DNA of 64,000 nucleotides, from the NCBI RefSeq assembly GCF_963921235.1, contig NC_086097.1:6696001-6760000 (forward strand). Direction: 5' to 3'. Positions within the stretch are counted from its first letter, which is position 1. Each line of letters starts with the position of its first letter. The stretch is from Mobula hypostoma. Taxonomy: Eukaryota. Of the stretch, positions 1-64,000 are shown piece by piece. A model generated the notes under the pieces. It did not search any database. It had not been told where the DNA came from and saw only the letters and a program-made list of their open reading frames with translations. The position numbers and the translations under genes are program-made.

Positions 1-1088
1 GTGGTGTGACCTGTCAGACCTTTCTGGGTATTAGAAAATCCCTCTGTAGATTTGGATTTGCTTAAGATTAAACACAGTAGTAAGCCGGTTGATATACTCA
101 GTGAATATCATAGTTATAGGGAATGTAAGTATAAAGACATACAGATTTTTACTGATGGATCAAAGGATCCAGAAACAGGTGCAACAGGGTCTGCAATTGT
201 TGTGCCAAGTTATCAAGTGGAAATTAGCAAGAGAACACCTGATTGCTTGAGTGTATAGGCAGTTCAAATGTTTGCCATATTGTTAACAGTAGAATGGAGT
301 GAGCAGTTTGATTGTAATAATATTGTGATATGTAGCGATTCTGTGTCGGCCCTTGCAAGCATTAAGCCGGCTACAGCTAGAGGTCACCAGGATCTGTTTT
401 ATGAAATCCAGTTTGCAAATTCAAGACACGCTAGACAAGGGCAAAAATATCACATTTATGTGGGTTCCAGCACATTTGGATATTATGGGAAATGAGACAG
501 CAGATATGCTGGCAAAAGCAGCAGTCAAAAAAGGATCTATACAGGTCAATATTAAACTATCAAAATCAGAGGGGAAGAGCATAGTGTGGAGAAGGATAAA
601 TCAACAGTGGCAGCAGCTTTGGGATAGAGCAATAAAAGGAAGACATTTACATTCAATTCAGAGCAGAGTAGATATAGGAAGAGGTAGGGGAGTAAAGCGG
701 AAGGAGCAAGTAATTATAAGTAGACTGAGAATTGGGCACAGCAACCTTAATGGTACTCTGGCCATCATAAATAAGCATCCAACAGGTTTTTGCGATCTAT
801 GTCAGGAGACTGAAACAGTAGAGCATATCCTTATTTCATGCCGGAATGTTGCACAGGAAAGGCAACAAATGTTACAACAATTACACAAACTAGGACTGGT
901 AGAGAACAGCGTTAAAGGTTTATTGGAATGTGGGGAGAGTGATCAGGGGAGGAAATGGTTGTTTAGTTTTTTAAGGGCGACGGGGCTGGAAAGACGACTT
1001 TAAAGTGAATGGACAATGAGGGACAATAAATCCTGTAGATGGCAGTAATGCAACAGTGTGGATGCCAACTGCCGTCAAAACTCAAGGA
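1..1088 (+). mobile_element. 3' part of an RNase H-bearing non-LTR retrotransposon (I/Nimb-like), frameshifted
   Basis: ORFs 52-258, 268-495 and 353-1003 together give RNase H motifs FTDGSK, ICSDS and WVPAHLDIMGNETADMLAK, then RLRIGHS and a zinc knuckle CDLC..ETVEHILISC. Stop at 1003 is followed by a short 3' UTR. Confidence 0.85.
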
Positions 1089-1089
1089 A

Positions 1090-1912
1090 ACATCTGGTTG
1101 CTGGATTGTTCCTATCCAAACCCCCTGTCTGAATCCCTTCCCTTCCCCTGCCTTTTGTTGCCTCGTCTGAGACCTTGCCTCACCTTATCTGAAGCCTTGC
1201 CTCACCTCGCTGCCTTGTGTTGAGAACCATCTCATCGTATTCTGCATTCTGCGTAAAGAGTCCCGGCCCTAAGTCCTGTTTTCAAGGAAGGGTCCTGGCT
1301 CTGTATTCTGTGTATGAGTCCCAGCCCTATGTCCTGTTTCCGAGGAGGGGCCCCGGCTCTGTGTTCCATGTTCCTGTCTCTCCCTAGACCAAGGCTCTGC
1401 GTTCCTGCCTCTCCCTCAACCAAGGCTCTGCGTTCCTGTCCAGGATTCTCACGTACAGTCCTGTTGCCTCTCCTCATCCTATAGCCACGTCTTGTCCTCG
1501 CCTAGTTCTGGAGTCCGAGCCTGAGTCAAGTCCCAGCTTTTGGGTCGCAGTCTCTAGCTGGGAGTCCATACCCAAGCCTCGAAGTACCCTAGCCTTGAAG
1601 AACCCAAGCCTCATCATGTCTTCGCCTAGATCCGGGGTCCGAGCCTGAGTCAAGACACAGGTGTTGGGTCCTTGTCCAGTCTCTGGCTCGTAGTCCAAGC
1701 CCAGGCTCGTAGTTCCAAGTTCCGTGTCCTGGTTCCGCTATCCTAGTCAAGTCCTAACCCAGGCCCTGTGTCCTTGTCTTGTCCAGGGCCTGTGTCATGT
1801 CCAGCGTCCTTTCTTCCCCACTTCACTTGCTTCCTTGACTACCTAGTCCTGTTCCCTGTGCTTCAGTGTCTGTGTCTTGCATTTAGGTCCGCCACCAGCG
1901 TCCCTTTATGAC
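1090..1912. mobile_element. Probable LTR fragment interrupting a Gypsy pol
   Basis: Pyrimidine-rich and internally repetitive (ccttgcctcacct, ccaaggctctgcgttcctg and gtccgagcctgagtcaag each repeated). Ends in ...TGACA at 1912, exactly where minus-strand Gypsy RT homology begins. Confidence 0.45.
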
Positions 1913-4262
1913 AAAAAGCCTATTATGGCAAAAAAAGCCCTTTGTAAGTGCTTATGTTAAAAAACACTTTGGGTTTTTCTTCCACATCTATCTGTAGGTA
2001 AGTAGTCCTCAGTTAAGTCCACTTTGCTGAAGTGTTTCCCTTCAGAAAGGTTTGCAAGGATATCCTTTATCCTGGGCAAAGAGTATTGATCTACTTTCAG
2101 TATAGAGCTGCTGGTGACCTTAAAATCACTACAGATCCTGATGGACCAGTCCTTTTTGCCTACTGGGACCATTAGTTTGCCCATGGGCTTCTCTCAGCCT
2201 TGGGAAAAATTCAGTTAGCCTCCATGCAATCGAACTCACTGGCTACTTTATCACGGATGGTATAAGGAACTGGATGAGCTGTATAAAACTTGGGTGTGGT
2301 ATTTTCATTTAACACTATTTCACCTTTGTTATGTTTGAGTTTTCAATGCCATCCTTGAACAGAGCTGTGGCATCATCGAGTACCTTTCTAATTTTGCCTT
2401 CTCCTATTGCAAGGGAAGTGGCCTACAAATGATGGTGGATCTCCAATCAAGTTATAGTTGTCTCAGCCAATCACAGCCCCATAGCGCTGGCCCTCCTGTT
2501 TTTTTTTACCACATACAAGCCCAACATGGCTCGATGGTTGTTGTATTTCACTGTTATGAATGTCATTCCCACAGGAGTTATCTTTTCTCCATTATGTTTC
2601 CTTAGTTGGATATCTGCAGGATTCAGTTCAGTATGTTTGAAATACCGTTCAAACTCATTTTGTGTAATGACTGAAACAGCTGAGCCAGTATCTAAGTCAA
2701 TTTTAATTAATTTAACTTTCACTTCTGATGCAATTGGTATTGCTTGTCTATTGTTAGTTTTCGTACTGTAACTCTTAAAGCTACTCAGTCCTGTGTCACT
2801 CTCAATCATTATCAGAATTTTCATCAACAGCATGCAGATTAGTGCTCTTTTACAATCTGCAACTTGAGTTGTTATATTTCTCTCTTTCCCATGTTGTCCA
2901 TTTATTTACAGCTGCCCAGCATGCTTTTAGTGTGTATCCTACTTTGCAGCATTTTCTGAAAATTTTGCCTTTAATCCTGCATATGTCTAGTGTATAGGAG
3001 CCACTGCTACAATGGTAACACAACTTGTTCAGCCAGGAGGTTTTCTATTTAAACGTAATTTGGTTCACGCTCACTTTCATTCCAGACTGCAACACAATTG
3101 CATTTTAGACTGCTGTTTCCATTCATACAGCGATTTCAACTGCTCTTTTAAATGTGAGTTATGCTTTCTTCTAAGATTCCACAAACTAAATGATCTCTTA
3201 TTCCATTATTAAGCTCACCATTGGACTGACAATGCTCGGAAAATTTCTTCAATACAGCTACATTAGCTGAAGTGGAATTCCCTTCCTTTTGATTCAGCTT
3301 TTGAGACCTAAAGCATTCTGCAATCAGCAATAGTTTCAGTTCTGAATGTTCTAGAATCACTTTCACAATATTAGCAAATCTCATTTGGAATAGCTTGGTC
3401 GGAGCAGTTAAACTTCTAAGCAAACTGTATGCTTTTCCACCCATTGCATTTAGCAACACCGGCACACATTTTTCATTAGCTGTTTAATTTTTTTGAGAAT
3501 ATTGCTCAATTCATTCAGTGTATATCACCAGTTATCTCCTGTGCATTCAAACACATCTAGCTTTCTGAAGTGCAAGAATTTCAGGTTGTATACTATATAT
3601 ATTCCCTTATATTAAATAGAAGTTGGCACATGGCCAAGTGGTTAAGGCATCAGTCTCATGATTTGAAGGTCGCTAGTTTGAGCCTCAGCTGAGACAGTGT
3701 GTTGTGTCCTTGAACAAGGCACTTAACCACACATTGCTCTGTGATGGCACCGGTGCCAAGCTGTATCAGCTCTAGTGCCCTTCCCTTGGATAACATCGGT
3801 GGTGTGGAGAGGGGAGACTTGCAGCATGGGCAACTCACAGTCTTCCATACAACCTTGCCCAGGCCTCACGAGACTAACAGATGCCTATTATTAAATAGAA
3901 CCATTGAATCATTGATATAGCCAGCCATTTCTTCTTTTTAAAATTTATTATTATTATTTACTGTTTATGAAGCCATGGCATACTCACTGATTGTTTATTT
4001 CATTCATTATTTGCCTATTTTTTTAAACTGGTGCGACTCTCTCCCCTTCCAAAGATAACCTGTCCAGCGCTTCATCATGTTAGTCGTCATCTTGGATTCG
4101 TATTAAAACTTCTTCATCACCACTGTTATGTTTTGTAACTCCAGAAACTAACTGAAAGAAAAACACAGTAGCTTGGATACTTGTCTACTTAGTTTTTTAT
4201 CCATTTTTTTTAGTGTGCGATCACATATGATGTGGTGGCATAATGATGCATGCCACTTACGT
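1913..4262 (-). mobile_element. Degenerate Ty3/Gypsy LTR retrotransposon (gag-protease-RT, PBS and part of 5' LTR)
   Basis: Gag LLNAMGGKAYSLLRSL..RDHLVCG (3148-3465); protease DLDTGSAVSVI (2471-2833); RT PVGKKDWSIRICSDFKVT..YSLPRIKDILANLSEGKHFSKVDL (1957-2184). On the minus strand the LTR end ..CATAACA near 4124 is followed by TGGTGATGAAG, a CpG-decayed TGGCGACGAG-type PBS. Confidence 0.85.
3622..3888 (+). mobile_element. tRNA-derived SINE with 12-bp TSD
   Basis: A box TGGCCAAGTGG and decayed B box; TSD TATTAAATAGAA at 3610-3621 and 3889-3900; homologous to 41500-41815. Confidence 0.85.
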
Positions 4263-5395
4263 CAGCAGGTGGAAGTGAATAAACAGTCAACATTTTGGGC
4301 AAAGAACCTTTTTAGGCCTGGAAAAGAAGGGGGAGGATGACAGAACAAAAAGTCGGGGAAAGGTGAGGATAGCTAGAAGATGATAGGTGAAGCCGGGGGT
4401 GGGGGGGGGGTGGTAGGAAAGGTAAAAGGCTGGAGAAGAAGGAATCCAGTAGGAGAGGAGACTGGACCATAGGAGAAAGGAAAGAAGGAGGGGTGCCAGG
4501 GGAGCATGATAGACAGGTGAAGAGAAGTGGCAAGAGGTCAGAGTGGGAAACAGAAGAAGAGGGAAGATGTTTATAAAAACTATTACCAGAAAGTGTCCAT
4601 GACATCAGTTTGGAGGCTACCCAGGTGAATATGAGGTGTTGCTCCTCTACCCTGAGCACGACCTCATCATGCCAAAGGAGGAGGCCATGGACTATTTACT
4701 TCAGAATGGGAATGGGGACAAGAATGAAAATTGTTGGCTGCCAGGGAATTCCACCAGATACAGTAGATGAGCCCATTAGATTCACAGCTGAAGTGTTGTC
4801 TCACTTTGAAGGATTGCTTGGGGTCCTGAATGGGGGCGAGGAAGGAGATGTGTGGGCAGGTGAAGCATTTCTGTCACATCAAGGGAGGGACAAGGGAACC
4901 ATACAGGGATCGATCCCTGCGGAAACCAGAGAGTGAAGGGGGGGTATGATTGTTTGGTGTAGAATCCTGTTGAAAACATCAGAAGTTGTGAAGAATGATG
5001 TGTTGGATGCAGAGGCTTGCAGAATGGTAGGTTATGACAAGAAGAACACTATCCTTGTCAAGCCGGCAGAAAGATGGGGTGAGTGCAGATGTCTGGAAAA
5101 TAGAGGAGATGTGGATGAAGCCAGCATCAATGCTACAGGAAAGGTAACATGATTCCTTGAAGAAGGAGGACATCTCTGGTGTCCTAGAGAAGAAAGCCTC
5201 ATTGTGGGAACAGATGCAGCACAGGCGAAGGAATTGAGAAGGAGAATAGCTTTTTTCAGGAGATGGGATGGGAAGAGATATAGTCAAGATAAGCGTGGAA
5301 ATCGGCAGGCCTATAAAAAATGTCAGGAGATAGTTTGTTTCCACAGTTGGAGACAAAGAAATTGAGAAAGGAGAGGGAGGTGTCAGAAATGGTGT
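4262..5395 (-). mobile_element. Degenerate Penelope-like element (RT C-terminus, GIY-YIG, terminal repeat)
   Basis: SQFLRLCCICS..FFKE (4979-5356) and LRVEEQHLIF (4312-4659) match the better-preserved PLE at 47577-49221; decayed hammerhead near 4285-4320. Confidence 0.8.
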
Positions 5396-5619
5396 CAGTT
5401 TATTATTGTCACATGTACCAAGGTACAGTGAAAAGCCTGTCTTGTATATTGTTCATACAGATCAATTCATTAGACAGTACACTGAGATTGTATTAAGTAA
5501 AACAATAACAGAATGCAGAATAAAGTGCACCAGCTACAGAGAGAGTGCAGCGCAGGTATGAGAGTAAGGTGTGTAAGATCATAACAAGGTTGCACATCTT
5601 GTATGTATATTTTCTCTGA

Positions 5620-6070
5620 TTGTCCTTTTCCCCTTAATATACTTGTAGAACACTTTGAGATTTGCCTTAATCCTGTCTGCCGGTGTTTTTTTTTGTAAAA
5701 CTTAGCCTTTTTAAAGCTCTCAATGGTCTGGGACCTCAGCACATCTCAAAATCGTTTTTGTTTTATAATCCTGCTTGAGTTCTCAGGTCTTCTTCTGCTG
5801 GTCCCTTAAATTTAACAATCTCCCTCAAAAGATAATTGGCAAGTCAGCTACGTTCCTAAGGTGTGGAATTCAGTACCTAAAACTGTGAGGAATGCAGACT
5901 TAGTTAATGCTTTTAAATGCCAACTCAAACTGACTTATTTAACCTTGCTTTTACAGTAACTAATGTTTTTGTCTTTTATTTTCATGTTTACACTTTATCC
6001 CATTGTAAAGTTCTTTGAACTACATCGTCTACAGGGAAAGTGCTTCATAAGTAAGTTATTATTATTATTT
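5620..6070 (+). mobile_element. L2 LINE 3' fragment
   Basis: Ends in an L2-type tail (tgtaaagttctttgaactacat...gaaagtgcttcataagtaag(tta)n) resembling 42100-42170. Confidence 0.55.
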
Positions 6071-6469
6071 TTAATTTTGTCTACAATCAATTTCCTACAC
6101 TTAATTATACTTCTGACTTACCATATATGTATGCAAATTCAATAAGATGCAAGACTAATTGGGTGTTAATATCTGGCATTTAGCCTAATATTGACTGGGA
6201 CTGTCTTATTGTTCAGGAATTAGATGAGGCAGAATTTCTTCAGTGTGTCAGGAAGGTTTTCCAAAGCAGTAAGTAGACGGCTCTACCAGAAAAGTAGATA
6301 CACTTCACTTGCTGTTAGGAAATGAACCCATGTAAGAGATTGACAGTTCAGTGTGATATGCAGCATCTGGTTTCCCTGGAGTGAAGGAGGCTGAGAAGTG
6401 ACATCACAGAGGTTTATTCAATCATAAGAGTCATAGATAGGGTAGTAGGTAGTATCATCAATCGTATTC

Positions 6470-8075
6470 TAAAGCAGTAGCATAATTTGCAGTGATGATT
6501 CACTCCCCGACGAACGCAACATTTTTTATGCACACTTTGTAAAGAAGAATAAATCAGTACTTGTGTGAAACCCATTGCGTTTAGTAACCCTTGGGATCTC
6601 TTTCTCAGAGGTTGACATCAAAACAGAGGATGAATCCTTGCAAGGTGTCAGGATCCAATGATGTACCTGGCAGGGCATTGTGCCAACAAACTGGTGGGAT
6701 TGTTCAAGGACATAGTCAACATCTCACTGCTGCAGTCAGAGTTTCCCTTCTGATTCAATTTCTCAGCCATCAGGCTCTTGAACAAACGTGTATGACTATG
6801 CTCTTTTGCCCATTGATGTTCTCACAAACGATGATCTTACTTTAAGGACTCTTTATCTTGTTATTTCATAGTCTTGTTATTTATTGTTGTTTATTTATAT
6901 TTGCATTTGCACAGTTTGTTGTCTTCTGGTTGGTTTTTCATTGATCCTGTTATATTACTATTCTAAAGATTTCCTGAGTATGACTGCAGAAAAATGAGTC
7001 TTAGTGTTGTACGTGGTGACATATTTTGACTCTGATAATAACATGTTCTTTGAATTTTGAACTTTAAAGCAAGCTGAGCTGCCTCAGTGACTATTGCCTC
7101 ATAACACTCACATCTACTGAGATGCCTAAAGTGGATGGTCGTGGCTAGAATTAATTCCTGCCTAAGCAAGGACCTCAATCTACTGCAATTTGTCTATCAT
7201 CACAACAGATCTAAACAGATTTAATCTCACTGTCTCTCCACTTGGCATTGGATCACCTAGACAATAGGAATACCTCTGTTAGGCTGCTGTTTGTCAATTA
7301 CAGCTTGGTGTTCAACACCATCTGACCCTTCAGTACTAATCAAGACCTGGACCTCTGTAACTCCCTCTGCAATTGGATTCTTAGCTTTCTCATTAAGAGT
7401 TCACAATCAGTAAGGATTAGTGATGACATCTCCCTCTCGCTGACAATTAACACTGGCATGCCTTAAGGGTATCTACTTAGCCCACTGCTCTACCCTCTAC
7501 AATCATGAATGTATAGCTAGATACAGCTCAAAGACCATTTATAAATTCACCGATGACACCACTATTGTCAGAATCTCGGATGGCGTTGAGGAAAAGGTAC
7601 AGGAGTGATATAGATCGACTGGTTGAGTAATGTCACAATAGCAACACTCAACGCCAGTAACGCCAAGGAACTGATAGTAAATTTCAGGAGGGAGCAGTCG
7701 GGAGAGCACACATCATAAGGGGTCAATGCTGGAAAGAGCAAACAATGCATTTGTGATGAAGGCATAACAGCAGCCATACTTCACTAGAGTTCAAGGAGAT
7801 TTGGTATGCCACTGCTCGTTTCCGTGCATTGTAAGAGGCTTCAGAGGGTTGTAGACCCAGCAATGGACACAAGCCCCCATACCATTGAGGATATCTTCGA
7901 AAGCTTCCTCAAGGAATCTGTATCCATTATTAAGGAACCTCACTGACTGGGGCATTCCTTCTTCTCATTATACCATCAGGAAGGAGGTACAGGAGTCTAA
8001 TGACCTACACTCAATGTTTTAGGAACAGCTTCTTCTCCCCTCCACCATCAGATTTCTGAACCTGTGAACTTTACC
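6470..8075 (+). mobile_element. Degenerate Rex1/Babar LINE RT with a nested Rex-type 3' UTR (~6760-7065)
   Basis: Decayed LLFVNYSLVFNTI and KFTDDTTIV codons plus the shared 3' block ccatcaggaaggaggtacaggagt..aggaacagcttctt. Confidence 0.7.
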
Positions 8076-8124
8076 TTCACTACTACGCTTTTGCACAATT
8101 TTTAACTGTGACTTATGGTAATAT

Positions 8125-8590
8125 AGAAAAGAGTTAGCAGTTGACATTTCAGACCGAGACATTTCATCAGGACTGAGAAGAAAGGGGGAAGATGCCAGGA
8201 TAACAAGGTGGGGGCGGCGAAAGAAGGTAGCTGGAAGGTGATAAGTGAAGCCAGGAGGGTGGGAAAGGTCAAAGGCAGGAGAAGAAAGCATCTGACAGGA
8301 GATGAGATTGGACAATAGGAGAAAGGAAGTGGGGGGGGGGAGCCGGGGGAAGTAATTGGCAGGTGGTAAGAAGTGAAAGGTCAGAGAAGGGAATAGAGGA
8401 AGGGGTGGGGCAGAATTTGTTTACTGGAAGGAGAAATGATATTCATGCCATCAGATTGGAGGTAGTCAGACAGAATATAACGTGTTGCTCCTCCAGCCTA
8501 AGGGTGGCCTCATTGTGGCATATGAAGAGGCCATGGATCGACACATCAGAATGGGAATGGAAATCTGAATTAACATGTTTGGCCAAAATT
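8125..8590 (-). mobile_element. Penelope-like element 3' end with partly decayed hammerhead
   Basis: Matches PLE GIY-YIG end and 3' UTR; minus strand reads AGTC-CTGATGA-AATGTCTCGGTCT-GAAATGTC-AACT at about 8139-8174. Confidence 0.8.
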
Positions 8591-9344
8591 CACTTTGACT
8601 TTGACACCATTATGCTTGCACTGTACTGCTGCAATAAAACTAGGGAAAAGCATTCACGATTGTTGTCAGTAACAATAAACCCGGTTCTGATCCATTTCCC
8701 ATGACAAGGGAGTCCAAAATGAGAGGAAGCAGGTTTGAAGAGCATCTTGTGGTTAAACTTTTCACACAGAGATTTGTTGAATAACTGTTGGGGATAAGAG
8801 TTATGAGACATGGGAGTGTGGATTTAAGTGAACGAGGATGGAATGAAACACGTGAGAGTTCGAGCTGATCACTGACTGGTGAAGACATTCATGTCTGCAT
8901 GATGAGATGTATTGAATGAAGGAGCATCTGAAACTACTACAGTCATGTGAAAGTCATGGTGTGGGTTGGATCTGATGATATCTTCACTACTCATGGTATC
9001 TCGTTATGGTCATTAACAAGGTTGGCACTTCCTTATTCCCTGACCTGCAATGTTCCTTAAAAGATCCATCATTCCTGGCATTTGGCATTTTCTTTTCTGT
9101 TTATTTTAAGAACAGAAACTGTAACAATCTCTGCAGTAACATCCTCAAATTATTACTCCTTTGACTTCTTGTGTTTCTTTTCATGTGTCTTTCGGAGGGT
9201 TTGACTTCCACTTCAGTTGTATTATCCAGATGTCTAACAATTTGTCACTTCTTTTATTAGATTAGATTAGATTATGAGGACATTCAGTCCTCTTTTATTG
9301 TCATTTAGTAATGCATGCATTAAGAAATGATACAAATACCATGG

Positions 9345-10375
9345 TTTTATTATACCATAAGACATAGGCCCTTCGGCCCATCGAGTCTGCTCCACCATTC
9401 CATCATGGTTGATTTTTTTAAAATCAATTTCAACCCCATTCTCCTGTCTTCTCCTCTTAACCTTTGACACACTGAAATTAAGAATCTATCAGCATTTACT
9501 TTAAATATACCCAATAACTTGGTCTCCACAGCTGTCGGTGGCAATGAATCCCACAGACTCACTACCCCCTGGCTAAAGAAATTCCTCCTCATCTCTGTTC
9601 TATTTAGGGGCTGGGTTTCTAGACTTCTGCACTACAGGAAACATTCTCTCCACAGCTATACTATTAAGGTGTTTCAAATTCTTCTGAACTCCAGTGAGTA
9701 TAGGCCCCGAGCCATCGAATGCTCCTCCTACATTAACCCTTTCATTCCAGGAAACATACTCGTAAATCTCTTACAGACCCTCTCCAATCCCAGCATATTT
9801 CTTTAATAAATTGGCCAAAACTACATGAATACTCCAACTGCAGTCTAACCAATGCTTTAGAATGCCTCAATATTACACCCTTGCTCTTATATTTGAGTTC
9901 TTCTGAAATTAATGTTGACATTGCATTTGTCTTCCTCACTACTGATTCAACCTACACGTAAACCTTTAGGGAATCCTGCACAAGGACTCCTAGGTCCCTT
10001 TGCACTTTGGATTTTTCAATTTTCTCCCCATTTAGAAAAGAGTCTACACCTTTATCCCTTCTACTAAAGTTCATGATCATATATTTCCTTACACTATCTG
10101 CCACTTCTTTATCCATTCTCCCAATCTGTTGAAGTCCTTCTGCAGTTATCTTGCTTCCTCACACTACCTGCGCCCCACCCATCTTCGTACCATGCACAAA
10201 CTTGGCCACAAAGCCATCAATTCCATCATCCAAGTCATTGACATATAATGTAAAAAGAAGACGTCCTAACACAGACCCTGTAGAACACCACTAGTCACCA
10301 ACAACCAAACAGGAAAGGCCCCTTTATTCCCATTCTTTGCTTCCTGCCAATCAACCAATCTTCTATCTATAACAG
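9345..10375 (-). mobile_element. CR1 LINE RT and 3' fragment
   Basis: VTSGVLQG, KALVRLQLEY, MRRNFFSQGVVSLWDSLP; CR1-type 3' end (gactcgatgggccgaa on the minus strand). Confidence 0.85.
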
Positions 10376-11418
10376 AAAGCATATCCGTGCTATAAATGTG
10401 TCTTAACAAAAGTGAAGCCAATTGGATCAAATAATACTTTGCATACTTGCTTATGATTGGGCATTTATCAATTAACACTGAGCTGAGGCTATGGTCTGAT
10501 CTGCAGTGCCTGGCTCTGCAGTGGTTACTCGGCTCTGCGCTGAACTGATGTTGTGGCCTGTCCCCCTGCAGTGATGCCTGGCTTCGTATCTTTCATAAAA
10601 CTTCTGTTCTGAACACTATTTTCTAACTTTTATTGTTTGCATGATGTTTCTCTCTCTCTGCACTTTGGATGTATGACGGTCTTTTCAAAGGGCTCTTTTT
10701 GGGTTTTGTTGTTTTGTGATTGCCTGTAAGAAGACAAATCTCAAGATTGAATAATCTGTCCATACATTTACTTTGAACTTTGAGTTTATTTCTGATTCAT
10801 TCATATATTTATGTAGGAAATCTCTTAAATTTAATATTAATTGTATTAAGCCTAAGAACGGAAGGAGACTATTCAGCCTATTTGTGCCTTGCTCCTCCCT
10901 TGCAAGTGTTTTCCTTCATAGTAATTATTGAATTCCCCTTTGAAAGTTGCAATTGAATCTCTTTGCACCACCATTTCAGTTACAACATGCCAGATGATGA
11001 CTACACACTGTGTAATTTTTATGCTTTTTGCTTCCCTGCTGTTTTCTTTTTTGCTAATGGATTTTTTATATCAGTGCTCAAATATACTGTATATCTTCAT
11101 GCCAGTAGAAATAGCTATTTCCTGTTCCTTGCATCTACAAATCACACAGATGAACATAGGGGATTGAACTCTCCTATTCTTGGTTCCAATGTAGAAAAAC
11201 AAAGCACTTGACACCTCTCTTATAGCTAGAAATGATCACCATTTGTAAAGTGTCCTTTATTATCAAAAAACCGTTGAGGAAAATTTGCCATTTTAACATT
11301 TCAGAATCAGGTTTCATATCACTGGCATATGTCATGAAATTTGTTGTTTTGTGGCAGCCAGTGCAGTGTAATACAGAATAATTTTAAAAATTATAAATCA
11401 CAATCAGAAATATATACA

Positions 11419-11960
11419 CAGTACTGTGTAAAAGTCTCAGGCACATGTATATAGCTAGGGTGCCCAAGACTTCTGCACAGTTCTGTATTTGTCAATATGG
11501 AGTAGAGGGTGAGTTTGCAAATCTGGTGGGAGCAGAGGATGCTGGGAATAGTTAGGGTGGCGTGCTGCAGGAGGGGTGTGGGACAGGAGGCAGAGAAAGA
11601 TTGCTAAGGGTGCAGGGTGGTGTTGGTGCAGAAACATGCAGCCCTGAGATGCAAGGCAAGGTCATTTGATTCCAAACAATTGGTTTATTGATCATTACAG
11701 AATGTCTCTCTGTTACTTTATGTTCTCTCCCCTCTCCCTCCCCCTTTTCCCAACCATGATTCCCTGCTCCCTGTCCCCTTCCCACTCCCAGTCTACAATA
11801 GAGACCTATATCAGAATCAGGTTTATCATCACTCACATATGTCATAATTTTTTTTTGTGGCAGCGATACAGTGCAAGACATAAAATTACTACAGTACTGT
11901 GCAAAAGTCTTGAGCACCCTAGCTATATATTTTCATCCTTAAGACTTTTGCTCAGTACTG
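11419..11960. mobile_element. Non-autonomous Tc1/mariner-like MITE with ~66-70 bp TIRs that are themselves palindromic
   Basis: 11419-11484 is approximately the reverse complement of 11892-11960; each begins and ends with a CAGTACTGTGCAAAAGTCTT-like motif; TA follows the right end. Confidence 0.75.
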
Positions 11961-12069
11961 TAGGAAAGTTAAACTGCAAAGAAAAAACAATGATGCAGTC
12001 TAATCCAACACCTCCTTGGTGTAGGATTGCCTGCTTTTCCCCTTTTTCACTCCGTGTGCCCAAGTGGCT

Positions 12070-12290
12070 CCATATGACATGGTACTGCCTTGTACCTCCA
12101 GTGCTGTAGTTTCAAAGTTGAACTTGTGGAGTTTGCACATTCTCTTTGTGACTGTATCACGTTCCTCCAGGTGGTTCAGTGCCCACCCACACCCCAGGGG
12201 CATGTTGGTTGGTATCTGAAATGGCCACAGTAATGTGCCTCCATTGCAGGTAGACAGTGGGTGAATCAGGGTAGAAATGATTCCCCCACC
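12070..12290 (+). mobile_element. Old V-domain-type SINE
   Basis: gtggagtttgcacattctctttgtgactg..ttcctccaggtggttcagt resembles the V-SINE core at 22930-23040. Confidence 0.5.
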
Positions 12291-12364
12291 ACTCACCTAC
12301 AATGGAAATAAGTGGGTAAATGGGTACCTTGGGATTGTGTTAAGAACTGATAAAAGGGTTAGAG

Positions 12365-12413
12365 CAAGGGTTCCTAAGCTTGGTTAATGCATAAAAAAGT
12401 TAGGAAACCCCTG
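12365..12413. mobile_element. Tiny hAT-like MITE (CAGGGGTTCCCAA-type TIRs)
   Basis: caagggttcctaa...ttaggaaacccctg flanked by an imperfect 8-bp TSD (ggttagag/agtttgag); related pieces at about 27476-27508 and 62088-62154. Confidence 0.5.
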
Positions 12414-13959
12414 AGTTTGAGGGATTTGGAAATTTGAGATATCATTTATTCACATTTGCCTCTTCACCCATGATTTGCTGCTTCCACTTCTTTCTTCCAG
12501 CCAGCAGATTTATGAAAGGACAGTGAACCCATGACCTCTGGCTCACAGTGTCTTTGCTCTCATTCCGCACTGTTTCAGCGTTGCTGGTTGTCCGTGGTGC
12601 CTGATGATGGCAGGAAACCTGTGTTGGAGAGTTTTAAAGTGAAAAAGCCATGGTACTGAGGCAGTCCCACTCTCTCAACCTCAGAAGTTCAGGTCCAATG
12701 GTAGGAGTAGTCGCCACAACTGGGGTCTTCTTTGGTTGCAGTGGATGGCCATGACGTCTTCATTCTTTTCATACCCTGTTCTCTATGAAATTTTGCAGAA
12801 CTGCCTTCCTGATAAAGTTCTTATTGTAACTTATAGATTTTTTGTGTATTGCACTGTACTGCTGCTAGAAAACAACAAATTTCACAATGTATGTCAATGA
12901 TAATGTAGCTGATGCTAATTCTGAAGCTTGCACTAGTCAGCTGCAGACAAGTTGAGCAGACAATAGTCTATTGCTGAAATGTGATCATCTTTCAGGTGAC
13001 TTGGTTAAAGGAACAAATTGTGATTAAGTTACACTGTCTAACGTGAAATTCAAACCTTACAAAAATGATTAGTTTGCATTCGGGTAAATAAGTGCTTACA
13101 GAATCAAATGTCCCTTGCAGAGCAGAATGAGTGCTGAATGCTTATCTCCTGACTCATAATGTGTGTTACTAAAAACATGGGGAGATAAATCAGGGGATCT
13201 TCATCAGTGTCAAACTCACTGTCTGCGGCTGTGCAGACTTCACCAAAATCCCTAAGATTTGCAATTCAAAGAACTCTGTGAGCACAGATAATTCAGCAGG
13301 ATCAATGAAGTTTCTCAGCTGTTTTATCAATGTCGATACAGCTCTGAATCTTCTGCTTCTCATCAGTGACTGGTGACTGGCTTGACAGCACTCTCCTGCT
13401 GAGGGACATGGGAAGATGAGGCCATTCAGGATGACTATATGCTTTCTAAGGGTAATTGAGCTGTTTTGGGAAAAGATCTGGTTACTGTTTGTACTGAGCT
13501 ATGCAAATGTGGGATATGGTAGTGCAGTGGCTGAGTTACTGGACCACCATCCACAACTCTGAACCAATGATCTAGTGACAAGCACTCTCATCTTGAGATT
13601 GAAGATTGTTTAATGTCATTTCCAGTACATGAGTGTAAAGGAGCATTAAATAATCGTTACTCTGGATCCGACGCAGCACAAAAGAAAAACACAATAATTA
13701 AAAAAAAACAATAAATATATGTACGTACATATGATAGCTTGTATAGTTAGATTGATTGTATGTCCATAAAGTGACACAAGGCACAAGAGTGTCTGTATAT
13801 CGGGTGTGTTATGTTTTGTAACTTCAAGTCATTGAAGTGTGGTTGTGTTTTTATATATCCAACCCCTTTCTACTGGGCGTCTCTAGAAATGCAGCTAATT
13901 AGCCCCTCGCTAACAGCCCCTGGACTCTGCAGTGAGAAACCCACCTTTCTCAGGCTTTG

Positions 13960-16890
13960 TACGTCTAGGGTGTATACAACTTTGATCCCGCCGAATCTGT
14001 GAGGCTGGGCTGTCTAGCCACCCAAACCCCAGTTTGTGTGAACGCTGTGTGATTTACTGCCCCCTTCAATTGCCCATCGGCAAGACATAAGATCGTGCAC
14101 TGCATTCAATTATGAAGAAGTATATTTATGAATGTTAACTAAAGAGTTATTAAAGGAAAGAAAGAAAAGCAAAAAGGGCCCATTATGCTTAAACAGTCAT
14201 ATGTGCACAGTGGAGCTCAAATCTTCCAGAGGCCGTTGTTTTAGATGTACACACTGCACCTTCCCAATGTCACTTGAAATCCATCTCGAACAAACGTGAT
14301 CTCTCACGGGAATATTAGTGCTTCCTCCTTGAAGCCATTCATCTGCATAAAGCACCTTGTGCAACAGGGATGACATCCTTCGCCATTTTTCCTCTTGTCT
14401 GCTCCCAGCTCCTGCCAACCAAGACCTCCCTACACCAGTGTCCTCTAGAACCTTCTCCCAATTCCACCATCCTGATTGGCTGATGCTGCATTCCAAAGCT
14501 GAACAGCAAAGCCTCTGATCTCAGCTCAAACCCAAACAGGCTGAAAGCAGAACAGATTACTCTTACAGAACTGCTAAAATGAAATACCTACAGCACAGCA
14601 GTAAAAATCTTAACCAGTGTGCTACACTCTTCCCCCACCAAAAATAGTCACGTTCTTGGGGCCTTGAAACTTATGAAACCATCATTAATAAAACAGTTTT
14701 CAAAGGAATTTTGTGACATTGGGACCTCCAATTTGTTTGTGAATCGTAGTAGCATATCTCACCAGGGGTATAGACACAACTCTCTGTTCCCCCAGTGCCT
14801 CATAGGCCGGCCTATCTGGGGGGGTGTCCTGATCTTTGAGACCTTATCACATCTTTAGCTCCTCCTGCTTTAACCACTCCCTTGTAATGCTGCATTCCCC
14901 TGTCTACACTTGAGTCTTCCGACAGCTCAGCACCTCTGCTCCATTACTGAATTTAACTTCTGTCACTTTAAGCCAGCCAGTACTGTCAAACATCTTCATC
15001 CTCTGCTGGAACTAACCAGTGAGAGCTCTATCAGCAAGGAATGTTTTCGGTCGCACTAACAGTGTGGTAAGTACTCCTGGCACAACCAATATCAGACTCG
15101 TCAGTAGAAAGCGTAACTGCATGTCGCAAGATCTTCTCAGTTAATCTTCTTTTCTATTCCTTGGACATTACAGCAAATTCTGGGCTACTACTCTGGGATG
15201 TAACATGGCAGGTTTAGACTGGTCACTCCATACAGTTCCTCGTTTCTGCTCGTCATCCTGCTTAGGAGAAACTTGTACCTTCTCAAAAGCAGCTCTGAAC
15301 ACAGTGTGAATGGACAAGGTTTTCAAAAAGTTCTCTCCACTTCTCTCTTTGCATGCTCCCAGGGGCCTTCTCACAATGGTAGTATTTGTTGCCACAAGAA
15401 TGGAAGCTCCAACCTTTACATCTGGATCTGGGCAGGCCAATACTGGTGTGTCAATAGTCTCAGTTACCCCAACATCTGCTTCTGAAAACTTTAGCTTCAA
15501 CGCCAAGTAACCATTGATGTGTACTCATCAGTACTAAGCCCCCGAACCTCAAGGGCACTGAGTGGCATCAAAGGTAAGTGCGCCAAATACCAGTTGTAAA
15601 AGGATCTATAAAGCAAAGTAACTCGAGAACCTGTGTCAAGTATGGCTCTAGTATAAACACTTTCAATCCGTATGGTATATCATAGGTTGATCCCACTAAA
15701 CCTTCAGGAACAGTGTTTGGTACTTTAGTATTTCCCTTGATACACTGGTAGGAATGTATCCTCTCTGAAACACCAGTCCATTCCTTAGTGGGTCCCTCTG
15801 AAGTTATACCTCTTTTCTTCACTGTTTGATTAACCGCTAATTTACTTTCCAAAGATTTTCCTGTCCTTCATACTCCTGCTTGAAATGTTGGTCTTCTCCA
15901 CAGTGGTAACAGACAATATTGGTCACTTCTCTGGTCAAGGGATCCCACTAGTAGCAACCCTTGCCTTGGTACGTCCCACCAGTGGGTCCGGCTTGCTATT
16001 GGCTTTGTCAGGCTTGGTGGCAGCACCAGCCAATATCACGTGAAATACCTCGGCCCTCAAATCTTTTCCCACATCCTGCAAAACCCCGGCTGGTGTTTAC
16101 CTTATCAACAGAGGTTACTACCGAGGACTGTACCCTGCTGATAGAGGCAACCCGCTCCTCCATCACGTTTTCCTCCTCTCTAGCTTCTCTGAGTAACTCG
16201 GTAAAAGATGGAGGAGGATGCATCTTGTGGGTCATTCGAACATGTAGAGCAATCACGTCATGTGACAGCGCGCCCTTCACAACTTGCTCCGTCCTCAAGC
16301 GATTTCTCTCAGACAGTAGAATGGCCCCTTTGTGGCACCAACAATGCAGCAGCTTCTCCAACCTGAAAATGTGGGCAGACAACTTCTCTCCTTCCTCCTG
16401 GAATGCGTGCCTAAACTTCATCCTAGACTGGCTGCACATTCCGCAGTGCCAAAAGCATCTTCCAAAGCTTGCAGATAATTAGTTGATGTGGCTAATAGAT
16501 TTTCTGCCTTGAGGAACCTCACTATATCAGCCGCTGGCTCCTTTAAGCTCTCTACCAGTGTCTTTTTTTTCATTTTATCTGAGCACTGCCATTCATCCAG
16601 TAACTGAGATGTCTGCCCAGCCCAAGCCTCATGATCTTCTTCCCCATCAGGTGTGGGCTTGACCCCAGAGAACACTCCCAGCCTACAGTAACTTTGGCTC
16701 TCTGCAGGTACACTTCTGCATTTATCAACCAGCCAAAACCAGCTCAGAATGTAAATCAACAGCTGAAGGACTCATTAGATCTATCACATCAGACAACTCC
16801 TTCTCCTCATTCCACAGAAATGAGAGCAACTTCTCTTTAAAGCCTCCGCCTTCAGCTACAGGAAACTCAGTTTCCAATTAAACACCCTAG
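13960..16890 (-). mobile_element. Internally deleted Gypsy LTR retrotransposon with PNMA-type gag, protease, PPT and 3' LTR
   Basis: Gag RLGVFSGVKPTPDGEEDHEAW..LVESLKEPAADIV (16418-16759) and QEEGEKLSAHIFRLEKLL (16008-16439); protease AILDTGSRVTLL near 15610-15650; PPT GGTGGGGGAAGAG (14627-14639) abuts an LTR starting TGTAGC at 14626. The far end of the LTR is approximate. Confidence 0.8.
15900..16830 (-). pseudogene. Frameshifted PNMA-like Gypsy gag (capsid) coding remnant
   Basis: Two ORFs in different frames (16418-16759, 16008-16439) carry PNMA/Gypsy capsid motifs. Confidence 0.75.
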
Positions 16891-16959
16891 CTTATACTCA
16901 TCTCTTCTCTGAGAGTATGGAGAGCCCATGGCCCCGCCTCTCTGGGTCCTCCAGTGGTA

Positions 16960-17125
16960 CCAGCCTGGGGAAAGTAACTGTTTTTTGACTCTGGTGGTCC
17001 TGACATAGCCTCATCCTTGATGGGAGTGGGACAAACAGTCCATAAGCAGGGTGGGTGGGATCCTCAATGATTTTGCTGGCCCTTATCCAGCATCTTTCTG
17101 TATTTATGTCCTTGATGGTGAGTAG
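16960..17125 (-). mobile_element. Rex1/Babar 3' ORF fragment (its 3' UTR probably lies at ~13595-13806, split off by the Gypsy insertion)
   Basis: RASKIIEDPTHPAYGLFVPLPS in ORF 16898-17206; reverse complement of the copy at 18190-18650. Confidence 0.65.
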
Positions 17126-17524
17126 ACTAAACACAGCTGCTGGGGAATTCAGATTCAAGCAATTAAATAATCTGGAATTAAAAACATTATTAGTAATGAT
17201 AACCATGAAAAATAGAACTACTGGGTTGGAGTAAAGATCATGCTAGTTCTCCAACAATCTTCATGTCAGTCTCAACTGATTTGCCTCAACGTGACCTGAG
17301 GGGTCCCATGTTGTTGATTTCCCAATGCAGCCTCATTTCAGGGGCAATCCGTGTAACAGTGGCAGTGAAACGCTCATTCTGAAAATAATAAAATGTTTTA
17401 AAAAATGTCAGCTCATTGAACAACTTTACTCATTAACCATGAGGATCCATTAATAGATTCGATTTGAACTGAAAAGAGAATAATGATTAAATAAAATGAT
17501 CATTCATTCTGATCTGCAAGGGAC

Positions 17525-17690
17525 ATTTGATTCTGTAAGCACTTGTTAGTAAGAGTGTCAAAGGTTACATGGAGACGGCAGGAGACTGGGGTGAAGAGCA
17601 ATAATAGATCAGACATGATGGAATGGCAGAGCAGACTCGATGGGCCAAATGGCCAAATTCTGCTCCTATATCTTATGGTCTTATGGCCTA
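17525..17690 (+). mobile_element. CR1 3' end fragment
   Basis: gaatggcagagcagactcgatgggccaaatggcc..tcttatggtcttatgg tail. Confidence 0.75.
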
Positions 17691-17740
17691 AAACAAGCCC
17701 CTTTCTTATTCCATCCCTAACCCACTCACTCACAATGGAG

Positions 17741-17975
17741 TGTTGTGTGTTTAATATTTCAGAGAGAGAGTTTTATATATATATATATAAAATCTTGTTT
17801 GCTTAAATAATTAAATACAGGTTATATGAAAAATTAAATTAATTGCATACATCATCATGCTACCACATAATACTTGTGCACCTCGGTAGAAGTAAAAGAC
17901 AAAGCCAGATCTGTATTCCCGGATTCTGTGACTTCCTTGAATTAATTTAATGTTTTGAAGTTACAGAACATAACA
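17741..17975 (+). mobile_element. Solo Gypsy LTR (TGT...ACA) related to the LTR at 4124-4262
   Basis: Starts TGTTG and ends GAAGTTACAGAACATAACA; its reverse complement resembles 4124-4260 and 13807-13827. No clean TSD seen. Confidence 0.65.
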
Positions 17976-18189
17976 TGGGCATTCCTCCATAGCTCACCAA
18001 TCATGGATTTGTCCTTCAGGCCGAGACACCAGGATTTCCTAAGTGTGGATTTGACCTTAGGGCCTGGACTTCTTGACTCGCACTCCAACCCCATTGACCC
18101 AGGCTCTGGAGACCCCTCCGGGCCCTCATAACTCCTTCAGTTCCTCGTGACTCCTTCATGCCTCCACCTTCAGAGAATGATGTATTGGA

Positions 18190-18650
18190 TCAACATATTG
18201 AGGACATATATATAGAAAGGTGCCAGAAAAGGGCCAGTAACATTGTGAAGGATCCTAGACATTCTGCTCGTGGACTGTATGTCCTACTTCCATCAGGGAG
18301 GAGGCTACATAGCACCCTCCCCAGGAACACCTGATTCAAAAACAGATACTTACCCCAAGCAGTAAGACTGATTATCACCTCCACCCGGTATTCTAACCTC
18401 CATGGCCACAACCATTATCATTTCTTGTCAGTCACCTTATGTACAGATACTCCTGTGCCTAGTCTCATTTTGTGGACACACAATCAATCTGTGTATATAA
18501 ACCATCATATGTATTTATGTTTATTGTGTTTTTATTATTGTGCTCTTTATCTTATTGTGTTTTTTGTGCAGCATTGGGTTAGGAGTAACAGTTATTTTGT
18601 TCTCTTTTACACTTGCACTGGAAATGACATTAAATAATCTTGAATCTCAA
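18190..18650 (+). mobile_element. Rex1/Babar 3' end
   Basis: IEDIYIERCQKRASNIVKDP-type codons, T-rich 3' UTR and a tcttgaa tail. Confidence 0.75.
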
Positions 18651-19064
18651 ATCTTGAGTATTTAAGCAGATATGGTTTCTATGAATTAAAAAGATAGTTC
18701 CTATTTATTCAGAAAGCTGTAAATCTTTGATATTGTTTACCCAGAGGCTTCAGATATTGAATATATTAAGATTGAAAGATTTTTGGTAATTGAAGGAATC
18801 CAGAGATATGGGATCATGCGGAAATTGAACAAGATCAGCTATGATAAGTACTGAAGAATGGAGCAGGCTGCAGCACATCCTGCCAATGTTCTAACTTCTC
18901 AGAATCATTAGCTTTTATGAAATACGCTGTTTTTTCTTTCTCCAGGCAAGTTGGGAAACATATTGGTTCAGGCTACTGGTTGCAGTGGGGAACTGAAAAA
19001 TATCATTCAGGCAGAACCAGATGAAAAATCCATAATCAGAATCAGGTTTATTATCATTGACATA

Positions 19065-19617
19065 CACTCAGCGGCCATTTTATTTGGTACCTCCTGTAGC
19101 TAATAAAGTGGCTGCTGAGTGTTTGTTCATGATCTTCTGTTGCTGTAGCCCAGCCATATCAGGGTTCGACATGTGTGTTCAGAGATTCTATTCTGCACAC
19201 CACCGTTGTAATGTGTGGTTATTTGAGTTACTGTCACCCTCCTGTCAGCTTGAACCAGTCTGGCCATTCTCCTCTGACCTCTCTCATTAACAAGCCATTT
19301 TTGCCCTCAGAACTGGCGAACACTGCATGTTTTTTTTTGTTTCTCACACTGTCCTCTGTAAATGCTAGAGACTGTTGTGAAATTTCTAGGAGATCAGCTG
19401 TTTCTCAAACCCATCTGGCACAAACAATCATACTACAGTCAAAGTCACTTACATCACATTTCTTCCCCATTCTGATATTTGGTCTGAAAAACAAATGAAC
19501 CTCTTGAATATATCTGCATGCCTTTCTGCATTGAGTTGCTGCCTCATGATTGGCTGATTGGATATTTGCAATAACGAACAGGTGTACAGGTGTGCCTAGT
19601 AAAATGGTTATTGAGTG
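19065..19617 (-). mobile_element. Non-autonomous Tc1 transposon with transposase N-terminal remnant
   Basis: TIRs CACTCAGCGGCCATTTTATT.. and ..AGTAAAATGGTTATTGAGTG, with TA at the left. Minus strand gives MGKKCDVSDFDCSMIVCAR..ETADLL (Tc1 HTH start). Inserted in a LINE 3' tail. Confidence 0.8.
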
Positions 19618-19917
19618 TCTGTATGTCATTAAATTTGTTTCTTTTGCAGCAGCAGTACAGTTCAGAAAGGAATCAGGGAAAGTTCCTTGCTGCTTTACTC
19701 CTTGACGTTACAAACAAATAAAAAATACACTTGGAAGTTCTTTTAGAAATGTTTTTACTAACATTTCACCACAAATTCATTTGATATAGCCAGAGGCAAA
19801 TTTTTGGGCTAAGCTTCATCTAACGACAAATCAACCAACGAATTACACAGGGTTCAACTCCTTACAATGCTCTTTTGACAGGTTTGCAATGCTCAATGTA
19901 TTTACTAAATATCCTTA

Positions 19918-20800
19918 GCCATAGAATCATAAAGTCATACAGCACAGTAACAGGACCTTCAGCCCAAACAGTCCATGTTAACAAAGATATTCCAGTTGCC
20001 CACATTTGGCCCAGATCCCTCTACACTTTTCCCACCCATGTTCAGGATAGAACTGTCTTTAAATTGTTTTTAACTTATGGGACCATAAGACCATACGATA
20101 TAGGAGCAGAATTAGGCTATTTGTCCCATTGAGTCTGCTCTGCCATTCAATCATGGCTGATCCATTTTCCCTCTCAGTACCAATCTCCTACCTTCTCCCC
20201 GTATCTCTTCATGCCAGGACTAATCAGAATATGTCGACCTTTGGCTTAAATATACCCATGACTTGGCCGTCACAGCTGCCTGTGGCAACAGATTCTACAG
20301 ATTCACTACTCTCTGGCTAAAGAAGTTCTTCCTCATCTCCAATCTAAAAGGATGTCCCCGTATCCTGAGGCTGTGTCCTCTGGTCTTAGACTTCCACACC
20401 AGAGGAAACATCTTCTCCACATCCACTCTGTTAAGGCCTTTCAGCATTCAATAAGTTTTCAATGAGGTCTCAATAATTATCTTCCTCAAGCTCTTTACCT
20501 GGCAGCTCAGCCCATATATGGACTATGCTCTGGGTAAAATATTTGCCCTTCAGTTTCCTATCAACTCTCTTCCCTCTCACCTTAAACATATGCTCTCTAG
20601 TTCATGAATCTCCATCCCTAGGAAAAAATGAAGCAGGTTTACCCTTCCTGTGCTCCTCAATATTTTACACGTCTCTATAAGATTACCCTTTATTCTTCCA
20701 CACTCCAATGAAAAAGTCTTTCTCTCTCTTTAACTCAGTCCCTTAAGTCCTGGTAACATCCCTGTAAATCTTTTCTGCTTTCTTCCTAGTTAATGGCATT
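19918..20800 (-). mobile_element. Nested CR1 3' fragments (younger piece ~20080-20470 inside an older one)
   Basis: Reverse-complement CR1 3' UTRs and RT end (ctcattgaa..cctcaggatacgggg..gaagaacttctttagccagagagt). Confidence 0.7.
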
Positions 20801-22104
20801 TTACCTAGAGTTTTGGGATACCTTTGTAAAATAAGAAACCCCTTCACCCAGGATGTGCTTTCTTCTCTTTGGAGCCCAAAGAGCCTCACTCACCATTTCA
20901 GGAACAGCTTCTTCCCCTCTGCCATCAGATTTCTGAATGGACAATGAACCCATGTACTGCACCTCACTAGTTTTTTCTTTCTTTTTGTGCGCACTATTTA
21001 TTAATTTATTTTAATATACTATAGACCTTATTTATAAAATTATTAAATTTATAATTTTATGATAATGTATTGCAATGAAGTCTGCTGCAAAACAACAAAT
21101 TTCACAACATATGGCAATGATATTAAACCTGCATTTGGTTCTGAATCTTTGTGATATGTAGCTAAATGGGACTCCTCCCTGCCCTGTGGTCATTCTACAA
21201 GGAGCACTGTTGCTGAAAACTACTTTTTTTAATTCTACTTTTGCACTACTTATTCAGTCTAACTATATAATATGTATACTTACTGTAACTCACAATTTTT
21301 ATTATCATGTATTGCAATGTACTACAGCTGCAAAAGCAACAAATTTCACAACATATGGCAATGATATTAAACCTGCTTCTGATTCTGATTCTGACAACAT
21401 TCAAACTCCGCACAGACAGCACCGGAGATGAGGGTCGCTGAAACTGTGAGGAAGAAGCACCATCTGCCGTTGCCATGGCATCACCCTGGTTTGCTTTCGA
21501 ATGTTTCTGAGTCTCCAGTCAAGAAGACTCATCTTTAGCTTGAGACCATTGTGAATTTTGCAGGCACAAGAAAGCAAAAGCATCTTCTGCAATTTAATCA
21601 ATCAAGAAAGGAACACAAATAAAATGGCTGGGATTCAATCCATCCCTCAGAAACGTGAGGTGAGCTGAAGTCTGAGAAGGCTCCATTGGATTTCTAGTGG
21701 CTGAAAATCTAAGATACAAACCCATCATAAATGTGCCACTAATTCATATTAAACTGACAGTCTCAGTCAGAAATCCCATAAAGAAGAGTGGTGTAGAAAA
21801 GAAGACATGTCACAATGAAATGGCAAGGATGACATTCTGAATTTTTGCTTGTCACATGGCTAAAGTTTCTTAAAGAAAGGTCTTCGCCTCTTTTGCACTG
21901 AAACTGGGCAGTTTAATTCAAAAATTAGTTTCATAAAATACAACTAGTCCCTTCCAATATCATCCATTAACTTGATGAATTAATAATAAAACACTTTTCA
22001 TGCTCACATTCCAAGTTTATTGTGATTTAACTGTAGAACCGTATCCATGTCACCGCCAACTGAAACAAGGTTCCTCCACACCAAGATGTGGCGGAGGACG
22101 AGAC

Positions 22105-22460
22105 GGAGGATGAGAAATGACCTGACAGAGGTGTACAAGATGATGAGGGGCATTGATCGTGTGGATAGTCAGAGGCTTTTTCCCAGGCCACAAGAGGTCA
22201 CAGGTTTAAGGTGCTGGGGAGTAGGTGCAGAGGAGATGTCAGGGGTAAGTTTTTTACTCAGAGAGTGGTGAGTATGTGGAATGGGCTGCTGGCAACGGTG
22301 GTGGAAGGCGGATGGAAGAGGGTATTTTAAGAGACTTTTGGATAGGCACACGGAGCTTTGAAACATAGAGGCCTAGTAATTTCTAAGGTAGGGACATGTT
22401 CGGCACAACTCTGTGGGCTGAAGGGCCTGTATTGTGCTGTAGGTTTTCTATGTTTCTGTG
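22105..22460 (+). mobile_element. CR1 3' fragment
   Basis: RMRNDLTEVYKMMRGIDRVDSQRLFP; ttctatgt tail; same subfamily as 23951-27480. Confidence 0.85.
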
Positions 22461-22839
22461 TGCAACACTTTACATATAACTCACACACAACACATAAAGT
22501 AATATTACCACAAGAAAATTAACAAATAATAATCAAGTGTTTGTTCAAAAGTAAGCAGTACAACACTACTGGTGCTTCATACGTGGTGGCAGTGAGTTCA
22601 GTGGTCTCACAGCCTGGGGTAAGAGGCTGCATCCCATCCTCTTGCCACAGTCCCTCCTGCCTGAAGGTAGGACATCAAAGAGATTGTTGGACAGATGGGA
22701 GAAACCATTGACAAATCTAATTGTGGTAACTATCTTGGATCACTGAGCTCCTTTGCCTTGGAGAAGCATTATCGGTGCAGATTAATTTTTATATTATTTT
22801 TATATTTTTACATTATTCTGTGCCAATAACGCTTTTATT

Positions 22840-23143
22840 GGGTGCCATGGTAGCCTAGCAATGAGCACGGCACTCTTACAGCTGGGGGCATCAGAGTTCA
22901 GAGTTCATTTCCAGCATGATCTGTAACCAGGTTTGTACGTTCTTCCTGTGAGCATGGGGGTTTCCTCCAGGTGCTCTAGTGTCCTCCCACTGTCCAAGGA
23001 TGTACCAGTCAGTAGGCCAGTTGGTCATTGTAAATTGTTCTGTGATATGGCTGCAGTTAAATTGATGGGGCGCTGTGCAGCATGGATTGAAGAGCTGCAG
23101 GGGTGCGTCTGTGCTGTATCTGTAAATAAGTAAACAAATAAAC
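22840..23143 (+). mobile_element. V-domain SINE (HE1-like)
   Basis: tRNA-like head, core gtttcctccaggtgctctagtgtcctcccactgtccaaggatgt, and (taaa)n tail. Confidence 0.7.
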
Positions 23144-23602
23144 ATGGGAGTATTTCAATTATTAGCATACAGTTTGAAATAACACCAGATAAGTCAGTCA
23201 AAACAGAATGTGATGATTGACACAGGTGCAATGTATTGAATTTTTGCCTTCAGTGCTGTGTGCCTTATCCTTTTGAAGGATTTTTGTTTCTAGTCCTCTA
23301 TTATATAAACTTGTGGTTTAATACATAGGCACTATTGAGCACGATCGGTCATCCAAGTGACACTGACTTTATCAACCTCGAAGCATTTGCTGATAAAGAG
23401 AACAACTCTGATCGGCTTTTGAATTTCCAAATGCCTTTTAACCTGAGGGGCTTAATTCCAGTGAGCTGTTATTAACTCCAATTCCCAAACCACCAATAGG
23501 TTGCATTCTTCTTATTTTGATTTTAATAAAGGCACCTGAGAGAATTACCTCAAATATTAATCCTCTTACCATTGACTGTTGAACCATCAAAGGTATTATG
23601 AA

Positions 23603-23705
23603 AGCAACACACACAAAATGCTGGAAGAAATCAGCAGGTCAAGCAGCATCTATGAAAATGAATAAACAGCCAATGCTTCAAGTCAAGACCTTTTATCAGG
23701 ACTCC
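23603..23705 (-). mobile_element. Isolated decayed Penelope terminal-repeat fragment
   Basis: gcaacacacacaaaatgctgga..gcagcatctatg..tcaggact, the same motif order as intact PLE ends. Confidence 0.7.
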
Positions 23706-23950
23706 AGCAACAGGAGTGGATTCTGGTGTCATCTTATGCTCCTGTACCCACTGGAAATTATATTAAACAATCTTAAATCTTGAACATTCTTGAATTTTGA
23801 ATACATTTTCATCATTCACTTTTCATCATCATCATTATGTGTTGTATTATTTGACATAGGCGAGCATCGTCTTCCATGTATCATTGCCTGTGTGGAAGGC
23901 CCCCATTATGCTGTTGTTCTTATGCTTTTCTCTATCCATGACCATGATTC

Positions 23951-26900
23951 TTAGAACATAGAAAACCTATAGCACAATACAGGCCCTTTGGTCCACAATG
24001 CATGGCGAACACGTATTTACTTTAGAAATTACCTAGGGTTACCCATACCCTCTATTTTCCTAAGCTCCATGTACATATCCAGGAGTCTCTGAAGAGACCC
24101 TATCGTATCCGCCTCCACCACCATCACCGGCAGCCCAGTCCACGCAGTCATCACTCTCTGGGTAAAAAACTTACCCCTGACATCTCCTCTGTACCTACTT
24201 CCAAGTACCTTAAAACTGTGCCCTCTTGTGTTAGCCATTTCAGCCCTGGGAAAAAGCCTCTGACTATCCACATGATTAATGCTTCTCATCATCTTGTACA
24301 CCTCTATCAGGTCGCCTCTTCTCATCCTCCACCGCTCCAAGGAGAAAAGGCCAAGTTCACTCAACTTATTCTCATAAGACATGTCCTCCCAATCCAGGCA
24401 ACATCCTTGTAAATCTCCTTTGCACCTTTCTATAGTTTCCACATCCTTCATGTAGTGAGGTGACCAGAACGAGCACAGTACTCCAAGTGGGGTCTGACCA
24501 GGGTCCTATGTAGATGTAACATTACCTTTTGGCTCTTATACTCAATCCCATGTTTGATGAAGGCCAATGCACCGTATGCATTCTTAACCACAGAGTCAAC
24601 CTGCACACCAGCTTTGAGTGTCCTATTGACTCGGACCCCAAGATCCCTCTGATCCTCCACGCTGCCAAGAGTCTTACCATTAATACTATATTCTGCCATC
24701 ATGTTTGACCTACCAAAGTGAACCACCTCACACTTATCCTGGTTGAAATCCATCTGCCACTTCTCAGCCCAGTTTTGCATCCTATCGATGTCCCGCTGTA
24801 ACCTCTGACTGCCCTCCACAGTATCCACAACACCCCGAACCTTGTGTCATCAGTAAATTTACTAACCCATCCCTCCACTTCCTCATCCAGGTCATTTATA
24901 AAAATCTCGAACAGAAGGGGTCCCAGAACAGATCCCTGAGACACACCACTGGCTATCAACCTCCATGCAGAATATGACCCGTCTACAACCACTCTTTGCC
25001 TTCTGTGGGCAAGCCAGTTCTGGATCCATAAAGCAAGGTCTCCTTGGATCCCATGCCTCCTTACATTCTCAATAAGCCTCGCATGGGGTACCTTATCAAA
25101 TGCCTTACTGAAATCCATATACACTACATCTACTGCTCCACCAACATGTATAGTCACATTCACAAAAAATTTAATCAGTCTCATAAGGCACGACCTGCCT
25201 TGGACAAAGCCATGCTGACTCTTCCTAACCATATTATGTCTCTCCAAATGTTCAGAAATCCTGCCTTTCAGGAACTATTCCATCAACTTACCAACCACTG
25301 ACATAAGACTCACTAATCCATAAATTTCTGGGCTATCTCTACTCCCTTTCTTGAATAAGAGAACAACAACCCTCCAATGCCCTGGAACCTCTCCCATCCC
25401 CACTGATGATGCAAAGGTCATTGTCAGAGGCTCAGCAATCTCCTCCCTCGTCTTCCACAGTAGCCTGGGGTACATCTCGTCTGGTCCCAGAGACTAATCC
25501 AACTTGATGCTTTCCAAGAGCTCCAGCACATCCTCTTTCTTAATGTCTATGTGCTCAAGCTTTTCAGTCTGCAGTACGTCATCCCTACAATCACCAAGAT
25601 CCTTTTCCATAGTGAATGGAAACATAGAAACATGAAACATAGATACATAGAAGCATAGAAAACCTACAGCACAATACAGGCCCTTCAGCCTACAAAGTTC
25701 TACCGAACATGTTCCTACCTTAGAAATTTCTAGGGTTACCCATAGCCCTCTATTTTTCTAAGCTCCATGCATTTATCTAAAAGTCTCTTAAAAGACCCTA
25801 TCGTATCCGCCTCCACCACCACACTCACCGCTCTCTGCATAAAAAAATTACCACTGAGATCTCCTCAGTACCTGCTTCCAAGCACCTTAAACCTGTGCCC
25901 TCTAGTGGCTGCCATTTCAGCCCTGGGAAAAAGACTATCCACACGAGCAATGCCTCTCACCATCAAATACTGAATACTGAAGCAAATTATTTTTTTAAGT
26001 ACCTCTGCTATCTCCCCCGGTTCCATACATACTTTTCCACTGTCACATTTGACTGGTCCTATTCTCTCACATCTTATCCTCTTGCTCTTCACATACTTAT
26101 AGAATGCCTTGGGATTTTCTTTACTCCTGCTCGCCAAGGCCTTCTCATGGCCCCTTCTAGCTCTCCTAATTTCTTTCTTAAGCTCCTTTCTGCTAGTCTT
26201 ATAATCTTCTAGGTCACTATCATTAGCTAGTTTTTTGAACCTTTCGTAAGCTTTTCTTTTCTCCTTGACTAGATTTTCAACAGCCTTTCCACAGTTCCTG
26301 TACCCTACCATCCTTTCCCTGTCTCATTGGAACGTACCTATGCAGAACGCCACACAAATATCCCCTGAACATTTGCCACATTTCTGCCGTACATTTCCCT
26401 GAGAACATCTGTTCCCAATTTATGCTTCCAAATTCCTGCCTGATAGCTTCATATATCCCCTTACTCCAATGAAATGCTTTCCTAACTTGTCTGTTCCTAT
26501 CCCTCTCCAATGCTATGGTAAGGGAGATAGGATTGTGATCACTATCTCCAAAATGCTCTCCCACTGAGAGACCTGACATCTCACCAGGTTCACTTCCCAA
26601 TACCAGATCAAGTACAGCCTCTCCTCTTGTAGGCTTATCCACATATTGTGTCAGGAAATCTTTCTGAACACACCTAACAAACTCCACCCCACCTAAGCCC
26701 CTTGATCTGGGGAGATGCCAATCAATATTTGGGAAATTAAAATCTCCCACCACGACAACCCTATTATTATTACACCTTTCCAGAATCTGTCTCCCTATCT
26801 GCTCCTTGATATCCCTGTTACTATTGGGTGGTCTATAAAAACACCCAGTAGAGTTATTGACCCCTTTCTGTTTCTAACTTCCACCCACAGAGACTCAGTA

Positions 26901-27480
26901 GACAATCCTTCCATGATTTCCTCCTTTTCTGCAGCTGTGATACTATCTCAGATCAGCAGTGCCACGGCCCCCACTTCTTTTGCCTCCCTCCATGTGCTTT
27001 CTGAAACATCTCAAGCCTGGCACTTGAAGTAACCATTCCTGTCCCTGAGCCATCCAAGTCTCTGTAATGGCCACAATATCATAGCTCCAAGTACTGATCC
27101 ACACTCTAAGCTCATCCACTTTGTTCATGATGCTTCTTGCATTAAAATAGACACATCTCAAACTATTGGTCTGAGCGTGTCCCTTCTCTATCATCTGTCT
27201 ATCCTCTCTCTCGCACTGTCTCCAAGCTTTCTCTATTTGTGAGCCAACCATCCCTTCCTTCGTCTCTTCAATTTGGTTCCCACCCCCCAGCAATTCTAGT
27301 TTAAACTCTCCCCAGCAGCCTTAGCAAACCTCCCCACCAGGATATTGGTCCGCCTCAGATTCAAGTGTAATCCGTCCTTTTTGTACAGGTCACAGACATT
27401 TATTCTCTACCTCACTTTATTCCTATACTCACTGTCACGTGGCACAGGCAGTAATCCTGAAATTACTACCTTTGAGGTCC
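23951..27480 (-). mobile_element. Long CR1 LINE: ORF1 esterase tail plus frameshifted ORF2 (APE endonuclease and RT)
   Basis: ORF1 TSKVVISGLLPVPR..DLYKKDGLHLN (27296-27480); APE YFNARSIMNK, IVAITETW, GDFNFPNIDW, SDH; RT DFSKAFDKVPH, GVSQGSVLGP, KFTDDT, WQMDFNQDKCEVVHFG. Confidence 0.92.
25618..25966 (-). mobile_element. Short CR1 3' fragment nested in the long CR1 of the same subfamily
   Basis: Duplicates 23955-24300, has an expanded catagaaa-type tail, and is flanked by atagtgaat/atactgaat. Confidence 0.8.
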
Positions 27481-27509
27481 ATGGCATAAAAAAGATTGGG
27501 TACACCTGG

Positions 27510-27932
27510 TGTATGAAATAGAATAGCATGGCACTAATTAAGTCACCATAGCTATGGGTAAGTAGCCACATTGTCTAGTGGGCAGCCTCAGAGGAGACTA
27601 AAGCTACAGGAGTAAACCCAGAGAGGGAATGCGGAGTGAGCCCCTGAGGCGGCTGGGCATCACTGAACATCCCTTCGGCAACTCCTGCAACCAAGCTGGT
27701 GCCAAACGTATTGCTTCTCTTTCCTTTGGACTACAGCGGTGAGGCCGAGACGGGGAGTTTGACAACTGCGTGTCCTGGGATCTCCATACCTTCCGCCCAG
27801 GCTTGTTACCTGGAGAGGTCACTCTAGTGCCGCTGCTCGCAGTGACAGAACCATCTTGCAGTGCAACAACAGAGTGACCCACAACACACTCTCCGTGATC
27901 TTTCGAGACAGACGAATGCCATCATCATTATC
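27510..27932 (+). mobile_element. SINE or non-autonomous retroelement sharing its 3' half with the tRNA-SINE family
   Basis: ggtgccaa..cctttgga..ccataccttccgcccaggc..gagacagacgaatgcc(atc)n parallels the SINEs at 3622 and 41500. Confidence 0.5.
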
Positions 27933-28237
27933 AATGAAGTGGTGGAAAACTAAGTAGTGTTGAAGTTAAAAGGAACTTTAAGAGTCGGCGGGAGGAGAGA
28001 GAGCAGCGCGCCACGCGTGCGCAACCCTCCGGTGAAAAATGATACAAGCTATTTAACATTGTGATGAAGAGTTTGCTTCTTCATTCAGAGGGTTGGTGAG
28101 CATTTGCAATTCCCTACCCTAGAGTGTGCTGGTAGATCAGTTGTTCTTTGTTCAAAATACAACTCAATTTTCAGGATGTTAAGTGAATTCAAAGTTCAAA
28201 GTAAATTTATTATCAAAGTACATATGTGTCACCATGC

Positions 28238-28523
28238 TTGAGGATAGAGGGGAAGCCTTTTAGGACCGAGATTAGGAAAAACTTCTTCACACAGAGAATG
28301 GTCAATCTGTGGAATTCTCTGCCACAGCAAACTGTTGAGGCCAGTTCATTGGCTATGTTTAAGAGGGAGTTAGATATGGCCCTTGTGGCTACAGGGGTCA
28401 GGGGGTATGGAGGGAAGGCTGGAGCGGGGTTCTGAGTTGGGATGATCAGCCATGATCATAATAAATGGCGGTGCAGGCTCGAAGGGCCGAATGGCCTACT
28501 CCTGCACCTATTTTCTATGTTTC
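28238..28523 (+). mobile_element. Young CR1 3' fragment
   Basis: Nearly identical to 59067-59353; LRIEGKPFRTEIRKNFFTQR; inserted in a Rex-type 3' UTR. Confidence 0.9.
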
Positions 28524-28723
28524 TATATACAACCCTGACATTCATGTTCTTGCATTAAATCCATTAACTATAATAAAATTAATGAAAGACCATACCCAAC
28601 AGGATAAGGAAATCTGGATTGTGCTGGTAAATAGTATTGAGATAGAAGATCTGACATGATTTTGATGATTAGGAGAGTAGGTTCAAGTGGCTGAATGCCA
28701 CAAACAAGATGACTACTAATGCT

Positions 28724-29831
28724 CAAACAACAGGAATTCTGCAGATGCTGGAAATTCAAGCAACACACATAAAAGTTGCTGGTGAACGCAGCAGGCCAGG
28801 CAGCATCTCTAGGAAGAGGTGCAGTCGACGTTTCAGGCTGAGACCCTTCGTCAGGACTAACTGAAGGAAGAGTGAGTAAGGGATTTGAAAGTTGGAGGGG
28901 GAGGGGGAGATCCAAAATGATAGGAGAAGACAGGAGGGGGAGAGATGGAGCCAAGAGCTGGACAGGTGATAGGCAAAAGGGATACGAGAGGATCATGGGA
29001 CAGGAGGTCCGGGAAGAAAGACGGGGTGGGGGGGGGGGCACCCAGAGGATGGGCAAGGGGTATATTCAGAGGGACAGAGGGAAAAAAAGGAGAGTGAGAG
29101 AAAGAATGTGTGTATAAAAATAAGTAACAGATGGGGTACGAGGGGGAGGTGGGGCATTAGCGGAAGTTAGAGAAGTCGATGTTCATGCCATCAGGTTGGA
29201 GGCTACCCAGATGGAACATAAGGTGTTGTTCCTCCAACCTGAGTGTGGCTTCATCTTTACAGTAGAGGAGGCCGTGGATAGACATGTCAGAATGGGAATG
29301 GGATGTGGAATTAAAATGTGTGGCCACTGGGATATCCTGCTTTCTCTGGCGGACAGAACGTAGGTGTTCAGCAAAGCGGTCTCCTAGTCTGCGTCGGGTC
29401 TCGCCAATGTATGAAAGGCCACATTGGGAGCACCGGACACAGTATATCACTCCAGCCGACTCACAGGTGAAGTGTTGCCTCACCTGGAAGGACTGTTTGG
29501 GGCCCTGAATGGTGGTAAGGGAGGAAGTGTAAGGGCATGTGTAGCACTTGTTCCACTTACACAGATAAGTGCCAGGAGGGAGATCAGTGGGGAGGGATGG
29601 GGGGGACGAATGGACAAGGGAGTCGCGTAGGGAGCAATCCCTGCGGAATGCAGGGGAGGGGGGAGGGAAAGATGTGCTTCGTGGTGGGATCCCGTTGGAG
29701 CTGGCGGAAGTTACGGAGAATAATATGTTGGACCTGGAGGCTGGTGGGGTGGTAGGTGAGGACCAGGGGAACCCTATTCCTAGTGGGGTGGCAGGGGGAT
29801 GGAGTGAGAGCAGATGTACGTGAAATGGGGG
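28724..29831 (-). mobile_element. 5'-truncated Penelope-like element with intact GIY-YIG frame and hammerhead; 17-bp TSD
   Basis: ORF 29157-29483 GVIYCVRC..YIGETRRRLGDRFAEH..GMNIDF; TSD AGATGACTACTAATGCT at 28707-28723 and 29832-29848. Confidence 0.92.
28823..28858 (-). ncRNA. Minimal type-I hammerhead ribozyme (intact core)
   Basis: Minus strand AGUC-CUGACGA-AGG(GUCUCAG)CCU-GAAACGUC-GACU: core boxes, stem II, stem I AGUC/GACU and a GUC cleavage triplet. Confidence 0.8.
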
Positions 29832-30409
29832 AGATGACTACTAATGCTGCTATATTTAATTTTCTTACACTCTACCCATCTTGATCATCTGTTCCTGCTC
29901 TGCCTTTTATCTTGTGCCCTATCACATGTGCTTACGCTTGTCAGCCATCCAACATTTCTTGTGGGACTTGGACTTCTGGCTTATCTGACTGTTCTAGAAC
30001 TAAATATATCTCATTTCATAGCTGTGCTCTCAGGGTAGGCTCGTAAGGTGCACAAGTAATCTATTCTCTGAGGAGGGAGTCCTTCAAATATGAGAAACTG
30101 CAGTTATCAACTCGCAGGCTTGGCTCCATCAAGGAAGTATCAAAAAATCTCCCTGGTCCTGACTAGGAGAACAGACTGAGCAAGAGTTCATTGAATCATT
30201 TCAAGATAAGTTGCAATGCAAATTCTAGTGATCTTGTTTGAAAGCTCTATGGAATGGTAAAGTTATCTATCCCTGTGGCTAGTAAGATATATTATTTTTG
30301 CTGGCTCTGGTTTATTCTGTATAACCATCTCTAAACTTCGGGTAAAGTTTTCTCTTTATTCTATCACCCCTTACATGGTGAAACGAAGTGATATAGGAGA
30401 CAACAAAGT

Positions 30410-32050
30410 TTTGCTCCCAGATGAGCTCAATGCTTTTGGAGCCACCTTCACGAACTCTCAAAGTTTCCTATGATTTCAATCTCTGAGACTAAGATGAGGG
30501 CATCCTTCAGGAGGATGAACCCATGGAAAGTATCTGGCCCAGATGGAGCATCTGACAGAGTACTAAAGACCTGTTGCTGGTCAACTGGCTGAGAGTTACT
30601 GATAGCTTTAACCTTTTGCCTTGGAAGTCTGAGGTACCCACCTACTTCAAACAGGCTTCAATTGTACTGGTGTTCAAGAAGAATATGGTAATCTGTCTCA
30701 ATTACTATTACCCAGTAGCACCCACACCCACTGCGAGAGGTTTGAGAGATTGGTGATGAAACATATCAACTCCTGCCTGAGAAGCAACTTGGATCCGCTC
30801 TAATTTGCCTACCGGAGCATCAAGTCTACAGCAGATGCCACTTTGTTGGCTCTTCACTCAAGCCTGGAAAATCAGGGCAGCAAAGGTGTATCCATGACGA
30901 TGCTCATTACTGACCGCATTCAATGTTATCGTCCCCTCAACACTGATCAATAAGCTCCAAGACCTAGGCTTCAATTCCTCTTTGTGCAATTGGATCCTCA
31001 TTTTCCTCAGTTTCAGACCCAGTCAGTTAGGATTGGTAATACCTCCTCCATTAGCTCCACCAACATAGGGACACCACAGTGCTGTGTGCTTAGTACCCTG
31101 CTCTACTCACTTTATAATTACCACTGTATCTCCAGTGTCATATTTAAGTTTGCTGATGGTACCACTGTCATTGACTGAATCAAAGCTGGTGCCGAGTCAG
31201 CATATAGGAGCAAGACTGAAATACTACCTGAGTGGTGCCACAGCAACAAGGAGCTGATTATTTAATACCGAAGGAGGGAACTGGAGGTCAATAAGCGAGC
31301 TCTCATTGGGGGATCTGAGGTGGAGAGGGTCAGTAGCTTTAAATTCCTCAGTGTTATCATTTCAGAGGATCTGTCCTGGGTCCAACGCTTAAGTGCTATT
31401 ATGCAGAAGTCTGCGAGGGTTTGGCAAGTCAACTAAAACTTTGACAAACTCTTTTAGATGTGTGGTGGAGAGTATATTGAGAGGTTGCATCATGGCCTGG
31501 TATGGAAACACCAACGCTCCTGAATGGAAAAGCCTACAAAAAGAAGTGGATACCATTATGTGTGAAGCCTCTCCACTACTGAGCACACCTACAAGGTTCA
31601 CTGTCCATTGTCAAGAATATCCACCATCCAGTCCAGTCTCTTTTCTTGCTACTGCCATCAGGAAGGAGGTACTGGAGCCTCAGGACTCGCACCACCAGGT
31701 TCAGAAACAGTTATTACCACTCAACTATCAGGGTCTTAAACAAGAGGGGATAACTTCATTCAACTTCACTCATCCCATTACTGAGCTGTTCCCAAAACAT
31801 ATGGATTCGCTTTTAAAGACTCTTTATCTCATGTTCTTAATGTTTATTGCTTATTTATTATTATTTCTATTATATTTTTTTCTATTGGCACAGTTTGTTG
31901 TCTTTTGCACATTGGTTGATGTCCATCTTGCTGTATGCAGTTTTTCATTGATTCTATGGTGTTTCTTTGCATCTACTGTGAATGCTCACAAGTAAATTAA
32001 TTATATGATGACATATAAGTACTTTGATAATATATTTACTTTGAAATTTA
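30410..32050 (+). mobile_element. Degenerate Rex1/Babar LINE
   Basis: VPTYFKQASIV..YYPVA, GTPQCCVLSTLLYSLY, FKFADGTTV, FRCVVESILRGCIMAWYG, T-rich 3' UTR. Confidence 0.85.
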
Positions 32051-32089
32051 TATGGTTAGATGCCAAGAGTAAACAGCATAAATAGTTCT

Positions 32090-32535
32090 CATGGAGGATA
32101 TGGAAAAAAAAACTTGGGAAATACAATGAAGCATTTTATGCTTGCCTGGAATGGTTGAGCATAGTTCTCAAGGCGAACAACATTAATGTGTATAATGTCA
32201 TGTTCCCTGTTTAGAAACTGGTCATTTTATTAGTGGAAGTGGGCTCTAACACATTCAGAACACAACAAGCCTGATAGCAAGCCTGATGTAATAGATGTTC
32301 CATTTGATAGGATTGTTGAGAAGTCCAACTATAATTTTGGTATGTAAGCAGATATCAGATGAGTCAATTGGGGATTAAGTTGTCAGTCTGAGAGACTGTG
32401 TAAGACATTGTAATTTGAGAATGTTATTGCAAAGAGTGCTGCTGTATGGATTGAGCAACGAGAGAATTCAGACCAAGCTCTTTAATATGCAAGCTCTTAC
32501 TTCTAAGAAGCTAAAAAGAATTGTAATTTTAATGG
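32090..32535 (+). pseudogene. Very old Gypsy gag remnant
   Basis: Manual translation at about 32403-32523 gives HCNLRMLLQRVLLYGLSNERIQTKLFNMQALTSKKLKEL, resembling the gag 'CGL.NE.IQ.KLL...LT..KA.E' segment. Confidence 0.45.
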
Positions 32536-32537
32536 AG

Positions 32538-32668
32538 ACACAAAAGATGAAAGATGCTGGAATATGAAGCAACGCAAAAGGTGCTGGGGAAACTTAGTAG
32601 GTCAAGAGCATCTATGGTCCTTTACCCTCCATAGATGCTCTCTGAGTTCCTCCAGCACCTTTTGTGGT
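32538..32668. repeat. Old inverted dimer of Penelope terminal repeat
   Basis: caaaaggtgctgg (32575-32587) pairs with ccagcaccttttg (32652-32664); gagcatctatgg (32606-32617) pairs with ccatagatgctc (32629-32640). Confidence 0.7.
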
Positions 32669-32835
32669 TTCAATAAAAGCCTCACCACAAAATATAAGGG
32701 ATCTTTGAGAGGCAAGGAAACTGAGTGCAAAAGTTAAGAAACACCATTACTGTGTCGGGGAAATTATGCAAGTTTTGCCATCCCATTTGAAGAAGTTTAC
32801 TATTATAGTAAGATCAGACATAAATCAAGATTCAA

Positions 32836-33375
32836 TATAAGACAATAAGATATAGGAGCAGAATTGGGCCATTTGGCCCATCGAGTAGGTTCCACCATTT
32901 CATCATGGCTGATCTATTTTCCCTTTCAGCCCCAATGTCCTGCCTTCTCCCTTCATTCCTTTATGCCCTGACCAATCAAGAATCTATCAACTGCCTTAAA
33001 TATACCCAAGGACTTGGCCTTCAGCGCCATCTGTGGCAATGAATTCCACAGATTCTCACTCTTTGGCTAACAAAATGTCTTCTCATCTCATTTCTAAAAG
33101 GACAACCCTCTATTCTGAGTCTGTGTTTCTGGTCTTAGACTCCCCCAACATTTGAAATATCCTCTCCACATCCACACTCTGGAGGCCTTGCAACATATGA
33201 TACGTTTCAATGAGGTCACCCCTCATTCTTCTGAATTCCTGTGTATAGAGGCCCAGAGCCATCAAACATTCCTCATACGACAAGCCTTTCAATCCTGGAA
33301 TCATTTTTGTAAAGCTCCTTTGAACCTTCTCCAATGTCAGTAAATCCTTTCTTAAATAAGAGGCCCAAAACTCTC
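32836..33375 (-). mobile_element. CR1 3' fragment
   Basis: EKVQRSFTKMIPGLKGLSYEE..RRMRGDLIETY (33110-33334). Confidence 0.85.
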
Positions 33376-33619
33376 ACAGGAGGCTTAAGGATAGTTGCAA
33401 GTTGTAGAGCCCATTTCAACTACATCCTGTAATTTCCTCTGGTCTCTCTACAGAATGGCTGTCTCCCCCCGCCATGTCGATGTTCTTGGGTTGTTAGATT
33501 GCTGTTTGTTGCCACTAATCTATCCCTGCTGCTGATTCTGTGAGCTTTAATATAGCTTCTGCTATTTCAGGACAGCCTAATTCATCCTGAACAAAATAAA
33601 AAGAACTGTTCATTGCCTT

Positions 33620-34030
33620 AAGGGACTGGGCTCCTGTTTACATCAGTGGTGCTAAGTCGAGATGTTTGAGAGTTTCAAATTCCTAGGAGAAAGCATTACC
33701 GATGACTTGTCCTGGTTCAACTATATAGATGCCATGGCCAAGAAAGTGAAGGAATTTTTTTAAGAGGCACCATAGGAGCCTAAAGACACACACTCAACAT
33801 TTTAGGAACAGCTTCTTCCCCTCCACCATCTGCTTTCTGATTGAACAATGAACCCATGTAGATGACTTCACAATTTTTTTGCTCTTTTTCTGCACTACCT
33901 AATTCATATACAGTATATAATATATTCTTATCGTAATTTACCATTTCTACTACGTATTGTAATGTACTGCTGCCGCAAAACAACTAATTTAATGACATAT
34001 GCCAGGGATATGAAACCTGATTCTGATTCT
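33620..34030 (+). mobile_element. Deleted Rex1/Babar 3' fragment
   Basis: SFKFLG..DDLSW codons, aggaacagcttcttcccctccaccatc, and a (tgattc)n tail. Confidence 0.65.
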
Positions 34031-35265
34031 AGAAAGCATCCCATCTAGGTGTGTCTTAGCTGCTAAGCCTAAGTTGCCCAGTTAGATTCTGGGTAAAATC
34101 TGGAAAATTATTGGTGATCTGTATCTCATTTCCCCTGTGTTGGCTTCAACTTTCCAGAGGATTTGTCAAAAAAGGATCAACGTCCCATCTCATCAAGATC
34201 CTAACAATATCTGCCTTAAATACCTGGCCTCCATAGACACCTTCATATATCTGGTAGACACTGAGAAGAGTCATGTCTTTAGCATTAACGGATCATGAAG
34301 AGTTTCCATCACATTACTATATCATATTGCAATTTTGTCTGTACTATTTCTTCATCTATCAGTAAACTTGGCAGCAGACCTTGATACAAAGAGTTAAAGA
34401 TTTGTTCTAGTGAGCATTAGTAGTCTAAATAAAGCATAATGATTTAGAAATCTTAAGTATTTGAAGCATAGTTTGAAAGCAAAGAGCCTAAATTTCTGAC
34501 CGTCAGAATTGCAGTCAATAGAAACTATGACTATGTTTACTTTAGAATTTTTGGAAACGACTGTTTTTTGATAATTTATAAGATCTGTACTTTTTAACAA
34601 ACTCATACATTTTCACACTCACTTGCAGCCAAACTAACGGTCCATCACATTTCTCATTTTTCATTGGATAAGCATTAGCACATTACCTGCATGATATAAT
34701 TCTTTTAATTATGTAGCCTATTAACTAATTCATTCTTATCGAAGGAATTTTTCTTATCATATCTACAAATGTAATAGATTTTTCAGAAGTGCCATTTTTA
34801 TTCTTTTGTCTTACACCTCTGAGCGATGTTTCTCAGCTCTTTATTTAGTTTGAATAGTATTTGTATGTTTGATTGTACTCGAAAATAAACTGAAATATTA
34901 GAATTAGGACTGCTCATCATTCTTGACCCGTGAAGGAACCCTAAGGTTCAGAAAATAAATAGAGTTCCGAGAGAATGAAAGAGTTATTAACCAATGCACT
35001 AAAGTGCTGTATTGGTGGTCTATTAGGGTGGATAATCATAACTTAAGTTACCAACTGAGGCAACCCCAGAATAGAAACCAAGAGTGTAACACTGAAAAAT
35101 AGAAGCTGGATGTAATAATGGTGAAGTAATAGAGAGCTTGGAGGCTGAGAGTAGGAAATATTTTTTAGGGAGATAAGGATAGGAAGAGAGTCCATGACCA
35201 GATGACCATGTTGGAAACAGGAGCTTGGTAGCAAAATGGCAATATCTGAAAGGCTGGATCATTTG

Positions 35266-35397
35266 TCAGTCCTGACAAAGGGTCTCGGCCCGAAACGTTG
35301 ACTGTACCTCTTCCTAGAGGTGCTGCCTGGCCTGCTGCGTTCACCAGCAACTTTTATGTGTGTTGCTTGAAATTCCAGCATCTGCAGATTTCCTCGT
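35266..35397 (+). mobile_element. 132-bp ORF-less Penelope terminal-repeat insertion with hammerhead; 14-bp TSD
   Basis: TSD GGCTGGATCATTTG at 35252-35265 and 35398-35411; hammerhead at 35268-35303 with CTGACAA (core G>A) and GAAACGTT. Confidence 0.88.
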
Positions 35398-35778
35398 GGC
35401 TGGATCATTTGCCCACATTAACGGAGGAATCAATGATAAACTTGGCCAGTGTGATGTGACTACAGAAACTGAGGAGTTTATTCAAAGCACAAGTCCCAGT
35501 AGACTCAATGGTAATAAAATTATAAACATTTGTGATTTCATTACAAATAGAGCAGCCAGCTTCAGGGCACCACACACGTAACAGAAGGGTTTGCAGTCCC
35601 CCAGCATATGGTTCACATTTTCTTTACAATAGCACTGGTTATACCTGCTAGGCATTGTGGGAAGTCTTGCCTTTAGTGTTAATGGATCATGAAGAGTATA
35701 TGTCACATGGTTATATCATATTACATTTTCTTATACTGTTTCTTGTTGATCAGATGAAACCAAATGCCACAGTCCATG

Positions 35779-36340
35779 CAACACACACAAAATGCCAGCG
35801 GAACGCAGCAGGCCAGACAGCATCTATAGGAAGAGGCACAGTCAATGTTTTGGACTGAAACCCTTCATCAGGACTAACTGAAAACAGAGATAGTAAGAGA
35901 TTTGAAAGTGGGAGGGGGAGTGGGGATCGGAAATGATAGAAGAAGACAGGAGGGGGAGTGATAGAGCTAAGAGCTGGAAAGTTGATTCACAAAAGGGATA
36001 CAAGGCTGGAGAAGGGGGAGGATTATGGGACAGGAGGCCTAGGGTGAAAGAAAGGGGGAGGGGAGCACCAGAGGAAGATGGAGAGCAGGCAAGGAGTTAA
36101 AGTGAGAGGGACAAAGGGAGAAAAAACAGAGGGAGGAAAAAAAAACCAATAATAAATAAATAAATAAATATGGGACGGGGTAGGAAGGGGAGGAGGGGCA
36201 TTAATAGAAGTTAGAGAAGTCAATGTTCATGCCATCAGATTGGAGGCTACCCAGACGGAATATAAGGTGTTGTTCCTCCAACCTGAGTGTGGCACACAAA
36301 ATGCTGGTGGAACGCAGCAGGCCAGGCAGCATCTATGGGT
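35779..36340 (-). mobile_element. Penelope-like 3' fragment with a partial second direct terminal repeat
   Basis: Flanked by CACAGTCCATG (35768-35778) and CACAGTCCACG (36341-36351); 36293-36338 repeats about 35784-35830. Confidence 0.8.
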
Positions 36341-36890
36341 CACAGTCCACGGTCTTCCCTTCTGCTACAGTGGGGTAACTGTCAGGTTGCAGGAGCAACA
36401 TCTCAAATTCCATCTAGGTATCCTCCAACTTGATGGCATGAGCATTGATTTCTCCAACCACTGATAATTCTTTCCCCTCCCATTCCCTTTTCTTCAATTT
36501 CCATTCTTTCCTTCTTTTCATATACTTTTCATATACTCCTCCCCCTGATGTCCCCTCTCCTTCTGTTTCTCCAGTGGTCTACTCTCCCTTCCTATCAGAT
36601 TCCTTCTTCAACAGCCCTCTAACTTTTCCACCTATCACGTCCTTGCGTCTTACGTCATCCCCCTCCCCTCCCACTTGGCTTCACCTATCACCTTCTAGTT
36701 TTCCTCCATCCCCTCCCCCACCTTCTTATTCTAACATCTTCCCCCTTTCTTTCTCCTGATGAAGCATTTTGGCCTGAAACGTCGACTCCTGATTCATTTC
36801 CACACATGCTGCCTGACCTTTTGAGTTTGTCCAGCATGTTGTGTGTGTTACTCTGCATTTCCAGCATCTGCAGAATCCATTGTGTTTGTG
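36341..36890 (+). mobile_element. Older Penelope-like 3' end with hammerhead core at ~36756-36787
   Basis: VHGLPFC..RLQEQHLKFHLGILQLDGMSIDF; CTGATGA-AGCATTTTGGCCT-GAAACGTC-GACT. Confidence 0.8.
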
Positions 36891-37402
36891 CCATATATAA
36901 TGGTGCACTATCTTATGATCTCGCTCACTGTGAGTTTGTGTAAACACACAACAACAAAGTGAGGAAGGAAAAAAGAGATGGATGAAGAAAGGAATAGAGA
37001 ACGGAAAGAAGGAAGGCAGAAGAAAAAGAAGGAAAATAAGAAACAAGGAAGGAAGAATGAAGAAAGCAAGAAATCCCAGAGGTAATGTTAGTATTTGGTG
37101 ACGATATCAGCCTGACCATATCCCGCTTAGGGATGAGATGGAAATTGTGCCCCTCTTTAACTGTTCCCTTGGAATGACAATATCTCCAATGGTGTGTTTG
37201 TGTCTAGTATTTATGCATGGTAAAAACTACTGAAACTTTCACGATTGTTCGTTGCCATTCTTCAGTACCCAAGTGAAAAAGAGAATGAAATCCAAATTAC
37301 TCCAAATCTGATGCAACATAAAAATGTAATAAGCATAAAGAACATGATAAAAGAAACAAAAAGAGCAAAGCACAATAAATATCACATATTGTATACAGTA
37401 CC

Positions 37403-37697
37403 ATAGGGGTGGTTGGCAATGCAAACTATTAGTGCAATGCTATTAAGCTCAGAACGTTGGAGTTTAGAGTTCATTCGCAGCGTCCTCTATATCCTCCCTG
37501 TGGAATGGATGGGTTTTCTCTGGGTGCTCCAGTTTCCTCCCACAGTCTAAAGATGTATCTGCTAGGTTAATTGCTCATTGTAAATTGTCCCATGATTGTG
37601 GTTGTCAAAGGTGGGCGGGTGCGGCTCAAAGGCTCGATAGGGCCTATTCTGCACTGTATCTCTAAATGGAACAAAATAAGTAAATAAATAAATAAAT
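37403..37697 (+). mobile_element. V-domain SINE
   Basis: gggttttctctgggtgctccagtttcctcccacagtctaaagatgt core and (taaa)n tail; homologous to 22840-23143. Confidence 0.7.
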
Positions 37698-38264
37698 GTT
37701 ACATACATCTACATATCCTGAGATGGTATAACCAATTTTCCTACATGGCTATTATATGTAACATCCTAGATATGAATCAAAGTATTAAACCCAACGAGAT
37801 CAAGTGGATGCTGGTTATCAATTTCTTCAGTTTTTTTTTAATGTGGTAGATATACAGTCTGTAACAGATCAATTGGTAATGCATGATTGAAATGACATAA
37901 CTGTTAAATAACCTCTGTAGTTTCATGTTCCTCTTAGAAAAATAATGTTTCTACCTGATAAATCTGTCCTTCTGCTTCCCTTCATCCTTGATCAGTTTTT
38001 TTCCCCCTGTGTCCATCTTCTGTTCTTGGAAATCATACTGCATGATATTACTTAGGGAATTGTTGAGCGTTGAGTGTCTGAATCATCTTTACAATGAAGC
38101 TACTTGAGGGAGAAAGGCACCAAAGGATGAGCTGACCCATAATAGAATGGAAAGATCAGATGGAATATGAACACCAGAACAGAATGGCTGGACTGAACAA
38201 TCTGTTTCTATGCTGAAAATTGCATCCAACTCTATATAATATTACAAGTAGTATTTGTGTTAAA

Positions 38265-39258
38265 GTGCTTTGACCACTCTTTCAGAAACTGTGCTGATTG
38301 CTTTGTGCCTTACTCTCAACAGTCTGCATTTCAGAATCAGTTTTAATATTGTGCTGCAGGGATCAATTCTTAGCCCTCTGTTGTGCTCACTCCACATGCT
38401 CCCATTAGGTCAGAATATTTCAAAACACAAGGTGAATTATCACAGCTATGCAGACGACATACATCCGTATTCCTCTATTACACCTGATGACCCTGAGGCT
38501 CTAAAACCTCTTGACTGGTGTCTTACAAGCATTGCAGAATGATGGAATTCCAATTTCCTTGAGCTAAAATAAGGAAAAACAGACACTTTTGTTATTGGTA
38601 ACAATAAAAAATGTTTGAATCTTAGAGATAAACTTTATCATCTGGCCTTACAAACCAAGCCAGAAGTAAATAATTCAGGCATTATTATTGACTCCGAGCT
38701 AAATTGCAAATCACATATTAAACATATTACTAAAACTGTGTTCCTTCAATGAAGGAACGTTGCAAGAGTTCAATTTCTTGTAACATCTCAAGGTGAAAAA
38801 AAAATTGATCCACACTTTTGTTTTCAGCCAATTAGACTACTGGAATACACTCTTTTCAGGATTGCCTGAGAAAGATATAAATTGGCTGCAGCTCGTTCAA
38901 AATGCAGCAGCAAGGATTTTAACCAAAAAAAAGCAAACCTGAGCACATTTCACTGGTTTTGCATCATTACACTGGCTGCCTAGGATGAATTTTAAAATAC
39001 TCTTAATTGTATATAAGGCTCTCAAAAATCTAGCTCCACTGAATATTTTGTAGTGTCAATTCCCTTATAACCCTAATTGTAATCTTGGATCTGTGAATAC
39101 TGGCTTGCTTAGCGTTCCTGGAGCCAAGTATAGAAAAACTGGTAATGCAGCCTTTTGCTCTAATGCATCAAAAATCAGGAATACTCCACCAACTGAGAAA
39201 TACCAGGCTAAACATTACAAAACATTTCTTATACCCTACTTTTATAACTTGGCCTACT
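38265..39258 (+). mobile_element. L2 LINE RT, degenerate; its 3' tail resumes at ~41976-42175
   Basis: QGSILSPLL..MLPLGQNI..HSYADDI; LQLVQNAAARIL and LHWLP codons; L2 tail gtaaagcattttgag..tgaaaggtgctatataaat near 42105-42155. Confidence 0.82.
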
Positions 39259-39272
39259 TATAGGATTACTTA

Positions 39273-41961
39273 TCCCTACTTAGAGGATTACATCCCTTCT
39301 TCTGTCTCCAACACTTCTCTTCTTGGACAACCTGCTCTGGTTCTCTGCCTGCTCTGAATCTTTTCATCTTCTAATTGCCAACGAGACTTCAACTGAAGCA
39401 CTTAAGAATTCCTCTCTCCTCCTCAAACCATACCCCGCCCCTCGAACACACTGTCCTCCATTCTCTCCACACCAATCCAAACCATACCATCAAACCTGCA
39501 GACATAGGGGCTACTATTGTAGTGTGGCAGACAGACCTCTACCTTGCTGAGAAGCGGTAACTCTCAGACACCTCTTCATACCTCCTTGTAGAGGATCTTG
39601 CTCCGCACCATCAGACAACCATCTCTGACACCATCACTGACCTCTCCAACTTTGGAGAAATTCAATCCACTGCCACAAAACTCATTGTTCCTTTACTCCA
39701 GACTGCTTGCTTCTATCTCCTACCCAAGATCGACAAACCTGACTGTCCAGCCATGCCTAATGTCTCTGCCTGCTCCTGTCCTACTGAATTCTTGTCCTCA
39801 AACCTCAGTTCCATTCTATTCCCATTGGCTCAGTCCCTTCCTACCTATATCCATGACATTTCTCATGTTCTCGATCTCCTCAACAACTTAAATTCCCTGG
39901 CCCTTAACACCAGATTTTCAACATGGATGTCCAGTCCTTATCCACTTCTATCCCCCATCAAGAAGGCCTTAAAGCTCTCTGCTTCTTTCCCAATAAAAGT
40001 ACCAACCATTTCCCCTCCACTACCACCCTCCTCCATCTGATAAAACAGGTCTTCACACTGAACAATTTTTCCTTCAGCTCCTCCTAATTTCTCCAGACTC
40101 AAGGAGTAGGGCTGGGCAGCTTCATGGGCCCCAGCTATGCCTGTCTCTTCATTAGCTATGTAGAACAGTCCCTGTTCAAAGATTTCCCCAGTAATATGTC
40201 CCAGTTGTTCCGTTGCTACATTGATGACTGCATTGGTGCTGCTTCATGCACCCATGCTGAGGTCGTCAATTTCATCAGCTTTGCCTCCATCTTCCACCCT
40301 GCCCTTAACTTCATTTGGTCCATTTCTGACACTTCCCTCCATTTTCTTGATCTCTCTGTCTGTACTAACTGTCAACCAACATCTTTTCTAAATCTACCGA
40401 TTCACATGGTTATCTTGACTACATCTCTTCCCACCCTGTCTCTTAAAAAATGCTATTTCCTTTACTCATTTTCCTCATCTCTGCCCACATCCGTCCCCAG
40501 GATGTAGCTTTCCTTTCTAGGACATCAGAGAAGTTCTCCTTCTTCAAAGAATGAAGTTTCCCTTCCTCCACCATTGATGCTGACCTCATCTACTAGTCAT
40601 CTATTTCCCAGATGTCTGTGATCGCCCCATCTTCCCGTTGCCTCAACAGTGATGGAGTTTATCTTGACCTTACCTTCCATTCCATGAAAGTCTGCATCCA
40701 ACACATCTTTCCCTGCAACTTTTGCCATCTCTAAAGTGATTCTATGAGCAAACATGGCTTTTCGTCCCCTGTCTCCCTTTGCTTTCTGCACAGATCACTC
40801 CTTCCATGATTCCCTTGTCCATTTGTCCCTCCCCACTTACTTCCCACCCGGAACTTATCCTTGCAAGCAAACAAATGCTACACCTTTCCATTCACCTCCC
40901 CCTTCACCTCCATTCAGGGTCCCAAAGTGTCTTTCCAGGGGAAGCAACATTTCATCTGCAAACCTGCTGAGGTCATCTATTATGTCCTGCCTCCTCTACA
41001 ATGGCAAGACCTGAAGTAAATTGGGTGACTGCTGCATCGACCACCTCCATTCTATCCACTAAAAGTGGAACTTCCCGGTGGCCAAACATATTAATACTGG
41101 TTCCCATTCCCTTTCCAACATGCCAGTCCATGGCCTCCTCTTGTGCCATGGTGAGGCCACCCTCAAGAAGGAGGAGCAACACCTTCTATTCCATCTGAGT
41201 AGCCTCCAAACTAATGGCATGAATATTGATTTCTCCTTCCAGTTAAAAAAATCCCTCCTCCTTCCTCTTCTATTCCCCACTCTGGCCTCTTACCTCTTCT
41301 CTCCTGCCAAACATTTCCCCTGGGTAAACTCCTCCCTCCGTTTCTCCCATTGTCCACTCTCCTCTTCTATCAGATTCTTTCCTCTTAAGTCTTTTAACTT
41401 TCTCACCCACCTGGCTTCATCTATAACCTTCAAGCTATTCTCCCTGCCTCTCTCTACTTTTTAATCTGGTGTTTTCCACATTGCGTTCCAGTCTTGATGC
41501 GGGTACGTGGCCAAGTGGTTAAGGCATTGGACTAGCGACCTGAAGGTCGTGAGTTCAAGCCCCAGCCGAGACAATGTGTTGTGTCCTCGAGCAAGGCACT
41601 TAATCACACATTGCTCTGCGATGACACTGGTGCCAAGCTGTATGGGTCCTAATGCCCATCCCTTGGACAACACTGGTGTAATGGAGAGGGGAGATTTGCA
41701 GCATATGCTGATCTTCCATACAACCTTGCCCAGGTCTGCGCCCTGGAGAGTGAAGACTTTCCAGGCACAGATCCATGGTCTTGCAAGACTAACGGATGTC
41801 TTTATTTATTTATTATTCCAGTCCTGATGAAGGGTCTTGGCCTGAAACCTAGACTGTTTATTCATTTCCACAGACACTGCCTGACCTACAGAGTTACTGA
41901 GTTCCTCCAGCACTTGGTGTGTGTTACTCTGGATTTCCAGCATCTGCAGAATTTCTCATGT
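39273..41961 (+). mobile_element. Long degenerate Penelope-like element inserted in the L2
   Basis: TIKPADIGATIVVW, MGPSYACLF..YIDDCIG, GIY-YIG remnant and terminal repeat; decayed TSD tataggattactta (~39259) / tataggatcaccta (~41962). Confidence 0.85.
41500..41815 (+). mobile_element. tRNA-derived SINE with 14-bp TSD, inserted at a PLE hammerhead
   Basis: A box TGGCCAAGTGG (41508-41518), B box GTTCAAGCC (41553-41561), (ttta)n tail; TSD TTCCAGTCYTGATG at 41486-41499 and 41816-41829. Confidence 0.88.
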
Positions 41962-42309
41962 ATAGGATCACCTAAATCCTATTGATATTGATTATATTCA
42001 TATAATTTGATTTATTCTACATTTTATTCTATATAATAGTTTTTAATATTTTTTATTTTGTCTTGTAGTTTTCATGACGATTTTGATTTATCTTTATAAT
42101 CAACGTAAAGCATTTTGAGCCATCATTTTAATGTATGAAAGGTGCTATATAAATAATGTTACTAATATTACCATTTATTTTTTCCTCAGCTCAAGGTGGT
42201 AATACCTGAAGTATGGGCATTAATATTAATTATTATTATCATTAGCATATGTTGTGAGATTTGTTGCTTTGCAATACATTGTAATACATAATTTTTAAAA
42301 GCTACAAAG

Positions 42310-43500
42310 ATCTGGGATCCGCCAGCCACCAACACGAGCCTTCATGGATGATCTGACTATCACTACGGAGTCAGTGCCTGGTGCTAGGTGGATTCTTAAG
42401 GGGCTGGAAAGGTTGATGAGGTGGGCAAGGGTGTCCTTTAAGCCTGCAAAATCAAGATCCGTAGTGCTGAAGAAGGGGAGATACTACCAAGAATCCTCTG
42501 GCCACTGCATCTCTATGAGTTTCCAATTTCTATTGTTGCTGAATTAGAGAGAGTAGTCAGCCGGTTCCTGCGAAGATGGCTGGGTTTACCAAGGAACATC
42601 AGCAGGATCGCTCTGTATGGGAATAACTGCAAACTGAGGATCCCCCTGAAATCCATCGATGAGTTCAAGGTTTGGTGAGCAAGCGAGGTGCTGCAGTTCC
42701 GGGAATCTTCAGATCCAAAGGTTGCCGGAGCAAGAGTGGCAGTGAGAACTGGAAGAAAGTGAGAGCAGAGGCTGCAGTGGAAGAAGCTGAGGCACGACTG
42801 CGCCACAAAGTGCTGGTGGGGGCAGTCGCCAAGGGAAGAGCTGGACCTGGAAGCCTGGAAGTCCCCCATTTTGACAAAGTACAAGGGAAGGAGTGACGAG
42901 AACTGGTCCAGAATGAAGTAATGGCAGCTGTGGAGGAGGAGAGGACCAGCAGAACAGTGGCAATGAAACAGCAAGGAGCCTGGACCAAATGGGAGCAGGT
43001 GATCGAGCGAAAGATCACGTGGAACAAACTCTGGAAGGTGGATCCACACTGCATCAAGTTCCTTATCCAGGCTGTTTATGACGTCTTTCCTAGCCCATCT
43101 AACCTGCACTGCTGCGGCCCTGCAGAACGACCAGCTTGTCCCCTCTGTGAGAAGACCAGTTCACTAGAGCACATTCTGAGCTGCTGCCCCAGAGCTCTTG
43201 CTGATGGCCGTTATCGGTGACGGCATGGCCAGGTCCTCCGGACAATTGCTGAGACAATCAGCAGCACCCTTAACACCTGCCAGAAAACAAGTCCGGTCAA
43301 GAATGCCATCTGCTTTGTCAAAGAGGGGGAGAGACCAACAGAACACCAGAAAGCAACCAGGTTGCTCTTCACTGCGCAGGACCGGAAGCTAAAAGCAGAC
43401 CTGGGAAAACAGCTGCAGTTTCCTCCCCACATCACAGAGACTACACTGCGGCCCGACATTGTGTTGTGGTCCAACTCATCGAAGCACCTTCTTATGCTTG
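42310..43500 (+). mobile_element. Hero/R2-group non-LTR retrotransposon fragment (RT, zinc knuckle, restriction-like endonuclease), internally deleted
   Basis: AFMDDLTIT..WARVSFKPAKSRS; ILPRILWPL; IKFLIQAVYDV..CPLC..SLEHILSCC..GRYR*RHGQVL; TTLRPDIVLWS. Confidence 0.8.
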
Positions 43501-44139
43501 GAAACCTTCCAAGGCGCAAATCCATGGTCTCACGAGACTAACGGATGCCTATTATTATTATTATTAGATAAGAAAGAGACAGGAAAGTTGTTTCCATTGG
43601 AACTAAGGGACATTAAATAAAATAAATAAGATCTTTGTGTCCTCAGTAGCAACAGGTGGGGACTCAGAGGGCTGGGGAGCAGCAAATGTTGTGTCGTTGT
43701 TGAAGAAAAGAAAGGAAATAGGAATAATTCAAGGATGTAGGGATAAGTCTCGGTGCTAGGGAAGGTATTGGAGAAGAGACTAAGGATAAAATTGATGTGC
43801 TTTTGGAAAGACATGGCCTGCCTAGGGGCAGTCTACACAGTTTCTGTCCTTTTCAAGATTCAAGATTCAAGATTCAAAAAACTTTATTGTCATTCTAACC
43901 ATACATCAGCTCTGCAGGGCAGAAGGAGACAGCGTTTCTCAGGGGCAGTGCAATAGTAGCATAACAAATGCAACACTAAATAATAAATATAACAATAAAT
44001 AGTAAAACACAACAGCCACATGTCAGTGAAAATCAAGTTATAAGCGTCCAGTGCAAATTAAAAGTGTCCAAAGCAGAGTCAGGTACAGCAGCTATTTAGC
44101 AGTCTGACTGCCTGTGGGAGGAAGCTGTTTAGTAGCCTT

Positions 44140-44236
44140 CACACATAAAAGTTGCTGGTGAACACAGCAGGCCAGGCAGCATCTCTAGGAAGAGGTGCAG
44201 TCGACGTTTCAGGCCGAGACCCTTCGTCAGGACTAA
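44140..44236 (-). mobile_element. 97-bp ORF-less Penelope terminal-repeat insertion; 15-bp TSD
   Basis: TSD CTGTTTAGTAGCCTT at 44125-44139 and 44237-44251; nearly identical to about 28765-28863. Confidence 0.9.
44199..44234 (-). ncRNA. Minimal type-I hammerhead ribozyme (intact core)
   Basis: Minus strand AGUC-CUGACGA-AGG(GUCUCGG)CCU-GAAACGUC-GACU. Confidence 0.8.
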
Positions 44237-45123
44237 CTGTTTAGTAGCCTTGTGGTTTTAGTTTTGATGCTCCTGTAACGTTTGCCTGATGGCAGAAGAA
44301 CAAACAGTTCATGGAGAGGGTGTGAGGGGTCTTTAATGATGTATCGTGTCTTCTGGAGGCATTGACTCTGAAAGAGGTCTTGGACAGAAGGTAGGGAGAC
44401 CCCAATAACCTTCTCTGCTCCCCTAACCACCCTCTGCAAGGCTTTTTTGTCGACAGCACTGCAGCTGGAGTACCAGGTTGTGATGCAAAAGGTCAGCACA
44501 CTCTCAACCACGCCTCTGTAGAATGTAGTTAAGATGTTAGTGGGGAGTGATGCTTGTTTAAGTTTCCTCAGAAAGTGCAATCTCTGCTGGGCCCGTTTCT
44601 CAATCCCAGTGGTGTTCCTGGACCAGGTGAGATTGTCCGAGATCTGCACCCCAAGGAACTTAATGTTTTCCACTCTCTCCACTGTGGAGCCGCTGGTACT
44701 GAGGGGTGTGTGCTCAGGCTGAGACCGTCTGAAATCGACGATCACCTCCTTGGTTTTGGTGACATTAAGCATTAAGTTGTTATCCCTGCACCAACTCTCT
44801 AGGTGTTTGACCTCCTCCCTGTACATTGTTTTATCATTTTTGCTGATGAGTCCCACCACTGTGGTATCATCTGCAAATTTAATGATCAGGTTCTCCTTGA
44901 ATCTGACTGCCCAGTCATGTGTTAGCAGTGTTAACAGCAATGGGCTAAGCAGGCAGCCTTGTGGGGATCCAGTGCTCAGTGTGATGGAGTCAGAGATGTT
45001 CCTGCCAACACAGACTGACTGTGGTCTCTCTGTCAAGAAATCCAGAATCCAGTGACACATGGCAGTGCTAAGGCCAAGCAGCGACAGTTTCTCCACTAGT
45101 CTCTGCAGGATGATTGGTTGCAC
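44233..45123 (-). CDS. Rex1/Babar reverse transcriptase fragment (C-terminus cut off by a hammerhead-bearing insert)
   Basis: [46 protein letters not shown]; removing the insert restores ..TRLLNSFLPQAVRLLNS. Confidence 0.85.
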
Positions 45124-45279
45124 ATTGGTTGTTTGTTAGTCTTTGTCAGTTTATGCATAAAACTCTATAGTATTTTTCTCCTGTAAATGTTGATAATGTA
45201 ATGAAACTCAAGATTGTATCTGATAAAATACAACATATACTTGGACAATGCATCCACTTTGAACTTAAACTTTGGGCGT

Positions 45280-45710
45280 TTTAGGAAGGATGGAGAAATT
45301 GTGAAGAGGGTGCAGAAGAGGCTTACCATGGACTTGAGGTTATGAGCCGCAGGGAAAGATTGGACAAATTTTTATTCTTCTCCCTAGACCATCAGAGGCT
45401 GATGGAAAACCCAACAGAGGGTTTTTTTTTAAATATGAGAGGCGTGGATGGGCAGAATCTTTTTCCAGGTAATGATATTGAACAACAGAGGACATGATTT
45501 TAAGTTTAAAGGGCAAGGTTTAAAGGCAACATGAGGGTACGTTTTTACACAGAGGCTGGTAGGTACTGGAATAGGTTATGAGGGAAGTAGTGCAATCAGG
45601 CAGTCTCGTGGAGTTTGAGGTTTTTAGATGGACACGTGAATATGCAGAAATGGAGAGGATATGGGTGATAGACAGGAAAATGACATTTAGTGTAAACTGG
45701 GCTAAACAGG
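45280..45710 (+). mobile_element. Old CR1 3' fragment
   Basis: gagggtgcagaagaggcttacc..tttttacacagaggctggtaggtactggaat matches the CR1 RT end. Confidence 0.6.
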
Positions 45711-46603
45711 TTATTTTTGTTTTACTGCCCATTACGCCACTGGCATTTAGGGGAGCAATGAAGGTCCTCCATCTCTGGTGGTGTTCAGGGCTTCTTTCAT
45801 CAGTTTCTTCTCAGTGTTTGGTACCGTCAATCACGCATGTCCCAGGTGGGAACTCTGGACTACCGTCTCACACACAGATGTAGAAAGATCCTTCAATCTT
45901 GTTTCTGTAACAATGTTTTTGACCAGTTGTTAGCCCTGAGCTGAACCTCCAAACCTGGAGGACCAGTGGACCACACTTAGTCTGACCGTTATCCTTTGAC
46001 TTGCTTGGTATACGTGACCTTACCAAGAGCCAAAGCATAACTCCCTGACTTCAGCTAACACAGCTGTCCAGGTAATTGAGGTACGCAAGCCTCCAAATCA
46101 CGACAAGGTTGTGGTATTCTTGGAAGTAAACTGAACGGCCTGGACTCTTCTGATGACATTGTGGGCTGGTGTTTTATATTCTGTGTCTTTTTTGCTGTTT
46201 GCGCAATTAGTTTTTTTCCCTTGTGCATTGGGGGTTTGACATTTTTCTTTGAATGATTTCCATGGTGTTTCTTCATTACTTGACTGTCTGTGGGGAAGAT
46301 GATTCCCATGGTTGTTTAGTGGATTCATACTTTGATCATAAATGTACTTTGAATGTTTTGAAACTGGCATCGAGATCAGCACAACAGTGTGGGCTGAATG
46401 GCTTTTTCAGTGTTGTTTTGGTCGATTTTCTATGTTCTACACTCATCACTATCTGCCTGTAGAAATTTCTCCTCACAGTTTTAAAGGGACATCCCTTGAT
46501 TTTGAGGTTATGGCCTCAGACTTAGAGTCTCGTATTGATGGAGACATCCTCACTCAGTATACTCTGTCTAAAATGACAAAAGAATAAAATCTCTCTCACT
46601 CAG

Positions 46604-46604
<1 letters not shown>

Positions 46605-46663
<59 letters not shown>
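46605..46663. repeat. (CA)n microsatellite
   Basis: Direct run of CA units with one TA interruption. Confidence 0.98.
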
Positions 46664-46667
<4 letters not shown>

Positions 46668-47009
46668 CCAAACTCTGAGCAGCCAAACGTTTGATTCAAA
46701 CATAAGAGTGCTAATGGTCGAACAAGCCCTATTACTTTTAGCTCCTGTATTTCAAATCTTGATGAAATGAAATGACACTGGTTACAGTTGATTACCTGTA
46801 ACAATGTCTCCAATGTGTGTATAAGGCCAGAAATTGTTCTGCAGATCAAAGGAAGAAAAAAATACAACAACATAACATAAGAAATAGTTGCAGGAGTTGG
46901 CCTTTTGGCCCATCAAGCCTGCTTCTGGCATTCAATAAGGTCATGTCTGATCTGGCCCTGGACTCGGTTCCACCTGCCTGTATTTTCCCCATAACACTTA
47001 ATTCTTCAT

Positions 47010-47300
47010 TTTATTTAGATATACAACGTGGAACAGATTCTCCGAGCCATCAAGCTGCACCATGCAGTAATTGACCTATTTAACACCTACCTAATTCTGG
47101 TAAAATTTACAATGACAAATTAACCTACTAACTGGCTAATTACAATGACCTATTAACCTAAGAGGAAACTGGAGCTCCCGGAGGAAACTCACACATTCTG
47201 TGGGGAGAACGTCGAAACTCCTTACAGAGGACACTAGAAATGAGCTCCAAGTCCGATGCCCTGAGCTGCAATAGCATTGCGCCCACTGCTACACCTCCAA
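47010..47300 (-). mobile_element. V-domain SINE nested in an old CR1 fragment
   Basis: gaggaaactggagctcccggaggaaactcacacattctgtggggagaac is the reverse complement of the V core. Confidence 0.65.
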
Positions 47301-47584
47301 GATCTGTAGGATTTATTGTTGCTGTGGGCTGTGGAAGCCAAGCCAACATTTCAGGCTGAGATTGATAAGCTTATGATCGGTAAGGGGGTTAAAGGTTATG
47401 CCAGGAATGTAGTTCTGAAAAATACTCAGTCAGATTAAAAGGCAGAGATGACAAATACCCTAATTCTGCTACTATATTTTATGGTATTATAATATTTTTT
47501 AAAATAACTTTAACCTCCTTTTTATTTTCGCATCTTGTCCTGAGTGATGTCAAATACTGAACATGACATTTAAATGACACATAA

Positions 47585-48784
47585 CACTTCCTCCAAACTA
47601 AAGGTGTAGCTATGGGCACCCATATGGGTCCTAGCTATGCCTGCCTTTTTGTTGAGTTTGTGGAACAATCTATGTTCCGTGCCTATTCTGGTATCTGTCC
47701 CCCACTTTTCCTTCACTACATCGACGACTGCATTGGCGCTGCTTCCTGCACGCATGCAGAGCTCGTTGACTTTATTAACTTTGCCTCCAACTTTCACCCT
47801 GCCCTCAAGTTTACCTGGTCCATTTCCGACACCTCCCTCCCCTTTCTAGATCTTTCTGTCTCTGTCCCTAGAGACAGCTTATCCACTGATGTCTACTATA
47901 AGCCTACTGACTCTCACAGCTACCGGGACTATTCCTCTTCTCACCCTGTCTCTTGCAAAAACGCCATCCCCTTCTCGCAATTCCTCCGTCTCTGCCGCAT
48001 CTGCTCTCAGGATGAGGCTTTTCATTCTAGGACGAGGGAGATGTCTTCCTTTTTTAAAGAAAGGGGCTTCCCTTCCTCCACTATCAACTCTGCTCTTAAA
48101 CGCATCTCCCCCATTTTACGTACATCTGCTGTCACTCCATCCTTCCGCCACCCCACTAGGAATAGGGTTCCCCTGGTCCTCACCTACCACCCCACCAGCC
48201 TCCGGGTCCAACATATTATTCTCTGTAACTTCCGCCAACTCCAACGGGATCCCACCACTAAGCACATCTTTCCCTCCCCCACTCTCGCTGCATTCCACAG
48301 GGATCGCTCCCTACGCAACTCCCTTGTCCATTCGTCCCCCCCATCCCTTCCCACTGATCTCCCTCCTGGCACTTATCCGTGTAAGCGGAACAAGTGCTAC
48401 ACATGCCCTTACACTTCCTCCCTTACCACCATTCAGGGCCCCAAACAGTCCTTCCAGGTGAGGCAACACTTCACCTGTGAGTCGACTGGAGTGATATACT
48501 GCGTCCGGTGCTCCTGATGTGGCCTTCTATATATTGGCGAGACCCGACGCAGACTGGGAGACCGCTTTGCTGAACATCTACGCTCTGTCCGCCAGAGAAA
48601 GCAGGATCTCCCAGTGGCCACACATTTTAATTCCACATCCCATTCCCATTCTGACATGTCTATCCACGGCCTCCTCTACTGTAAAGATGAAGCCACACTC
48701 AGGTTGGAGGAACAACACCCTATATTCCATCTGGGTAACCTCCAACCTGATGGCATGAACATCGACTTCTCTAACTTCCGCTAA
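47585..48784 (+). pseudogene. PLE RT-GIY-YIG reading frame with one nonsense codon (TGA 48515-48517)
   Basis: ORF 47612-48517 continues in frame after the TGA as CGLLYIGETRRRLGDRFAEH..GMNIDFSNFR* to 48784. Confidence 0.88.
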
Positions 48785-49081
48785 GGCCCCACCTCCCCCT
48801 CGTACCCCATCTGTTACTTATTTTTATGCACACATTCTTTCTCTCACTCTCCTTTTTCTCCCTCTGTCCCTCTGACTATACCCCTTGCCCATCCTCTGGG
48901 TCCCCCCCCGCCGCTTGTCTTTCTTCCTGGACCTCCTGTCCCATGATCCTCTCGTATCCCCTTTTACCCATCACTTGTCCAGCTCTTGGCTCCATCCCTC
49001 CCCGTCCTGTCTTCTCCTATCATTTTGGATCTCCCCCTCCCCCTCCCACTTTCAAATCCCTTACTCACTCTTCCTTCAGTT

Positions 49082-49117
49082 AGTCCTGACGAAGGGTCTC
49101 GGCCTGAAACATTGACT
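49082..49117 (+). ncRNA. Hammerhead ribozyme motif with CpG-decayed stem III
   Basis: AGUC-CUGACGA-AGG(GUCUCGG)CCU-GAAACAUU-GACU (CGTCG changed to CATTG). Confidence 0.65.
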
Positions 49118-50624
49118 GCGCCTCTTCCTATAGATGCTGCCTGGCCTGCTGCGTTCACCAGCAACTTTGATGTGTGTTGCTTGAATTTCCAGCATCTGCA
49201 GAATTCCTGTTGTTTTTGTTGATGACATTTAAATGGCAGCTTTGGTAGCTGTTGAGCCTTGGAGACAGATATTTATCAACTGGCAAAGACATTCTGAGAG
49301 TGTGGCGGTCGCCTCCTCTGGCAGAGGTTCTGCGCTGCCCGGGGCCATACTCAAGATCAGGAGCTGTGATCCCAGTGGAAGACCGGCCAACAAATGTGCG
49401 GCAAAATTACTCTCTCCAGCATAAGTGAGAGATCCCATACCACTGCCTTCAAGGACCTTTCTGGACTCACTTTCAAGGATTCTTCATGTCACGTTCTCAA
49501 TATTTATTGCTTATTTATTTATTTATTTTTAATTTGCACGGTTATTTGTCTTTTGCACATTGGTTGTTTGTTCTTTTTCTGTGTATGGTCTTTCATTGAT
49601 TCTATGTTATTTCTTTGTATTTACTGTGAATGCCTGCAAGAAAATGAATCTCAGGGCTCTATGTGGTGGCATATATGCACTTTGATAATAAATTTACTTT
49701 GAACCTTGAACTTTGAACTTTAAGGATCTCTTTGAATGATCCAAATGTGAACCTTGGCCTCCACAACCTTGAGTTTCCTTCTTCCCAGAACCTCTGGAAT
49801 TCCCTTCACAGAGCCGTTTCATCTTCTTGTTGGCCAGGACTGGTAGAAAAGCTGGACAGGATGAGTTGCTTTGGGAATGAACTCAATAATGCTCATATCA
49901 AGTAAGTATTTCATGGTACCTATGTGTCTATGTACTTGTTCATACAGTGTGTGCTGATTATTGAAAGGTCTAGACAGGATGGACGTAGTCAGAATATTCA
50001 ATGGCTCAATTTAATATCAGATAACATATAGACAGTATACAAACTGAAATTCCTACTCTCCGCGGACATAAACAAAAGAGAAAAAAATCCAAAGAATGAA
50101 TGACAGAAATTGCCAGAACCCAAAAGCCCCCGACCCCTCCCACACACAAGCAGCAGTAAAAGCATCAACCCTCCCCCTCCCCTCCACCTCTCCCCCCACA
50201 TGCTCCAGCAAAAGCATGAAGCCTCCACTACCCACCATGCCAACAATTGCAAAGTATCAAATAATGGAAGAGTCTAGGACCACAAACATATTCTCAGAAT
50301 AAAAGAATGTCCCTTTGGAACATATATAAGGTGGAATTACTTAGCCAGAGGGTGGTCAATGTGTGGAATTTATGTGTGGAATGCGTGGAGGCTAAACCAT
50401 TGGATACATTTAAGGACTTGAAGGGCCAAATGGCCTTATTCTGGTCCTATGTCTTGTGGACTTACAAGGAGCCCTTCAGTTGCTTCTTACAGACAATACT
50501 GATCATGACTTTATCCTTGATAAGCTCACCTCAGTTCTTGGCTCTTGGCTATTTAGTGCCTTGTTAGTTTGGGTAATAAATGATCTCGGAGAAGCTGAAG
50601 AACCTTCATGTGTCGTGGTTGACC

Positions 50625-52480
50625 GAATCAAGTTTATTATCACCAGCATGTGACGTGTGTAATGCTCAGGTCTATCAGCTCGTGTTTATCTAGGGGAAAC
50701 CCCGTCTGCTTGCCAAACCGTGTCTCACGGTTGCGTAGTTGCTGTGTAATGCCACCTGATACAAACTCACATTATCGAATATCAGACAGCACACAATGTA
50801 CGATTTACAGGTTACACTTTATAAATCTTACTGGAACTATGTAATTAATAGAGATACAATATAAAAGGGAAAGTAAAAGGTGCCAGACTTATCAGAGTTC
50901 AACCACTTCATGCACAACAGTTAGAGCTCAATTAACAAGGCCCTCTTTCCACCATGCCATCCCCTCCGACCCCCTCGACTCGCCGCTCGGGACCAACCAC
51001 GGTGGTCGACCAGAGCATGTCCAGCACATCCTTCCTCTCTGGGTCTCCTCCCAAAAGCCCTCTAAACCACACGGTTCCCAGCCATATGAGACGGAATATC
51101 ACCCACAAAAAGAATAACATGGACACTCACTGGTTCATTCTCTCTCTTACCAATAATATAACCCAAACAAACAGGGAGAGAGAGAACTCCTTACATCGCA
51201 GTTATTATTACAGAAAAGCCATTTTATTATAACATAACAAAGATGCCATTTTATTAGCCTTAGCAGTAACATAAAAGAAGAAACCCCTTACATGTGAAAT
51301 TTGTTACCTTAGCAACAGCAGTTCAATGCAATACATAATCTAGAAGAGGAAAAAAATAATAATAAATAAAATAATAATAAACAAGGAAATCAATTACAGT
51401 ATACGTATATTGAATAGATTTTTAAAAATGTGTAAAACAGAAATACTGTCTATTAAAAAAAGTGAGGTAGTGTCCAAGGATTCAATGTCCATTTAGGAAT
51501 CAGATGACAGAGGGAAAGAAGCTGTTCCTGAATTGCTGAGTGTGTGCCTTCAGTCTTCTGTACCTCCTACCTGATTGTAACAGTGAGAAAAGGGCATGCC
51601 CTGGGTGCTGGAGGTCCTTAATAATGGACGCTGCCTTTCTGAGATACTGCTCCCTGAAGATGTCCTGAGTACTTTGTAGGCTAATACCCAAGATGGAGTT
51701 GACTAGATTTACAACCTTCTGCAGCTTCTTTCAGTCCTAGGCAATAGCTCCTCGATACCAGAACAATGATGCAGCCTGTTAGAATGACCTCCATAGTACA
51801 ACTATAGAGGTTTTTGAGTGTATTTGTTGACATGCCAAATCTCTTCAAACTCCTAATGAAGTATAGCCACTGTCTTGCCTTCTTTATGACTACATCAATA
51901 TTTTGGGACCAGGTTAGATCCTCAGAGATCTTGACACACAGGAACTTGAAGCTGCTCACTGACTCCATTTCTGATCCCTCTATGGGGATTGCCATGTGTT
52001 CCTTTATCTTACCCTTCCTGAAGTTCACAATCAGCTCTTTTGTCTTACCGACATTGAGTGCCAGGTTGTTGCTGCAGCACCACTCCACTAGTTAGCATAT
52101 CTCACTCCTGTACGCCCTCTCGTCTCCACCTGAGATTCTACCAACAATGGTTGTATCGTCAGCAAATTTATAGATGGTATTTGAGCTGTGCCTAACCACA
52201 TGGTCATGGGTATAAAGAGAGTAGAGCAGTGGGCTAAGCACACACGCCTGAGGTTCACCAGTGTTCATCATCAGCGAGGAGGATATGTTATCACCAATCC
52301 GCACAGATTGTGATCTTCTGGTTGGGAAGTTGAGGATCCAATTGCAGAGGGAGGTACAGAGGTCCAGGTTCTGCAACTTCTCAATCAGGATTGTGGGAAT
52401 GATGGTATTAAATGCTGAGCTATAGTCGATGAACAGCATCCTGACAGAGGTGTTTGTGTTGTCCAGGTGGTCTAAGCACA
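50625..52480 (-). mobile_element. Rex1/Babar LINE (RT and 3' UTR), UTR interrupted by a solo LTR
   Basis: [65 protein letters not shown]. Confidence 0.9.
50658..51292. mobile_element. Solo LTR, 635 bp
   Basis: TGTAA...TTACA ends; 4-bp TSD CGTG/TGTG; removing it restores the recurrent LINE-tail motif ..gtgaaatttgtt. Confidence 0.85.
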
Positions 52481-53544
52481 CTTGGCTTCCTGTGCTCTTT
52501 CACTCACCATCTGTTCTTTAGATTTAGGTTTTCTACAGGGCATCAGCCTTCATGTTACCACGGCGGCTCCTTTATCTCTTGAAACACAATAGAGTTTCAA
52601 TCTTTGAAGTTAATTAGCTCTTGGATCTTCTGGTTAAACTAGTCCTGATAGTGAAACCAATAATCTCTTTACAGCTGCCAATTAAATTGGACTTCAATGT
52701 GACTGCACTCTAAAGACACCTGGCTGCTTCCATTGACAGGGAGTTGACAGACTGTCAATAAGGTGTTATCTGAAAATAACTACCTTTGTAGTTCAATTTC
52801 AAGATCAAGTTCAAGTTTATTGACAACTGACAGTACGTATATACAGCCAAACAAAACAATGTTTCTCCAGATGACAGTGCTCCCACAATACATCTATCAC
52901 ACACAACACATAAACTAAGATATTACCGTAAATGACCAAATAAAATATCTTTCAAAGTGCATGTGAAGTGCACAGTGCAGGTAAACTGGAAACAGCATCC
53001 CAGGGCGAGTACTCAGGATGTGCTTGGCATAGCTGGGAGGTGTGTTTACAGACAGTTTTAATCCTCCCTCTCCCTGTGTAGAGGTCCCTCCTGCTTCAAA
53101 ACATCCACCATTGTCCCTGCACCTAAATAGACCAAGGTAATGACTGGCATCCTGTTGCAGTCACCTCAATAATAAACAAACGCTTTGAGAGGCTGATCAA
53201 AGACTAAATCTGCAGAATGCTACAACCCACCCAGGACCCTCTATGATTCGCCTACTAACACAACCGATTGACAGACAACACAAGAGCCACTGCTCTACAC
53301 ACCATCCTTACACATCTGGATAAGAGAGATGCTTCTGTGAGAATGCTGTTCTTGGACTACAGTTCAGCATTCAACACCATAATTCCCTCCAGGCTTGACA
53401 AGAAGCTCAGAGACCTTGGCCTTCACCTTGCCTTGTGTAGCTGGATCCTGGACTTCAGGATCCAGATCACCGGCAGGTGGTAAGAGTGGGCTCCCTCACC
53501 TCCAACCCCTATAACTCTCAATAAAGGAGCTCCTCAGGGCTGCA

Positions 53545-53767
53545 ACAACAGGAATTCTGCAAATGCTGGAAATTCAAGCAACACACATCAAAGTTGCTGG
53601 TGAACGCAGCAGGCCAGGCAGCATCTGTAGGAAGAGGTGCAGTCGACGTTTCAGGCTGAGACCCTTCGTCAGGACTTGATGAAGGGTCTCGGCCTGAAAC
53701 GTCGACTGCACCTCTTCCTACAGATGCTGCCTGGCCTGCTGCGTTCACCAGCAACTTTGATGTGTAT
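53545..53767. mobile_element. Head-to-head Penelope terminal-repeat dimer with hammerhead motifs on both strands; 14-bp TSD
   Basis: Arms 53583-53671 and 53677-53765 are reverse complements (2 mismatches seen in 89 bp) with spacer GGACT; TSD TCCTCAGGGCTGCA at 53531-53544 and 53768-53781. Confidence 0.92.
53641..53676 (-). ncRNA. Minimal type-I hammerhead ribozyme (intact core)
   Basis: Minus strand AGUC-CUGACGA-AGG(GUCUCAG)CCU-GAAACGUC-GACU. Confidence 0.8.
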
Positions 53768-55104
53768 TCCTCAGGGCTGCATACTGAGTTCCCTCCTTTA
53801 CTCCTTGTATACCCATGATTGTGTCACCACCCACAGCTCCAATCTGCTAATTAGATTTGCTGATGACACTACACTGATTGCCCTCATCTCAAATAATAAT
53901 GAGGCAGCCTACGGAGAGGAAGTCATCACCCTGACACGGTGGTGTCAAGAAAACAACCTCTCCCTCAACGTCGCAAAAACAAAGGAACTGATTGTGGATT
54001 ACAGGAGGAATGGAGACCAGTTTATCCCTATATACTTTATACTTTATTGTCGCCAAACAATTGATACTAGAATGTACAATTATCACAGCAATATTTGATT
54101 CTGCGCTTCCCGCTCCCTGGATTACAAATATTAAATAGTAAAATATTAATATTTATAAAATATTAATATTAATATACATCAATGGACCTGGGGTTGAGAG
54201 GGTGAACAGCTTCAATTTCCTCAGCATAAACATCAGCGAGGATTGCCTGTGGTCTGTACATACTGGCTGCGTAGTGAAAAAGGCACAATAGCGCCTCTTT
54301 CACCTCAGATGGTTAAAGAAGTTAGGTATGGCCCCCCAAATTCTAAGAACTTTCTATAGGGGCACGATTGAAAGCATCTTGTCTGGCTGCATCAGTGCCT
54401 GGTATGGGAACTGTATTTCCCTCAATCGCAGGACTCCGCAGAGAGTGGTGCAGACAGTCCAGCACAGATGTAGATTCTGTTCAGGACATTTACAGAGACA
54501 GGTGTGTAAAGTGGGCCCCTAAGGATCACTGGGGACCCAAGTCACCCCAGCCACAAACTGTTCCAGCTGCTACCATCCGGGAAATAATTCCGCAGCATAA
54601 AAGCCAGGACCAACAGACTCCAGGACAGCTTTTTCCACCAGGCCATCAGACTGATTAATTCATACTGACGCAACTGTATTTCTATGTTGTATCCTGTTGT
54701 ACATTATTAATTACTACAGTATAATTGCACATTGCACATTTGAATGGAGACATAATGTAAAGATTTTTACTGCTCATGTATATGAAGGATGTGAGTAATA
54801 ATAAAGTCAATAAAGTCTATAAAGTCAGTAAACAGCTTGCCGTTCTAGTGTTGAGACCTCGATGGTGACAGGGTATCCATTAGTCTCACAGTCTGAGGGA
54901 AGAAACTGTTACCCAGTCTGGCAATCCTGGTCTGGATGCTCCTGGACCTCATGCCAGACAGGCAGGCTTATTCCTAATGCTCCTATACTTCCTTCCTGAT
55001 GGTAGTGTGTCAAAGAGATTGTGGGGTAGGTGGTAGGGCCCCTGGAGAGTCCTTAAGAGCTTCAGCAGTGTTATTATTCCTATAACTTTTCTCTTCACTC
55101 AATC

Positions 55105-56022
55105 CTGGAACACCTGAAGACCAAACATAAATACATCAAGATGTTCCTTGTCAACTACAGCTCAGCATTCAATACTAACATCCCCTCAAAACTAATCAAT
55201 AAGCTCCAAGACCTAATACCACTGTGAAACAGGATCCTCAATTTCCTTTTACAGACCCCAGTCAGTTCATCTCCTCCAAAATCACATCAGCACAGGTGCA
55301 ACACAAGATTTGTGCTTAGCCTCCTAAGGCTCGTTTTCACTTATGACTGTGAGCCTAAGTACATCTCTACTGCCATATTCCAGTTTACCGATTGTTATAG
55401 GCTGAATCAAAGGTGGTGATGAATCACCATACAGGAGGGCGACTGAGAGTCTGGTGGAATGGGGCCATAGCAACAACCTGTCACTCAATGTCAACAAAAC
55501 CAAAGAGAATGCAGGAGGAGGAAACCAAAAGTCCATGAGCCAGTCCTGGACAGGGGATCAGAGGTGGAGAGAGTCTGCAACTTTAAATTGCTCAGTGTTA
55601 TCATTTCACAGGGTCTATCCTGGATCCAGCACGTAAGGAGACACCAATGCCCTTGAACAGAAAAACCTTCAAAAAGTAGTAGATGCAGCCCAGTCCAACA
55701 CGGATAAAGCCCTTCCCAGTACTGAGCACCAGCAGGGAAAACTTTCCTCACCCCATCACTAAACTGATTCCACAATCTATCACTTTTAAGGACTCTGGAA
55801 TTTGTGTTCTCAATAGTTATTGCTTTTTTTTTGCATTTCCACTGTCGTTGTCTAATGCACATTGACCATTTGTCAGTCTCTATTGTCTGCGGCTTTTCAT
55901 TAGTTCTGTTACATTTCCTAGTATTTACTGCAAATGCGGACAAGAAAATGAATGTCAGAGTTTTATATGATGATATATATGTTTGTATTTTGATAATAAT
56001 TAACTTTGGACTTTTGAACTTT
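55105..56022 (+). mobile_element. Deleted, degenerate Rex1/Babar LINE
   Basis: MFLVNYSSAFNT codons, EWGHSNNLSLNVNKTKE, T-rich UTR ending in tttgaacttt. Confidence 0.75.
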
Positions 56023-56049
56023 GCCATGTTGCTCAATGCCTACTCGGTC

Positions 56050-56232
56050 ACTCACCTGGCTTCTTCAACCGCCTTCTTGCTTGTACTTCTCTGACTGCAT
56101 CTTCTTATTCTGACATCTTCCCCTTTCCATTCCAGACCTGATGAAGGGTCTCGACCCAAAACATCAACTGTTTATTCATCTCCATAGATACTGCCTGATC
56201 GGCTGATTTCCTCCAGCACTTTGTGTGTGTTC
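56050..56232 (+). mobile_element. Old Penelope terminal-repeat fragment with decayed hammerhead
   Basis: cctgatgaagggtctcgacccaaaacatcaactg..atagatactgcctga..ccagcactttgtgtgt. Confidence 0.75.
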
Positions 56233-57499
56233 AAAGTACATTTATTATCAAAGTACGTATGCAGTGTACAACCCGGAAATTCATCTTCCCACAGACAGTC
56301 ACCAAACAAAGAAACACCATGGAAATCCTTCAAAGAAAACATCAAACACCCAATGCGCATAAAGAAGAACAAATCACACAAACAGCAAAAATCATGAGTG
56401 AAACAGAATATAAGACAACAAACATTAAGCCAGTCTAGGAATATTCAGTTTAGTTCAGTTCAGTTCAAACAAAAGTCTAATTTAATGCAACATCAAAAAT
56501 AAATTTTTTAAAAACAAGATGGTGTAGGTTTAATGTGAGAGAACGTGATTTTAGAGATTTTTTGGGGGGTAAGTTATATTACAGAGAAAATCCTTGAACT
56601 CACTGCCAGATGGTTAAACACAGATAATTAAGTATCTGTAAGTATAAGTATCCATCAGTAGGCGTAGACCAAAAGTTATGGATCTCATGATGGAAAAGGA
56701 GATTAATGGGGGTGAACAAAAAGGTTGACATAGATGAGGTAGGTCAGAGTGCCCACTTTTATGCTGTACAATGCTCTGACTCTATGATGTTATATTAATT
56801 TCTGTAAACTGAATTTATCCAGTCATACTGTTCCAGCACCGTAATGGTTTCCACCTAGCATTGTGGAAAATTAGCCAGTACAAATCCAATCTGATCAGTT
56901 ATTGCTCCATCAGTCTATTCTCAATTACCTGCAGGCAGAGAAGGTGTCATCAAAAGCTCTGTCAAGTGACCCTTATTCACTGATAACCTGTTCATCAATG
57001 CTCATTTTGAATTTTGCCAGGAGTATTTAGCCTTAGAACTCATTAAATCCTTAATTCCTAAATCAGAACCAGAATCAGAATTTGGTATAATATCACTGGC
57101 ATATGTCGTGAAATTTGTTGTTATGTGGCAGCAGCACATTGCAATGCATAAAATATGCCATAAATTGCAGTAAGAAATACATACTGTGCAGAATTAAATA
57201 GTCGTGCAAAGAGAGAGGAGAAAAATAGTGAGGTAGATTTTGTGGGTTCATTGTCCATTCAGAAGCTCTTCCTGAAATGTTGAGTGTGTGTCCTCAGGGT
57301 CCTGCACCTCAGAGGCGTACTTGTGATTAACAAACTATGACATCCTCTCTTTGTAAAGCAGGCGTGGTGCTGAACATCTCCTGGGCCAATTGAGACCAAA
57401 GAGCAAAGCATCCACTCTACCTGCTGTCAACAACATTTGGTGCAGTGTGTGTGAACAATTTTAAATAATGTGAGCGTGTCAACCCTTGAAAGTTCAACA

Positions 57500-59356
57500 A
57501 ATCTGTAAAAGCTTTTATAGATATGTAAAAAGGAAAAGACTGGTAAAGACAAATGTAGGTCCCCTGCAGAGAGAAACAGGTGAATTGATTATGGGGAGCA
57601 AGGACATGGCAGACCAATTGAATAATTACTTTGGTTCTGTCTTCACTAAGGAGGACATAAATAATCTTCCAGAAATAGTAAGGGACAGAGGGTCCAGTGA
57701 GATGGAGGAACTGAGCGAAATACATGTTAGTAGGGAAGTGGTGTTGGGTAAATTGAAGGGATTGAAGGCAGATAAATCCCCAGGGCCAGATGGTCTGCAC
57801 CCTAGAGTGCTTAAAGAAGTAGCCCAAGAAATAGTGGATGCATAAGTGATAATTTTTCAAAACTCTTTAGATTCTGGACTAGTTCCTGAGGATTGGAGGG
57901 TGGCTAATGTAATCCCACTTTTTAAAAGAGGAGGGAGAGAGAAACCGGGGAATTATAGACCGGTTAGCCTAACGTCGGTGGTGGGGAAACTGCTGGAGTC
58001 AGTTATCAAGGATGTGATAACAGCACATTTGGAAAGCGGTGAAATGATCGGACAAAGTCAGCATGGATTTGTGAAAGGAAAATCATATCTGACGAATCTC
58101 ATAGAATTTTTTGAGGATGTAACTAGTAGAGTGGGTAGGGGAGAACCAGTGGATGTGGTATATTTGGATTTTCAAAAGGCTTTTGACAAGGTCCCACACA
58201 GGAGATTAGTGTACAAACTTAAAGCACACGGTATTGGGGGTAAGGTATTGGTGTGGGTGGAGAATTGGTTAGCAAACAGGAAGCAAAGAGTGGGAATAAA
58301 CGGGACCTTTTCAGAATGGCAGGCGGTGACTAGTGGGGTACCGCAAGGCTCAGTGCTGGGACCCCAGTTGTTTACAATATATATTAATGACTTGGATGAG
58401 GGAATTAAATGCAGCATCTCCAAGTTTGCGGATGACACGAAGCTGGGTGGCAGTGTTAGCAGTGAGGAGGATGCTAAGAGGATGCAGGGTGACTTGGATA
58501 GGTTGGGTGAGTGGGCAAATTCATGGCAGATGCAATTTAATGTGGATAAATGTGAAGTTATCCACTTTGGTGGCAAAAATAGGAAAACAGATTATTATCT
58601 GAATGGTGGCCGATTAGGAAAAGGGGAGGTGCAACGAGACCTGGGTGTCATTATACACCAGTCATTGAAAGTGGGCATGCAGGTACAGCAGGCGGTGAAA
58701 AAGGCGAATGGTATGCTGGCATTTATAGCGAGAGGATTCGAGTACAGGAGCAGGGAGGTACTACTGCAGTTGTACAAGGCATTGGTGAGCCCACAGCTGG
58801 AGTGTTGTGTGCAGTTTTGGTCCCCTAATCTGAGGAAAGACATCTTTGCCATAGAGGGAGTACAAAGAAGGTTCACCAGATTGATTCCTGGGATGGCAGG
58901 ACTTTCATATGAAGAAAGACTGGATGAACTGGGCTTGTACTCGTTGGAATTTAGAAGATTGAGGGGGGATCTGATTGAAACGTATAAGATCCTAAAGGGA
59001 TTGGACAGGCTAGATGCAGGAAGATTGTTCCCGATGTTGGGGAAGTCCAAAACGAGGGGTCACAGTTTGAGGATAGAGGGGAAGCCTTTTGGGACCGAGA
59101 TTAGGAAAAACTTCTTCACACAGAGAGTGGTGAATCTGTGAAATTCTCTGCCACAGGAAACTGTTGAGGCCAGTTCATTGGCTATATTTAAGAGGGAGTT
59201 AGATATGGCCCTTGTGGCTACGGGGGTCAGGGGGTATGGAGGGAAGGCTGGGGCGGGGTTCTGAGTTGGATGATCAGCCATGATCATAATAAATGGCGGT
59301 GCAGGCTCGAAGGGCCGATTGGCCTACTCCTGCACCTATTTTCTATGTTTCTATGT
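57500..59356 (+). mobile_element. Young 5'-truncated CR1 LINE
   Basis: One frame over ~1.75 kb with only two point stops; (ttctatgt)n tail. Confidence 0.95.
57846..59141 (+). CDS. CR1 ORF2 reverse transcriptase domain (fragment between two nonsense codons)
   Basis: NYRPVSLTSVVGK, QHGF, DFQKAFDKVPH, GVPQGSVLGP, KFADDTKLGG, WQMQFNVDKC, RDLGV; in frame with 57486-57845 (KSPGPDG). Confidence 0.9.
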   Translation: MIIFQNSLDSGLVPEDWRVANVIPLFKRGGREKPGNYRPVSLTSVVGKLLESVIKDVITAHLESGEMIGQSQHGFVKGKSYLTNLIEFFEDVTSRVGRGEPVDVVYLDFQKAFDKVPHRRLVYKLKAHGIGGKVLVWVENWLANRKQRVGINGTFSEWQAVTSGVPQGSVLGPQLFTIYINDLDEGIKCSISKFADDTKLGGSVSSEEDAKRMQGDLDRLGEWANSWQMQFNVDKCEVIHFGGKNRKTDYYLNGGRLGKGEVQRDLGVIIHQSLKVGMQVQQAVKKANGMLAFIARGFEYRSREVLLQLYKALVSPQLECCVQFWSPNLRKDIFAIEGVQRRFTRLIPGMAGLSYEERLDELGLYSLEFRRLRGDLIETYKILKGLDRLDAGRLFPMLGKSKTRGHSLRIEGKPFGTEIRKNFFTQRVVNL

Positions 59357-59414
59357 TTAATAATCAAGGAGAATGCATTCTAATTTTAAAGATTTCCCTC
59401 TTTAAGCATGCTTT

Positions 59415-61092
59415 TTTTTAAAATCTTTTTATTAATTTTCCAAAATTATAAACAGAATAACAATATTGATACAGAGAGATTGGAATAATCTTATTGTTGA
59501 TAAACATGTATAAAAAAGACTGCAAATAATACAGGTGTAATAGACTTCCAAACCCTTAATATAGTTAATCATAGAGAATAAAGAAATAAAAAGAAAACAA
59601 ATGCAAAGAAAAAACACCCCAAAAAACAAAAAGAAATAAAATTAAATACTAAACCCCAAAAGAAAGCAAACGGAACAAAACAAGGCTAGACCAATGTCTT
59701 AATTCGGATGCATTCAATAATGTCGTCAACTCCGCTCCTCTATTCATATATTTTAAGTTAATAAAAAGGATTTGGAAAAAGTCAAATTACATCATATGAA
59801 AATGTTGAATAAATGGTTTCCAAGTCTCTTCAAATTTAACCAAAGGATCAAAAATGCCACTTCTAATTTTTTCTAAATTTAAACATGATATAGTTTGGGA
59901 AAACTATTGAAATGTGGTAGGAGGGTTGGTCTCCTTCCAGTTCAATAAAATGGATCTTCTGGCCATTAAAGTAACAAATGTGATCATCCGACAGGCTGAA
60001 GAGGATAAAAATCTATGTTCTGTCATTGGCAAACCAAAACTTGCCAAAAATTAGGATGGGGCTGTAAGTCAAAACGCAAAACTATTGAAATATCTTTCCA
60101 GAATTTTTCCAAGAGAGGGCAGGACCAAAACACACGAGTCAAGGAAACCACCTCAGAGTGATATCTGTCATAGATAGGGTTTATATTGGAATAAAAACAA
60201 GCTAGTTTATTTTTAGACATATGGTCCCTATGCACTACTTTAAATTGTATTAGTGTATGTTTGGCACGTATAGAGGAAGAACTAACTAATTGAAAAATTC
60301 TATCCCATTTCTCTATAGGTAGGCCAAGTTGAAGTTCCCTTTCCCATTCATTTTTAATTTTATCAGATATGCCTGGCTGTAATTTCATAATTATATCATA
60401 AACAGTTGCTATTAATCCCTTCTGAAAGGGATTTCAACTGAAAATTTTATCGATGACATCAGTAGGGTGTGAAATCCGGAAGGTAGGCAGTGTGGTAATT
60501 AAAAAGTTTCTTATTTGTAGATATCTAAAAAAATGGGATCTGGGCAAATTAAATTTATTAGATAACTGTTCAAAAGTTATAGTTAATCAGAAATAAGTCA
60601 CGGAAACATGTTATACCCTTCATTTTCCATATCAAAAAGGCTTGATCCAAAACCGAGGGTTGAAAAAAAATTAGATATAATAGGGCTTGATAATATAAAT
60701 TTGTTGAAACCAAAAAATTTACAAAATTGAAACCATATTCATAATATATGTTTAATTATTGAATTAACCATTTGTTTATTCAATTTAGATAATACAAAAG
60801 GAAGTGAAGTTCCTAAAATGGAAGCTAAAGAAAACCCCTGTACAGAATGGCCTTCAAGGTTTACCCATTGTGGACTTGGAGTTATATTCCAATCTTGTGT
60901 CCAAAATATTAAATATCGAATATTAATTGCCCAATAATAGAACCTTAAATTTGGCAATGCTAAACTTTCTTGGACTTCTGTAAATATTTTTTACTTAACC
61001 TGGGATTTTTATTCTGCCATATGTAGGAGGAAATTTTAGAATCAATAGTATCAAAAAAAGATTTAGGAATAAAAATTGGTACCGCTTGGAGT
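59415..61092 (-). mobile_element. 5'-truncated L1-clade LINE (ORF2 C-terminus, 3' UTR, A tail); 10-bp TSD
   Basis: LPNLRFYYWA, LIQFKVVHR, FWSCPLLEKFW; TSD AGCATGCTTT at 59405-59414 and 61093-61102; target reads TT/AAAG on the minus strand. Confidence 0.85.
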
Positions 61093-61227
61093 AGCATGCT
61101 TTAACTAATTGATTACTAATTTAAGTAGTTTGGCACAGATTAGGTGGACCAAAGATCCTAATCTAGTGCTGCAGTATTCTGTGTTCAAAGATCCATGCTA
61201 ACTACTACTTGTACTGATCTCATAAGT

Positions 61228-61860
61228 ACACTCTGGTATTTCAAGAGGAATAGAATATAAAAGCAAGGAGGTAATGTTGAGGCTTTACAAAGCACTGGTG
61301 AAGCCTCACTTGGAGTATTGTGAGCAGTTTTGGGCCCCTTATCTAAGAAAGGATGTGCTGATGTTGGAGAGAGTTCAAAGGAGGTTCACAAAAATGATTT
61401 TAGGATTGAAAGGCTTGTCAAGTGATGAGTGCTTGATGGCCCTGGGCCTGTACTCTCTAGAATTCAGAAGAATGAATGGTGGTTGAATTGATATCTATTG
61501 ACTGTTGAAAGGTCTCAATAGTGTTGATATGGACAGGATGTTTCCTGTGGTGGTGGAGTCTAAGACCAGAGGGCACAGCCTCAGAATAGAGGGGCATCTT
61601 TTTATAACGGAAATGAGGAGGAATTTCTTTATCCAGAGAGTGGTGAATCTGTGGAATTAGCTGCCACAGGCAGCTGTGGAGGCCATTTTATTAGGGATAT
61701 TTAAGGTAGAGGATGATAGGTTCTTGATTATTCAGGGCATGAAGGGATAGGGGGAGAAGGCAGGAGATCGGGGCTGAGAGGGAAAATGAATCAGCCATGA
61801 TGGAATTGCAGAGCAGACTCGATGGGTCAAATGTCCTAATTCTGCTTCTATGTCTTATTT
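61228..61860 (+). mobile_element. CR1 3' fragment
   Basis: MLRLYKALVKPHLEYCEQFWAPYLRKD..RRM and a CR1 3' UTR. Confidence 0.88.
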
Positions 61861-62164
61861 TCAATTGGTACATTTCCCAATCTTCGTGCACGTCAGAATA
61901 TCTCATCGCATACAACATGGAAGTACCTGGCGGGAAGGTAATTTTGATTTGCTATTGTATGCCACAGCATCCTGGAGAATGGGACCAGCTGAATTTCTCA
62001 TGTAGGCAGCCAGGGTGGCCTCCATGGACCAAATGGCATTCTTTTAGTCGTGCAATCTCTCAAGTCTGGTACTATGTTCACCTAAGATGGGGGCTCCCAA
62101 AACTTTTTGTGCCAATGAGCCCTTATCACCAACTGAAGGGTCTATGGACCCCTGCCCTACGGGC

Positions 62165-62655
62165 TGTCTAATTGTGGGTCCTCAGGTGGCTGTCGAGACC
62201 AGTCTGGGATCTACATGTTCTAGTGCCATGTTGACACAAGTGGTGGCTGTGGTTAGTGGTTGGGTATTTTGGTTGTTCAATCTCTTCTTCCATAGCTGCC
62301 GCTTGTTCTCTGCGACACAGCGAAGGTTACTCACGTGCACTACAGTTCCCTCTTGAACAGGTTTCCTTCAGGTGTTTCCATTCAAAGCAATGCCTTCCCA
62401 GCTTTTAGGTGTAATTTTGAATTTCTTCAGGCTGTTTTTTGATGTTACCTTTGAGTTTTTTCTTTGCCTACTAGGGGCTCACTGACCTTCCCTCAGCTGG
62501 GAGTAAAGGATCTTTCTGGGAAGACGAGAGTAAGTCATCCAGATCACATGACCTGTCAATCAGAGTTGGTGTTGCTCTTTCGTGGTGGAGATGATGTTTA
62601 TGTTGGCTTCCTCCAGTATGCTGGTGTTAGTGAGTCTGTCCTTCCAGATGATAGA
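62165..62655 (-). mobile_element. RTE (BovB-like) LINE 3' fragment
   Basis: Manual minus-strand translation SGHVIWMTYSRLPRKILYSQLREG..SLKKFKITPKSWEGIA matches the RTE C-terminal pattern. Confidence 0.7.
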
Positions 62656-63152
62656 ACATAGAACATAAAAATCTACAGCACATTACAGGCCCTTCAGCCC
62701 ACAATGTTGTGCGGACCATGTAAACTATTTTAGAAACTGCTAGAATTTCCGTAGTGCATAGTCCTCTATTTTTCTAAGCTTCATATACCTATCTAAGAGT
62801 CTCTTAACTGACCCTATTGTATCTCCCTCTACCACCGTTCCACGCACCCACCACTCTCTGTGTGAAAATCCCCTCTGTACCAACTTCTAAGCACCTTAAA
62901 ACTATACCCCCTCATGTTAGTTATTTCAGCCCTCAGTAAAAGGCTCTGGCCTTTTGATCAATGCCTCTCATCATCTTATACACCTCTATCAGTTCACCTC
63001 TCATCCTCCGTCGCTCCAAACAGAAAAGGCCAAGTTTAATCAACCTGTTCTCATAAGGCATGCTCTCTAAATCAGGCAACATCCTTGTAAGTCTCCTCAT
63101 TGCCCTCTATATAGTATCCACACCCTTCCTTAGTGAGGTGACCAGATCTGAA
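62652..63152 (-). mobile_element. CR1 3' fragment
   Basis: Homologous to 23955-24470. Confidence 0.85.
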
Positions 63153-63274
63153 CCGATCCTCAAGATCTTTTGTAAAATCGTTCATTTTATCATGATAATG
63201 TAAATCAATATTATATCAACAAAGGGTGTGCAAGCTAAATGGATTAGCATGGTTCAAGATAGGGAACAGGATAG

Positions 63275-63612
63275 GGCCATGCTCTGTTCTCTGATATCCA
63301 CCGTCAGCGGTCCCCAACACTCAGACAATGTCTCGTCTCTGATATCCACCATCAGGGATTCCCACCACTCAGACCATGCTCTGTTCTCTGATATCCACTG
63401 TCAAGGGTCCCAACCACTCAGACGATGTCTCGTCTCTGATATCCACCGTCAGGGGTACCCATCACCCAGACCATACTCTGTTCTCTGATATCCACCGTCA
63501 GGGATTCTCACCACCCAGGCCATTCTCTCCTCTCTGACATCCATCATCAGGGATTCTCACAACCAGGCCATGCACCTGTCTCTGATATCCACCAATCAGG
63601 CCATGCTCTCCT
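63275..63612 (+). repeat. ~48-49 bp minisatellite, about 7 units, derived from Rex1 sequence
   Basis: Unit approximately GACCATGCTCTGTTCTCTGATATCCACCGTCAGGGATTCCCACCACTCA; the array runs directly into a Rex1 3' end. Confidence 0.9.
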
Positions 63613-64000
63613 CTCACTGCTGCCATCAGGTAGAAAGTACAAGAGCCTCATGACTCACACCAGCAGGCTCAGGAGCAGCTGCTACCCCTCAACCATCAGG
63701 CTCTTGAACAAAGGGTATAAATGCACTGAATTACCCCATTAATTGAGATGTTCTCACAACCAATGACCTCATTTTAAGGACTCTTTATCTCATTATCTCA
63801 TGTTCTTATTTTGTATTGCTATTTATTTATATTTGCATTTGCACAGTTGGTTGTCTTCTGCACTCTGGTTGATCTTTCATTGATCCCTGTTATAATTATT
63901 ATTTTATAGATTTGCTGAGTATCCCCATAGAAAATGAATCTCTGGGTTGTATGTCGTGATACATATGTACTCTGGTAATAAAATTTATTTTAAACTTTGA
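63540..64000 (+). mobile_element. Rex1/Babar 3' end and UTR
   Basis: ctctcactgctgccatcaggtagaaagtacaagagcctc..ccatcaggctcttgaacaa and a T-rich UTR like 6765-7065. Confidence 0.8.

Follow-up and report, generated by a model that had tools for sequence, protein, structure and literature searches.

A Short Palindromic Insertion within a Decayed LINE Is a Product of One Insertion by an Abundant Penelope-Like Element

Introduction

Penelope-like elements (PLEs) are, to our knowledge, the least understood class of retrotransposons. The hallmarks of canonical endonuclease-bearing PLE insertions were reportedly set out by Evgen'ev and Arkhipova in 2005. Inverted and ORF-less insertions are also associated with other systems. 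L1 twin priming, as reportedly described by Ostertag and Kazazian in 2001, yields insertions in which a single target-site duplication (TSD) encloses a 5' piece that is inverted and a 3' piece in direct orientation, with microhomology at the junction, while animal non-LTR retrozymes are said to have been described by Cervera and de la Pena in 2020.

According to excerpts of Craig et al. (2021, PMC8557442), insertions of endonuclease-bearing (EN+) PLEs are recognized by 5' truncation, pseudo-LTRs (pLTRs), a hammerhead in the pLTR, TSDs of variable length, an adjacent inverted 5'-truncated copy at the 5' end, and a 30- to 40-bp tail at one end. Excerpts of Cervera and de la Pena (2014, PMC4209133) describe the minimal hammerheads of metazoan PLEs as having a type I core, a stem II preceded by an unpaired base, a helix I of 4 to 5 bp, no real helix III, and an ACGU palindrome at positions 15.2 to 16.2; they also note pairs of motifs on opposite strands 100 to 700 bp apart. 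Retrozymes appear, in part of a recent preprint (bioRxiv 10.64898/2026.07.22.740005), as short ORF-less hammerhead units that are PLE derived or PLE mobilized. Biochemically, the protein of a PLE from Anolis, Poseidon of Anolis carolinensis (PAc), cleaves and extends both target strands in vitro, and reverse transcription begins at two adjacent internal sites, such that the tail corresponds to the sequence separating the two; complete insertions were not reconstituted in that work (Frangieh et al. 2024, PMC11167929). Our literature search returned no mechanistic PLE paper later than this one and no paper that ties PLEs to twin priming or snap-back.

Here, we analyzed a 223-bp palindromic insert within a 64-kb stretch of DNA (the window). 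Like the canonical PLE insertions outlined in the excerpts above, it consists of a direct copy with a one-sided tail and an inverted truncated copy. Since this arrangement has already been published as a hallmark of PLEs, the novelty implied by an earlier, sequence-only reading of the locus was overstated. What differs from the canonical form, as far as those excerpts describe it, is that both copies are cut to ~90 to 130 nt, leaving just the hammerhead-to-tail module, that they are joined at the 5' edge of the hammerhead, and that this minimal form alone is found at least 4,585 times in the genome.

Results

The insert occupies positions 53545 to 53767, contains no ORF, and lies between perfect 14-bp TSDs (TCCTCAGGGCTGCA; copy 1 at 53531 to 53544 and copy 2 at 53768 to 53781, 100% identical to each other). 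Its two 89-nt arms (53583 to 53671 and 53677 to 53765) differ at positions 53657 and 53668, each in a CpG context, and a repeat search lengthened both arms to 95 nt at 96% identity. The direct, tailed arm (53545 to 53676, minus strand) covers the 3' part of the PLE, beginning with the 5' strand of helix I and running through the tail (approximately reference [ref] positions 382 to 514) and is 97.7% identical to a canonical PLE copy at 28726 to 28858. It includes the 5-nt center, or loop (53672 to 53676; AGTCC on the minus strand), and a 38-nt tail (GTTGCTTGAATTTCCAGCATTTGCAGAATTCCTGTTGT; 53545 to 53582, minus strand) that is restricted to this arm and for which no significant stem-loop was predicted (z = -0.40). 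The inverted, tail-less arm (53677 to 53767, plus strand; ~ref 388 to 478) ends at the second, tail-less 3' end of the family, and the two arms meet in a blunt join (TCA followed by AGTCC). The sequence-only reading, which had described the 223-bp insert, 14-bp TSDs, 89-nt arms, two CpG-type mismatches, and 5-nt spacer, was thus correct in each of these features.

The insert splits a decayed LINE-type reverse transcriptase (RT) frame with in-frame stops (53259 to 54095, plus strand). The flanks read in one shared frame, ...LNKGAPQGC before the insert and ILSSLLY... after it, the insert plus one TSD measures 237 bp (3 x 79 bp), and Pfam RVT_1 matched the host on both sides (E = 6.7e-09 downstream and 0.0042 upstream). 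The earlier reading had placed the insert in the GAPQGC motif of a Rex1 RT; beyond RVT_1, the Rex1 assignment is putative. All eight paralogs of the host LINE that were fetched contained a single, unbroken ...CCCCTCAGGGCTG..., i.e., an empty site with the TSD sequence present once. Together with the perfect TSDs, these sites confirm that a single integration event occurred within one TSD. They also bear on whether the palindrome could have been built by a pair of separate PLE insertions, or by replication template switching that later duplicated a simple insertion in inverted orientation at the DNA level. Head-to-head neighbors that lack an enclosing TSD do exist (L114 and L115, 3.4 kb apart, both tailed), but here one TSD pair encloses the whole palindrome, and one enclosing TSD of at least 9 bp was likewise present in 38 of 42 unbiased loci. 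Moreover, among the first 100 hammerhead motifs listed, pairs less than 4 kb apart were in the (-,+) orientation 18 times, compared with two (+,-) and two tandem pairs. We therefore consider such a two-step origin extremely unlikely.

Given that palindromes are easily misassembled, that no listed sequencing-run contig spanned the whole stretch, and that contigs were short in the repeat, an assembly artifact was also weighed. Exact contigs of run X1 (53481 to 53571 and 53744 to 53804) nevertheless cross both insert boundaries, although this run is possibly the assembly's own sample and the contigs overlap by less than 31 nt on one side each. Against an artifact, too, are the thousands of similarly built loci with unique flanks and TSDs, which leave misassembly with a negligible probability. 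The palindrome is real, and a very abundant PLE produced it in the ordinary course of one insertion.

Full-length copies of the parent PLE are organized as pLTR-ORF-pLTR, with an ORF of 1043 amino acids in the copy L098. In this ORF, RVT_1 (residues 534 to 696, E = 2.8e-05) is followed by GIY-YIG (residues 946 to 1020, E = 0.0011), although both matches fall under the Pfam curated cutoffs (24.4 versus 29.6 bits and 19.7 versus 22.6 bits, respectively). The nearest Atlas clusters to the ORF carry RVT_1 plus GIY-YIG; a phmmer search of PDB with the ORF and a Pfam search of two ORF fragments in the 64-kb window returned no match at E ≤ 0.01. Both L098 and L099 repeat the 3' region (ref 1/48 to 516) upstream of the ORF as pseudo-LTRs, and the 3' end includes a 35-nt tail as well as the minimal hammerhead. 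The arms of the insert are 96 to 98% identical to this autonomous PLE 3' end, which, by sequence similarity, identifies the insert as an insertion product of an autonomous EN+ PLE and upholds the Penelope origin suggested earlier. The arms thus being a PLE 3' end, and TSD lengths ranging from 7 to 18 bp rather than being fixed, a MITE or other TIR-type DNA transposon was rejected. Four other copies of the family were annotated in the window: two 5'-truncated parent copies, one with RT and GIY-YIG frames, hammerhead, and tail (47585 to 49215, plus strand) and one at 28725 to 29836 (minus strand) that is 95% identical to 48103 to 49215; a short, simple copy with a tail, beginning at the edge of the hammerhead (35266 to 35397, plus strand; 14-bp TSDs, GGCTGGATCATTTG); and a simple short tail-less copy (TTAGTCC...ATGTGTG; 44140 to 44236, minus strand; 15-bp TSDs).

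The hammerhead motif of the insert lies on the minus strand (53641 to 53676). Read by eye, it is a minimal type I motif with a complete core and a 4-bp helix I, AGUC-CUGACGA-stem II-GAAA-CGUC/GACU from 53676 to 53641, with predicted cleavage between 53645 and 53644; it has the CUGANGA ... GAAA ... UH pattern closed by helix I. The plus-strand copy (53672 to 53707) is degenerate (UUGAUGA, with U for C at core position 3) and lacks the AGUC partner of helix I; it thus departs from this pattern and is expected to be inactive. Seven matches to the 23-nt core motif were counted in the 64-kb window, versus 0 in 100 shuffles. Rfam hammerhead models gave no match at the gathering score in the whole window and none at an E value of ≤10 in 53400 to 53900, where the only matches were subthreshold ones to microRNA (miRNA) precursors that are attributable to the hairpin shape, and folding one copy at minimum energy did not yield the ribozyme shape (z = 0.64). 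Since no Rfam hammerhead model matched, the assignment of a putative minimal PLE-type hammerhead to the minus strand stands on motif features only. The earlier description of a complete minus-strand motif and a clipped plus-strand copy therefore held at the level of the motif and went unmatched at the level of the models, and it was correct in placing the point of inversion where the hammerhead core has its 5' edge.

Genome-wide, 4,585 head-to-head junctions at the hammerhead 5' edge were counted, compared with 1 in the control; copies that carry a hammerhead number roughly 70,000. Only 32 of the 4,585 have the junction of the 53545-to-53767 insert, and many distinct junction sequences were present among the matches listed (100 of 9,170 strand-wise, ~50 loci). 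Each of 30 full-length matches had its own flanks and its own TSDs, and the GC content of the TSDs was 0.34, versus 0.42 for the window. In 38 unbiased copies, arms differed by 5.9% between copies but by 2.6% (median, 1.3%) within a copy; within copies, arms agreed at subfamily sites (11/12, 17/20, 16/18, and 17/20) and disagreed at CpG sites. Because both arms of any one copy match each other at positions diagnostic of subfamily, these sequence comparisons show that the palindrome is made anew at each insertion. The sequence-only reading had proposed to distinguish a self-propagating family (one junction shared by copies with different TSDs) from a per-insertion mechanism (unique junctions), and the diversity of junctions pointed to the latter.

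A self-propagating, nonautonomous palindromic family would instead descend from a master hairpin whose 223-nt transcript is retrotransposed as a whole. The 40 of 40 scored genome matches that span nearly all 223 bp at 90 to 98% identity would fit such a family, as would the same junction in 15 of 30 aligned copies (32 genome-wide), but the 40-match set is biased by the query, and the unbiased junctions are diverse. Copies with the same junction carry at least three arm haplotypes in which both arms are altered together, and identical haplotypes are found in single-arm and full-length PLE copies. A master hairpin would also transmit its arm differences unaltered, whereas the arms of unbiased copies agree at subfamily sites. 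With neither one inherited junction nor the arm differences of a master observed, a SINE-like palindrome was rejected, and we regard this origin as very unlikely.

The outer ends of the palindromes fall at two discrete positions, ref 510 to 523 for one arm and ref 471 to 484 for the other, in 35 of 38 TSD-bearing loci. A tailed end was paired with a tail-less end in 57 of 59 classified head-to-head insertions, relative to ~49% expected if ends were chosen independently (P ~1.5e-15). The tail was one-sided in 42 of 49 unbiased loci, the other 7 being not orientable under strict scoring, and the pairing was kept by all six long head-to-head pairs with TSDs. The exceptions were L039, apparently tailed on both arms (its TSD is unchecked), and L082, an old copy that is tail-less on both. 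Simple tail-less insertions terminate at ref 477 to 488, as inverted arms do. At the center, the tail-less arm reached further 5' by at least 5 nt in 15 of 42 loci, the tailed arm did so in 11, and the two were within 4 nt in 16 (these differences were also checked by eye). Sequence ends therefore show that each event yields one tail and that either arm may be the longer at the center.

Since tailed and tail-less ends are paired and either arm can carry the extra central sequence, priming on both target strands is favored, from these end positions, over a simple snap-back of the cDNA. In a snap-back, a tail-primed cDNA would reach the hammerhead edge, fold by microhomology, and copy its own sequence; copying would halt ~35 nt before the cDNA 5' end because the tail is still held by protein. 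Such hairpin-primed second-strand synthesis is classical RT behavior. In its favor, the arms are identical at birth, and inverted microhomology is seen at recurrent junctions among the ~50 listed loci (CTTC[GTC]CTGACG in 5 and CTTC[GT]TAGTCC in 4); CCTTCAG, upstream of helix I, is moreover partly complementary to the hammerhead core. However, the 15 of 42 tail-less arms with extra central sequence contain at least 5 nt of canonical upstream sequence that is missing from the tailed arm, and they were therefore not copied from it. Nor does a snap-back give a reason for the inverted arm to halt exactly where simple tail-less insertions end. Overall, we consider it unlikely, if less so than the other alternatives. 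The proposal of one integration event, made in the sequence-only reading, is accordingly retained, with the short template RNA that it invoked being putative. Of the two mechanisms that it offered, fold-back and twin priming, plain fold-back fits the ends and the central reach less well than does priming on both strands.

Discussion

The reading that we consider probable is that both target strands prime reverse transcription from two RNA start sites in one integration event, and that the resulting cDNAs are joined head to head. The PLE protein would nick the target with a stagger of ~13 to 15 bp, which gives the TSD, and both nicked 3' ends would prime reverse transcription on the same kind of PLE RNA. 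The outer start site would produce the arm with a 35- to 38-nt tail, and the inner site, ~35 nt upstream, the tail-less arm. Both cDNAs would halt just past the hammerhead, and their 3' ends would then join, bluntly at this locus and often by 2 to 5 nt of microhomology elsewhere, to leave an ORF-less 223-bp palindrome. Priming on both strands, a single RNA as template, and the succession of steps are inferred. If two polymerases moved in file along one RNA and no 3' flaps were trimmed, a tail-less arm that is shorter at the center than its partner would never be expected, yet 11 of 42 loci have one.

These features parallel those of PAc, for which cleavage and extension of both strands, RT initiation at a pair of adjacent internal sites, and a tail between these sites were likewise reported (PMC11167929). 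Measured from the beginning of stem II, the start site in PAc is 111 to 118 nt away, and the tailed ends here are ~116 to 129 nt away, in each case on the 3' side; target sites lean toward AT in both. In the PAc work, however, neither start site had a strand preference, whereas genomic copies here use one site per end. In L1 twin priming, by comparison, the two pieces derive from adjacent, nonoverlapping parts of the RNA; both arms here cover ~ref 388 to 478, forming a true palindrome, and an L1-type product was rejected. Retrozymes, as described in part of the preprint cited above, share with the 223-bp insert a short, ORF-less hammerhead build and a link to PLEs, but they are head-to-tail tandems that can form circular RNAs, whereas the insert is an inverted pair with a predicted hairpin. 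An animal retrozyme was rejected given that the two motifs lie on opposite strands. Self-cleavage of the hammerhead was also rejected as the origin of template 5' ends: arms begin at ref 371 to 392, predicted cleavage is at ~ref 415, and only two inverted arms (L122 and L126) start ~3 nt past the predicted site. A polypyrimidine-AG and a TCAGTT are present at ref 371 to 390, shortly before helix I.

A further possibility, to which we give slightly less than even weight, is that PLEs integrate in vivo through a concerted, two-ended reaction in which one ribonucleoprotein (RNP) initiates reverse transcription at both start sites of a single RNA, with one site serving each nicked strand. If so, this RNP could be the predicted dimer, and the concerted reaction would jointly explain why the tail is one-sided, why copies lie head to head, and why their arms are identical. 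The hammerhead 5' edge would then be a preferred stop or exit, and the thousands of 220-bp hairpin loci would be abortive products. The thousands of young, TSD-bounded head-to-head insertions of this family are a natural record of the final steps of integration, and the one-tail-per-event rule, with either arm longer at the center, places in vivo constraints on the two-start-site, both-strand findings made in vitro.

Taken alone, the locus is an unremarkable transposon scar within a dead LINE, and no function of the palindrome has been demonstrated. A transcript that spans it is predicted to form a ~90-bp hairpin that would sequester the ribozyme, and thousands of near-perfect ~90-bp hairpin loci, if transcribed, could supply double-stranded RNA pathways (Dicer and ADAR). 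Published PLE hammerheads, in the portions of the literature consulted, require a dimer or protein. The motif in the insert resembles those in the excerpts of PMC4209133 in its core, unpaired base, short helix I, lack of a real helix III, and ACGU. It differs from those described there in being undetected by Rfam and in its 10.1-11.1 pair, which is G.U in the main family and G-C in variants. By eye, stem II reads A-GGGU(CUCR)GCCU, with an unpaired 5' base and the 10.1-11.1 pair, and the palindromic ACGU lies at 15.2 to 16.2. The two forms of the 10.1-11.1 pair stem from a T/C polymorphism at ref 406.

A PLE palindrome in a LINE reading frame

The 223-bp insert (window 53545-53767) joins two ends of a Penelope-like element (PLE) head to head, with a tailed arm on the minus strand (53545-53676) and a tail-less arm on the plus strand (53677-53767). 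Read on the minus strand, it is the final 132 nt of the PLE, beginning at helix I (5' strand) and running through the tail, preceded by an inverted 91-nt copy that lacks the last 38 nt. The target site duplication (TSD) proposed by the sequence-only reading was confirmed, as TCCTCAGGGCTGCA is found at 53531-53544 and again at 53768-53781, and its 89-nt arms (53583-53671 and 53677-53765) were recovered, separated by a 5-nt centre and with 2 mismatches that are both CpG transitions; a repeat finder gave longer arms, of 95 nt, with 96% identity. The split reverse transcriptase (RT) frame was likewise found, with a single reading frame spanning both flanks (...LNKGAPQGC / ILSSLLY...) and a Pfam RVT_1 match on each side of the insert. 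Paralogs of the host LINE number in the thousands (8,884 candidates, 40 scored, 8 fetched), and all 8 fetched copies, which serve as paralogous stand-ins for the empty site, are uninterrupted and carry the duplicated sequence once. The insert is almost certainly a single-event PLE insertion. Since it is 96-98% identical to its own PLE family, while the host copy (window 52500-55200) has decayed, carries several in-frame stops, and is only 84-90% identical to its paralogs, the insert is much younger than its host.

As the sequence-only reading anticipated, the insert as RNA is predicted to fold into a single long hairpin (-191.6 kcal/mol, z -26.6). Several miRNA-precursor Rfam models matched this hairpin (window 53604-53746) below threshold, mir-3926 reaching 49 bits relative to a gathering score of 82; these matches reflect generic hairpin likeness and are no evidence for a miRNA gene.

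At the motif level, the minus strand carries the claimed hammerhead, reading AGUC, CUGACGA, an unpaired A, stem II, GAAA, CGUC, and then GACU. Stem II has 4 bp (G.U, G-C, G-C, U.G), and position 11.1 is polymorphic (T/C, exchanging G.U and G-C). Minimal PLE hammerheads, as described in passages of Cervera and de la Pena (2014, PMC4209133), have the same traits: helix I is short, an additional base precedes stem II, there is no true helix III, and positions 15.2-16.2 are palindromic. The plus-strand hammerhead is clipped, as had been described, with U at core position 3 and the helix I partner missing. Because no Rfam hammerhead model matched, either in the whole window at gathering score or in 53400-53900 at E<=10, and the minimum-energy structure of one copy lacks the ribozyme, we call the hammerhead at the motif level only.

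The parent PLE family

Five further copies of the same module occur as single arms elsewhere in the window, and two of these five (29836-28725 and 48103-49215; 95% mutual identity) are 1.1-kb PLE pieces whose frames show YIDD-type RT and GIY-YIG-like motifs. Full-length genomic copies have a pLTR-ORF-pLTR structure, in which a 1043-aa open frame lies between repeats of the 3' region. The frame matches RVT_1 and then GIY-YIG, both under the Pfam curated cut-offs, and this predicted order is the one that defines endonuclease-bearing PLEs; the nearest protein-atlas clusters also have RVT_1 and GIY-YIG. The family is very abundant: a 310-aa piece gave 149,518 first-look candidates, and a 20-nt hammerhead motif had 70,391 exact matches genome-wide.

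In two loci, L098 (G000:C1:81665000-81674500) and L099 (G000:C45:16367500-16377000), the 1043-aa frame flanked by pseudo-LTRs remains open from one stop to the next. Identity to such an open-frame PLE copy is 98-100% in some palindromic copies, and in one (L064) both arms are 100% identical. These sequences suggest recent activity of the family.

Simple short copies that start at the hammerhead edge represent each of the family's two 3' ends in the window, one tail-less with 15-bp TSDs (44140-44236, minus strand) and one tailed with 14-bp TSDs (35266-35397, plus strand). Also present are PLE copies from families that are older or different, at 71-82% identity (window 41832-41854 and the 36755 and 55830 regions; loci L035, L056, L066, and L109), and these have only the hammerhead-to-tail module in common. 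Their stem II varies in sequence (e.g., GGGUUCCGGCCC and GGGUGUCGGUCC) while its pairing is kept, which suggests that this module is under constraint.

Nearly all classified head-to-head copies carry one tailed and one tail-less arm

Our unbiased sample consisted of the 49 junction loci that come first on contig C1, excluding the window's own locus. Under strict scoring, 42 of the 49 could be oriented, with one arm tailed and the other tail-less; the remaining 7 either are old (66-78% identity) or have no pair. TSDs measured 13-15 bp in 30 of these 42 loci (range, 0-18), with a mean GC content of 0.34, compared with 0.42 in the window. In the 38 loci with TSDs of at least 9 bp, the median length was 224.5 bp, tailed ends fell at ref 510-523 (positions along the parent PLE 3' region), and tail-less ends fell at ref 471-484 in 35. 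The 223-bp insert is thus an example of the modal form.

The rule extends to other configurations. Twenty "single" motif matches included 5 asymmetric pairs, each with one tailed and one tail-less arm (in L118, the second arm ends early, at ref 439); the same held for 3 pairs with a junction slightly further upstream and for 6/6 pairs with a common TSD and motifs 351-3,248 bp apart. Overall, 57 of 59 classified head-to-head insertions were tailed plus tail-less, the exceptions being L039 and L082. Given that 18 simple insertions comprised 10 tailed and 8 tail-less copies, independent ends would yield only ~49% mixed pairs (P ~1.5e-15). Among the first 100 hammerhead-motif matches listed, 18 (-,+) pairs lay within 4 kb, including 10 at 100 nt or less, and there were 2 (+,-) and 2 tandem pairs within 4 kb; head-to-head orientation is strongly favoured.

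Among long pairs, only L114/L115 (G000:C1:396881-400955) seems to break the one-tail rule: its two PLE copies, both long and tailed, face each other 3.4 kb apart with no common TSD. These are probably two separate insertions, or else a rearranged event.

Palindromes are made anew at each insertion

When the genome was searched with the insert, all 40 scored matches (of 1,047 candidates) spanned nearly all 223 bp at 90-98% identity, a result that, taken alone, resembles a self-propagating palindromic family. The 30 fetched matches all had distinct flanks and their own TSDs. An unbiased pattern (10 nt either side of the centre, gap of 0-30 nt) detected 4,585 head-to-head junctions genome-wide, versus 1 for the reversed control, and the insert's exact junction occurred 32 times genome-wide. 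Many different junction sequences were present among the pattern matches listed (~50 loci), pointing to the per-insertion mechanism that the sequence-only reading had considered. Recurrent junctions among the matches listed use microhomology, e.g., CTTC[GTC]CTGACG and CTTC[GT]TAGTCC.

A palindromic master would be expected to transmit arm differences unchanged. In contrast, a 30-copy alignment showed left-arm subfamily-diagnostic bases mirrored in the right arm, and in 38 copies of the unbiased sample, arms differed by 2.6% within a copy (median, 1.3%) versus 5.9% between copies. At four subfamily sites, the arms of copies with the non-major base were concordant in 11/12, 17/20, 16/18, and 17/20 cases. 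CpG sites were concordant in just 0/6, 0/6, and 2/8 copies, as expected from decay after insertion. The same haplotypes also occur in single-arm and full-length PLE copies. Since junctions are diverse, arms change together, and haplotypes are common to these other copies, we conclude that the palindrome is made anew per insertion.

Proposed priming of the two arms

This kind of insertion is already known; what sets the Mobula case apart is its extreme miniaturisation, its copy number, and a clean quantitative one-tail rule. The observed architecture agrees with two published descriptions. Passages of Craig et al. (2021, PMC8557442) describe an inverted 5'-truncated copy as often adjoining the 5' end of PLE insertions and a 30- to 40-bp tail as often present at one end only. 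Purified PLE protein of Anolis, a predicted dimer, cleaves and extends both target strands; reverse transcription starts from two adjacent internal RNA sites, the tail being the sequence between them, and ribozyme cleavage is dispensable for insertion (Frangieh et al. 2024, PMC11167929). Our literature search found no later mechanistic PLE paper and no work connecting PLEs to twin priming or snap-back. The distance from the stem II start to the tailed end is ~116-129 nt in the Mobula element versus 111-118 nt in PAc, the Poseidon PLE of Anolis carolinensis. In vitro, no strand preference was observed for either PAc start site (Frangieh et al. 2024, PMC11167929), whereas the genomic ends here are nearly always different.

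The simplest reading of these sequences, which we consider moderately probable, is two-ended priming: each target strand would prime one cDNA, one from each RNA start site, and the 3' ends of the two cDNAs would then be joined. Its main rival, snap-back of one cDNA, seems unlikely, as it forbids sequence in the inverted arm that the tailed arm is without. The tail-less arm nonetheless extends further 5' by at least 5 nt in 15 of the 42 loci (the tailed arm does so in 11), an excess verified by eye in L051, L056, and L086, and the inverted arm ends exactly where simple tail-less insertions do. The sequence-only reading had left fold-back and twin priming side by side; the longer tail-less arms and the end positions favour priming on both strands and disfavour plain fold-back.

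cDNA ends at the 5' edge of the hammerhead

In both simple short copies and inverted pairs, cDNA ends cluster just beyond the hammerhead, at ref 371-392; the simple copies concerned are 6 of 20 singles plus two copies in the window. We rejected ribozyme cleavage as the cause of this stop, since the predicted cleavage site lies near ref 415.

Directly 5' of helix I, CTCACTCTTCCTTCAG is followed by TTAG (window 49070-49090; ref about 365-379, and the same place in other copies). This sequence is a polypyrimidine tract with a terminal AG and contains TCAGTT, and both short-copy 5' ends and inversion junctions cluster there. For Drosophila virilis Penelope, a passage of Cervera and de la Pena (2014, PMC4209133) places an intron end at the 5' boundary of helix I. 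The ref 365-379 site could be an RNA 5' end, a splice acceptor, or a polymerase stop. At L122 (G000:C1:856665-857284) and L126 (1199501-1200120), the sole hint of a self-cleaved template and, as two cases, perhaps chance, the inverted arm begins ~3 nt beyond the predicted cleavage site, at ref about 418.
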